Shown in pieces: positions 1-64,000 of a stretch of DNA of 64,000 nt (position 1 is its first letter; every line of letters starts with the position of its first letter). This stretch comes from Podarcis cretensis (taxonomy: Eukaryota). The stretch is from positions 24,428,001-24,492,000 of the forward strand of contig OX638159.1 in the NCBI GenBank assembly GCA_951804945.1, in the 5' to 3' direction. The position numbers were made by a program, and so were the translations under genes. The notes below the pieces were generated by a model. That model saw only the letters and a program-made list of their open reading frames with translations. It made no database searches and was not told where the DNA came from.

Positions 1-228
1 GGCCAGCAATGACCAAACTGCTTCTGGTGCAACGGAACACTGTGACGGAAACCAGAGCACACGGAAACGCTGTTTACCTTCCCGCTGCAGCAGTACCTAT
101 TTATCTACTTGCACTGGTGTGCTTTCAAACTGCTAAGTTGGCAGGACAGAGCAATTTGTTGCGGGGATTCAAACTGCTGACCTTCTGATCAGCAAGCCCA
201 AGAGGATCAGTGGTTTAGACCACTTAGC
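1..228 (-). mobile_element. Sauria SINE, partial (runs off the window start)
   Basis: Contains the Sauria SINE core 'tttaccttcccgc...gtacctatttatctacttgcact...ctgctaagttggcagg' and the reverse-complemented tRNA-like head; matches the other copies in the window. Confidence 0.85.
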
Positions 229-1284
229 ATCCCTTAGCCTCACAGCTGAAGGTGGGATAATTTTGGAAGTGAGGAATATTGTGTGCTATGATCCCAGTAA
301 CGATGGGGGAGAAGGTGTGCTGGCAATTAGTTAAATAAAAGAAAGTAAGAGTAATGTGTCGTTGGAGCATCCTCATCATGTTGGCAGATTTAGAGCTGCA
401 AAACCATCATCTCTATGCAACCTATCAGCACCTCTGGCTACACCTCTTGGAAGTGATCAGTCCTTTCAGAGTCCATTCACTACTAGTGAATGAATGCTAT
501 ATTTCCTCTTCATTGCTTACATGTTCTCTACATCTGCCATTCAGTTCTTGGCCTGGGTAAAACCAAATCACTATGGTTCCACAATGTGCCTTTGTGTTTA
601 ATGTGGACATTAAAAACAGAAGACGTAAATAGCAGAAACTGGGTGCATGTGAGTGAACATTACTGAGGCTGCAGTAGGGAAGGAGGGGCTTAACCCTTTC
701 ATTCTCTGCTGATAGAAATGGTTCCTTTGAAGTTGCTATTTGCACTAACACCAAGGGAGTATTTCCTCCCAAGGCAAATATCAACGTCAAAGAAATTATT
801 TCCATCAGGACCACAGCAGAGAAGGAAAGGGTTAAACTCTCCCCACCACTTGCCGTGTTCCTGATATTTATCAGCCCCTTTCAAGGGACTATTTGCATTT
901 TAAAAAATGCTTGTTAAGTACAAGGATGTATTGATCCTGATGTCTGTCTTGGCCCTAGGTCTCTAAGGAGTAAACAGCATGGCTCCCTCCCTGGAAATTC
1001 CCCCATCGGGTGGGTCCAGCTGGGAGCTCCATGCTGTTGACCCTGTACCTACTCAATCCCATAAGTCAAGCATGACAGGCTCTTGCAGTTGAAGAATGCC
1101 TGGAACTGAGTGCCTAAGTCTAAATTAACCAAATGGAACCTTGGGTGGCAAGTTTACTGCCTGAGTCAGAAAATAACCATTTCAAGATGTTTCATCTATA
1201 AATTGCTCTAAACTGACTTTTCCCTTCCAGTGTTTTAGTTTCACCACGCCAAAGCTGCCAGGATGCCCGAGAGCAAGCAGGGTC

Positions 1285-1635
1285 CCCTTCCTCTTGGTTC
1301 ATGTGGGAACCAATGACACTGCAAGCAATAGCCTCCAGAAGATCAAAAGTGACTACGAGGCTCTGGGCAGGAAATTGAAGCAATTAAATGCACAAATTGT
1401 CATCTCATTTGTCCTCCCAGTTGAACAACGTGGCCCAGGGAGAGAGTGAAAAATCGTGGAAGTGAACAGCTGGCTTCGCAAATGGTGTAAACAGGAACGG
1501 TTTGGATTCTTAGATCACGGACTGCAGTTTCTTGAAGATGGACTTCTGGCAAGCGATGGGCTGCACCTCACAACGGTTGGGAGGAATGTTTTTGCCAAAA
1601 ATCTCAGAAACCTCATCAGGAGGGCTTTAAACTGA
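1285..1635 (+). pseudogene. CR1 ORF1 C-terminal SGNH/GDSL esterase remnant
   Basis: Manual translation PFLLVHVGTNDTA...GRE*KIVEVNSWLRKWC...GLLASDGLHLT...IRRALN*. It has the GTND and DGLH esterase motifs and a premature TGA at 1447-1449. Confidence 0.9.
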
Positions 1636-1640
1636 CTAAT

Positions 1641-4561
1641 GTGGGGGAGGGAGACAGTGCTCCTGAAGGTAGGAGTCTATCAATTGATGAAGATGATCAT
1701 CCAAATGTCATAGACCAAATGGAGCAAACAGCACGCAGACCTAGTGGTGGGAGGAAAAAATCCTTAAATAAGAAACACGGGGGGATGATTAATGGACTTC
1801 AATGTCTGTACACTAATGCGCAAAGCATGGGAAATAAACAAGATGAGCTTGAACTCTTGGTACAGCAAGCTAAATATGACATAATAGGCATCACGGAAAC
1901 CTGGTGGGATAAGTCCCACAATTGGAATGTAATAATGGAGGGATACAATCTATTTCAGAGAAACAGACCAGACAAGAAAGGAGGAGGAGTGGCGTTATAT
2001 GTCAGGGATGTGTATACCTGTGAAGAGATCCAAGATTTAGAACCTCAAAGCCAAAGTGAGAGCATTTGGGTCAAAATTAACGGAGAGAAGAATAACAGTG
2101 ACCTCATTGTGGGAGTTTACTATAGATCCCCAAGCCAAACGGAGGACATAGATGATGCCTTCCTGTAACAGATGGCCAAGCATGCAAAAGGAAGGGAGAT
2201 AGTAGTAATGGGGGGCTTCAATTACCCAGATATTTGTTGGATGTCAAACTCAGCCAAGAGCATAAGGTCAAACAGATTTCTCACTGGCCTTGCAGACAAC
2301 TTCATTGTCCAGAAAGTGGGAGAAGCAACAAGAGGAACAGCCATTTTAGATCTGGTCCTAACCAATGTTGATGACATGGTTAGTGGGGTAGAAGTGGAAG
2401 GATCATTAGGCTCGAGTGATCATGCTCTTCTGAAGTTTACTATACAGCGGAAAGGAGCAGCCAAGCATACTAAGACTCAATTTCTTGACTTTAAGAAAGC
2501 CGACTTCATAAAACTTAGGGAAGTGCTGGGTGAGATCCCATGGACAGTAATACTAAAAGGAAAGGGAGTTCATGATGGCTGGGAGTTTGTTAAGAGGGAG
2601 ATAGTAAAAGCACAACTTCAGGCAATACCAATGAGACGGAAACATGGAAGGTGCCTAAAGAAGCCAGGGTGGCTATCTAAAGAACTTTTAACTGAGTTAA
2701 GATTAAATAGGATGTGTACAAAAAATGGAAAAGGGGGGAAACCACCAAAGAGGAATTCAAACAAATAGCCAGCACGTGTAGACATAAAGTCAGAAAAGCT
2801 AAAGCACAGAATGAACTCAGGCTTGCTAGAGAGGTTAAAAGCAACAAAAAAGGCTTTTATGGGTATGCTCGTAGCAAAAGGAAGAACAAAGAAACAGTGG
2901 GGTCACTCAGAGGAGAAGATGGTGAAATGCAAACAGGGGACACAGAAAGGGCTGAACTCCTCAATGCCTTCTTTGCCTCAGTCTTCTCCGATAAAGAAAA
3001 CAATGCCCGACCTGAAGAATTTGGAGCAAATGATTCAGCAGAGGAAACACAGCTCCGAATAACTAAGGAGATAGTACAAGAATACTTGGCTAGTTTAGAT
3101 GTATTCAGGTCTCCAGGGCCAGATGAACTGCATCCAAGAGTATTAAAAGAACTGGCAGATATGATCTTAGAACCACTGGCAGTCATCTTTGAGAATTCCT
3201 GGAGAACAGGCCAAGTCCCGGCAGACTGGAGGAGGGCAAATGTTGTCCCTATTTTCAAAAAGGGGAAAAGAGAGGACCCAAATAATTACCGCCCAGTCAG
3301 TCTGACATCAATACCAGGGAAGATTCTGGAGCAGATCATTAAGCAAACAGTCTGTGAGCACCTAGAAAGGAATGCTGTGATCACCAATAGTCAGCATGGA
3401 TTTCTGAAAAATAAGTCATGTCAGACTAACCTGATCTCGTTTTTTGACAGAATTACAACCCTGGTAGATGAAGGGAACGCAGTGGATGTAGCCTACCTTG
3501 ATTTCAGCAAGGCATTTGACAAGGTGCCCCATGATATTCTTGTAAAGAAGCTGGTAAAATGCGGTCTTGACTATGCTACCACTCAGTGGATTTGTAACTG
3601 GCTGACTGACCAAACCCAAAGGGTGCTCATCAATGGTTCCTCTTCATCCTGGAGAAGAGTGACTAGTGGGGTGCCACAGGGTTCTGTCTTGGGCCCGGTC
3701 TTATTCAACATCTTTATCAACGACTTGGATGATGGACTCAAGGGCATCCTGATCAAATTTGCAGATGACACCAAACTGGGAGGGGTGGCTAACACCCCAG
3801 AGGACAGGATCACACTTCAAAATGACCTTGACAGATTAGAGAACTGGGCCCAAACAAACAAGATGAATTTTAACAGGGAGAAATGTAAAGTATTGCACTT
3901 GGGCAAAAAAAATGAGAGGCACAAATACAAGATGGGTGACACCTGGCTTGAGAGCAGTACATGTGAAAAGGATCTAGGAGTCTTGGTTGACCACAAACTT
4001 GACATGAGCCAACAGTGTGAGGCGGCAGCTAAAAAAGCCAATGCAATTCTGGGCTGCATCAATAGGAGTATAGCATCTAGATCAAGGGAAGTAATAGTGC
4101 CACTGTATTCTGCTCTGGTCAGACCTCACCTGGAGTACTGTGTCCAGTTCTGGGCACCACAGTTCAAGAAGGACACTGACAAACTGGAACGTGTCCAGAT
4201 GAGGGCAACCAAAATGGTCAAAGGCCTGGAAACGATGCCTTATGAGGAACGGCTAAGGGAGCTAGGCATGTTTAGCCTGGAGAAGAGGAGGTTAAGGAGT
4301 GATATGATAGCCGTGTTCAAATATATAAGAGGATGTCACATAGAGGAGGGAGAAAGGTTGTTTTCTGCTGCTCCAGAGAAGCGGACACGGAGCAATGGAT
4401 CCAAACTACAAGAAAGAAGATTCCACCTAAACATTAGGAAGAACTTCCTGACAGTAAGAGCTGTTCGACAGTGGAATTTGCTGCCAAGGAGTGTGGTGGA
4501 GTCTCCTTCTATGGAGGTCTTTAAGCAGAGGCTTGACAACCATATGTCAGGAGTGCTCTGA
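1641..4561 (+). pseudogene. CR1 ORF2 (APE endonuclease + reverse transcriptase), broken by one stop and one frameshift
   Basis: ORFs 1641-2168 (CLYTNAQS, GITETWW, GVYYRSP), 2172-2768 (GGFNYPDI, LDLVLTN, SDH) and 2714-4561 ([33 protein letters not shown]). TAA at 2166-2168; frameshift near 2705-2714. Confidence 0.95.
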
Positions 4562-5088
4562 TGGTGTTTCCTGCTTGGCAGGGGGTTGGACTCGATGGCC
4601 CTTGTGGTCTCTTCCAACTTTATGATTCTAGGGAATGGAAGGTGCTTGCCCAAGTACTTGGGCCATTCAGCAGGAAATTGCAGAGTTATTTCCTCAAGGT
4701 CCTGTCTCAGGTCATTTTGATACTCCTGGTGTCAGCAGACTCTTGTCAACTTGATTCATAACCTTAATGTCACTCGGGTGTATTGAGCTGGATGCGTTTT
4801 CTATTGCTTTGTTTTTGAGCACCTCATAGGTGAGTTGACATGTTCAAGGCAATAGCTTGTCATGTAAGTGCAAAGTTACAAGCTGCATTTGAACTGCCAG
4901 ATTGTGTGTGTGTGTGTGCATGCGCGCGCACACACGCAGACATTTGTATGCCTAGATGGTTTTTTGGTTCAGAAAGAAGAAAAGCATTTGCCCTTCACTG
5001 AGTGACTTGGGACAGTCCAACTGAAGGGAGCAGGGTGAACAAGTAGGATTAGTTACATACACAGCAAGTCTCCCTGTTCCTTTAGTTA

Positions 5089-5421
5089 AAAAGGTAAAGG
5101 GACCCCTGACCATTAGGTCCAGTCGTGGCCGACTCTGCGTTTGCGGCGCTCATCTCGCTTTATTGGCCGAGGAAGCCGGCGTACAGCTTCCAGGTCATGT
5201 GGCCAGCATGACTAAGCCGCTTCTGGTGAACCAGAGCAGCGCACGGAAACGCCGTTTACCTTCCCGCCAGAGTGGTACCTATTTATCTACTTGCACTTTG
5301 ATGTGCTTTCAAACTGCTAGGTTGGCAGGAGCAGGGACTGAGCAACAGGAGCTCACCCTGTTGCGGGGTGAGCCGACCTACTGATCGGCAAGCCCAAGAG
5401 GCTCTGAGGTTTAACCCACAG
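5089..5421 (-). mobile_element. Sauria SINE, slightly 5'-truncated
   Basis: Reverse complement of the full copy at 44107-44464; starts with the aaaggtaaaggg tail. Confidence 0.93.
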
Positions 5422-5561
5422 TTGCCATATTTTGAAGAGCAAAAAAGAGGACATATTTGCCGACTTCTACTTTTAGCTTCGGATCGCTAGGACGACTCTC
5501 ATTTTACATACCCATGAAACAGAGGACGTGTCCTGGGAAAAGAGGATATATGGCAACTCTA
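5420..5561. mobile_element. Non-autonomous hAT-like MITE (TAGAGTTGCCA-type TIRs)
   Basis: 'agttgccatat' ... 'atatatggcaactcta'. Direct repeat ctttagt at 5080-5086 and 5562-5568 flanks the SINE plus MITE. Confidence 0.7.
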
Positions 5562-5863
5562 CTTTAGTCCTACTTGGGTATTCTTCATGCAATTGCAATA
5601 CCCCAAGAAAACAGAGCTGCACTGGCTGAATCCACCCCTAACATACCCCACCAAGCATCTGAAGCATGCATATTGCTCCATGTTTGTAGGATCCCCATGT
5701 GATTAAGAACCCTTAAGATTCCCCACCATGCATGGAAGGTGTTGACAGAGATGCAACAGGGGGCTCAGCCCTAGCCTCCCAATTCATGTGACTGTAATCC
5801 AACAGGGATTGTCTGACTTTTTAAGATGGGAGGTTTGTGTTCTTTGCTCTGTAAGCATCTCAG

Positions 5864-6370
5864 CATAAGGTTAGGAACATAGGAAGCTCTCTTACACTGA
5901 GTCAGACCATTAAGTCTTCTGACTCCAGGCCTGGCCCAAGGCATTTTGGCACCTGAGGTGAACTGCAGAATGCTGTGGCCTCCCTCCCCACCGCCTGGGA
6001 AAGAAGGGCTGAGTGAGAGAAGCAGGAGAGGAGACCAGCAGCTCCTCCTCTTTGCCAAGAGACTGCTGTAGAGGCAGCATTTTTTATGGGTGGGGGGCTG
6101 TCAATGTGGTGGCTGGTTTGACCTCTAGGAAATGCATCACTGCAGCAGCAGGAGATGCAATCTTTGAAGGCTGGATCTGCTGCCCCTGTGGATTCTGCCA
6201 CCCGAGGCAGTCACCTCACGTTGCCTCATGGTTGGTTCGGTTCTGTCTAGCTCTGTATCATGCACAATAACTGGCAGCAGCTTTTCAGGGTTTCAGAGAG
6301 GGGGCCTTCCCAGCCCTTATGTGGAGATGTTGGGAAGGGAACCCCTGCATGCAAAGCCATTAAGCTGTGG
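5864..6370 (-). mobile_element. Older tRNA-head/CR1-tail SINE (Squam2-like), interrupted by a hAT MITE
   Basis: CR1-type tail 'cataaggttaggaacataggaag...gagtcagaccat' resumes after 6246; similar to copies near 28975-29120 and 59808-60060. Confidence 0.6.
5926..6245. mobile_element. hAT-like MITE (CAGGGCCGG-type TIRs)
   Basis: Ends 'caggcctggccc' / 'ggttcggttctg'; degenerate 8-bp TSD tctgactc / tctagctc. Confidence 0.6.
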
Positions 6371-6469
6371 CTTCAGAATTCTGAATGATGGCAGAAATCT
6401 GGAATCTTAAGTGACCCCCACATGCCAAGATACAGCATAAGAGGCCCCTGTACTAGACTGACATGTTGA

Positions 6470-6900
6470 TGGGGCGGTAATTGTGCACCCAATTAAGCTG
6501 TTGAAATCCCATTGAAGGCAACGAGCGCAGGGGCTGTCACTGTGCATACCATCTGAAAAGCTACTGAAGTAATTTATATCAAAGAGTTGTAAATGTTCTT
6601 ACCCGAAGTAGTAAATACAAAGTTTTCATAATAGTCATCTTTCAAAGTTAAGTACCTCCGACATCTTACACTTCCTCCATTTTTCAAACGGTAATTAGAA
6701 CGCAATATGGATTAATTTCTTGTCACATTTGATTTTTTATTGCCAAATTGTTTCAGAGAGCCGAGCATCAAATTTGTACACTGCTTCGTCCTTTGCCAAT
6801 TCTTTTGTCTCCTCCCTTCCATTTTCTTCCTTTTTTAACTTATTGTGTGCTGAAACATAAAGAGCTGATCCAGTGTCATATTACTCAGTCAATATGAATA
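6470..6900. promoter_or_regulatory. Candidate conserved non-coding element (enhancer)
   Basis: Repeat-free and retains CpGs. Inverted TAATTG/CAATTA pair (6478-6495), TCF/LEF ATCAAAG (6578-6584), forkhead GTAAATA (6611-6617). Conservation is inferred, not measured. Confidence 0.4.
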
Positions 6901-7288
6901 AGCTCAGTAAACAATAATAGATATCACGCTAGTAAGGGGCACTATCCAATGTATTTCACAGAGTGTCACTATCTGTGTGCTGGGTGTAGTGTGTGGGTGC
7001 TTGGTGTAATGAGAACATGGTTCTCAGGAAACAAGTCCATTTCTTCAAGGCCAAGGGAGATGCTGAGAGAGGCAGAGAGCTCTGTGGCAACACCTGTCGT
7101 GGATGATATGATAGTAGCACCCTGACTTTGACATATTTAGATATAGATTTTCTTACACACTTTTTATATATAAAAAAGTCACAGATTGGCATGTGGTGTT
7201 AGGGTGTCCAGGTGCAAAGTGAGACACAACAAATAGCTATGAAAAGGGGGGATTTCAGCAGGTATAGCTTATCATGTAAATTATAAAG

Positions 7289-7844
7289 TGTAGGAGCCCT
7301 TTTTGGTATACAAAAATCAGAAAATGGCATTATTAGGATTATAGTGAATGAGAGAAAGAGGTAAAGCATACTGTGTGGTTACTTCTTCAATTCAAAGGAA
7401 AAAAATTACTAACTGGCCGCTTCAATATAGGTATAGGATAAGAGAGTACCCTGGTCTTACTGTTAGGTTTCTGTTTATGCCACTGTGCAGTTTTTGAGTC
7501 ACAAGACTCTGTTTACATTCCAGACTGTTGGAAGTCTCACGGGAGATGGGAGACGGATGTTGATGTTACTGGTTTCCTGTTTCTTTGTTCCAGTTGTTCA
7601 CTGACTCTCACAGAGAGCAGATGCATATTCTTTTCTGTCCTGCATAGTTAGAAATAAACGTAGCGATGTAGCACATATTTCTCACCCTTCTGCTGCTTGG
7701 ATACTCTGCGGAATGGGGGAACTTGCCTGAAGCCTCATCAAAGGCTTAGGTCGTTAATCACCATCGGAGGAGGAGAGCCTGATGGATTCCGAAGTACGTT
7801 GTGGAAGAGAGCTATTTCAGCTCAGTCATACGGAACCTCCGACA
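7289..7844 (+). mobile_element. Probable solo LTR
   Basis: Begins TGTAGGAG and ends CTCCGACA (7/8 inverted match), about 556 bp, AATAAA near 7653, CpG-richer 3' part. No clear TSD. Confidence 0.5.
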
Positions 7845-9358
7845 CTTACATGGGGTGGAAAAAAATCATGTGATTGAACTACAGGCAGACAGGCAGACCT
7901 GGAGGAACCCTTGTCATTTAGGCACTTGCTGAAATCGTCTATGTGGTCTGGCCTTAATTTAGGCCATTTTATTTTGTAGGTGTGAATTGGACTAGGGTTG
8001 TGCCTGCTATTTTATGTTTTGCTTTGTGGTGATATTTTATATATATAAAAAAATTCATTCATTTTGTAAGCTGTGCAAAGAGCTTCATCTGAACTGTGGC
8101 TGATTAATGCGTTAAACAAACAAATGCTGATGATTACTAGGTTCTCTTTAAGGATTACTGAAACAGTGTTTGAGGAGTGCAGCAAATACTCAGAAGTGCT
8201 ATACAAATGCGAAGTATTAATTACGCTGTTTTCTAATTCCTCAATGCCTAAACGGCAGCATTTCTGATTGAATTGCATCTGTGCCAGTTAAGAGTGGCAG
8301 CTCTCCTGGTAGCTAGCACAAACAAGATATTTCTCGAGGCCTACTGGGGGGGTTGCTTGCTGCTTCTTCCCCAACTGGAGATCAAGTATAGTTAGGTTTT
8401 GAGAGGAAGCCACAAGAGGAGAAGATACTTCTGATCTCTCCCTCTGCCTCTCTTGCCATGTGATTATTTCTTTGAGCCTGCCCTACTCTGTTGCCAAAGC
8501 TGTCCACCCCCTCTCTTGCTTTAGAAATTAGAAAGTGATTGCACTCAGCTAACAGCAGCAGAATAACAGCATGAAGGCACTGATACCCTGAAGCAGCATC
8601 TTTTAGAGCTCTGGATACAATATGCTTCAAGTCTAGGCACCCTTCTTGCATTTCAAATAAAATTAATGGGAAATTGTTTAGGCATAGCCGATTCCAGGTT
8701 AGCAGAGCAGCTCCAGCAGGGATGCCTCTGTTTTGGAAGGGGGATGGGGAAATGCAGACACTTACTGATATCAATATTACATACAGCAACAGCGAAACCT
8801 TCAGGCTTTGCTGAACTCACACAAGCAGGGAAATGGCTTTAAAGTGTTCCTTAACCCTAAATACAGATTTATGTGTATTTTCCAAGCATACCACAAACCA
8901 GCAATAGCCTGCTGCAGGATGGGGCAGGTCCGATTAATACTGAGGCAGTCGCAAGTGGCTTTGGATCTAGAAAACCACTGTGCGATTCAATCACATCCTG
9001 GAAATTTCAGATTGTGCAACCATAGTTAATCTGGTCCTCTTCAGCAACAAACTTGCCCACCCCACCCCCCATCAGACCTTTTGCAATAAGAAAAGAAATG
9101 CAAGTGCGGAACAACAACTTGATGCAATGTTGCATAAACTTCCTGCAAACAAGTCACAATGAATGCTTAATAAATAGTTGACATAATCTAACCCCCTCCC
9201 CACCATGTATGCAAAGAAATCAGGATGAAGGCTCATTAAACAGGTAATCTGGGAGTGACTTCAGATTTTCGTATATTTAGGTGGCAGAGAATTTTCAACA
9301 TGGCACCCAAGTCAGTTCTGAGAATCACTAAGGGTTAAAATGTGAAAATGCTGCTAAA

Positions 9359-9860
9359 TGTCAGGCTTCAGGGACTCAGTCCCCCCCCCCCCCGCAGTAG
9401 ATAAGCAAAACAAAGCGAAAGGAGTCTCTTACTAGTTACAAATGTTAATGATCACAGCGAGAAAACAAAGAATCAATTTCTAGGAATGAAGGTGCTCCCA
9501 ATTAAGGGTTCCACCCCCCCCCCCAGTCACCCAGTTCACTTCCACATCTTGCAACCTGATCTTGCAACCATTGTGCTTTTTGTGCAGCCACCTTATCTGC
9601 TTTCCTTGACCTTGGGCTGAGCAGATGGACTCTTTCCAGTGAAAGCGATTCTGTTAACTCTCTCTCTCCCAGTGCTTCTTCTCCTAGCTGTTCACCACCC
9701 AGTTCTTCCCAGCTTCGGTCTTCTGAACTATGTCCGTCTGCAAACCACTGTTCCAAATCTATACTGTTCCACTGCTCCTGGGAAGATTCAAGATCCTGAT
9801 CAGGAGCAAGGGGAGGGAGAGGCTCCCACCATTCCTCCTCAGTGCAGCCTTCCTCAGCAC
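9359..9860 (-). mobile_element. LTR-like segment (possibly Gypsy-type) containing an acidic open frame
   Basis: Starts TGTCAGG and overlaps the minus-strand open frame 9502-9909. The far boundary and TSD are not clear. Confidence 0.35.
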
Positions 9861-10889
9861 GGTCCCTAGCACCTATTGCAGGAACTTTTGCACTAAGGGC
9901 TGCTGGGTCTTAACCCAGAGATCCTGCTCACCCCTTGTAAATGAATGGTCTTGGAACAATGAAAAAGGATGTAGCTGTGGGATTCAGGCCAAGTCATTTT
10001 GGTTTGACTCGCCAGCCTGCTGTAGGGTAATTGAGAATCCTGCTTACTCTACCTGGTTCCACGGTTCTGCTTGGGCCACTTACTGGTGGTGGTGAGCAGT
10101 GGCGGCTCATGTGTCGGGACAGAGCTGCCCGCCCCCACCACAACATTGGTGCCACTGCAACATACCCAGGCAGAGCTGGGGAGAAGCAGGACAGCAGCAA
10201 GTTCTGGACTGCATGGGTGCACTAGAGGAGGCACCAATCCAATGCTCCCACCAGTTCACCCACACAGCCACAGCCTTACTGCTGGCCTGTCCCACCCCCA
10301 CCCAGAAAAGCTGCAGTGATGAGGAGGTGGCTCTCCCACTCTGCCCCACCATCCTACTGATGGTCAACCAGTGGTGCAGGACTTTTGTCCACCAGCTGCT
10401 TCTCTTGTGCCTTGTTCTGTTTCTTTGGTGGCATTTTTCTGGGACACCAAGGCATGTCCTTGACCACATGGCTGGTGTTTTGTTGAGGGATGCATCTGCT
10501 TTTGTTGTATAATTCAATGGATATCTGGGATGTATCTGTCCCGCTGTCTTAATGTTACTGGTATACAAGGTGCAAGAGCAAAAGCAAACACCTGAAGCCC
10601 CATCCAGATTGTGTTCATTTTCACCAGCAGATGGATTCCATTGCCAACATTGTGTTCAGGGTTCACATCCTACTTGTTGAGGAGAAATGGAACCAGCTTA
10701 GCACCAGATATCAGCACTTTCTCTTGACTTTTGTTGTGCACAGAGATTTTCTCCCCTCTCCCACCTTGAGATTCACTCCCTGCACTGGGTAGAGGTTCCT
10801 GAACCACTTTCTTAGCTGCTCACTGAGACAGCCAGCTGTAACCTTTAACCAGGAATTTTGGAGCTCCTTAAAAGGCAAGCCTACGAATA

Positions 10890-11012
10890 TTTTGGCATAG
10901 TTTTTCATGACCACAGTCCATCAGTTGCATGAAATAGACTGCAATCCATGATGGATTATTATAATAAATTTGTTGATCTTTAAGGTGCTCCAAGATTTTT
11001 TGCTATAGCAGA
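10890..11012 (+). mobile_element. Degraded Penelope-like (Neptune-type) terminal repeat fragment
   Basis: '...aataaatttgttgatctttaaggtgctccaagatttt...gctatagcagat' resembles the reptile Penelope pLTR end. Confidence 0.55.
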
Positions 11013-11287
11013 TGGTAGTTAATCTTACATGGAGGTACAAACAGTCATTGCAAAACTGAGCCTATGCAGTCTCCTTGATAGTTTCCCCCCTTAAGATGTC
11101 CCAAAGGGGTGCCTAGTACAACTTTTCTAAACAGATTGCCCATTGAAGCACCCAAATAGGCTGTATCTATCAAATGGGACAACGTAGATCACTGGTGGCA
11201 TTGATTTGTAACATCTAAACACAGTCTAAGAAAAGCTCAATGGTGGTGCTATACAATCCTTCCAGCCCACCATATGATAAGTCATAA

Positions 11288-11480
11288 CAGCCAGTGGGGT
11301 GGCTTGGTTAGAGAGTTGGACACTCTATTCATGAAACTTGCTGGATGAACTTGGGCCATTCTACCTCTCTCTCTTCCTCAGCTTGGCATACCTCACAGTA
11401 TGTTCTGAGGATAAAAAGGGAAGAGAGCTTTGTGAACCACATTGAGCTCTTTGGAAGGATGGTAGGAAATATTGGTACTA
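11288..11480 (+). mobile_element. Old tRNA-derived SINE (Squam3-like)
   Basis: 'cagccagtggggtggcttggttagagagttggac...cctcacagtatgttctgaggataaaa'; a diverged relative of 34613-34868. Confidence 0.6.
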
Positions 11481-11610
11481 AATGAATTTCTACTAAATAA
11501 AGGTGAAAAGGAGTCAGTACTCTGACTGTGCCTCCACTATGGTCTAGCTACCAGAGAGGATTTTTGCCCAGCCAAGATACAACTGACTGAGAGTCAGACA
11601 TCATGCTATA

Positions 11611-11720
11611 CAGTGGTACCTCTGGTTATGAACTTAATTCATTCCGGAGGTCCGTTCTTAACCTGAAACCATTCTTAACCTGAGGTACCACTTTAGCTAA
11701 TGGGGTTCCTGCTGCTGCCA
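11611..11720. mobile_element. Tigger/pogo-like (Tc1-mariner) MITE, left half only
   Basis: TA|CAGTGGTACCTC TIR; same family as 13376-13619; truncated where the L2 fragment begins. Confidence 0.8.
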
Positions 11721-12062
11721 TGCAGGAACCACCAGAAGGCCCTCGGCGCTGGACCTTAGTGTCCGGGTAGAACGATGGGGATGGAGACGCTCCTTCAGAT
11801 ATACTGGACTGAGGCCAGTATAGGTCCAGTATAGGCTTTAAAGCTCTGCACCAACACTTTGAATTGTGCTCGGAAACGTACTAGGAGCCAATGTAGGTCT
11901 TTCAAGACCGGTGTTATGTGGTCTCGGCAGCCGCTCCCAGTCACCAGTCTAGCTGCCGCATTCTGGATTAGTTGTAGTTTCCGGGTCACCTTCAAAGGTA
12001 GCCCCACCTAGATCGAGCGCATTGCAGTAGTCCAAGCGGGAGATAACCAGAGCATGCACCAC
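11721..12062 (-). mobile_element. L2 LINE ORF2 C-terminal fragment
   Basis: Minus-strand translation VVHALVISRLDYCNA / GLPLKVTRKLQLIQNAAARLVTG...HITPVLKDLHWL..RFRAQFKVL is the typical L2 C-terminus. Confidence 0.92.
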
Positions 12063-13375
12063 AAAATCATGCTAGCACAGCAAGAAAAGCCATCATTGAG
12101 GTAAACTGGCTAATCCACGGAGTACAGGGAAGCCTTACTTTCACTAGGGTTTGATGGGAAGAGAGAGCTGCTTCTTTCACCCTTCATGCCCAAAGCAATT
12201 GCCGCAGTGATTTTCCTTCTAGCCTACCTGAACTGCTTCTTTGCTTGGAAGCTTAAAGGCCAAACACTCCTGAAAGAAGTGAAGGGTTTCACTTCCCTCG
12301 TGTATTCCTCCTCTCCTGAGTTGTGCCTGTTACTAAATGCTTCAGTGAGAAGTTGCTGTTTGCAGCTCAGCAGAGAAACCATTAGCAATTTATAAACATA
12401 CCTTTCAGGACTCTTCTGACTTGGCAGTATAACGGCGTGTAATAAGCCTACATTAAAAATCATGTTGCTCCACACCCATTTCCCCTCTCAGGAACTGTCT
12501 GCGATAGGAAAAAGATCCAGAAACAAAATTATTTTCAGGCTTTAACGAGCGCATCCCGCAATAACAGCAGCAGTTGTGGCAACAGGAATGATGAACTTGG
12601 TGAAAATATCTGGAGTCTTGTAAACACTTCAGCCTTCTGGCAGTGCCCCTGTGGGGGCTATTTACAGCTGTGATGCAAGGCAGATCCTATCTAAATATGC
12701 ACATCTGGATAGGTTTCAATCACTCAGCTCCTCAGTTCACCAGTAATATTTTTGCTTTAGTCTTACCTTCCACATCAGCTTTAAATCTTCACAATTCTTC
12801 CAGCAGAATTGAAAACATGCAAAACTCCCTAGCCATGTCTAGTTCACAACATCTGGTTTTGGACCCCATAAGAAGCTCCCAGCCAGCCAGCCAGCCAGAC
12901 CACTGTTCCATCTAGCGTAGTATTGTCTACAGGAACCCAGCTCTTTGGCTGCTAAGTGGACAGGATGCATTTACACAGTTGAATGTATGGAAGCAACTTC
13001 ATGGGAAGGGTTTTTCTAGCTATCCCACCTGCTGCCTTTGGAGATGTCGTAAGACGTTGCTACAGGAGGGACACTGTGAGCAACGTAATGGGAGGGGTGT
13101 TTCTCAGACAAAAGTGGTACTGGGAAGGTTTCTTGTTGCTTTTGCTAATGACAGGAGGTGTGTTGTTGCTAATGCCTTGCTGGTTGAAATGTTGTTTTTT
13201 GTATATTGTTATATTTGCTATTGTGTGGATGTTTTATTATGCCTGACATGAGATATTTCTTGCTTTGATTTTGAGAGGCGTTGCTGTTCGCTTTCTTGTA
13301 ATCCACTTTTAGCACGATTGTGTGTGCAAACATGGCATATAAATAAAATAGTGAGATATAGCATCCTACTGTGTA

Positions 13376-13619
13376 CAGTGGTACCTCGGTTTAAGTACTT
13401 AATTTGTTCTGGAGGTCCGTTCTTAACCTGAAACTGTTCTTAACCTGAAGTTCTTAACTTTAGCTAATGGGGCCTCCCATTGCTGCCGTACCACTGGAGC
13501 ACGATTTCTGTTCTCATCCTGAAGCAAAGTTCTTAACCTGAGGTACTATTTCTGGGTTAGTGGAGTCTGTAACCTGAAGCGTATGTAACCTGAAGCATAT
13601 GTAACCCGAGGTACCACTG
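13376..13619. mobile_element. Tigger/pogo-like MITE, complete
   Basis: TIRs cagtggtacctcgg / ccgaggtaccactg flanked by TA; internal repeated 'taacctgaag' motifs. Confidence 0.9.
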
Positions 13620-13624
13620 TAGTT

Positions 13625-15330
13625 AAGGTTCCATGGATGGGTGAACTATTTCAGTGACTGGCATCATAAGGAAACAAGACTGAGATATATTGGGACTAAC
13701 TAGAAGTTATGTGGGTGAGCTGTGATTGGGAAATCTAATGTAATTTTCTTCTCAAAGCCGCTGCAGAGGGTTCTCAGTTTGGAGCCAGGCCAATACATAT
13801 GGTAGGCTCTAAGGTAGATCTCCATGTCCTCAAACTGCATGTTAAAAAAATTTGAAGGAACAATGATTTCTGGCTAAAAGGATTATATTGGAATGTTTCT
13901 ATGACACTTAGTTTGGTTGAAACCTTTCAGCTGGGAATGTTGATATTCCCGGAAATGAAATTGGAGCATGCCATTTGCTCCCATTGATGAACCAGCAACT
14001 GATCATTCTGAATGATTAGCCCAACAAAACCAAGTGTCGGGCAGCGTGTATAATGAATTAACTGAAAATTTTGAAAAGTAACCCAAAATTTACAAAGGCG
14101 TAAGCCAAAATCAATTTTATGTGTGGTGAGGAGGCAGAGCAGATGCGGAAGAATAAGGAAAGAGGAAGATCGGAAATGATCTTGGTATCCTCATTTGAAA
14201 GGCTCCAGGACTCGAGGAGAAACTCAGCAGTTCACATCACATAAGATACAGTCATAGTAGCAACAGTCACATCAGGTGTAGTCACAGTGGGTACTTGCTC
14301 CACTCTACAATCGCAGCAGGGATAATTGCATCAGGAATATAGTCACAGAGCTCACAAGTTGAGGAAACCACATCAACACCTTGGAGAGCTCCTGGTGAGT
14401 CTAGTCATCCTCCTTCCATTTGACAACTGGAGGAGAAGTTGCCACAGCAAGGCATTGGAGCTGTATGCCCTATATCAATATAGATAACTCTATAGGATGC
14501 TACTAGAAAGTATGGACTATCTTTGCCATACAAAAACTTATAGGTCAGATCTTCTTAAGAGCCCAGGAAAGATATGGATGGTTTTATGATGTGGTTGTCA
14601 TTTATACAATATGCCAGGCATTGCCAAGCTGATGCCACCCAGATGGTACCTCGGGTTAAGTACTTAATTCATTCCAGAGGTCCGTTCTTAACCTGAAACT
14701 GTTCTTAACCTGAAGCACCACTTTAGCTAATGGGGCCTCCTGCTGCTGCTGCGCCGCTGGAGCACGATTTCTGTTCTCATCCTGAAGCAAAGTTCTTAAC
14801 CTGAGGTACTATTTCTGGGTTAGCGGAGTCTGTAACCTGAAGCGTATGTAACTCGAGTTACCACTGTAATGCTACATGAGACCCATGGAGTTGTAATCCA
14901 AAGTGTATGGAATGCATCAGATTGGCAAAAGTTCCAGTGTGCAGAAAGTTCAGTCCAAATAAACTGACCTCTAAAAGAGTGAAAGTGTAAAGAGAATCAG
15001 AAATGAATTTCTTTACCCCCAAGCAATCATTGGTGGAGAGGGTGAAGCAGTTTATGGAGTGCAAATTCAGGATCTGGTTGGGGCAAAGGAGATCTACCTC
15101 CTGGGAGCAATTCTAGAAGAAGTAAACATCAAAATGAGTGACTTAACAAGGCACTGCAACCTCACTTGCTGGCAAATTGGATCATCTTACCTCACATATA
15201 AATATTCCGAAAGAGTGATCTGATTTTGTAACTTGCAGCTATTAAAACAGCATGGATTTAACACCATGTGGGAAGAAGGTTAAGCAAACATCTTAGCTGT
15301 AAAAGCCACTAATGAGATATCATAAAATAG
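13625..15330 (+). mobile_element. Highly degraded tyrosine-recombinase retrotransposon relic (Ngaro/DIRS-like)
   Basis: Frameshifted peptide relics GSKVDLHVLKLHVKKI* (13805-13855), EKLPQ/ALELY/DATRKYG (~14433-14516) and KFRIWLGQRR (~15063-15092) lie in the order expected for Ngaro ORF1 and the RT N-terminus. Confidence 0.4.
14641..14866. mobile_element. Tigger/pogo-like MITE
   Basis: Near-identical to 13376-13619; ends 'cgagttaccactg|ta'. Confidence 0.88.
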
Positions 15331-16704
15331 TAAATCTGAGTGTGGAAATGCTTGAAAATCAATCAGACTTTATGGTATTCATACCCTAAGGAAAGTTGTG
15401 AATTGGTAGGGTGGGCTGGGGAAACAGTAAAAGCCAATAGCACATTATGGGGCTAAATATCCACTAGAATCCCAATGTTGATGATTGAGAGGGGTATGTG
15501 AGTTCTGGATAATGTTGGTGGATCCCTTCCAGGCCTGCGTTTCTATATGATGTTTATCTGTGTATCTGTATCCATGAATCTAATAGAAGAACCTGCTGAA
15601 CCAGTCACACCAGTCTCTTTATAAGATAATGACTTTAGCTGGTCAATTAACTATCTTCATCAACATCTTAAAAAGTGACCTATGTTGTCATGGTGACACT
15701 AATTGATGCTGCTCTCCAGGAAGGAGGGGGCAGGACTTTTCCCACCTTACCTGGCTTGGAGCCACCTCATCCTAGGATAGTGTCTAACAGCGTATTACAA
15801 CAGCTACTACATTATTGCTATCCAGAGGGCAAAAAAAGGACAACAATAAAACAGAATATTTGTGGCATAAAAGGTATGGGATTTCCTAGGAAGTTATAAG
15901 ATATGCACTGCAGTGAAGCACTGCAACCACAATCCCAAAAATTTTGCAGGCACAAGCAGTATTGAAAATGGGATTGTGTGTGACTGCCCCAATAACATCA
16001 TGAGGACAAATCATAATGAATACAATAAATAAAAATGATATCTGGAGATGCCCTTAAGACAGATGATGAGTAATACCTGTTCAACTTTAAACCACATGTT
16101 GTTGTTGTTTACTTTGCCTCTTGGTGACAAACAGTTAAATGTTTGAATTTATTCTGAAGCCTATCAATGTTTTTGATATTACAGGCTTATTCTCGAGCAA
16201 CCGTTTTCCATTGTGCATGAGTTCTGATCTACTGTTATCCTGAAAATCAGAAATCTCATGCTGAGATCTCACAGTGGCATGAAAAAATACCAAGCCATGT
16301 CTGCTGCTTTCTTACATGCTCCCTTTGTCAGTAGCTCTGCTGGATCATTCAATTTCACTCACCTCTTAAGAGACTATTGTATTCCTCCCCTACTCACTAT
16401 ATCTTTATACAAGGGGAAGCATCTTGCGGTCCTGACAATAAGTCATTGATGGCAGGCCTGTTGTGACATATTTTTCTGACATCCTTTTGGAATCTAGCCA
16501 CTATCTGCTCACACTCAAAGTATCTATATCCCGGGAAATATATGCAGCTCCCCCCTTCAAATATATATTGGCACAATAGCTACAATTAATTCGCAAAGCT
16601 GCATCTCTTAACACACAAGGTAAGAAACAACAATTTCATTATTACCATTCTTTAGAGACAACTGGGCATTATTGAGACTCATTAAAACCTAAAACATACT
16701 GAAA

Positions 16705-16775
16705 CAACTTAATCTGGGAATAAGCCCCATTGAACTGAATGGGGACTACTTCTGAGTAGACATGTATTAGAATAA
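16705..16775. repeat. Short palindromic squamate repeat (MITE-like)
   Basis: 'taagccccattgaactgaatggggactacttctgagtagacatg'. Related copies near 17175-17260, 36865-36946, 42915-42998 and 44748-44808. Confidence 0.65.
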
Positions 16776-17564
16776 ACCAAAGCTAACAGTAAAACTTACA
16801 ATCTTAATTGCTAGCACAATGAAAACACTACTCCCCTTGCCAATAATTTTCATATCATTGACATTTCTTAGAAGTTTTCCTATGTGGTAAGATCAGAGAT
16901 ATATCACAGGTTCATCAGAGTCAGAGCTTTTTAACACAGGACATGATAGGTGTTACAGTCAGGATCACTTTGGGAAGAAATATCTACTAGATAAGGTGGT
17001 TAAAAGCAGAGCTGCACTGGGTTTTGGTGAAGGTCATTTTTCACAACAGAAAGTGCCATTTCAAGGGAGACAATGCTTTCCTTTAACCTCTATTGCTTGG
17101 TCCTGATTCTGGGCAGCTCAGATCCTGAGCCGAACTCTCTAGGGCACTCATAAAAATAGCAAAAGGCCCCATTAGCTTGCAGTCCTACACCCACTTACTT
17201 AGAAGTAAGTCTCATTGAACTTGAGGACTTGCTTCTGATAGACATTGGATAGAACTGCATTGTTATTTTCCGTAGAGTCTTCAAATTCTCACTGTTTCAC
17301 TCTGTGATTGCTGAATGCATTCCTTGCTAAGGGGACAGGATCATTAAGTGTGCTTCAGTAATAAGCAAGGCTGCAGCAGCATTAAGCTTGAGCCTCTGAA
17401 ATGAGTGGAGTGCACATCATGGATTTTTTTAAAGGAATCTGAAGAAGGGTTCTTGTGTGCAGCTTTGTGACTGCGTTATGTTCTTCAGCAGTAATCAGTG
17501 CTAGGTATCGACTGAATGTCTTGAGTACAACTGCAGATTAACAACTGGACATATGTGATATGGC

Positions 17565-17695
17565 ATAAGAACATAAGAGCCTACTAAGTCAGGCTAAAAG
17601 CCTATCTTGTCTAGCATCCTGTTTTCACAGTGGCCAATCTGATGCCTATGAGAAACCCACAAGCAGAATCTGAGTCCAACAGCATTTTCCCTACT
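17565..17695 (-). mobile_element. Old CR1 3' fragment
   Basis: 'cataagaacataagagcc...tcaggctaaaagcctatcttgtctagcatcctgttttcacagtggcc' is the reverse complement of a CR1 tail. Confidence 0.7.
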
Positions 17696-17700
17696 TCCCT

Positions 17701-18020
17701 AATTTTTATTATTTATATGCAGCCCATCTGACTGGGTTGCCCAAGCCACTCTGGATGGCTCCCAACAAAATATTAAAAACACAGTAAAACATCAACCTTT
17801 AAAAACTTCCTTGGACAAGGTTGCCTTCAGATGTCTTCTAAAAGTAAAATAGTTGTTTATCTGTTTGATATCTGATGGGAGGGCATTCCACAGGGAAGGC
17901 GCCACTACTGAGAAGGTCCTCTGCCTGGTTCCCTGTAGCTTCACATCTACCTTGTAGTGAGGGAACCGCCAGAAGGCCCTCGGAGATGGACTTCAGTGTC
18001 CAGCCTGTATGATGGATACC
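17701..18020 (-). mobile_element. L2 LINE 3' end
   Basis: Shares 'gcccatctgactgggttgcccaagccactctgg...gccttcagatgtcttctaaaagt...gagaaggtcctctgcctggttccc' with other L2 tails in the window. Confidence 0.85.
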
Positions 18021-19646
18021 AGGAACGGGTATTCAGAGGCCTACTGCTTCCCACAATACAGGTAGAAGATAGCCAGAGAAGGTCTCTGCATGGGGTTTTC
18101 TTCTGTCTCGAATTCCTCAGTAATTTGTCTGGCATTGGGTTCTATACACAGTTCTTGACTAGATAGGGATGCCTTTTGCTGATTTGCCTCATGCAGTAAA
18201 TGCATTGAGCAGGTCCTGAGGGCCACACACTTTTGGTACCCAGAGCTGCTGGCATGGAAACTCCCCCATCTGTGATACCAGGTGGTCAGAAAACAGACAA
18301 GCTAGATTAACAGAGAAGCAAATTGTGAGGCATTTTCTACATTTATCTCATCTACTAGTAGTTCATGAAACAACTGTTAGTAGATCATTGCACTTGGCTT
18401 GAGGGGAAGAGTCAAGATTTCTAGGCCTTACAGAGCAGGCATAATTCAGAGTAATCTATACATTTCTATACTGAATTTCCATTTTTATAAAATAGATCTA
18501 AATATATGAGCTCACCATTGGACGTAGGTTATTAATACATGCAAAGTATCTTGAGATACTCACATGGAAGGTGCGATATAAGTGTAAATTAGTACCCTAT
18601 GTGTGAAAATTTAAGAAGACAACCAACAGTACTCATAATTATGCATTCACCAAATGGAAGCAGACCTTTTTGTGCTGGAACTCGGTTAAATCCCCTTGCT
18701 GCTATGTTTTCTAATAATAGTCCCATATCACTCAGCGGGGGGATATCAAATGGTGTAACAATGAACTGAGAAGCTTTCCAATAAAGCAAATATTTATATG
18801 GAGGGAAAGTGCTTCTTTTTGTTAATATGAAAAAGTATCCCCCAGTGTTTCACAATTCTCTGCTGAGTGAACTTCTCTTTCTGTCAGAAGTATTCGCATT
18901 TTTAAGTGCTTTACTGAATTGCAAGTTTCTTGTTCATTTATTAGTCCTTGACAAAGCATCAGGCGATTTGGAGTTTTATTTGGAAAGGAACTGTGGGGAG
19001 GGGAAGATTAAATGGAAGGCTGGCTGTATTTTGCTTCACCAGCCTAGGAAGGTTTTATGCCTTTCTTGATTTTGGTGGTGGTGAGATTAGTGCATTCCAC
19101 TGTCCGGGCATCAGATGTAGAGCTAATGAAAATAAAGGTCATTGAATTTGACTTCATTTCTCTCTCACTTAAATAGCTGGCCTGTATGTTTTCTGCTTTT
19201 CGCTGCAATCCCCTCTTACTTGTCTCTTCTGTATCTAATGTAATCAGCTTTGATTTGTTTCGGTTATCAACCCTGGTGTGGCTTCCTCAGACAACATTTT
19301 CTGCTTTAGACTCCATTCTATCACCGCATGTGCATTATGGGGTGGTGGATAGGTTATAAAGCACATATTTTGTTATCTGTGAACACATGATTGATTTCTT
19401 TTTGGGGGCTTTCCAGGTTTTCCAGTGTTTCCTTGGTTCTGAATCGATCATCTGTGATCTCTTGGCATAACTGCTGGGTCCTAGTGCATGATTTCTGATA
19501 TGCGGTCCCTGATTCTACTGTAACAGCTGCCTATATCTCAGCCCTAACAACTGTAAATTGAAACTTTGTGCCAAACCTTCGCCACACCTTCCTTACAACT
19601 TTTCTGGGCTACGAGAAGCCTACTAAAATGCTAAGAAACCAAGCTT

Positions 19647-19982
19647 GTTGTTGTTGTTTAGTCATTTAGTCATGTCCGACTCTTTGTGACCCCATGGACC
19701 AGAGCACGCCAGGCACTTCTGTCTTCCACTGTCTCCCGCAGTTTGGTCAGACTCATGTTTGTAGCTTCGAGAACACTGTCCAACCATCTCGTCCTCTGTC
19801 GTCCCCTTCTCCTTGTGCCCTCCATCTTTCCCAACATCAGGGTCTTTTCCAGGGAGTCTTCTCTTCTCATGAGGTGGGCAAAGTATTGGAGCCTCAGCTT
19901 CACGATCTGTCCTTCCAGTGAGCACTCAGGGCTGATTTCCTTAAGAATGGAGAGGTTTGATCTTCTTGCAGTCCATGGGACT
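19647..19982 (-). mobile_element. BovB/RTE LINE 3' fragment
   Basis: Minus ORF KLRLQYFAHLMRREDSLEKTLMLGKMEGTRRRGRQRTRWLD; (CAA)n tail; TSD aaaccaagctt at 19636-19646 and 20009-20019. Confidence 0.95.
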
Positions 19983-20254
19983 TACCAAGCTTGCAGTCTA
20001 TGGGACTTAAACCAAGCTTATTATCTGCCAATTGTCACTTTGGTATTATACTGTGGTGTCACATAATAGCACATAGATCTAGCCTACATTTCTAAGAAGA
20101 AAATGTTTCCTACAACATAATATATTGCAATATTAATGGAAACGAAACTCAGCTCAGTTAACTGATGCCCAATGAAATAAACCCCTAGGCTGATCAAAAT
20201 GGATCGCTCACTTATTATGCTCAATCTAATGTTGTTGTTGTTTTTCAGACACCA

Positions 20255-20392
20255 GTTCCCCACCATACCTTTAAAGCACATGGCTTTCTGCAAAATATTC
20301 TGGGGACTGTAGTTTGCAAACCCTCCCCCTGCCAGGTCTGCAATTCCCAGAATTCTTTGGGGAAAGCCATCTGCTTTAAATGTATGGTGTTG
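20255..20392. repeat. Palindromic MITE (PIF/Harbinger-like)
   Basis: Arms 'caccatacctttaaagcacatggcttt' / 'aaagccatctgctttaaatgtatggtg'. Confidence 0.65.
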
Positions 20393-20604
20393 CTATGACC
20401 AGAATGAAGAGGAAGGCCTCTCACATCTAGGGTCTTACATTTGACTTTATGGCTAGCTGGAGGCAGACGTCTGTACTGAAAAATATGTAATTCTTCATGG
20501 TTTGGTTTACAGAAAGGCCCCATAGGAATGATACAGATTTTGCGATAGTTGAAACTGCTACGCAGAGGATTCTGTGGCATATTCTGCACAGGTTCACATG
20601 AGAT

Positions 20605-20696
20605 CATAGCTGTCAACTTTCCCCTTTTCTTGCAAGGAATCCTATTTGGAATAAGGGAATTTCCCTTAAAAGGGGGGGGGGGAGTTGACAGCTATG
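20605..20696. mobile_element. 92-bp hAT MITE
   Basis: Perfect 14-bp TIRs catagctgtcaact / agttgacagctatg; 8-bp TSD catgagat / catgaaat. Confidence 0.88.
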
Positions 20697-20912
20697 CATG
20701 AAATCCTGGCAGACCTGTGAAGTCTCACTGTCGCCCTGCATGAACCAAGAAAGTGCTCCAGAAAACGTTAAATACATCCCTTTGGCCACACATTGCAGGA
20801 GAATGTCAGCAGAGGTGAATGCAAACCATCTTACAGATATGTTTGTTTGCCATTTCTTGATCTTCTCAATGAGAAACCTTGGTTATATTGCTTGGAGGGG
20901 GGAGAGCTGATG

Positions 20913-21076
20913 TAGGGTTGCCATATTTCAAAAAGTAAAAACCAGGACACCCCGAAAGTTTTTGAGCCCCCCCAAAATGCAATTTTTCGATTGACTTGCC
21001 ACCTTTCGGAAATTCCCCCGGGACATCAATTCCTCCTTTGAAATCCCAGGAAAATCTGGATATATGGTAGCCCTTA
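20913..21076. mobile_element. hAT MITE (TAGGGTTGCCA family)
   Basis: TIRs tagggttgccatat / atatggtagccctta; TSD agctgatg / agctgata; same family as 40335-40533. Confidence 0.85.
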
Positions 21077-21919
21077 AGCTGATATAAAACATGAAAAATA
21101 AACTCTGATATAGTTGTAATTGGAATTTACCTACAGATAGTCCATAAATCAAATTCTCTACTAGGGAACGCTGCTCATTCAGTATTTTTCTGCGGAGAAT
21201 GCAAGCCGGTTACCACTACCTAACATTCATTTCTGTTGACTGGCAGCATACTCTGTGGAATCTCCCCGCTCTTCCAGCCCTTAATCTATCTGTTTAAATC
21301 TCCAAACAAATGGGTTGGGATTTTTGTTTTTTGTCTTTTTGAGAATAAAATCCCCAGATAACACGGACTAACAAATCTTAGTAACTACTATTCTGAGCTT
21401 GATTTAAGTTAGGGACTTAGACACAAAGAAACCCCTTAATTACCAATTCTCAGTCCTCCCAACATACAAAAACTTGTTTTACTTTCATGCACATTTCAAT
21501 GCCTATTATCTTTCCTTGAAAGTAGATGTGACAGTTGCGTCTGAATTGTTTAATGGCATTGCAAAAGGGAGGTAGGGGGGAGGCACACGCCATTTGGGGA
21601 TAAATTAGCAGAAAAATTGCATCGATGTAATGGGGAGTAAATAATGCCACCATTCCACGCAACGCTGTTTAGGTCTCTGTTGGACCATCATGTTCAGTTC
21701 GGTTGACACAAATTAAGAAGCCTTGGAGAGGATTCGGGGGAAATGATGAAGCACTTAGAATGCGAGGTACAGTAGAAGAGAACTGGGAAAGTTTTATTAT
21801 AGAGGAGAAAAGTTAATGGAAATGTTATTTCTGTGCTCCTAGAACCCCTCAGCATCCACATGGTCTAGTGTTAAGCCTGTCAATCTGTACCTGAGCCTTC
21901 TATATCAAGACATAACATG

Positions 21920-22102
21920 AACAACAACTACCAGACTTTTAGAAGACATCTGAAGGCAGCCCTCTTTAGGGAAGCTTTTAATGTTTGATGTATTACAGTA
22001 TTTTGATATTTTTTGGGAAGCCGCCCAGAGCGGCTGGGGAAGCCCAGCCAGATGGGTGGGGTATAAATAATAAAATTTTATTTTATTTTTATTTATTTAT
22101 TT
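21920..22102 (+). mobile_element. L2 LINE 3' end
   Basis: 'ttttagaagacatctgaaggcagccct...gccgcccagagcggctgggg...ggtataaataataaa' followed by a (TTTA)n tail. Confidence 0.85.
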
Positions 22103-22544
22103 TGAAGGGTGTTAGACCCCAGCCTTTGAAAGCATTCCAATTTACAAGATTAAAACAGATCAGATACGTCAAAACAAAATACTCTATATTAGAAAGAATA
22201 AAATAACTAGGAGCAACATAAAACAAAAAACCTAGTCAAGTTAAAGCAGATGAGATAGAATGAAAAGGTAGGTGCCAGGAAAGCTATTGTGGTGAGCGCA
22301 TCCTACAATTGGGATGTAACCGCTGAGAAGGCTGTGGCTGTGGCAGCCAACCTGCTGTACTTTGGGTTCACTTGGAGAACCCAGAAATGGAAGACGCCCA
22401 CCATGTTTATCCTGAAAACCACCCTTATCACAATAATCCAGTGATTGGCTATATGCCCTTTGCTCAGGTGTGTGAACCAGCTGCTGACTGACGCTTTTGC
22501 ACTTGCTTTACGCTTTTGTAACAGCTATTGGATGCCTGTCGACT

Positions 22545-23031
22545 CAGTGGCGTAGTGTGAGGAAGGGGCACAAGGGCAGTTGCCCCAGGTGCAAAATTGT
22601 TAAGGGAGCAAAATTTCAACACATGGTGCTGCCTCATTACAGCTGCGCGCTTCCGTTGTTGAGCTCCGTTGAAACTGCTTCTCTATCAGTGGCGTAGCGT
22701 GGGTTGTCAGCAAGGCAAGTAATTTGCGCCCCCTAACCCGTGGATTTTAGTAGGAGCAGAGAGCTGCGAGTGCGAGCAGCCCCCCCAGATGTTGCGCCCG
22801 GTACAGCCGCCCCCCCTGCACCCCCACGCTACGCCACTGTTCTCTATGCAATCCAGGAAGTTACCTCTTCAGACAACGGAACAGCTCTTCTTTTCTTATC
22901 ACTGTGGCTGCGATCTCCTGGGTGGCATGGACACCATTAGGCAGTTGAATGCGCATGTATACTCTGTTTCCTTTCCTCTCTCCCACCCCTCTGCACAGCT
23001 CCGGGCACTGGCAATCCATGGTATGCCACTG
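22545..23031. mobile_element. Older hAT MITE (CAGTGGCGTA TIRs) hosting a nested copy
   Basis: Ends cagtggcgtagtg / gtatgccactg; degenerate TSD tgtcgact / tgtccaca. Confidence 0.65.
22687..22839. mobile_element. Young hAT MITE (CAGTGGCGTA TIRs)
   Basis: Perfect 17-bp TIRs cagtggcgtagcgtggg / cccacgctacgccactg; perfect 8-bp TSD ttctctat. Confidence 0.92.
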
Positions 23032-23366
23032 TGTCCACATTTTCTTTGCTTTAATGACCTAGTTCACACATATTAAAGTATAGTTAAAATAACCAATGGT
23101 TTAACATGAACAAGCAGAGTGTAGGTATGTAATGCAAAAAATACAATAAAACAAAAACATGGCTGCCACCGGGAAACAAGCTGTGGATTGGCTTGTTGTG
23201 TTGTCCAATATCAGGTTGATGGTTTGGTTCCCCAAACAAGCCAAGAATAAACCTTGACTTTTGCTAAAGTTGACGTCTGGACAAAACTTCAGCTCCCTCA
23301 GGAGCGACGGCATTTTCACCTTAGTACCTCACAGGGATGGGGCCGATGCAGATCGTTCCTCCCTCT

Positions 23367-23419
23367 GCTTTTCAACATCGCAATGTATTGGCTGATGGTA
23401 CATTGCGATGTTGAAAAGC
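23367..23419. repeat. Perfect 21-bp inverted repeat (hairpin) with an 11-nt loop
   Basis: gcttttcaacatcgcaatgta (23367-23387) / tacattgcgatgttgaaaagc (23399-23419). Confidence 0.9.
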
Positions 23420-24328
23420 TGATATCTCCCAGCCCTAGCCATGACCTCATAGCTTTCTTGGCAACTGGATCCCCATGCTGAAAAGATTAACAGCTGAGGG
23501 GCTATATCTACTTCTTTGTCCACAAATTGGTTGAAAGCATGTTGTCCCCCCCCCTCTCTCTCACACACAAAGGAGACAATAGTAGACACTTTGCCTTGCC
23601 AATGCCATGTCCACATTGAACACAACTCCAATTTATCCAAAGGCCATTTTTCATGCTTGTGTTCATTCCTCGTTGACTGCAGCATCAAGTAATGACTTGG
23701 ATGTGTGAGTGAGCCTTCAAAAATTAATTGCCACCGAAAGAACTTACAGTAAAAGCAGCTGCAGAAGTTCTGGTAAAAGTGAAGGAAAAGCTTGACTCAT
23801 CCTGCTCTATTTAGTCTCAAATCCCACTTGCTAGCTCCACAGCACCACACATCTAAATATATAAACCCGGGGGATGCCATTTAAGGAGAAGTGCATATCC
23901 CCCCACCACCCCACAATGTTTAAAACTGTATATTGTTATTCCTCAAGAACACCTACATTTCTGGCTTCTCCACTAGTTCCATACACAATTACTGCAAACA
24001 GTGGATTCCAAAAAAACACAAATCCCATTGCCTGCTCTAAAAAAACAACAACCAAGAAAAAAAGGCGGGAGTGATGGTTAGATATGGAATTACATTGCCA
24101 AGGCAGTTATGAGGTATAAACAAGTAAGCATAGCAAATGTTCTTCAAAATACTCTGCTTTCTTTCTTCTCTCTATGCAGCAGGAATGCTGAATATATTCA
24201 AGTGCAAGCCAGTAAACTTAGCTGAGAATTGTACCTTCCTGAAATAAAAAAGCCCATACCCCACCAATTTCTGCCTAGTAGAGAAGCACAAGAGTTGCCG
24301 CCACAACCTGACTACTAACAGAAACCTA

Positions 24329-24530
24329 AGGCAGTGTGGTTTAGGGGTTACAGTGTTGGACTAGGATCTGGGAGACCAAGGTTCACATCCCTGCTCAGCC
24401 ATGAAATCCACTGGGTCTACTTGGTCTAGTCACAGTCTCTCTCAGTGGAACCTACCTCACAAGGCTGTTGTGAAGATAAAATGGGGAGGAACAGAACCAG
24501 AGCTCTCTGGAGGAAAAGTGGGTTGTGAAA
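24329..24530 (+). mobile_element. Old tRNA-derived SINE (Squam3-like)
   Basis: A/B-box-like head 'ggcagtgtggtttaggggttacagtgttggactagg...ggttcacatccc' and core 'cctacctcacaaggctgttgtgaagataaaatgg'. Confidence 0.75.
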
Positions 24531-25579
24531 GTGTTAGCAATAGATAGCAGCCCAAGGCTAGTGCAGCCACTTTCCAATAATAATTCGGAGAATGGCTGCT
24601 TGTTCTTAAATGCCATTGAAGAAAAGGGAACAGAGCCTGCTTTGACTCCATTTGGTGGTTTTATGCATGGTCTGAATGATGCTTTCATAGTTCTGCCCAG
24701 TCTGGTTAGCCACAAGAAGCTGCCTAGGATTAAGAAAGGTAACTCGCTCCCAGGCGCCATTGTTTGTTCTGTGGCAGGCGGTGATGCTCATAGCTCTCCT
24801 GTTGGCTCATATGGAGGGATTCCCTACACACACACACACACCACATATCAGTCATTCATTAAGCACCCTGGGATTCCTCTTTGCCATTTCCCATTTGTGC
24901 CGATTAATGAGGTTCTACAGCTGTTTGACTTTGATATGCAATTCCGAACAAGCAACACCAAAGGAGCCAGAGAAGGGCAGATAGTCCATGCAATCAGATC
25001 TGAAATGCACCAGATTCAGCTAAATCTAATGGGAAAACAGCAAAGGGCAAAGCAGCTCGAACTATTTAGACCTCAAAGCTTCCCCCCACCCGCGTTTAAT
25101 TTCACATTCTAAGCATCTTTGGCCTAATAACTGATTTACTGTGCATATCATTAAGGTTTCATTTAATTTCTTTCTCTTTCTCTTTCTCTCTCTCTCTCTC
25201 TCACACACACACACCATTAGCACAGGGATGTGTGTGTTAAGAGTCTCTCCAGTTGTTGGTTTGGGAATTGTGCCTGTGCTTTCAACACCACCACACTGAA
25301 TAATAAGACCTGATAAATTAAACTCCACCCTGCCCCATGCTTCTATTCCACAGTGCACCAATGGACTGTTAAACAGGTGTCACATTCTTATTTTTGCATC
25401 CTGACTCCTTGGGTTTTGTACCTGAAATCTGACACAGTACGAGCACATCTGCTTCTCATTCTGGCCAAGCTGGTTCACGTTCAAAACATGAAATGATGAA
25501 TGCTGCTTCCATTTCATCAGTATGCTAATGACATTCAGTTCTGCCACGTGGTCCCAGGGAAGCAGTAGCGGTGACAAAA

Positions 25580-25830
25580 CCATGCCTGGCTTCAGTTCAG
25601 GGTTGCATACAGGTGACCAAACGGAACCTTAATCCAGAGATACTGTGGTTAGGAATTCTAGCTTGTTCTAGATGGGATTGCACACGTCATAAAGGAGCAG
25701 GTATGTAGTCTGTGGGTGCTCATTGATTAAGTGCTTTTCTTGGATTCTCAAGCAGCAGCAGTTGTGTGAAGTGACTTTTACCAGCTGTGGTTGGTTTGCC
25801 AGAGGAGATAATTTCTGGAGAAAACAGGCT
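25580..25830 (+). mobile_element. Old L2 ORF2 fragment
   Basis: Degenerate matches to the L2 LNP.K / LDG...KEQV.SLGVL.D / FYQL region. Confidence 0.5.
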
Positions 25831-28399
25831 AGGCATCAGTTATCCCCTCCCAGTTGCAATGACAGGACACTTCAACTAGTCCGAAAGGTAGAACTCGTAA
25901 CGTCATCTGGGATCTGAAGATTGGAGCACATCTCTACTTTGTTTCCCATTGTCACGGGATGTAAAATAGTGAAAAGGAGAGCAACGGGCTAGTTTCTCAC
26001 AAAAAAACAAGAATAATACCTGCACATTTTGTGTCATATCTCAGGTTCTACAAATGCTAGAAATGTACACTTTTTTTTTTTTTTTTTGTAAATGCAAGCT
26101 GAGGAACTGCATATTACAGTTCATCTGAGGGAGGGAAGAACTGCCCCTTCCCGCCACTTTCACGCACAATCTACTCTCATATGAGCCTGTCCACAATTTA
26201 ATCACTGGCTTTAGGGGCACTGTTCTCTGTCCCATCCTTTGGTGAAATCAAATGCACATGTTACCAAGACTGTGGAATGCCACTTCCATAGAGATCTGCT
26301 AGCCTCCTTCTTTTCAGACATCTCCAAAATCTCCTACAATTTAGCTCACTTTTCATGTGTGACTCTTAAATCTGCTGCATTCTGCTGTTTTATTATCTGC
26401 TTATACTGCACTGCAGCATTTTAAATTTTGCTTTTATGGTATTGTTTAATTTTTAATGCATTTTTAAAAGCCGCTTTTAACAGTTTTTTTGTTTTTTTTA
26501 ATATGACACTTGTGAAAAGAGCTCAAACTGGGAGAAAGATTTGCATTTTCTTCCCGGATGCATATATGAGTGTGATATCCAAACAAAGAACATGATATAA
26601 TAATAAATAACTATCTTCATGCACCCAGGAATGCAAGAAGCCAATATAGGGGGTGGGAGAAAACATGGCTATCTTAACTTAATCTGTGGTTGACAGTGGT
26701 ACTCACCACAGGATACCAAAGTGTAACCCACACATATTACATTTACCAATAATGAACTGGAAAAGGGAGAAGAGTGGCAATACTTGCAACAGACGCAAAA
26801 TGATTTTGGTCAGGTGAAAAAGAGAATATTGCAAGAAGGAACCGAGTAACGCTAGAAATGCTACTCCTGTAAATGAACTGTCATCACTCAAGAAGAAAGA
26901 ATTGTGCAAACGAAAACCCAACTTTCCTTTCTCATATTCCCTAAGCTCTGTCAATTTTCCTGCCAGTCTACATTTTGCTTGTTCTCATAGGCCTCATTAA
27001 TAATGTTGTACCCTTTGGCTTCATGATTCTCCAGACCCCCCTTGTCCCATTTTATAATGGCTGTTCACATCTTCCATTCGACAGGTGTACAGTCTGTGCA
27101 CACAAAAGCTGAACTGTGCAAATAAACAAGTGCATATTCTTCCACACAAACACTTGCCCGTGCGCAGAGACAGCTTGTACCTGTGTTCAATGCCGTGTGT
27201 GAATAAGCCTAGAATATTCCTACATGGCATGCTTTTTAAACCTCTCCCTCACTCTCAAAAACACACACACTTCTCTTTATATGCACCCCACAATATCCTA
27301 AAAGTGATTCTCATGGCTCAACTCCCAAGAGACTGCGATCAGGTCAATTTTTAGGGGAGCCAAACTTGTTGAGCTTCTTTGGGGGGAACCAGTGATCTGC
27401 CAGTGATCTACTGCAGACGTCCAGTAATCTACCGGTAGATCACAATCTACCTGTTAGATGTGCCTGTCATAGCTTATTTCTGCCCATTCCACACTCTTCC
27501 CCTTAAACACAAAACACATACATATGTGGCACTTTCAGAGTCTTTGAACCTTTGGTGCAAATATTTTTCACCCAGGGTGGAAAACAGTTGACCACTCATT
27601 TTTAACTGACCCAGTGTTGCAGCCTACGCAGGTTTTAAATTTGCATTGTGGGTATTGGGAAATGAAAAATAGAATTCAGGCTCATCTGTTAAAAACATCC
27701 TAGGCCACCTTTCTCATAGCGCCTGTGAGGACATACCAGCAGCCTGTGTCCCTGTGAATCAGCTGCTGACAATGAACAGCTGCTACTTGATGGGAAATAC
27801 TGGCTTCCATTGCCAGAAGGAAGTAGTAGATCTTCCTCTAGCCAGCACCTGTTGCCTCCCCAAACCTTATGAAGCATTAACATGGGGTATTCCCACAAGG
27901 TTGGCAGTGCTTTTTCCCCTGGGCATTGCGTGACTTGTCCGATGGCCTCAAGTCATTCCTTAAATATCTATCAAGGAGTTGTTCTGAGTACTGAAAAAGG
28001 CCAACTGTCTAGTGATCAAAGTCCCAAGTTGTGAAAATATCAGGTCAAAGGGCCATTCTTTGAGCTTTGGCACATAGCATATTCTTATAAACTATCGTGG
28101 CTGATAGAGCTTTTTTTAAGTAATGGAAAACTCTCTGTTGACAATGCGGCAATACTATCCTGTATTGTGGTGGTTTCTCCTTAGCCGGGGTAGCTCTGGA
28201 AGAGCTGAGCTCCAAGAAATGACATTTATCAAGAAGCTTAGTGCAGCCAAGTGATAAATGGGGCAAGCCAGGAACAGATCAAAGAGACCCTCTTAGTCTT
28301 CCATTCAAAGAATCAGGCAGGGAATGGCATGCTAAGTAAGTGCATGGCAAGTCGGGTGTGAAAAATGATCTCTCCTACAAGAATTCCATTGGTGACAGA

Positions 28400-28830
28400 T
28401 AATCAGAAATTTAAATGGCATTCCCACCTTCAGAAAGTGCCTTAAATAACGGGGGCTGCATGAAACCGTTTGTATTTAAAGGAGAGGCTGAATAATTTAT
28501 TGCCGAGCAGAACGCACAGCACCAGGCAGATAAATGAGGAAATCCCAGCGCAGTCTATCTTGCGCAGTTGCCACACTAATTACAGATCAATTACTTACCA
28601 GTTGTTTGCAACCTTATCAAAGAATAGTAAATTTACTGAGAGGAAAATGTGATAAGATGACTTTTCATTATTACAGTAGATTTGTTGAAACAGCTCTGAC
28701 ACCGAGATTAATAAGAGCTTTCCCAGAGGTAATGCGATCAGTATGCACAGAGCGAGAATGTTAAAAGCTGAAAACTTGAACCTCGGCACTATCATAAAAG
28801 TCCTTGCATGAATGAATCATTTTCACGGGA
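28400..28830. promoter_or_regulatory. Candidate conserved non-coding element (enhancer)
   Basis: Repeat-free with many retained CpGs; TAATTA (28577-28582), ATCAAAG (28616-28622), GATA and TTTAT motifs. Conservation is inferred. Confidence 0.45.
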
Positions 28831-29426
28831 GTGTCCTTAACACAGAAGGGTGGGGCGTGGGGGCAGTCTGATAAACTGCAATCTTACTACAGGGATTATA
28901 TATGTACCCCTTTCTGTTTCTTCGAAGAAGAACAGTGGAAGAGGGTGTTTTCTTTTTCTTTTTTAAGTGTTCACAGTCAGCTGCCTTGTATCAAGTCAGA
29001 TCATGGGCCAATCTAGTTCAGTATTGTTTACACTGACTGACAGAGCCCCTACAGGGTTTCAGACTGAAGTCTTGCTCAACTGTACATAGAGATGCTCTGG
29101 ACTGAACCTGGAGCCAGGGTCCTTCTCTCCCCACCCCCCATTATGGACATTAAGGGCAGGTGGAAGCTCCCCACATTTTGTGTTGTGCAGTTTGCTCTAA
29201 AACAAGGGGCAAACAGTTTTGAAGGGAGGGATAAAGATATCACACAGTGTATATTTGTGTGAATGTGTACATGTGTGCACCAACAGTACTCTTCCTGCAT
29301 TTGGATGGCACCATGGGGGTGGGTGTTCAGCACAAAACCTCCATGTTCGTAGAATCGTGGAGCTGGGGGGGGGGGACCACGAGGTTCATCTCATCCAACC
29401 CCCTGCAATGCAGTGATCTTTTGCCC

Positions 29427-29842
29427 TAGCAAAACAACAACAAACAAACCTATGGTCATGTAAGCTATTACTATGCCATAAGACCCACTGTCCTGTAAAA
29501 TCAAATATGAGCTTTAACTACTGATGAAGCCCAGGATGGCAAAACAAGGCCAATATTCCAGAAATCCTTGTCTTTAGACTCTGCAAAAGGATTCTGTGGA
29601 ACTGTAACAACCTTTCGTGTGGATTGTTTGGACCTTATGAACAGACAGGTGGAATAGACACTATTACACAGATGGACCTTATGCATGAACTGACTAGAGG
29701 ATGATCTGATCCACTGGGTCTTCTGCTTTGTTCGTTTGTTGAACTTTATGAGTTACTTCTGTTGAAATTTATGATTTGATACAATGAATAGTATACCTTA
29801 TTTATCTAAGAACACAGCTGGTTACGTCTTGTGTGTTTGTTG
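29427..29842 (+). mobile_element. ~416-bp insertion with a hammerhead-ribozyme motif (Penelope-like pLTR or retrozyme-like)
   Basis: 15-bp TSD agt(g/a)atcttttgccc at 29412-29426 and 29843-29857; short inverted ends (caacaaac / gtttgttg); hammerhead core at 29521-29572. Confidence 0.7.
29509..29581 (+). ncRNA. Degenerate type I hammerhead ribozyme motif
   Basis: CTGATGA-A, stem II gcc/ggc, (G>A)AAA, stem III caagg/ccttg, then TC; stem I is imperfect. Confidence 0.55.
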
Positions 29843-30924
29843 AGTAATCTTTTGCCCAACATAGGCCTCAAACCCACAACCCAGAGACTAAGAGTATCAT
29901 GTTCTGCCAACATGGATTATGAAATGCTAGGCGCCAACAATCAGATAACCCCATCAGCTTCACATTTGCACCCTTGCTGTGAGTTTCCAAGGAATATCTG
30001 ACAAGTTAAGCTTAGAAAATGAAAACTGGATTGCATTGGCTGTTGGTCCAATCTGGCAGGACGCTGCTTATGTTAACTAGTCCCCCAAACAGTTACATGA
30101 CTATACAGGGGATCTGTGTAATTTGTAAGATTGTCAGTCGGCCAGGGGGGAAAAACCCACACCAGCCTGTCTCGCTTGCTCCTGACAGCTTTTAACAAGT
30201 GATTTCCGATTTGCAGGAATCAGCAGGTAGTATGGAGCTAAGCATTATTGTTTGCTATGTCTTCAGATCAGGCTGCTATCAAAGGCAAAGAAGCAGAGAC
30301 TCATGAAAAAATTGGCACCCCTAACGATTTTTTCACAGGTGCCATGCGATTTGCAAGGACTGGTTGTGCTAAATGTCAACCAAGAAGCATACAAAGGCCA
30401 GCGCAGGATTGTCATAACAGAACAAATGGTGCTTTTTGTAGAACTCTGAAAGTGAAAAGCAGCGTTTTTGAGACAGGCATGTCTTGGCAAGGATACCTTG
30501 AAACAGAAAGTGATTGATAGCAACTGGAACATCCTTTCCTGGCTGTACATATAATATATTCATATTCCAACTTAATTGGGTGAGTTACCATTTGAGTGAG
30601 CACCAAGATCACTGTTCTTTTTCATCCCAAATTGAATCTTTCCCAAAGAGAATATAGAATGACTCTTCCTATAAAAAAAGGGAGGAGAGGGAATATAGTG
30701 TGAATAGGAGAAGCCAATACACATTCTCTGAGTGTACTTGAAGAAGTAATGTATGGCAAAACTAAGATGCAATGGTATTAGGAAAATACAAACTGTGAGC
30801 CCACAATAGTCTCACGTGCTGAGACGTTTTGCCACAATAAGTGCATTTTAGCTGCTGCCATCATTATCTGATGGAAGGAACATGTTTGCTCCCCTTTCCC
30901 AATTATGATGAGGGACAGCAGGAA

Positions 30925-30945
30925 AAGAAGAAGAAGAAGAAGAAG

Positions 30946-30974
<29 letters not shown>
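30925..30974. repeat. (AAG)n microsatellite at an L2 tail
   Basis: About 16 AAG units; source of the poly-Lys pseudo-ORF. Confidence 0.95.
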
Positions 30975-30976
<2 letters not shown>

Positions 30977-31289
30977 TGTTATTTATATGCCGCCCATCTG
31001 ACTGGGTTCTCCCAGCCACTCTGGGCAGCTCCCAACAAATTAAAACACCAAACACAGTAAAACATCAAACATCACAAAGTTCCCTATACAGGGCTGCCTT
31101 CAGATGTCTTCTAAAAGTCAGATCGTTGTTTATTTCCTAGTCATTTGACAGGAGGGCGTTCCACAGGGCAGGCATGACTACCAAAAAGGTCCTCTGCCTG
31201 GTTCCCTGTAACCTCACAATGAAGGAGCTGCTTTGCAGCTGGACCTAAGTGTCTGGGCTGAACAATGGGGGTGGAGACACTCCTTCAGG
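30975..31289 (-). mobile_element. L2 LINE 3' end
   Basis: Same family as 17701-18020 and 47368-47638. Confidence 0.85.
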
Positions 31290-32120
31290 ATTGAGGCATC
31301 TGTGGCCCTCCAGGTGACTCTTAATCCTATCGCCCCCATCCACGAGGACTGTTGGTAAGGGATGTTTGGAATTGCAACATCTGGATGGCCTCAGCTAACT
31401 CTGAGGTAGGAGAACTCATGATGCAGAGGACTATACTAGCCCTTTTCAGAGGTTACTTTCCACACATAGCCATAATATATTTTTTTGGGGGGGGGGGGAG
31501 TGAGCAGGGACCCAAATCCCCATCCCTGATGGATCCACCCAGACTTTTACATATTTATGCTGTTTGCTGAATTGTTGATTTCCCCCTCCTTGAGATTGCC
31601 AATATTTTGTAACATGCTGGTGTTTTTGGAATGTGATGTTGTAATTTTAATGATAAGTTGATGTTTATTGCAAGCTGTTTTGGGCACAATCAACTGTGGA
31701 ATAGAAGCATGCTAACAAATTATGCCACCTTGAACCAAAATGCATCGAGTTGAATGGGTGTAGGTTTCTCCGTGTCACCGGGGATCCTGCATGATTTGGG
31801 CTCCTGGTTACACGGAGAAGGCTACACATGTTCACCTGAACACACATAGCTTCTGTGTTTAGACCTTCTTCCCGAAACACAAACGTCTGGAGGTAGAGTG
31901 GCAATGGTATCTGGGTGTGTGGAAATAGGAGTGGGGCCAGTGATCGCCCCCATCATGTTCTTTTGAAGAGGGGCTAGTGGGTCTTGTGATTAAACACATT
32001 TCCTCAAAAGAAGCATAAGTAGGAGTGTTGCTTGATTAAAGAAACATTCATTGATTAATCCTAAGAGTTTGATTAAATTTGGGGAGGAAAGATAGTTCCC
32101 AAGCACAAACAGTAATTAGG

Positions 32121-32124
<4 letters not shown>

Positions 32125-32170
<46 letters not shown>
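32125..32170. repeat. (AC)n microsatellite
   Basis: About 23 perfect AC units. Confidence 0.97.
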
Positions 32171-32173
<3 letters not shown>

Positions 32174-32981
32174 TGTCCAATTAACTGGGCACCTTTCTAG
32201 TTAATGACTTTTTAAAGAAAGGAATTATAATTAAACTGGAAATGGGAGTTAGCTTCATTTAAATACAGAATCTGCAGGTTAATGCAATATTTGATCTCTC
32301 CCTTGTCCTCAAACATCGAATGCCAAATCCTCATTGATTACATTGGGAGATATTTCATCTTGAAAGATGTAAGCAATCCTTAATATTATTTGGTACATAT
32401 TGGTTTATACATTAATGGCAATTAGCATGATGCTTCACATAACCCATTTAATTGTGGTCCTCTCAGTTTCCTTCACTGCATGCCACAGTGCAGTTGGTCC
32501 ATCATTAATGCTTAAAGAAGGTATTTTAAAAACTTTTTTTTAAAAAAAGCAATATAGGGTTTCGGTTATTGAATGTTACATGATTAGAAAAAAAACTCCC
32601 TGGTCTCTGCAGAAATTGTTTGTTTTGTTATATTCAATACTTGGCAAACTATGTTGGTAAACTGACACTTTAAATTGGTTCTCTAGTGTTGAGAGAAACT
32701 TTCCTTTATCTTCTATTGTTGCTTTTCTTTTCCTTTTTTTAATCTGGCTAGATCCCAACCTTTAACCCCTGACACTGAATGTTTCAAGCATGGTACATCG
32801 GATCAGAGCTGTTCTCCTTGCCCTTTGCCCTCCAATATGTCCAAAAGGCAAACTTCTCACAGAATCTGAGATAATCACTTCTGAATGCTTTGCACCCCTG
32901 GGGTTTCAAGCAGCCAATTTAAAAAACATGGTTCCAGCAATCCCTTTTCTGAAGACTTTAGTACTGGCGGCTGCCTAGAGA

Positions 32982-32985
<4 letters not shown>

Positions 32986-33032
<47 letters not shown>
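32986..33032. repeat. (TTA)n microsatellite
   Basis: About 15 units. Confidence 0.95.
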
Positions 33033-33033
<1 letters not shown>

Positions 33034-34612
33034 CTCTATTCCTAATCGTAGATCTTAAAGGAGTTTTTAATCTGCTTCTTTAACTTTCCTTATGTCACTG
33101 TGCAGCTAGGAACTTTCAGTTCCACAGCAGCAGCAAACTTCCTTCTGTAGGAAAAGTCAAGTTAAAAGGTGCATAGAAACTCTGACATTATATTCACCTG
33201 GTGCCATTTTAGAAGATGGCCTTTTTATTTTTGCTTTCTGGTGTCACGTTGTCTCTAGTCATTACGGGAGTCTGAAAACTGACTTTGAGTTTCAACTTTT
33301 GTTGTTTAGTTCTCCCATTTTCTCCACTCATTTATGCTTGGAAGGAGACATTAGCTACGAATTCTCTGTGTGTGTTCTGGCGAGACTCTTTCTGTACCCG
33401 ATAATGCAGATATGGTGCAGGTTAAGCATTATTTCTGTCCCAGGGAAAGTCAGCCTTCCCCAAACTTGTGCCCCCCAGATGTTGTTGAACTCCAATTTCC
33501 ATCAGCCCTGCCAGCATGTGGTGAACTGAGGTCTTGCTGTCTCTTTCTTGGTTGTTTTTTTTAAAAAAAAAACTTCAAAGCAGCTTGGAATGGCACCTCC
33601 ATCACCCTGGGTAAAAACACTTCTTGACATGATTCAGGAAATGAATGCACATTGTTTCCTGTGTGGTTGTATATACATTACAAAATGGCTGCCGTCTTGT
33701 TCCCCCTTCAGTCCATGTGACCTGTAGACCAGACCTCAATATTTTCTCCTTTATTGAATCCTGCCTATCAGCCAACTCATCAGCTATGTAACTCATCCTA
33801 ACCCATTTCCTCACCTTGGTATGCTCAAGCTTTCATACAAATAGGGATGCCTAGAATTGACATGTGTTTGGTTTCAATAATCTGTCCTCTCTGCCGTTGT
33901 GATTTCCATGACAATCTAATAGCATGGGAGGTTCCTGGACTGATATGTAATAGCTAGCTTGTGCTCACTTTAGGAATTTGTCCTTTATTTTCTCCCCACA
34001 CGCACTATTTGCATGCAAATCCTTATGGCTTGTGTTTTAATTTGACACCTCATTTGTATTTCCACAGCTGTGGTCAGCGCCCTCAAATTTCATCAGCAGA
34101 GAAGGCCATGACCTCACAGTGAAAATATAAACAAGGAAAAATGGGCAGGCTGTTGCTGTCCCCTCTCCTCCCATCGTATTGCTCTGCTTTCCTTTGTACT
34201 ACGTTAGCAAGGCTGAGGAGGATGAGTCTCATCATCTGGACAGCCCAGGACCTCCATACACCCTGTCCAGGCTTGCGTCCCAGGGAGGTCACTCCATTAT
34301 CTCTCGAGACAGATGGGTGCCAACGAAGCCTGTCCTTCATCTGATCAACATGATCTGCACAAAATGCAATAATACATCAAAATATAACAATTGGATGAAG
34401 CAATAAATACAATTGCATCTTTGTACAATAGGCTAGAAGGCTTTCTTCGTACATATGTATGTACGTACATGCGCGCGCACACACACCTCTGCTTAGGTTC
34501 TATCTAGGCAAGCAAGAAGCATTATGAGAGTTGAATTCCAGTTGGGCAAAACCACTTGGGATTTGAAGCAGGACCAGTGAAGGGTGGGACCTGGGAAGAG
34601 AACCAAGGACCA

Positions 34613-34868
34613 GGAGAGCCAGTGTGGTGTAGTGGTTAAGAGCGGTAGACTTGTAATCTGGTGAACTGGGTTCGCTTCCCTGCTCCTCCACATGCAGCTG
34701 CTGGATGACCTTGGGCCAGTCACACTTCTCTGAAGTCTCTCAGCCCCACTCACCTCACAGAGTGTTTGTTGTGGGGAAGGAAGGGAAAAGGAGATTGTTG
34801 GCCGCTTTGAGACTCCTTAGGGTAGTGATAAAGCGGGATATCAAATCCAAACTCTTCTTCTTCTTCTT
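34613..34868 (+). mobile_element. Full-length young tRNA-derived SINE (Squam3-like) with a (CTT)n tail
   Basis: Pol III A box tggtgtagtgg and B box ggttcgcttcc; body 'cacctcacagagtgtttgttgtgggg'; L2-like end and CTT repeats. Confidence 0.88.
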
Positions 34869-35529
34869 AGATCCCTGGACTTGAGGTCCCGCCTCTCTGC
34901 TGTAGAGCAAATGTTTCAAGAGCAAATAGGAAAGCAAAGCATACAGTCACTTGTGCAAGAAAGCTGATCCAGCGTGCATTTTCTTTACTTGCCCCATTTA
35001 TCTGTGTGCCTAATTGCCTCCTTCCAATGAGGGCTGCAATTACAAGAAGTGTTTATGACCTCTTTGCAGAGTTGCCCATGACACTGCTATTTGAACAAAA
35101 TTGCCCAAAGAGGTTTTTAAAATTGGCCATATATTATTCCCCAGATAGGCTTTACAAGCTCTGCATTGTCTGAGCTGGGGCTTTGATTTATTTCCGTTCC
35201 ACTTTTAACCTGCTTTATCTCTGAAGCCTCGTGGCAGGCGACAGCATTTTAAAACTATTTAGGACGAAATATAGACGGCACTAAAACAAAGCCCTGCACC
35301 AATCCAGCCATAGGAAGAGTAATCCCATATTTATATTATGCCAGTGTGGGGATAACATGGTTGCTACACAGGCAGGGCTGCTCCCATATTCAGTGCATGC
35401 AAAGCTGGGGAGGGAAACACACAAGTAGGGCTGTGTGCACACCATACATTTAAAGCAACTGTAGTTTGCTTGAAACTGCATCCATACAAGGGGGTGGGGA
35501 GGCATAAAGAAATATTGCAGCATTCAGGA

Positions 35530-35664
35530 CTTTTTAGAGAAAAGGTGAGTAAGCGAGGGCATGATAGAAGCTTATGCAATTATACACAGCGTAGGGGAAA
35601 TGGGTAGAGAAAAATTTTCCTCCCTCTCTCATAATTCTAGAATTTGTGGGCATCCAATGAAGCT
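35530..35664 (+). mobile_element. Old CR1 3' ORF2 fragment
   Basis: MIEAYAIIHSVGEMGREKFSSLSHNSRICGHPMKL resembles the CR1 ORF2 C-terminus; its continuation lies inverted at 35769-35818. Confidence 0.75.
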
Positions 35665-35668
35665 TAAG

Positions 35669-36170
35669 GGGACACAGGTGGCACTGTGGGTTAAACCACA
35701 GAGCCTAGGACTTGCCGAGAAGAAGGTCGGCGGTTTGAATCCCCGCGACAGTGTGAGCTCCCGTTGCTGAAGCACTTTCTTTTGTCTGTCCGGAATCTTG
35801 CAGCACCTCAGCTTCATTAAAGGTAAAGGGTAAAGGGACCCCTGACTATTAGGTCCAGTCGTGACTGACTCTGGGCCAGCCTAGCAGTTTGAAAGCACGT
35901 CAAAGTGCAAGTAGATAAATAGGTACCGCTCTGGCGGGAAGGTAAATGGCGTTTCCGTCCACTGCTCTGGTTCGCCAGAAGCGGCTTAGTCATGCTGGCC
36001 ACATGACCCGGAAGCTTTACGCCGGCTCCCTCGGCCAGTAAAGCGAGATGAGCGCCGCAAACCCAGAGTCGGTCATGACTGGACCTAGCTCCCTCAGCCT
36101 GAAAGCAAGTGCCACAACTCCATAGTTGCCTTTGACTGGACTTAACCATCCAGGGGTCCTTTACCTTTTT
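35669..36170 (+). mobile_element. Rearranged Sauria SINE(s) with an internal inversion
   Basis: Head (+) 35669-35768, inverted CR1/TSD/tail 35769-35875, body (+) 35876-36087, second SINE tail to ~36170. Confidence 0.88.
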
Positions 36171-36594
36171 TTATATACTGCCCCCTTTCCCTTTGTGAGT
36201 TGTCGAGGAACATTGGTCACTTTCAAATGACCTGTTTATTGAGCATTTATCCTGATTTGTTTCAGGGGGGTAGATAATGTTGGCTATTTAAGTCAGTGTT
36301 CATTCCAATTTGTTTGTGGGCAGCTTATATGATATAACATCATATAATTATTCCATGCAGTATCCATGAGATTGCCACCTAAGGCTTTAAGCCTAAGCAC
36401 ACTTACCTTAGAGGAAGCACCATTTAAAACAGTAGTACTTGCTTCCAAGTAGAGATGCCTAAGTTTGTGCTGTCCGTGTTGCAAAGTATTGGGTGAATTA
36501 AAATGAAAAGGGAAAGCAGTGTAAGGTCATTATATTAAGCTAGAGTAAAACCGCATTTAGAATCCTCTGAGATGCTCAGTTTCCCACTAAGAAA

Positions 36595-36855
36595 GATACA
36601 GGAAAAGGACAACTAAAATGATCAGGGCATCTTCCCTAGAAAGAAAGCTCAAGAGATGAGAAATTTCTCGCTCCCTTCTTTCAAAATACTAGAACTTGAG
36701 GTCATCCAATTAAATTGATTGGCAGAAGGATCAGGATGACAAAAGGAAATAGTTCTCTATACGATACATAATTAACTTCTGGAATTCCCTTCCCAAAAAA
36801 ATATATGTAATGATATGATGTATCTATGGGGTTAGATTGCCTGTAAAAAGAATTA
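36595..36855 (+). mobile_element. Old CR1 3' fragment
   Basis: 'caggaaaaggacaactaaaatgatcaggg...ggtcatccaattaaattgattggcagaaggatcagg...ctggaattcccttccc'. Confidence 0.65.
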
Positions 36856-37089
36856 CAGTGTCATCATACACACGCCTATTCCTCAGTAAGACCCACTGAT
36901 TTCAATGGGGCTTATTCTGAGGTAATCGGGTATAGAATTGTAGCCTAGATTTACAGTATAGATTTGTCTATATGATTCCTCTGTCCTGAGTCAAAAGCAG
37001 ATTACCAGATCAATCCGCAGGGGAACACTGTTGTTGTGTGCACCCCAAAAGCATCTGTCTGGCCAAAGAAGAGCTAGAGAAGGTGTCAA

Positions 37090-37277
37090 GTTAGATCTTA
37101 AACGGAATCTGTTCCGGAAATCCACTCAACTTCCAAAACGTTTGGAAACCAAGGTGAGGCTTCCAGTTGGCTGCAGGAAGCTCCTGCAGCCAATCAGAAG
37201 TCGTGGAAGCAGCATTGGGCATTCGGGAGCCAAAACGTTTGACTCACAAAGCTTTCAGGATCCAAGGTACGACTGTA
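37090..37277. mobile_element. Tigger-like MITE fragment
   Basis: Right TIR 'ccaaggtacgactg|ta'; central palindrome ttggctgcagg..cctgcagccaa. Confidence 0.65.
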
Positions 37278-37349
37278 GTATTCTTTAACAACAACAACAA
37301 CAACAACATGTATGTAATTCTGTTATTGTGTTATTATTGCTGAATGTCA

Positions 37350-37800
37350 TAAAAACATACTAGAAGTGACTCAGGGTTAGACCAAAGGCCTATCTCGCCC
37401 AGCAGCCTTTATCCAATAGTAGTCAATGGTCCTTTCTCCTACTGTTGTTTCACAGCAACTGCTAATTCAGAGGAATGCTGCCTCTCAATCTGTAGGTAGC
37501 AGAACATGACTTACAACCATTAATAGACTCATCCTCCATTAGTTTCAAAGCCATTTAAACTAACAACCATTACAGCTTCTGGCAGAAAATTCCTTAACTA
37601 CGAGCTGTGTGGTGACGGACTTACTTTTGTCTCTTCTGAATCTCCTGCAAGTCAGCTTCACTTGACCTTTCCTTCCAATGTTTTGAGGGAGAAAAATGCT
37701 ACTCTCTATCCATGGCCTTAACACTATATATAATTTAAAAAATAAACTTCTGTGTTCCATCTTACTTATTCCGTCCCCCCTAAACTCAGAAGCTCTAAAT
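37350..37800 (-). mobile_element. Old CR1 3' fragment
   Basis: 'cataaaaacatac...gttagaccaaaggcctatct...ccagcagcc' tail followed by degenerate reverse ORF2 sequence. Confidence 0.55.
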
Positions 37801-39000
37801 GTTGTGGCTTTCCTCTATCCCTCACTTGGCCTTTCAATGCCATATTGGATGCCCTGTCTCTTCAGCTTCATTGCAATGCAGAGATGCCACCCCGGTGAAT
37901 ATCCTTGTTCAGATGGCATACATGATTCCAAATCCAGAAAAGGAATCCATGTACAGAAGCTGCCTCTGCACACATCTCCCTTGCTGGGCGAGCAAGCAAA
38001 TGTCAAGGCAAACGTTATATAATGGAATTGACATTTGCTTGCAAAACCTAAGTGCGGCAGCCATATAAAAGTGAGACCCTAAATGCAGCACCTCTACAGC
38101 CCTAAACCCCTTGTGCCAGAATGATGGGAAACAGACTGAGAGGATAGTGAGATAATATGATATTTCTTTCCCCTTCCAAAGACAAGCAAATGATCTCACA
38201 CCTGCAGTTTAAATAACCAAATAAATGTCATATCAGCCCTGCAATCTCCAGCTAACGAATCTCTGAGCCAAATAAGTGAAGGATGCATTGTGTCTGCTTT
38301 AAATCTGAGTGTGTTTTTGGCTTCCTGCCTGCTGTGACAGTGAAGAAACTTACTGGAGGAAAGTCTGTGCCCCAAATCCTGAAGCAATACTGCCGTAGTG
38401 GGCTTAGATAAGACATTACTCTGATTTAGTGTAAATGTAATTCCCAGCCTCAATAAGCGCTGAAATAATGAAGACTGTTCTCCTATGGCAAGATAGTCCA
38501 CTTGAAAACTCTTTTGTTTATGGTAGCCTAACCAGACCTGTGATTTTATTATGTACATTTGTTAATAATTTTTTTGATTTATCTATATTTTGATAGTTGT
38601 ATTATGTCTGCTGTTTCTAATGCCTATCACCATTCTTAATGAATGTTTTATACTATTTTATGTAAACCACTTAGTGATTTTTAAAATAAAGTAAACACAC
38701 ACACACAATTACGGTACATTGTTTTATACAGTAGGAATTCTACACTCTAAGTAGCAGTTGAAGAGGATAATTGTAACAGTCTGAACACATTTACTGAAGT
38801 GCCCAGTGGGAACCAGCTGAGGCTCTTACACAATCTACAAAATGTTACCAAGCTGGAAAATGTTGGGTGGCTTTTGATGAGTAGGAGACAATGTTTTATT
38901 TACATGACATCACAGAGTCCCACATTTGTGACTCTCTAGCAATCATGCATTTGTGATTTGGCTGCAGATCAGTCCTCCCACTATTTTTTAAAGCCTTGAT

Positions 39001-39383
39001 CAAGGTGGAGAACCTTTACTGCCCCAAGGGCTGCATGTTCTCATGGACAACCTTCTGGAGGCCCCATGCCAGAGGTGGCCAAAAAGCACATGAGGCAAGA
39101 GGCAAGCGTGGGCAATTGTGACTCTTAGCTTGGTACAAGGAGACAACATTCCATGCATGTCAAAGCCAGAAGTTTCTACAAGTTTCTACTCCTACACACG
39201 TCTCCATCTTTCCTCCTGGCAAGCAAGAAGGGTTATCATAGTTCAAGGACATATCCAGAAGCAGTTGAGGAGGGAGTGGAGCGGGGTCACTGAGGTGGGG
39301 TTGCCAGGGGAGAGTCCAGGGGGTCAGGCAGAGCAATCTAGAGTGCTGTGTTCACCCCACAGGCCTGAAGCGTCCTACCCCTG
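39001..39383. mobile_element. hAT-Charlie-like non-autonomous element
   Basis: Ends 'caaggtggagaacc' / 'gtcctacccctg'. Confidence 0.5.
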
Positions 39384-40334
39384 GTTTAGATGTTGACAGT
39401 AAGGCCAACTCTGGTCTAAGTGGCATTTGACTTGCCCCTGAACTTGTTTTCAGCATAATATGATCTAAATTGTTTCCAGCATCAACCATTTTTTAAAAAA
39501 TTGGCTTAGCAGAGACAAAATGTTACACTGTAGAATCAACCAGACATTCCGTACTGACATTTACTGAAAGTAATTTTCCTCCACAGACTGTTACAGAGAT
39601 GCAAGTCAGGTACAGTCTGGAAAATGTGGGCATTTTAAAATGAATGAGGAATATGTAATTGTGGGAGAAAGTATTGTAGTAAGCTTTATGTGAGGAAAGG
39701 TGGAGGGGGGGGGGAAACCAAACATCTTGTAGGATATGTTTATCAGGGGCTGAAGTGGGCCAATCTCTTTAGTCCTGCAAAGTTTTGTGTGGCACTGAGT
39801 CACCTGACGGGTGATGCCAACAAACTGCCGTTTGCCCTTTTGGACAATTTGCACTGTGCCAATCAAGCCTTGTCGTGTCTCTTTCATTTGTCTCCAAAAG
39901 AATACAATGGCAGGGTGCCATCACCTGTAATGTTTAGCTTCAGGATTTAAGTGAGAAGTATTGTACCTTTTCCCACCTTTGTTACAATACATATTCTGCA
40001 CAAACAAACCCTCCTCTATTAGGAAGGAGGATATGCATGGTAAGATGTTGTCAGATGAAGCCAGTTATAGTGAGGTTATTTTTCATTAACGTGGATGGTT
40101 GATGGATTGCTCCCATCCCACTTACTCCTGATTCACTTAAACTGGGTTATAATTATTCTATCCCAACCTTCTCCCGAAGCAGAATTTCAGTCTCACTAGC
40201 TTCCTGTGAGGTAGGTTCACCCGTAAGATCAATGACTTTACCCATGTGAACTTCATGGTTGAGTGGAGATTGAAGGTAGCTTGCTTAGCACTTTAGCCAC
40301 TGTCTCATATTGAATTTGGTAAATTCAGGATTGA

Positions 40335-40533
40335 TAGGGTTGCTATATTTCAAAAAGTAAAAACCAGGACACCCTTAAAGTTGTTGAGCTGCTTTTTTAA
40401 GGGAACACCCGAAAGACTGACTTGCCTAAGATCCGGGATAAAGCACCACCTTTCAGAAATCTGCCCCCCTATGCCAATTCCACCTTTGGAATCCCGGTAA
40501 TGTCCAGGAAAATCTGGACATATGGCAGCCCTA
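40335..40533. mobile_element. hAT MITE (TAGGGTTGCCA family)
   Basis: tagggttgctatat / atatggcagcccta TIRs; first ~40 bp near-identical to 20913. Confidence 0.85.
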
Positions 40534-42499
40534 GGAGTGGAGAGTTGCCATTTCCTTCTGGGACAGAACATGGCCAGGCAGCAAATTTGCTGTACCTTGA
40601 CTGGAAGGCTTGTGAGACTTTTCTGTACTGGCAGATCCCCTTTTTGTACCAGAGTCCCACAACCCTTTAAAAGGATTGTGATAGGCTGCCCCTAGACAAG
40701 ATGAACCAGCTGCCACTCCCTAATCTGCCCAGGTCTAGGAAAATACTAAAAGTGAGAGCAGCTTTAGATTTATGTTTCCAAAGCCTAATGGGCACAGACC
40801 TTAACAAAATTGTATGAAACATTTGTATATCAGGAAGAATAGCATTAGTGGGCAAGATTCTAGTGGAAAATGCCAGAAAAATGACTTTTAAGACCAATGA
40901 AGCTGAATGTCAAAACTCAAAGAATTTTATTAAGGAAAAGGGAAGGCACCAATTGCACATGGAGCCTTGCAAACAAAATCAATAAAATCAATCTAACGAA
41001 GCATGGGGTTATCTGATCATGTCACGTGACTTAGATTGTTTGCTACTGACTGAGTGTGAGAGAACTGATAGCTAATGGCGCAAAAAGGATCTTTAAACAG
41101 AGCAAATATAATACCAAATGCAGTTGTGAGTTAGGATCCCAGTGAGTTAGACGTTGGTTAGCTTGGCCCCCACCAAAGGTGCAAGCCCAGGCAGTGCAAA
41201 CATTGCACCTCTCCACTGTGATCAGGAGCCTGCTAGCCTGTCTGCATCTTCCCCAGGCTGCCCCTCTGCTGCTCTGGGTGAGGTGGGCAGGCTCCTCTGG
41301 GCACCACAGTGGAGAAATCCAGCCAATGGCATGGGCCATTGCAACAGCTCTGTGGAGCCCCCTCCCCAGTTGGCCAGCGGCACTATTAGAAGTATGTGGG
41401 ACACCCAGTGGGGCTCAGAGGGAAGAAAGGTGGAGACAGCAGGCCAGAGTTGTAGGAGGAGGGAAAGGGGGGGGGAGGGAATAGGCAGAAGGGAAAGCAG
41501 CGAATGGGGGGAGAGAGGCAGGAAGGCAGGCGCACAGATGGACCAATGGAGGAGGAGAAGTTGGGGAGGCAAAGCAGCACAGACCTGAGCCAGAGGTGCC
41601 AAGTTCCATGCGACATTGGGGGGGGGGGCTTGTCGCATGCACATGATGTCACATGTGCGACACACGTGTGTGAAATCATGCACACAGAGAGGAGGCCACC
41701 ACAGATAGACCAGCCGAGCCCCTCCACTGCTGCAGGAAAGCTCGATGAGGCTTTCTGCTGCCGCTGCCCCTCAAGATTGTGGGAGGGGGCTCAGCCCCAC
41801 CCCCACGTACATTGTGGGAGTTGAGCTGTCCTCAGCTCCATAGAGTTGGTGCCTATGGAGCTGACCCCGATGGCCACAGAGGAAGTCACTGGCAGAGTGT
41901 GAAAGGTGATAAAAAGCAAGCTTTTTGAGTTTATGGTCCATTGTTTCTCCCAGCTTCAGAGGCACAAATAAATCTCTTTGCCAAGGGTGCAAGTGAGCCT
42001 AGGTATGTCTCTGGATCCAACAGAGGTATCCTCTTCCATGTTCTGCCAGTGCTGCAGAGGTCCCTGCTGCACCCCAAAAGTTGGTGGAGTGTGTGCTACA
42101 GCCAGAAGGAATAAGCCTCAATAAGCCCCCCAATGTTTTGGTGGTGGGATGCAGGAAGAGCAGACCGTGTGATTAACCTGCTGGATGCAACACTGATCTG
42201 TTTACTAGAGAAGAGCCTGACCCAGGCTGCTGGCAGTACCAGCCTGCAAATTGGCACAGCAAAATAAGTTGCCTCCTCCCTCTCTTTTGCTTTGGGTGAC
42301 AGCAGCATACTGGAGGCAAAGGCTGCGGATGCAGCAGAGAATCTAGCTTATGCTCTGTGTGCACTGATCTTTTCCTGCAGAACCCCTCTCTTGGCAAACT
42401 GCAGGATCTGATTTCAATTTGATTCCCTCCCCCTCTTTCTTTTTTCCTTTCTCCTCCTGTGATGGAACTTCTATTTGGGGACTTCCCTGGCTTTTTCGG

Positions 42500-42740
42500 G
42501 CACATGTAGGACCAGTCTGGATAGTTAGCCTTGGTGAAGACCTGATGTTTTCATCCCCCCAAAATTTTTTGATTTGAGTTTCCATTGAAATGAGGCTGCA
42601 TTTTAATGTTTTAATGTTGTATTTTAATCTTGTTTTTAAGTTGTATTTCAATCAATTTGCTTTTATAGTGGTTGTTAGCTGCCCTGAGCCTGGTCTTATC
42701 TGGGGAGGGCAGGGTATAAATAAAATTTATTATTATTATT
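42500..42740 (+). mobile_element. L2-type 3' tail
   Basis: T-rich 3'UTR then 'gttagctgccctgagcc...gggcagggtataaataaaatttattattatt'. Confidence 0.65.
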
Positions 42741-43104
42741 AAACTTGAAAGTTCAGAATCATCACTTGTGAGAGGTGAAGCTAGGATGTTTCACTTGGCA
42801 TAGGTCCTTGACTTCTCTTGCTAGCAAGTTGTGAGTGTGAGCATGGAGGGAACAATCAATTAAGAGGAGCATTAGGAGCTGGTGAACACACTGCATTCTC
42901 GTTTGCAAAAGAGAGGCTGCAATCTTATTAGTACTTACCTAGGAGTAAGCCCTATAGTGGGGCTTACTTCTGAGTAAACATGCACAGGAATCTTGCAGAG
43001 TAATTTGCAATTTGTGTGTACATCATAAGAGAGTCCCTTCATATGCATGTTGGGAATTCTTATACTTTCTAAAAGCTTGCAAGAACTTGGTGTAGTCATT
43101 TTAT

Positions 43105-43147
<43 letters not shown>

Positions 43148-44106
43148 AATGCATCTCTTGGTCCAATTTAAATGGCAAGAGATCCATCTGAAATCACACA
43201 CATACACATGAAACTTACCTCTCTTGGTGCTGACTCCCAAATTGGTATCATCTTGTTAGGAACATCTTTTATTTTTAATAGAAAATTTCTGACAGAGACA
43301 AAAGGCCAAGAGAGGCAAAGAGAGAGTTAGTGCTTTGCAAAATGTGTCTCGAGTGAAAACGCCAACGGGGAAAAAAATATCCCAACCATCACACAACACC
43401 TCAATTCCTGCAGATGAATCAAGCATTGTTGAAGCGGACAGTAATTTATCCAGCTGTGCATCTACATCTGTTAGTTTAATAGGTGACACAAGGCTGGATT
43501 TTGAATTACTTTAAACCTATAACTTGGCTTATACAATAGGCTTCAGGAAGAGGAGAAAGAAGCTTCAATGCTAAGAAACCCTAGCTCAAAGTATCAGTTC
43601 CAGCAGCTCCTGCAGCCGACACTAAAGCTTTCTGTCTGCCGGTATAGCTTTGGCTTCTTTTGGTCTATTTGCACTACAATTCCCTTTGGCCTCCCATCAA
43701 CCCCCACAAACACGCAGGTGCATGCATAATATATGAACAAAGGCACTCTATTGTTCCTGGGATGTCTTTCCGACCGAAGTGGCTTACAAAAGATGCGTGT
43801 CACAGGCGGCCATTTTTTTCTTAATCACACCTGAAACTTCAGCCCATCATATTTGGTGTCACAGCTTCTCTCGTTTCAAAGGGGCAGAGGTTAACCAGTT
43901 TCTTTTAAGAGCTTGTACACTGAATTGTAGATGACTATTAGGAATCCAGGCCTATTGGATTATCCCAGATTTTTTACAATCTTTGAGGGAGATATCTGAG
44001 ATATGTTTATTTCTCGCTCTCTACTCCTATTTCTGTTTTGATTGTAAGCCATTTGGAAGCCATTTTTTTGCTTAATCTTTCAATTTATTATGTATTATAC
44101 ACACTT

Positions 44107-44464
44107 GACAGGGATGCGGGTGGTGCTGTGGGTTAAACCACAGAGCCTAGGACTTGCCAATCAGAAGGTTGGTGGTTCGAATCCCTGAGATGGGGTGAGC
44201 TCCCGCTGCTCGGTCCCTGCTCCTGCCAACCTAGCAGTTCAAAAGCATGTCAAAGTGCAAGTAGATAAATAGGTACCACTCTGGTGGGAAGGTAAATGGC
44301 GTTTCTGTGCGCTGCTCTGGTTTGCCATAAGTGGCTTAGTCATGCTGGCCACATGACCCGGAAGCTGTACGCTGGCTCCCTCGGCCAATAAAGCGAGATG
44401 AGTGCCGCAACCCCAGAGTCGGCCACGACTGGACCTAATGGTCAGGGGTCCCTTTACCTTTACC
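44107..44464 (+). mobile_element. Full-length Sauria SINE
   Basis: tRNA-like head gggatgcgggtggtgctgtggg, B box ggttcgaatcc, (ACCTTT)n tail; 12-bp TSD ttatacacactt at 44095-44106 and 44465-44476. Confidence 0.96.
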
Positions 44465-44476
44465 TTATACACACTT

Positions 44477-44670
44477 CCATCTTTCCTCCAAGGAGCTCAA
44501 GGTGGGGTACATAATTTTTCTCCTTCCCATTTTAGCCTCACTACAACCCTGGGAGGTGGTTGAGAGACTGGCCCAAGGTATCACTCAGTGAGCTTCATGG
44601 TCAAGTGGCAATTTGAGCCACAGCCTCACAGGTCCCAGTCCAACACTCTAACTGCTATGCAGCATTGGCT
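44477..44670 (-). mobile_element. Old Squam3-like SINE whose tail hosts the Sauria SINE
   Basis: Reverse complement of the 24329-type element (cctcactacaaccctgggagg...cccagtccaacactctaactgctatgc). Confidence 0.7.
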
Positions 44671-44989
44671 GAATAATATGTTAAGCTGTAAAAATATCTA
44701 AACAGAATGTATCATGTCTTGAGCCCAGTGACTTTGTACTAAGAAAGCTGCACTACAACCCTGTGCCTGTTTTCTCAGAAGTGAATCTACATATAGAAAT
44801 CCAGCCTAAATATTTCACAAAGATAGTAAGAAATAATTATACCTTGTTTAATGGCATGCGGTGTCACAAAATATGGGTAATACATTCAATTTTGCTTTGC
44901 TTAAAAGTTGACCAGTGGGCAGGGTAGTTTCCTCTCTCATTTTCTCCAATACTTGCCTTCCTAAAACTTCTCCCTAGGGAATTTTTAAC

Positions 44990-45790
44990 ACTGATGTTGC
45001 CCTCTCACTGGAGGTCTCCTCACATCCCAACCCACTATTTCTTTGCATTAGAAATTATTTCTGTCCACCTCTACCATATATCCCTTTCAGTTCCAGTTCA
45101 GCTTTCATTTCTGACCTCAATACAAGCCTTGGCTTCTTCTTTCTACCCTGACAATATTTTCATCCTTCTTGGTGATTTTCTCTGACCCCAGGGCTGACTC
45201 CTCGCCTCAGAGCCATGGGCTCCTTCTTGATCTTGGCTTCTTTAAGAACTGCTCCGCCTCTGACTTCTCTGCTGTGGACTTCCCCCTGTGAAATATCACT
45301 GCGTCTCTTCCAGCGCTGCTCAGTACCCATCCAACCTTGCTCTGCCTCTCGCTTCTTCTGTGACCTTTGGTCAATTGATGTTGTGGCTTTTTCACCAGTA
45401 TGTTCCCACACTCTTCTCATCTGTTGCCTCTGCCCTACTCTGTGGCTGCTCCAGTTTCCACCTTCCCTGCTGTCAACTGTTGGCAATTTTCCTTGTTCAT
45501 CACAAGCTTCCATTTGATATTCCTGTGTATGTTGTTGAGTATCTGAATAGCTCAAGAGAATATTGAAAACGTCAGAAGATGATACATTTTAAATTCCTGA
45601 TCATTTTCCTCTGTCATTTCCCTAAACTAGGAAACTTTGCCACTCATTTTATCCTCACATTCATCCTTTGTTACAGTAATTTATTCCTTTCTGCACTGCC
45701 CCAATTTAGACTGTAAACTGATTTGGGCAGGGACCTGTACTTTGCTTAATATATTACATAAAACATACTGACATAGCAATTAACAAAATA
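44990..45790 (+). mobile_element. Very old L2 relic
   Basis: Endonuclease-like ILLGDF near 45160-45180 and an L2/MIR-type end 'tttagactgtaaactgatttgggcagggacc'. Confidence 0.5.
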
Positions 45791-46859
45791 ATCAATAATT
45801 ATTAAAAACCTCAATGCTTTGGCTTGGTTTTTTTTTTACCCTCTGACAATATTTTCACCCTCATCTTGAAAGTCGTTCAGTGTACATCTTTGAAATCCAT
45901 GTCACAAACTTCACCCTTCTGAACAGATTATTTACAAAATTATCCAGATGTTTATTTTTCCAATAAAATAAAAATACAGAACTTGTCTTATGAATAATGC
46001 AGACTTATCATAAAAAAGGATCAATTATAGTGATTTCCTCCATATATTTACCATTGCAAACTTTACCTCCCCTCTGCCCCAGGAAAAAGTAAACTTTGAA
46101 GGGTTGGATTGATTTTACATAAAGCAAAAACTGATAAAAGCTTTGGTGCAGAATAAAGTATATTTGGTTTGTTTAGAACTAGAAAATAATTTTCCTCCTT
46201 AATCTCCCAGCCTACTCCAATGTCACTAACTCAAGGTTATCTTCACAAATGAGGCAACAGTACACAGAAGTGTGTATGTTTTGGTAAAATGGGGACAAAC
46301 TACTATGAATTATTTTCAGAATAAGAATTTGCTGTGTTTAAATGTGTAAACATTGCAGTCATTTTTACACCATTCCTTCTCTAGCGAAAAACAATATAAA
46401 ATCATTATGCTATTGATATTGTTTTGGAAGCGTAAAGCAGCTATTTGAATTGGATTGAATTTAAGCACCAGAAACCAATGCAAACGTGATCATTACTTTA
46501 ATTGTGTAAGAATACAGTGCGGGGGGGGGGGGGGGAGCCAGCAGAGATAATTATCAGACTGACTTTGAGACTACCAACTGCACAAAGAATTCCCACATTT
46601 CAAGCCCTACAATTTATTATATAGCTGTGAAATAAGCACACATTGTTCTGTGTATTTCTGACATCTTGTCAAGGGCAAGGTCACATTGCCTTGTGGGAAT
46701 AACCTTAAATGATGCGTTTGTAAACATTCCTATCCATTAAACAAGATCATGCAGAAGTTGCTGGTTGTGGCAAATGAATGCTCAGCATTTATCTGATGCT
46801 TCACTTCCTTGAAAATGATGACCACCTGGCCACCGTGATGCATACATTCAAACATTATG

Positions 46860-47200
46860 GTAACATGTTCCACATGAGACTGCCTTTGAAGATCATTTGC
46901 AAACTACAATAGCTTAAAAATGTTGCTACTACAAGTCATCAGGATCATGGTACACCATGGGCAACCAAATTGGTTTCCAAGTGCAAACCAAAGACCTGGA
47001 CCTAAGGTATCTAAGAAAACATCTTTCTGAACTCCACTGTGCACTGTAATCTTTAAGGGAAGCACAGCTCAGAATTTCCTCTTTCACTGAGGTCAGGTTT
47101 ACAACAGCAAGGTTAAGGAGTAGGCCCTTTGAACAGAATTCAGGAATTCTCTCTCCAGGGAAGTTCAGAGTCCACCTGTATTTTCACCACCTGATAACAA
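46860..47200 (+). mobile_element. Old L2 ORF2 C-terminal relic
   Basis: Degenerate 'actgcctttgaagatcatttgcaaactaca...aatgttgct' (LPLK...KLQ..NAA) region. Confidence 0.5.
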
Positions 47201-47367
47201 GGTAGCCTGCTGTTTTAATGTACGTGGGCAGTATTTTGTTTGCTGTAATGTGTTTGGTTTTTCCAAGTTTTAGTGGTTGTGTATATTGACTTAGTTGTGG
47301 TGTTCACATTTATTGCAATATTGTGAGTAATTGTATTAAGGCTTAAAGAAACCACCACCACCACCAT

Positions 47368-47638
47368 TTATTACTTATACCGCGCCCATCTGGCCGGGCC
47401 TCCCCAGCCACTCTGGGCAGCTTCCAACAGGATATTGAAAACACAATAAAACATTAAATAAAACATTAAATGAACATTAAAAACTTCCCTAAACAGGGCT
47501 GCCTTCAGATGCCTTCTAAAAGTCAGATAGTTGTTTATTTCCTTGACATCTGATAGGAGGGCATTCCACAGGATGGACACCACTACCGAGAAGGCCTTCT
47601 GCCTGGTTCCCTGTAACCTCACTTCTCGCAGTGAGGGA
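47368..47638 (-). mobile_element. L2 LINE 3' end
   Basis: Minus ORF RLQGTRQKAFSVV..LWNAL..DVKEINNYLTFRRHLKAALFREVF is the L2 ORF2 end. Confidence 0.9.
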
Positions 47639-49927
47639 GATTATTTATATCAGCTAACGTGGGCATGGCCAAATAAAGGAGTTTCATTAGCATGAGGATT
47701 TTCACTGGCACAGCTTGAATGCCCTTCCTTCTCTTCCCACATGCCTCCACACCACCCCCAAATTAGCTCCAGAGAATTGCAGAACCCCCAGTGTCATGCA
47801 GTCAGTGGACCAGGGGGACTCAGCTAGTCCTCTAAATGTTCTCAGTTAATTCTTCGGGAGGGAGGCACGATGCTCCCGTGGGGTCCAAGAGCCCTCCCAT
47901 CACCTTCTTAAAGCTGGCCCAGCTTTGGGAAGGAGGCAGGAGGGCTCCAGAATCCTGTCAGAGGCCTGGCACCTCCTTCCCAAAGCCCGAGAAGCTTCTG
48001 TCAGTCACTGCTCACACACGTGTTGTCCAGACATCACAACATCATGCGCACAACATCACACACACCCTCAATCGCGCTTGCAAGCTGGCACCTATGGCCG
48101 TAACTGTTCGCCTATGGAAAATTTCACTGCACACTACTGCCCAAAACACATTTGGTGGGCACATGGAGAGGGAGAGTTATTTTTTGTGTGCAACCAGAAG
48201 CCCTTGCACTAATGGGTTTACTTTGTTGGATAGCCACCTAAATTTCTGGTAATGCCAACAGTTATGGAAGTTATGCTGATTTTCCAGCTGGACGGTGGTT
48301 TTACTTCTTCTTCTTCTTGAATTTAGTGATGTGAGATTTCACATGGTGCAGCTCAGAGTTGGCCATAAAACTGTTTTATGCTTTCATTTATGTGTTTGAA
48401 TCTGCATACACACTATTTTCCTGCTTATAGTTTCCTTATTTCTGGGTAGTATTTAAACACATGAGCAGACCAGTGTCATTTTTACTGTTTGCATCAAGTA
48501 TGCCAATGTCAAAGTCCAGCACTGATGCTAGTTGGCTCAAATATTGACAATGTCTTATCCTCCCACCCCAGTGCATCTATCCTTGATATATACCTTGTTC
48601 TAAGAGTCTTGCGGCACCTTAAAGGCAAACAAATGTATCATGGCATAAGTTTTTGTAGACTCTTCGTTGTTTATGCTGCAGTAGACTATCATGGCTCCTC
48701 TTTTAGAAAACACGGTGAAAAGAAGCCCAGAAAAGCAGGAGGCAAGATGATAATCATCATTGATTATGACAATGACTTGCAGCATGGCAGCTCATTAGAT
48801 GTGTGTGTAGGCTTAGTTCCTTATTCATCGCTTATTTATGAGGCGTTAAAAGTTTCCAAAGGTGTTCACATCACTTTAGTATTCAACAATCAATGCACAT
48901 CTCTTATGTGTTAAAAAAAATTAGCCTGAGTTAAATTATACTTCTGAAGAAATTTCCCATTTGGAATGGATTGTTCCTCCCAAGTTCTCATGAACTATTT
49001 AACAATTCCTTGAAAGAAAGAAAGAAAAAAAAAACCTTGCATGCTGTGAATTCTCATCAATTTTTAATATTAGCAATGCCTGGAGTGTGAGATTCACTTC
49101 CCCACCCCCCTTGTGCAAAGAGGAAAAGCATTGTGTGCATTGCACTACTCCTTAGCTGGGGTAACCTCTGACGTGCATTGACATTACTTCCTTTGTAGCT
49201 GTTTACTTTATTTTATAGGCTTCAGTTATTAATGATCTGTCTCAGAGCTAAGCTCCGGGTTTAATCTCCATTCACCTTTGTCTGGGTCTCTGTCAGCATT
49301 CGTGGTTGAATGTGTGTTTTTAAGATTAATCATAAAACAAAATGCCATGTCTGACTCTTCCAGTCCTTTCATTGCCAGTCTCTGGAAGTGATAATGTTCT
49401 ACCATGTTAATTGCTGTTTCTCTATTTGCTGAAAGAGTTCCAAACTCATGGGTCAGAAGAGGTATCAGTGGATGAGACAGGAGGACCACCAGCGCTTTGC
49501 TTGACTACATCCTCGCTGGTGAGGCTTGCTTGTATGTTGGATGCCAGCTTAGTTCCTTCATTAACTTCTCTAGTTTAGTTTCCAAGGGGTTACATACAAG
49601 CCTGCAGAGCCCAAAAGGTCTATAGGTTTTGTGCAGGCTTGTATCACATTCATTTGAAGACTGCATTCTATTTTTTTTCAAATTTTTAAAAATTACTTTT
49701 CCAAATAATTACAAATCAAACCAAATTAAATTAATACAATTTCTTAAAATCAGGTTTCCTGCTCTTGTTCAAAGCATATGATCATCATCATTTCCTAAAT
49801 AGGTTGTTGGGTTAGCCTTGGTCTCATGCCTTGATTTTCACCCCATTACCAAAATACCTCACCACATTACCTAATAGTTTTGTTGGTCATGTGTTGGGCT
49901 AATAAGGAAGTCTGGAGTAACAGAAGA

Positions 49928-50062
49928 AGGGGTGTCCAACCTATGGTCCTCCAGGTGTTGTTGGATATAACTCCCATCATCCCCGACCACTGACCATGCT
50001 GGCTGGAGTTGATGTGAGCTGTGGTCCAACAATATCTGGAAGGCAACAGGGTAGGTTCGCCA
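49928..50062. mobile_element. Palindromic hAT-like MITE
   Basis: 'ggtcctccaggtgttgttggatataactcccatcatcc...gatgtgagctgtggtccaacaatatctgga'. Family also at 50360-50496, ~55948-56040, ~31295-31400 and ~33450-33530. Confidence 0.7.
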
Positions 50063-50359
50063 TCATCAAAGGACAGGTTTAGCAGAGATAGCCAAGAAGT
50101 TCCTTTGGTGGCAACACTGAAAACCACAGGAAAGGAGCAACAGATAGGGAGCTTATGTTAGCTGGCTTGCTCCCTTCTCTTCCCTTTCACAGGTATAGCT
50201 CATGCCATCACAGAGTGCCATGATAAATCTACCCAGAGCAGTTTCCAGCTCAGTGAGACGTGGAAAGGACTATATTAATGTTATGATCTCTGAAGAGTGA
50301 GGTGACCACCACCACATCTTACCAGCTTTCCATTTCTCCACTAAGTTTTCCCTTTTACT

Positions 50360-50496
50360 GCAGGGGTGGGAACCACTGGCCCTCCAGATGTTTCTAGACT
50401 ATAACTCCTAGCATCCTTGACCATTAGTCATTTTGGCTGGGGCTGATGGGACTCATAGTCCAACAATATCTGGTAGACAACAGATTCTTCACCCGA
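50360..50496. mobile_element. Palindromic hAT-like MITE
   Basis: caggggtgggaacc...gattcttcacccg; same family as 49928. Confidence 0.7.
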
Positions 50497-50574
50497 GTTT
50501 TACCACTTGGTGGTCTAGAGATATTTATTCAATTTGAGACCAGGTGAAGACTGAAAACCACTGCCTCCATTAAT

Positions 50575-50830
50575 ACATCTGAATTGCCTGATTAAAATGC
50601 GGATGACACTCAGCTCTACATTTAATTAACTAAGCAATAAGGAGCAGCTGTCTGAGTTCTAAACAAGTGTCCAGAGGCTGTGATTTAGGTGGACAAGGTT
50701 AAAGAAGCTGAAGTTTAATTCAGAAAAGATGGAAGTAACGCTGGTGGTTAATGTTAGTGCTCTGGAGGAAGATAAACTAGTTGTGATGGATGAGATTATT
50801 TCTACATTTCAGCAGGTGCTCCTAGAATTA
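50575..50830 (+). mobile_element. Old L2 RT fragment
   Basis: ADDTQLY ('gcggatgacactcagctctac') and KLKFNSEKMEV-like motifs. Confidence 0.65.
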
Positions 50831-52110
50831 TCTTTCACCTAGAAAAATACTGCATTTAGATGAAAGGACCAGATATGAACTCTTATTCTCTCACTAGGAT
50901 TCTTGTTGGTGAAGCCAAGAAATTTGACAGACTAGTACAAACGTTTAAATTATTTTTACGTGGTCATATTCCTATACAGTGTAACAGTCCGTGGGCCATT
51001 AACTTCTGCCTGTTTTAACTTCTGTTAGATATACTGTCCTTTTGCACAGAGAGAGGATCCCAGTGTAAGGCAGACCAGAACAGGATTTCTAGCATCACTT
51101 CTGTGATCCTGCGGGACCAGATATGGAGCACAGGTGTTCAAATCTGCATAGAATTCAGCATCAGGAATCTGGCGGGTTAATTAATATTGGATTATGGGTG
51201 CGTCAATTCCTATGGCTGTCTAGCAATTACTTCTGAGTGGAAGCATATATTCTGTAATAAAGACAAGCAGTATTATTGGGTACATTGTACTAGTGAAAGA
51301 GATACACATAACAGATGTGGTGAAAAATTAATGTTATTCGCAGATAAATACTGATAATAAGATTCAAAGTTATGTAATCAAAAGACTTACTGATGTGGTG
51401 AATGCAGTCACTGTTGTAATGCTGAAATTAGCATGAATCTGTCCTGACCCAAACATTTGATTTAATCAGTTTTCACCCTTAAACATGAGAGTAGAGAGAT
51501 ATAAATCTGAAAGCAGGCTCCTAAGACTGTGCGTGGAAATAGGACACTACTTTGGTATGTTTTATATGCCAGCAATTTTTTAAAAAATGAATAACTCATT
51601 AATATCTCCGATTATAGTTATTCCTCAGTGGCCTTAAAGATGCTCATACATTATGTTGACCAGCATGCATTCTTTTCCTTGATGCAAAGACATTGGATTA
51701 AAGGTCACTGTCTACCTTAAAATGTCAAAGTACAGCAGTGCAATTGCAAGTTACTTCTGCATTTGAAAATGTCTTGAAGTGCTTAGAATACATCAGACTG
51801 GCTCCCAGAATATTACACTGCTTCTTTACAGGGCTGCAGTACCTACGTCTCATTGAGTGTAATGGCTCAAGAGGAAATCCCTGGTTCAAATTACACTTCT
51901 GCCATAAATTCACTAGGTGGTCCTTGGTCAAAATTATACATTATATTCCTTGCGTGGCAATGACATAAGCAGCAGCCTGACTCCTCCTTGTCCTCATTAG
52001 TGGGGTAGGGGAGCTGAAAATAATGCCAATATATTTCACATCCGGCAACCAATATGCACCTTGGGTTTTTATATAGTACATGGGCAGAAGAGTCCAAAAA
52101 TCCCGGGACA

Positions 52111-52708
52111 CAAATTTTCTTGGCACCTCTACTGGCTATGATGGCTCATTTACCCAAAGCAATGTATTTAGTGTTAACTCTGGAAGCGTAGACTCAATTC
52201 TGACCAAACTAAGCCTCCTAGAGCACAATACCCCTCAGGAGGCTTAGTTTGCTCAGAATTGAGTCTACACTGCCAGAGTTAACACTAAATACATTAAAAA
52301 GGTAAAGGGACCCCTGACCATTAGGTCTAGTCATGACCGACTCTGGGGTTGCGGCGCTCATCTCGCTTTATTGGCCAAGGGAGCCAGCGTACAGCTTCCG
52401 GGTCATGTGGCCAGCATTACTAAGCCGCTTCTGGCGAACCAGAGCAGCGCACCGAAACGCCGTTTACCTTCCCGCTGGAGCGGTACCTATTTATCTACTT
52501 GCACTTTGACGTGCTTTCGAACTGCTAGGTTGGCAGGAACAGGGACCGAGCAACGGGAGCTCACCCCATCGCGGGGATTCGAACTGCCGACCTTCTGATC
52601 GGCAAGTCCTAGGCTCTGTGGTTTAACCCACAGCACCACCCGTGTCCCCTAAATACATTACTTCAGGTAAATAAGCCACCATAGCTGCTACAGGGCCATG
52701 ACAATTTG
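52111..52708. repeat. Long inverted repeat (~110-bp arms) interrupted by a Sauria SINE
   Basis: Left arm 52111-52219; right arm 52237-52296 continuing at 52661-~52708. Confidence 0.88.
52297..52648 (-). mobile_element. Full-length Sauria SINE
   Basis: 12-bp TSD ctaaatacatta at 52285-52296 and 52649-52660. Confidence 0.96.
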
Positions 52709-53276
52709 ATGTGGATTTCCCCCCAAGCTTTCCTACCCCACTCCATCATACATAAAGGGATGCTACCACATTGCCAGATTCCGTTTAATTTATTTGAAAT
52801 ATTTATATACCACCTATTTTGAAAACGTCTCAAGCTGCTTCACAATAAAATACAATTGGAGTGGAAAAAATAAATTGAGCAGCATTAACCGTCAGTTCAA
52901 AACTGCATCACCATTCACACACGGCCCATTTCCTTTTGGGGGGGGTACTTTAAAGAGTGCACACCGCCAGTTGTGGTAAGCAGGGTGGCACGGGCAGGGC
53001 AGCATTGCTCGTCTCCCTTCCCATTGCTTTTGGTTTCTGAAAGGGAGAGGGCCTAGGCACAAGGAACTCAGTGCAGGTGCAGAGATAGGAGGGTCCAGTT
53101 GGCTCTGCCGCTGCACATGGACCCCACTGGGAAGTTGGGAAGGCAGGTAAGCAGTGCTGACCCACCTGCATTGCCATGCTCACTGGCCACTACTGGACAC
53201 CACAACAGAATTGTTTTCAAGAGCTAAGCTGTAGGGGGCTGCAGCACAAACAGGACGGCCTCCGCAGACCTTAGTG

Positions 53277-53598
53277 CAGGGGTCAGCAAACTTTTTCAGC
53301 ATGGGGCTGGTCCACTGTCCCTCAGACCTTGTGGGAGGCCAGACTATATTTGGGGGGGGGGGGATGAACAAATTCCTATGCCCCACAAATAACCCAGAGA
53401 TGCATTCTAAATAAAAGCACACATTCTACTCATGTAAAAACACCAGGCAGGACCCACAAATAACCCAGAGATGCATTTTAAATGAAAGGACACATTCTAC
53501 TCATGTAAAAACATGCTGATTTCTGGACCGTCTGCAGGCCGGATTTAGAAGGTGATTGGGCTGGATCCGGCCCCTGGGCCTTAGTTTGCCTATCCATG
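53277..53598. mobile_element. hAT-Charlie-like MITE with an internal 71-bp tandem duplication
   Basis: Ends caggggtcagcaaact / agtttgcctatccatg; perfect 8-bp TSD ccttagtg at 53269-53276 and 53599-53606. Confidence 0.9.
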
Positions 53599-56165
53599 CC
53601 TTAGTGACTGGGTAGAACTGGCATTCTCTCAGATTGTTTGGTCCCAGGTTGTTTAGGGCTAATGCCTTAAACGTGGCCCAGTAGAAATTTGGCAGCTCCT
53701 GCTGCGGTGTTATACATTTATCCAATAGTCAGGAGCTCCATTCAGTAACCTAGCTATAGGATTTTGAACCTCTTGCAGCATTCAGACACATTACAGCAAT
53801 TGATTCTTGAAGTTACCACTGCCAGGGTCACTGTGGCAGAGCTATCCCTACCCATATCTCCAGAATCAGCCCATGAAATGGAATCGGGTCAGGGAAACTC
53901 TCAAAACAGAAGGATATCATGTCACACATTTTGCCTCACTAAACGTTAGATTGAAATGGCCCTGGGTTTGCTTTGTTTTTGTCAGTGGCCTTGCATAATG
54001 TATTCTTTCATCTTTATAAGATTTCTTACCTGCCCTTTAACATAAGATTCCTGGGCGGGACACAACAATAGAACATACCATGATAAAAATAAACGAAAGC
54101 ATTACAATTATAAAACACTTGGCAGCATTTGAAATAAAATAGAACAATACAAATGGAGCAAAAGAGGTGGGTCTCACCATTATGTTCTGCAATAGGAAAA
54201 TAATTATCCTGGCTTAATTTACAAACAAACAAACAAACAAACAAACATTCAAAGGGTTGTACAGATTATGTGAAATGCTTTGAATGCTCAGAAAACAATA
54301 TTGTTGTCATTGTGTATAAATTTACATGCATTTTCCAAGCAGGAGGTGTTGTGGCTGCAAGAGATGTCTGACCTCAGTTTTTCAGAAAATCATCAGAGTC
54401 GGGGCAGAATAATTAGGCTGAATGTGTGTACTCAATAATTTTTAATTTTTTAAAAAAACTTTTCTTGTTTCCTCAGTGTGGTGTATATGAGAAACGCACT
54501 TAATACTATTTCCTTGTTGATGACCTCACCGGTGCATTAGCTGAAGTGCATAGAGCTTAATATAATTGTTTCTATCCCCCTGTAGGCTAACTACATAATC
54601 ACCAAGGGCTAGGTCACATCAATAGAGCCTTATGAGATAAGAGACAAAACCACATTTGAGCACTTTGGTTTCGGAGAGTATCTCTGAATAAAATTAAATA
54701 CAATATTTAAACACCATGGATGAAGATGAATTGCTTTTAGCATTGAGACAAAGAATGAAATGCAATAAGAAAAAGTAAAAAAAACACAAAACACAAAATT
54801 AACATGCAGTCTCTCGCTCTCTCTCTTTCTCTCTCGCTCTCTCTCTCACACACACAGAGCTCAATATTTGGTATGTAATACTGTGGAATATTCTCCTAAA
54901 TTCAATGGAATATTTATTATTTGAGGCACAAGAAGATTGTTTCTGTTGGTAAACGTGCAACAGTCAAGCCCAGGGAAGGGGGGGGGGAGGACCAGATTTA
55001 TGCTATGCATATAAGGCAAAACAATGTTACGAAAGGCAAAGGGAAACAGATAAATGTATCAGATAAATGTCTATTGGTAAAATTGTAACTATGAACTGTA
55101 GCTTAATATGCAGCAGATAAAAATTGTAATGTTCAGTGTATACATAGAAAGTGTTAATGCAATTATTTTTATCCCACTGCTCTAGTTCTTGTTCTTAAAA
55201 ATGGAGGCAAACAATATTGTAGAAAGGATTGCTCTCCTTTCCTTTTATCAGAAAAAGTGCTAATATTTGCACAGTAGATAACACCAGTTGTTTCTTAAAA
55301 CAAAAGCCTTTATACTGCAATAGGAGCTGGAAGCTTAGGAAATGTCCTGTACCGTGTGGTTATTTGCTACTGACTGCTTCATCCAGATCTCATTCTGATG
55401 ATGGATTTTGCAAAGGTACTTGTAAAGAAAAACACTCAACTTTATAAAAGTTACTGCTTTTACTCCTTTAGATGACTGTCTTGTGATTTAATTAAACTTC
55501 TGTTTTGTCAGTCATTAGGCAGCTTTTGACTGTTGTGCTCTAATGTTCTGAGAAGCCTCACAATGTTCATGCATCTCAGAATTACTCTTTCTGATTCAGC
55601 ACTTCCGTTCTACAAGCTCTGGTGACTGTTTCACTTTGAAATGATGTGTGAAGATCTACTAAAGCACCTCTTTCAAAATCCAAATGAAGAAGATAGAAAG
55701 GGATATTTGCTTCTGCTTGGGTGTCCCTTCATGCTTCCATGCAGATTGGATAAACCAATTATGTTGCTCCACCACCAATGAAACTCACGGAGAGAACTTC
55801 AAATCTGCAGATATTCTGCCTCCGTTGAAAAATAACTTTTGGCATGGTGGCATAACCAGCTCTTTTTCTTCCTCTAACTGCTTTCTTGAGTTTCAGTGGC
55901 AACGCAGTGTCTGGCAAAATTGAGGCCTATGTATAGTTAGACTAAGAATCGGGAACCTGCGGCTCTTCAGATATTGTTGGACTTCACCTACCACTGGCTC
56001 CAACCTATGTAGGGATAATGAGAGCTCTAGCCCCTAACAAGTCCTACATCTCTGAGTCAGAAATGCTGAGCATGAATCAGGACAATATAGTAAACTGAGG
56101 TTTGGTGAACTGCAGAGGTGTGGGTAGGAAAATGTGTTATTGGTGTATTTAAGCTTTATTTCCTT

Positions 56166-56581
56166 TGTTGTTGTTGTTTAGTCGTTTAGTCGTGTCCGAC
56201 TCTTCGTGAACCCATGGACCAGAGAACACCAGGCACTCCTGTCCTCCACTGCCCCCCGCAGCTTGGTCAGACTCATGCTGGTAACCTCGAAAACACTATC
56301 CAACCATCTCGTCCTCTGTCGCCCCCTTCTCCTTGTGCCCTCCATCTTTCCCAACATCAGGGTCTTCTCCAGGGAGTCTTCTCTTCTCATGAGGTGGCCA
56401 AAGTACTGGAGCCTCAGCTTCACAATCTGTCCTTCCAGTGAGCACTCAGGGCTGATTTCCTTCAGAATGGAGAGGTTTGATCTTCTTGCAGTCCATGGGA
56501 CTCTCAAGAGTCTCCTCCAGCACCATAATTCAAAAGCATCAATTCTTTGGCGATCAGCCTTCTTTATGGTCTAGCTCTCAC
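56166..56581 (-). mobile_element. BovB/RTE LINE 3' fragment
   Basis: Minus ORF RVPWTARRSNLSILKEISPECSLEGQIVKLRLQYFGHLMRREDSLEKTLMLGK; (CAA)n tail; TSD ttatttcctt at 56156-56165 and 56582-56591. Confidence 0.95.
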
Positions 56582-56623
56582 TTATTTCCTTATGGATGAG
56601 TTATTATACTGTATATTATTATA

Positions 56624-56848
56624 CAGTTATACCTCGGGTTACAGACGCTTCAGGCTGCGTTTTTTCAGGTTACAGACACGCCAAAACCCGGAAGTACTGG
56701 AACGGGTTACTTCCGGGTTTCGGCACTCGCGCATGTGCAAAAACACTAAATCGTGCTTTGCACATGTGTAGAAGCACAGAATTGCATGCACAGAGGGTTG
56801 CGAATGTGCCTCCCACACAGATCACGTTCGCAACCCGAGTGTCCACTG
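56624..56848. mobile_element. Tigger/pogo-like MITE (second subfamily)
   Basis: TA|cagttatacctcgggtt ... aacccgagtgtccactg|TA; internal palindrome aaacccggaagta..tacttccgggttt. Confidence 0.8.
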
Positions 56849-56873
56849 TACTAATGCTTTTGGGAACCTCTAG

Positions 56874-57226
56874 GTAAAGGTAAAGGGGACCCCTGACCAT
56901 TAGGTCCAGTCGTGGCCGACTCTGGGGTTGTGGTGCTCATCTCACTTTATTGGCCGAGGGAGCCGGCGTGCAGCTTCCGGGTCATGTGGCCAGCATGACT
57001 AAGCTGCTTCTGGTGAACCAGAGCAGCGCATGGAAATGCCGTTTACCTTCCCGCCAGAGTGGTACCTATTTATCTACTTGTACTTTAACATGCTTTTGAA
57101 CTGCTAGGTTGGCAGGAGCAGGGACAGAGGAACGGGAGCTCACCCCATCGCAGGGATTTGAACTGCCAACCTTCTGATCAGCAAGTCCTAGGCTCTGTGG
57201 TTTAACCCACAGTGCCACCCGCGTCC
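56874..57226 (-). mobile_element. Full-length Sauria SINE
   Basis: 13-bp TSD tgggaacctctag at 56861-56873 and 57227-57239. Confidence 0.96.
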
Positions 57227-59334
57227 TGGGAACCTCTAGCCCCCCACTAAAATTCACAATAAAGTGGTCTGCCAAATAAATGTGATGAGGTGGCAAGCCT
57301 TCTAGGCTTGGCAACATGCATGCATGGCTTGAAACTGGGCTCATGTCGTGTGTCCAACAAGGAGTTAATCTTGAAGCTTATTTTTAAGTGTCAGCTAACA
57401 ATGCACATCTATGTTGTCAACATCCAGGAAACTTGGCCCTCTGACCAGGCCAAGTGGTTCTTCCATTGACCAGAATTTTTAAAGATGCCTGGAGAGGAGG
57501 AAACACTAGAAGATAGCAGCTGTACCAAGCGATGCCTTCTGGAGGTTCCCTTGGAAATGGATTTATGATTTATATATTACACATGTCTCAGCTGTAGTAG
57601 CGGTGGCAGACTGCCGTTGTTGCATGTCAAGAAGAAAAAGATATAACGTTATTAAGAGGCTATAGCTAGAGGCAAGGAGGTATCACACAGCTTCAGTCAC
57701 ATACTGGTTCACAAGATAGCTTGGTTAAGAGCAATGCTGAAGTCATTTTGCTGCACATCATAGTTGTTCAGATGACCAGTTGTGTGATCCTTGGACCTTA
57801 TTTTAATAAATATTATTTATAAAAAATATTAAATATTATAAATAAATATTATTTATTAAAAAAGACAATTACCATACTTTTCCTCCCAGGTACACACCGA
57901 GGAGCTACAGGCAGACTCTGTTCTCTTGTCCCTGTCCTTAATTTTTTCCTCCTGAAGTTCAAATTGACTCAGACTGAATTCTAGGGACACAAGATCTTCA
58001 GAAGCCAATCTCCTCCAGCCTTTCATTTCAGTATAGGACTACATTGCGCAAAAAAAAGGTAATTAATGAAATAAAAACTTTTGACTCACTAATATTTGCA
58101 GTCTGCAATCCGCCCACGAGCATGCTACAAAGAAAGCTCTTGTAATGTTTAGCCCAAAGCGTTTTTCCTAAATACTTTTAAACATGTTTTGTTCTTTAAT
58201 TACAAGCTATAAGTACAATGTATTAAAAATAAAAGGAGGGAGGATTTATAACTATTAACCATGCCATGTAACAATTAATTTTCAAACCTTGGCTCTCAAG
58301 CTGTTTTCTAAAGGCCTTCTTTAGGAACAGCTTTAGGGACTCAAAACAGGTTTTCAGACACTGGCTGTCCCCATATCTTTAAGGCCATAAAAACAGGCAT
58401 TTCAAACGTATATAGAGCTATCAAAATTAATAATCATAAACAGCTGTTTAAAAGAAACCTTCACTAATGTTTTTCAACAAAGCTTTAAAACATGTATTTT
58501 GAACCACACTATCCGTTAAAATCTGAAAAGTAAAAAAACTAAGCTTCTGAAGCTATATTTTAAAATAAATGGTAGCATTAAATATAAAATGTTATGGTGA
58601 TGGGTATGATCCATCTAACATACACAACCATTGTCAAAAAAATATTATGGATTGAGATAAAAAAAATGGATCAATATATAAAAACTCGCAGACTTTTGTA
58701 GGCTTGTAAGCATTAAAAATATGCACTGGCCCTTCATGAAACTACACCTATATTTTATTGTGGTTTAAAATATTCCATTAACAGTTTATTCATTTTGTTT
58801 ATAAAAAAATATTTATATACTGCTAAAGCATTTACAACAGCTCGAAAGAATGTAAATACCCACCATCTCAAAGGAATAATTGTTAGACTTTCTGTATTGG
58901 TTCTTCCTAAGTATAGCTAAAAGTTTGGGTTTGCCTCCAAGTAATATGACTTAATGGCAGTGGTACTTACGGTGCTTTTAAGTAGGTTGAAGTCAAACCA
59001 AAGGAGAAAGGTCACATGGTCCTCTAAGGTCCTTGGTGAAAAGAACCCAGAAAGGGCACCTCTCTCTTGCCCACTGAGTGTTGCCATATTATGCAGCAAA
59101 AAGAGGTTAGAAAACTTTGTCACAATATTCAGCTTCTTGGAGTGGAAAGGAATGGCTAAACCACACCTTTTTTTATGTGGATTACGCAGAGTAGTAGAAA
59201 AGCAAAGGCACTAGGAACAGTGTGGAAGGGAAGTCATATGGTATATGTATACATGCTTTATTTGGTACGAAGTTGTAATGGGACAGGGGGAGGGGAGGGG
59301 AGGGGGGTTAAATATGTTCCTGTTTTTGAAAATG

Positions 59335-59340
59335 ATAATG

Positions 59341-59381
<41 letters not shown>
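59335..59381. repeat. (AAT)n microsatellite
   Basis: About 14 units; source of the poly-Asn and poly-Ile pseudo-ORFs. Confidence 0.95.
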
Positions 59382-59382
<1 letters not shown>

Positions 59383-59807
59383 GGAATGACTAATGGCCCA
59401 GTCAGTGCACAAAAAATGATCAAACTGATTTTGGAAAGAGAATATTCCCCCCACCCATTCTTAAAGCTTGTGTATGTCTGTTTTTGGAAGTCTCCATCAA
59501 GAGAGATGCACTTCGCAGTTCTTTAAGAGTTGAAATCAATTCTACGTTTACTTTTTTAGACATGTTGGTACATGGCAAGTCTGGGGTATGCACTAACATG
59601 AAACAGGAACTTTCCAGCTTCTGGCTCAGTGAATTTCTGGGTAATAGTAATCTTTTGTCTCAAAACATGTCAGGACATTCACAGGACACATGTGGAATTC
59701 TCTCTAAATGTCAATTCGCAGTGACTGCTACTTAAAAAAAGATCTATGAATCAATTCTCATCCTGACATTTGTTAATTGAAATAGTCCTTAAAACTGGCC
59801 TTTTGGA

Positions 59808-60060
59808 AGCTGGCTCAGTGGCTTAAGTCATGTAGTTTTGCTTACTTTTGTTTGGTAAAGACCAATAACTCAGGGTAAAACACAAACTACACATCCTTGT
59901 GAGGCACACAGCAAAGCTTCGATCTCTGGCATTTCTAGTAAAAAGGAACTGAAAACATCCCATGCCTGAGATCCTGCAAAAACCTTTGCCAGTAGGTGTA
60001 GATTATGGGGACTAAATGAACCAGTGGTCTGGCTCACTATAAGGTATCACTTGTATTTAT
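59808..60060 (+). mobile_element. Old tRNA-head/CR1-tail SINE (Squam2-like), degraded
   Basis: 'ttcgatctctggcatttctag...tgcctgagatcctg...tgccagtaggtgtagatt...aaccagtggtctggctcactataagg'. Confidence 0.55.
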
Positions 60061-62934
60061 TATTCAGAATTTATATTGGCTATATATAACATGCATTCTA
60101 TTATCCATTAGCAAGCCAAAGGTGATGCATTCCAGACTTAAAGGTATTCTCAGTGTCATTCCTGAAATTCCCTGGCAATAACCAGTCTCAAGCTTCTTCT
60201 TCTTTTTAATGCTTTATACAGAATCAGAACATTTGTTAACATTCCCTGATGATGATGTTGATGATGATGATGATAAGCATTTTGGGGAAAGACTTATGAC
60301 TATTGGGTTATATTTGGTTGCATAGTTCAAATTACGTAACGGATGTGAATCCTGGAAATTTAAGAAACCCACTTCTTCATGGTTCTTTTGATTCCATTAA
60401 TTACAGACCAAGGTCAGAGGTGTTTATTGGCATGCACAAATAGTCTATAACTTTGACATCAATAATTGTTTAATGTCACCAAGGGAGGGGACACCCAACT
60501 CTACAATTCTATGATCAGATGAGCTGACATTGGATTGGATGTTTTAGTCAATACACCCACATGAATTGCTTTTGTTATGACATTTGCTAATCCAATAGTC
60601 CCGTTAATAACTATTGACTTTTTCTTTAAAAAAATGAAAGAAGTCAAGCTTACTTGATCCATAGTTATTCTGTCTGTACTGTACCTGTACATTATTCAGT
60701 GACAAGTGTAAAATAGACCTGGGACACTTTTCTTGCAGTCCGTTTTCTCACTTTAACACCTGTTAGTGAAAACTGAAACATTACTTTATTATTTGTTTGA
60801 TCATTTTATATATGCAGGGCATGTGTTTGTATGTAATGAAAGAACAGCAAGAACAAGCAACAATGACAGAATATTACACCAGAGTCACACTCCCCTGCTT
60901 TAAATCCAGAATGATTACAAGAACTTTGAGCCCTCCCCCGAAATACTGTTAACAGTATTTTTGCCCCATGGCACATGCATTCAAAACTTGGATTCAATCC
61001 CATTGATGAAAAAAAGGAAAACACTTCTTAACATGCAACTAAATGCCCTTGTGCACTATCAACTATTGTCTTTGTAGCTAAGTTCTGTTGTAGTGTTTGG
61101 ATCCACAGTTTGGCCTTGGACTGCCTTCAATCTGTTTAAAACAGGCAGTGTCTGTTACATAATGTTGAAAGTGGTTGTTGTTGTGGTGCAACTGTGAAGG
61201 TTAACTGTTGTGTTCTTGTGAGAAAAGGCACAGTGGGCACAGGACATTATTGTGGCTACGTTTTAGGAGGTACTCCTAAAAGGGAAATGATCAGTGCCAG
61301 TAATATTTTGGAACTAACAATGCAACCTATTTTGATACTTAGTTCCCATCTCCCTCCTAACTGCTGACACCACAGCATGCAACTATCGTGATAGCAATGG
61401 AGATGCTTCCACAGACAGACATCTATGTAGTGCTTGCTTATACCTAATTCAAAAAAGTTTTCTTAATGATAGGGAAACATAAATTTCTTTATTTTTTTCC
61501 AGGAGCAATTAAGGGCAAACACAAAATGCATAGACATGGTGGTCCTGGGATATTTTTTGTTTGCACCGTTTGAGAGGGAGTGGGTGAAGCAGGAATGAGA
61601 AGAACTTTTTGGATTCCCAGCCCGAGCCTTCAGGCAGATTTAAACGGAAGTGATTTTTGTGAGCGTCGCGAAAATTCCTGTAGGTTTGAATTAAGAAATG
61701 CCCAGCAGGAAAAAGTGCGGCCTTAAAATCTGCCACTAGAGGGAGTCTGGGCACTTTCAAACGACTGAAAAGCCCAGAGAAAGCAGAGTAGGGAGCCAAG
61801 CGGATGAAAGACGAGAGAGTATGATGATACTTGGGGTTTTTTTTCTTCTTTTTTGTTCATCTGCTGAAGAAACCACAGCAGATACAGCCACATCATGCTT
61901 GGAAAACATTTCGCCTCAAATTAAAAGCCAGCCGTTTCAAAGGAAGGAAGGCAACCTCAAAGATTCCGGACACCACAATGTGCGTCTCTCTTCCAAAGTT
62001 TCCCCCCCCCTATTCTCTCTTCCCTCCCCCCCCCACTTTTTCAGTTTTAGGACGATGAAAGGTTAACTCAAAGGGGGCTCAGTGGCGCGCCTTCCTCGGA
62101 ACTACCTATTTATGGATTGTTGAAAATCGCCACTGGCGATCACCCCTCAAATGGACATCAGCAGGGTGTGGTTTGGTGCGAAGGCTGATTCGTGTGTCAA
62201 CAGCCCTTTCGTTTGCCTTCTGGAGGAAGGTCACCTGGGCTAGTTTCCCGGTAGCGCAGCGTAAGCAGGGCAGCTGCTGGCGGAGGGCGAGGCGAATGCC
62301 CTTTTAAGAATGAAAAATAGCTCCAGAAGGACCCCTGGCTTCTACTTCTCTCGATCCAAATAAATGTGAGAGGGGGAAAAAGAGGTTTTCAGGTGAATCC
62401 CTTTGCCGCATTCAGCTAAATACTTATCAGAGAGGTCTCTCCGGCTGCGTGGATCTTGCTTTCAATTGCGCTACCCAATTGGGCAACCCCATCTCTCGCT
62501 TATAAGCCCCTTAAATAAACTAATTTAAAGCCGCACCGCCGACCCGTCATTCAGCGGCGCAGAAAAGCATTGGTGGGGGGGGGGGAGAAAGAGAGGATTA
62601 AAAGCGGAACAAAGCAGCTCCGAAGTCTGCTTTCCAGACTGCTAAACTTTCAAAATGTTGATTATACACCGTGTGCGAGATTAGACTTGCAGCCTGTGGC
62701 TAGATCCCCCCTGATCTCGCAACCATCCACCCTCCCTCCAGCAGCTGATGCCGCAACCCCGTCCACTGGAACTGGGGAGGCGCCTTTCGTAACCACTCGC
62801 TCCCCCGATCTCGCAGGCAAGGAAAAGATCTCGCTCCCCCAGCACGATCCTGCGCCGTCTCCCGCGCGGAAACAGTTACCTGCGGCACCGAGGGGGAACC
62901 ACTCCTCGTAATTCAATTAGTCAGGTTTTGCAGA

Positions 62935-63034
62935 AGGCGGGGCTTGCGCGGGGTGTCGTCTCTTTGGAACGCGGGGGCGGGGCGCCGGGGAGAGGCCACG
63001 CCCCTTTCCGAGGCACGGAACCCAATCGCATTGG
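62935..63034. promoter_or_regulatory. GC-box/KLF and CCAAT module
   Basis: GGGGCGGGG (62974-62982), GGCCACGCCCC (62994-63004), CCAAT (63022-63026) and ATTGG (63030-63034). Confidence 0.65.
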
Positions 63035-63474
63035 AGAGAACGCCGGGGAAGAAGGCATCTGTAAGCAAACAGCAGCCTGGGCCGTGACTGGCTGCTCCGG
63101 CTCCCTCCCCCCCCCCCGCCAACCTCGCAAGTAAACTGCATGCAAAAAAAATCCCACATGATCGAGCAGCAGCAGCGCCTTTGCTCCCAGCTAGCCGACT
63201 GCGCCTCTTCCGTGCGCGCGCGGGCGCGCACCCCCGCACCTCCACCAACGGAGGCTCGCTCTCTCGCTCTCTCCAGATTCGTCTCCTGACACCCAGACGC
63301 ATGTGGATGTGTATATATATCTCTCTCCGGACACATCCCGTGTAGGCATCGATGCAGCTGTCTGTTGCGCGCAGGGACCGCCAACCCCGCCGGCCGCCTC
63401 GCTTTGCCTAGGCTGCCGCCGCCGCCGCCGGATTTACACGCGAGGAAGAAGCCGGTCGTTGCAAAAAAAGAAAG

Positions 63475-63492
63475 GGGGCGTGACTATTTAAA
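63475..63492 (+). promoter_or_regulatory. Probable core promoter: KLF/SP site plus TATA-like TATTTAAA
   Basis: ggggcgtg then tatttaaa (63485-63492), followed ~25-30 bp later by a pyrimidine-rich initiator-like tract. Orientation is inferred. Confidence 0.55.
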
Positions 63493-63514
63493 TTGGCCCC
63501 CCCTTGTAAATTCT

Positions 63515-64000
63515 CTCTCTCTCCCCCCTCCTCCTCCTCCTCCTCTCTGGCAGTCTGTTGACTTCTGCTTCTCCAATCCTCGTTGCGTTTCCCGATCCCT
63601 GCTGCTTCTGCGTTCGAGTTCTGCTTCCTTCGCTCGCCGGAGTCGCGAGAGAGACATTTGCCCGCTTCTCACGGCGCTGCTGCTGCTGCTGCTGAGGCCG
63701 GTTGAGAGCAGCTGCCTGCCGGCGGGCCAGACCCCGAAGGTGCCTCCCGCCCGCATGTAGTCGTCGGCGAGGGAGGCTTCTTCCTTCTCTTCCCGCCTCC
63801 TCTTCTCTTTTGCAAAGTTGACGTTCGAGGGGCGACTTGGACCTTGCCCGGCTCCCCGAGACACTGGGCGAAGCTGAAAGGAAGCGAGACCGCCGCCGCC
63901 GCCGCCTCGCCTCGCCTCGCCTGGAGGGGTTGGGAAGAGGGCTCGGGCAACAGCAGCAGCAGCAGCAGCTCCCGCCTTCCGACAGACGAGGCGCCTGCAC
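63515..64000 (+). other. Putative 5'UTR/first exon of an unidentified gene whose CDS lies beyond the window
   Basis: GC-rich leader with CTG, CCG and CAG runs; the only ATG is ATGTAG at 63755-63760. Confidence 0.45.

Follow-up and report, generated by a model that had tools for sequence, protein, structure and literature searches.

Introns and ribozymes of Penelope-like elements

Penelope-like elements (PLEs) have been described as unusual for retaining introns, a trait whose significance is called unknown by Craig et al. (2021, PMC8557442). Penelope transcripts are mostly spliced, and intron retention has been put down to selection (Schostak et al. 2008, PMC2377424); alternatively, an antisense template or unspliced sense RNA has been proposed to account for it (Arkhipova et al. 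2013, PMC3846280). In Drosophila virilis Penelope, splicing also replaces the 5′ strand of hammerhead stem I (Cervera and De la Pena 2014, PMC4209133). Published accounts of PLEs already cover hammerheads, tails, and inverted pieces (PMC4209133, PMC8557442, PMC11167929, PMC8969392), and a CX2-5CxxC linker between RT and endonuclease (EN) serves as the criterion for Neptune elements, which have it in common with Nematis (Craig et al. 2021, PMC8557442).

The window considered here is a stretch of 64,000 nucleotides of Podarcis cretensis DNA, taken from a 1.5-Gb genome in 51 contigs. It contains a 416-bp insert that is an intron-less solo pseudo-LTR (pLTR) of a decayed PLE, provisionally of the Neptune type. 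Intron-less genomic copies are not described in the consulted portions of the D. virilis Penelope accounts (PMC2377424, PMC4209133), and a literature search found no description of spliced genomic PLE copies; the main older reviews, Repbase, Dfam, and supplements were outside its scope, and an earlier mention is quite possible.

Anatomy of the insert and its target site

The insert occupies positions 29427–29842; the 416-bp length given in the preliminary description was confirmed, along with the 15-nt target site duplication (TSD), which has one mismatch. The claim that it splits a SINE was likewise borne out, both flanks being contiguous in three distinct uninterrupted SINE copies (five matches). 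The head of this SINE we take to be tRNA-Lys-derived; Rfam returned no tRNA match on window positions 27000–32000 or on one SINE copy. A (GAA)n microsatellite at about 30920–31000 produced chance Rfam matches only.

What had been described as short inverted ends are not terminal inverted repeats: the 5′ end is a reverse complement of the 3′ tail of the family (Table 1). Its outermost base, C29426, is common with the TSD, and its last three, AGC at 29463–29465, are common with the forward part; at the other end, AGTA at 29843–29846 belongs to both the element and the right TSD. Exon 1 of the window copy starts at position 1871 of a longer reference copy, L031, in which the inferred +1 is position 1866. 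The preliminary description missed both this inverted-tail origin of the 5′ end and the exact loss of an intron.

Two other classes were rejected for the insert: a solo LTR of an LTR element (TG..CA ends, 4–6-bp TSD), in view of TSDs that are mostly 14–15 nt and variable 5′ ends, and a MITE with terminal inverted repeats, in place of which inverted pieces of 15–311 nt and variable 5′ ends are found.

Table 1. Features of the insert and its flanks, in window coordinates
Feature	Position	Strand	Remark
3′ part of interrupted host SINE	29345..29411	-	flank contiguity in three uninterrupted copies; left end approximate, by eye
Left TSD, 15 nt	29412..29426	+	occurs once in uninterrupted SINE copies
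Inverted copy of family 3′ tail	29426..29465	-	putative second cDNA, beginning at distal end site S2
pLTR leader exon 1	29463..29509	+	starts 5 nt behind inferred +1 A
Exon-exon junction	29509..29510	+	83-nt GT-AG intron (L031 1918–2000) missing exactly
Stem I proximal 5′ strand CTA	29518..29520	+	partner TAG 29575–29577
Type I hammerhead core	29521..29572	+	CUGAUGA to C17 at 29572
Remainder of pLTR exon 2, to proximal end site S1	29573..29842	+	
Right TSD	29843..29857	+	
5′ (tRNA-like) part of host SINE	29858..29911	-	flank contiguity in uninterrupted copies

A dispersed family joined to PLE protein sequence

The insert belongs to a multi-copy family, here called family A: a first look gave 451 candidates, the best of the 40 scored being 87–94% identical, and one 19-nt tag has 180 exact genome matches as against one for its reversed control. 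Upstream of the repeat, the longer copies have a 3′ UTR and, beyond that, a broken ORF, and they join the repeat physically to RT and GIY-YIG sequence, a linkage that the preliminary description had proposed as a check. In L031/L081 the linker, the GIY-YIG end, the 3′ UTR, and the pLTR form an unbroken series preceded by an inverted piece; L040 carries RT sequence; and L088, L090, and L097 contain RT, GIY-YIG, and a sister pLTR in that order. The latter three, together with L331, represent an older sister subfamily, whose pLTR is 67–68% identical and has its intron at the same position; in L088 a broken core is directly followed by a spliced core in the same orientation.

The protein pieces of family A are 37–48% identical to the protein of a second family (family B, below), and on their own remain below the Pfam cut-offs. 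CCHH zinc-finger residues of the endonuclease could be read from tblastn-aligned pieces of L081, L090, and L097, and the CX2-5CxxC zinc-finger-like linker between RT and EN is present in L031 (as CX2CxxC), L097, and L090. It is by this linker, which also occurs in Nematis, rather than by an RT tree with named references, that the family is tentatively placed with Neptune; a protein database search with the RT piece, confined to longer proteins, gave 480 candidates, none of which was scored. Family A is decayed, as only seven RT matches exceed 70% identity and all are fragments, and no full-length element (a 5′ pLTR joined to the ORF start, or pLTR-ORF-pLTR) was found. Two side observations concern individual loci: L031 has an old internal duplication of its 3′ UTR (1534–1644 and 1683–1799, about 110 nt, 73% identical), and L040 and L041 (C13, 21.6 kb apart) present the same insertion with its flanks twice, reflecting either a local segmental duplication or an assembly duplicate.

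Exact intron loss coupled to a putative start site

Between the bases corresponding to window positions 29509 and 29510, the longer copies have 83 nt that begin with GTATGT and end with TTAG. The fetched loci hold 153 distinct core-bearing copies (anchors), which divide into 69 spliced, 57 unspliced, and 27 truncated or unclassified; among loci chosen by an intron-blind tag (n = 56), the corresponding numbers are 29 spliced, 18 unspliced, and 9 other. The junction has exactly the expected length in 67 of the 69 spliced copies, and in the other two (L183 and L249) it is 2 nt shorter, possibly through use of a second AG just downstream. A single-pattern genome count of the spliced junction, which covers some subfamilies only, gave 20 matches.

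The 5′ starts of spliced copies are clustered, 60 of 69 falling at reference positions 1863–1879, with a TATA-like box at 1836, 30 nt ahead of them. Sequence upstream of the start site is present in 2/69 spliced versus 36/57 unspliced copies, the second figure being inflated by the search query used to collect the loci; in the intron-blind subset the comparison is 1/29 versus 6/18 (p 0.009). Among the 17 spliced copies joined at the inferred +1 A, 11 carry an extra G just ahead of it, at a place occupied by T in the element (p 0.0006 against a null of 0.25), about half of these G's being also readable as the last base of an inverted piece or of a local duplication. An extra 5′ G is expected from a copied cap. 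Both the start site and the cap are read here from DNA only.

Spliced and unspliced copies do not form separate lineages. A tree was built from the 93 copies whose exon 2 alignment covers 255 nt or more. Spliced status switches 31 times along it, where shuffled labels give a mean of 30, and both forms stand on either side of the sole well-supported branch and in every subfamily, the tree being star-like (70 of 90 branches open). The short spliced copies are therefore intermixed with unspliced ones, and the separate non-autonomous family envisaged in the preliminary description is not seen. RNA reads from sequencing runs of the same label, mapped to an unspliced family A copy, are sparse on either strand, form no peak at the start or the end, and include one possibly intron-skipping read per joint; they are uninformative either way.

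The same signature in a second family

L092, L093, and L299–L328 represent family B, a second Neptune-type family, which is younger, has two introns in its leader, and contains a 749-aa frame (RVT_1, E 2.9e-7; GIY-YIG, E 1.9e-4 and 22.1 bits against a cut-off of 22.6); in L093 the pLTR end is joined to the ORF start. Splicing in this family was predicted beforehand from an AG just before its core, and 23 of 46 matches proved to be spliced. The 30 fetched copies comprise 18 spliced and 12 unspliced ones; 17 of the 18 reach exon 1, and those 17 are also without the second, upstream intron. All spliced copies start at position 5781 or later, behind a TATA-like box at 5763, and sequence upstream of the start region is present in none of the 18 spliced versus 10 of the 12 unspliced copies. 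Since a G is templated at the start, family B provides no test of the extra 5′ G. The 3′ ends are more spread than two sites and lie upstream of the first ATG, and the RNA reads (3–8 per run) are uninformative either way. The hammerhead of family B is more canonical, with a 5-bp stem I and a short stem III, and one of its introns ends exactly at the first core base, so that splicing replaces the 5′ strand of stem I.

A third PLE family, family C (L094 978–7894 and L095 2089–5799), has open 925-aa frames, a 3011-bp tandem that is 99.97% identical, and many near-identical copies, on which grounds it is likely to be active; the hammerhead-like core in its pLTR is minimal and has a long stem II. 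A partial tandem pLTR-ORF-pLTR arrangement was seen in families B and C.

Paired end sites and inverted tails

The 3′ ends of family A concentrate at two sites, S1 and S2, the latter about 35–40 nt beyond the former: among 78 mappable copies, 45 end at S1, 29 at S2, and 4 between them, in keeping with the optional tail of 30–40 bp that endonuclease-bearing PLEs have at only one end. Sixteen copies had both ends mappable; 15 of them combine an S1 end with an S2 end, and the remaining one is ambiguous. L025, which is outside this scripted count, is an exception with two S1-type ends. Of the 39 spliced copies whose 3′ end could be mapped, 22 have an inverted, 5′-truncated piece at the 5′ junction. 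The window copy is one of the 22; in it, the S2 product ends a few bases short of S1 and is joined through AGC. TSDs of 10–19 nt, mostly 14–15, accompany 14/22 spliced copies with an inverted piece and 3/17 without one, compared with 0/39 control flanks.

The hammerhead motif

The core letters listed in the preliminary description were all recovered in the window copy: CTGATGA at 29521, an extra A at 29528, GCC/GGC for stem II (3 bp, 6-nt loop), CAAGG/CCTTG within stem III (6 bp including A15.1-U16.1, 16-nt loop), and GTC at 29570–29572. The core fails at G12, which has decayed to A at 29541, and the hammerhead is a passenger in this copy. The proposed origin of AAAA by CpG decay of GAAA agrees with the family: in the 124 of 153 copies that could be parsed for hammerhead positions, the C11.1-G12 dinucleotide is CG in 75, TG in 24, and CA in 20, and an intact GAAA is present in 97, AAAA in 20, CTGATGA in 100, and TC in 115. 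In 52 of the 124 the core and stems II and III are complete. Pairing in these two stems amounts to 0.90–0.97 per pair, with no compensatory changes within family A; in stem III of family B, one A-U to G-C change was seen by eye.

Stem I is weak on its predicted pairing. Its CTA/TAG strands pair at 0.91–0.96 across the 124 copies and give only 3 bp, with 1–2 extra U next to them in 100 copies; a distal helix is possible between GAG (29509–29511) and CTC (29579–29581), and in three older sister copies the stem I positions are unpaired. The repair suggested earlier, restoring "ag" after the cleavage site, occurs in none of the 124 copies, which have T, TT, or TTT followed by AG (24, 95, and 5 copies). 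In 44 copies the hammerhead fold lies a median of 3.7–4.1 kcal/mol above the free fold, free folding of copies prefers other structures and does not yield the hammerhead, and folding of the window copy gives a z of 0.22. A covariance-model check with Rfam also returned no hammerhead match on window positions 27000–32000 or on copy L015. In the family, the centre of loop III (window 29550–29565) is an 8-nt palindrome, which has decayed in the window copy; such a palindrome might permit dimerization.

Genomic traces that may reflect self-cleavage are limited to few copies. Four (L043, L091, L099, and L103) have as their first base the one that follows C17, and two (L159 and L176) begin within 2 nt of the cleavage site. 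With a tag adjacent to the site, 9 of 20 junctions fall within 2 nt of it (p 6e-5, flat null), after 11 of 31 rows were dropped (five with a substitution or 2-nt insertion only, two tandem duplications, and four later TE insertions); with a tag 16 nt downstream, 4 of 29 fall exactly at the site (p 0.004–0.012), after 22 of 51 rows with substitutions, short deletions, duplications, or later insertions were dropped; and with a distant tag, which gave 46 rows, only 2 of the 41 that break within range do, without a clear peak (p 0.07). These three tests overlap and share copies, and two were counted by hand. On balance, the breaks lean somewhat towards hammerhead cleavage in vivo; the alternative is RT stalling at stem III. 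The hammerhead nevertheless appears to have been uncut in nearly all templates. Other changes were also observed at this place: L165 and L169 have an identical 11-nt tandem duplication across the cleavage site, and L151, L160, and L177 have short deletions ending at it.

Origin of the spliced copies

We consider it likely that the RT-endonuclease of the element itself made the insert, with a capped and spliced leader RNA of sense polarity as its template. More generally, the start-limited spliced copies, the extra G, the scatter of the spliced form in the tree, and the repetition in family B indicate that PLEs probably reverse-transcribe such RNA, and that their intron retention seems to depend on position. 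Pol II would start within the pLTR, the cap-proximal intron would be spliced, and the uncleaved RNA would be bound at the RT start sites; because these lie at the end of every pLTR, priming would be possible either in the leader or in the downstream pLTR. Priming in the leader would copy only the spliced leader, up to the cap, whereas priming in the downstream pLTR of a long RNA that includes the ORF would retain the intron and the promoter; for that reason, only downstream-primed copies could found new active elements, and spliced leader copies such as the window insert would be dead ends. The downstream intron might stay unspliced through its distance from the cap, which is a guess. At the target, both strands would be nicked about 14–15 nt apart, one nick priming at S1 and copying to the cap and the other priming at S2 and copying the tail, and the two cDNAs would join head to head through 3 nt of microhomology. 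Against this explanation, two spliced copies extend beyond the main start on its upstream side, and that start is also where several unspliced copies begin.

The full combination of statements is advanced tentatively, as one that we doubt slightly more than we trust: PLE intron retention would depend on position and not on which strand serves as template; dead-end copies of capped, fully spliced leaders would make up about half of Neptune insertions; introns would survive only via copying from the downstream pLTR; splicing would rebuild stem I; each of the two nicks would use its own RT start site; and hammerhead cleavage in vivo would have left its scars in a few per cent of copies.

A SINE-like offshoot is unlikely, though a serious contender. 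Here, unspliced solo pLTRs that keep the TATA would be transcribed alone, and their spliced RNAs mobilized in trans by PLE protein; the chemistry would be unchanged, and only the source of the template would differ. The scarcity of ORF-bearing copies (the seven fragments above 70% identity) relative to at least 180 pLTR copies speaks for it, as does the retention of upstream sequence by 36/57 unspliced copies; however, no supported clusters of spliced copies surround single solo copies, and the tree is star-like inside each subfamily.

Much less credible is a non-LTR retrozyme, that is, a self-propagating non-autonomous unit of which hammerhead-cut monomers are circularized and reinserted. This reading is already largely refuted. 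A type I hammerhead core, an insert without an ORF, at least 180 dispersed copies, and a few copies beginning at the cleavage site all fit it, and such units are reported as pLTR-derived and often monomeric in the consulted part of a recent preprint (bioRxiv 10.64898/2026.07.22.740005). The check for tandem copies nonetheless gave no same-strand hammerhead pair in 210 partly redundant loci with a core (opposite-strand pairs number eight), no circularly permuted unit is present in the fetched loci, the spliced copies form no clade, 60/69 of them begin near the TATA-linked site, some 115 nt ahead of the cleavage site, and longer copies continue from the unit without a break into RT and GIY-YIG sequence. 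Of the preliminary interpretation, what stands is that a Penelope-related repeat bearing a hammerhead is present here as a dead copy that needed an RT from elsewhere; the retrozyme and circular-RNA part is wrong or unsupported.

It is also highly improbable that a LINE (CR1/RTE/L1-type RT) produced processed-pseudogene-like copies of pLTR transcripts. Spliced, cap-started copies with 14–15-nt TSDs do resemble LINE-made retrocopies, and LINE pieces are common in the loci, but there is no poly(A) or simple-repeat end, the 3′ ends are at the same S1/S2 sites as in unspliced PLE copies, and S1 and S2 are used in pairs with inverted tails. Scarcely conceivable, finally, is an origin of the intron-less form by one or a few genomic deletions in a master copy without splicing: short internal microhomology deletions are common in family A, yet the GT-AG ends are exact in 67/69 copies, both forms occur in every subfamily, intron loss is coupled to the 5′ start, and two separate introns were lost together in family B, which refutes this origin unless exact deletion removed both of those as well.

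Spliced copies that start at a promoter-linked site, present in two families, are evidence at the genome level for the copying and insertion of spliced sense RNA. They also place the start site of a Neptune element, its introns, and its RT start sites with no need of RNA data, and they permit a direct test of priming in the leader versus the downstream pLTR. In addition, solo hammerhead-bearing pLTRs can be miscalled as retrozymes.

Comparison with known systems

The comparisons below are with the consulted portions of the published accounts. Animal non-LTR retrozymes (Li et al., bioRxiv 10.64898/2026.07.22.740005) resemble family A in being non-coding, pLTR-related, dispersed monomers with a type I hammerhead; unlike them, family A has no tandem units, and it shows promoter-linked starts, a splicing signature, and contiguity with a PLE ORF.

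The similarity to D. virilis Penelope (PMC2377424, PMC4209133) is closer. Penelope has a 5′-UTR intron of 75 bp located 46 bp behind the start, compared with 83 nt located 52 nt behind it in family A. In both, the intron ends at the 5′ side of helix I, so that the hammerheads of spliced and unspliced RNA differ, an extra base is present between positions 9 and 10.1, and loop III is palindromic. The promoter of Penelope is internal and TATA-less, whereas families A and B have a TATA-like box 27–30 nt upstream of their starts, and stem III of family A is long (6 bp, 16-nt loop), unlike that of Penelope (PMC4209133).

In Poseidon of Anolis carolinensis, two RT start sites bracket the tail, an arrangement that S1 and S2 match (Frangieh et al. 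2024, PMC11167929). Further likely parallels are the nicking and extension of both target strands, uncleaved RNA as the main template, and a weak, protein-assisted hammerhead (PMC11167929). Poseidon belongs to a different clade, however; its RT start sites are internal to the ORF, and its hammerhead and start codon overlap, whereas family B has its ends upstream of the first ATG. In addition, no RNA ends at the cleavage site are reported for it, whereas here a few genomic copies start there (PMC11167929).

With respect to Neptune PLEs, described as retaining introns (PMC8557442), about half of the insertions in the two families studied here are without them exactly. The departure from described PLEs is the abundance of exactly spliced, start-site-limited genomic copies.
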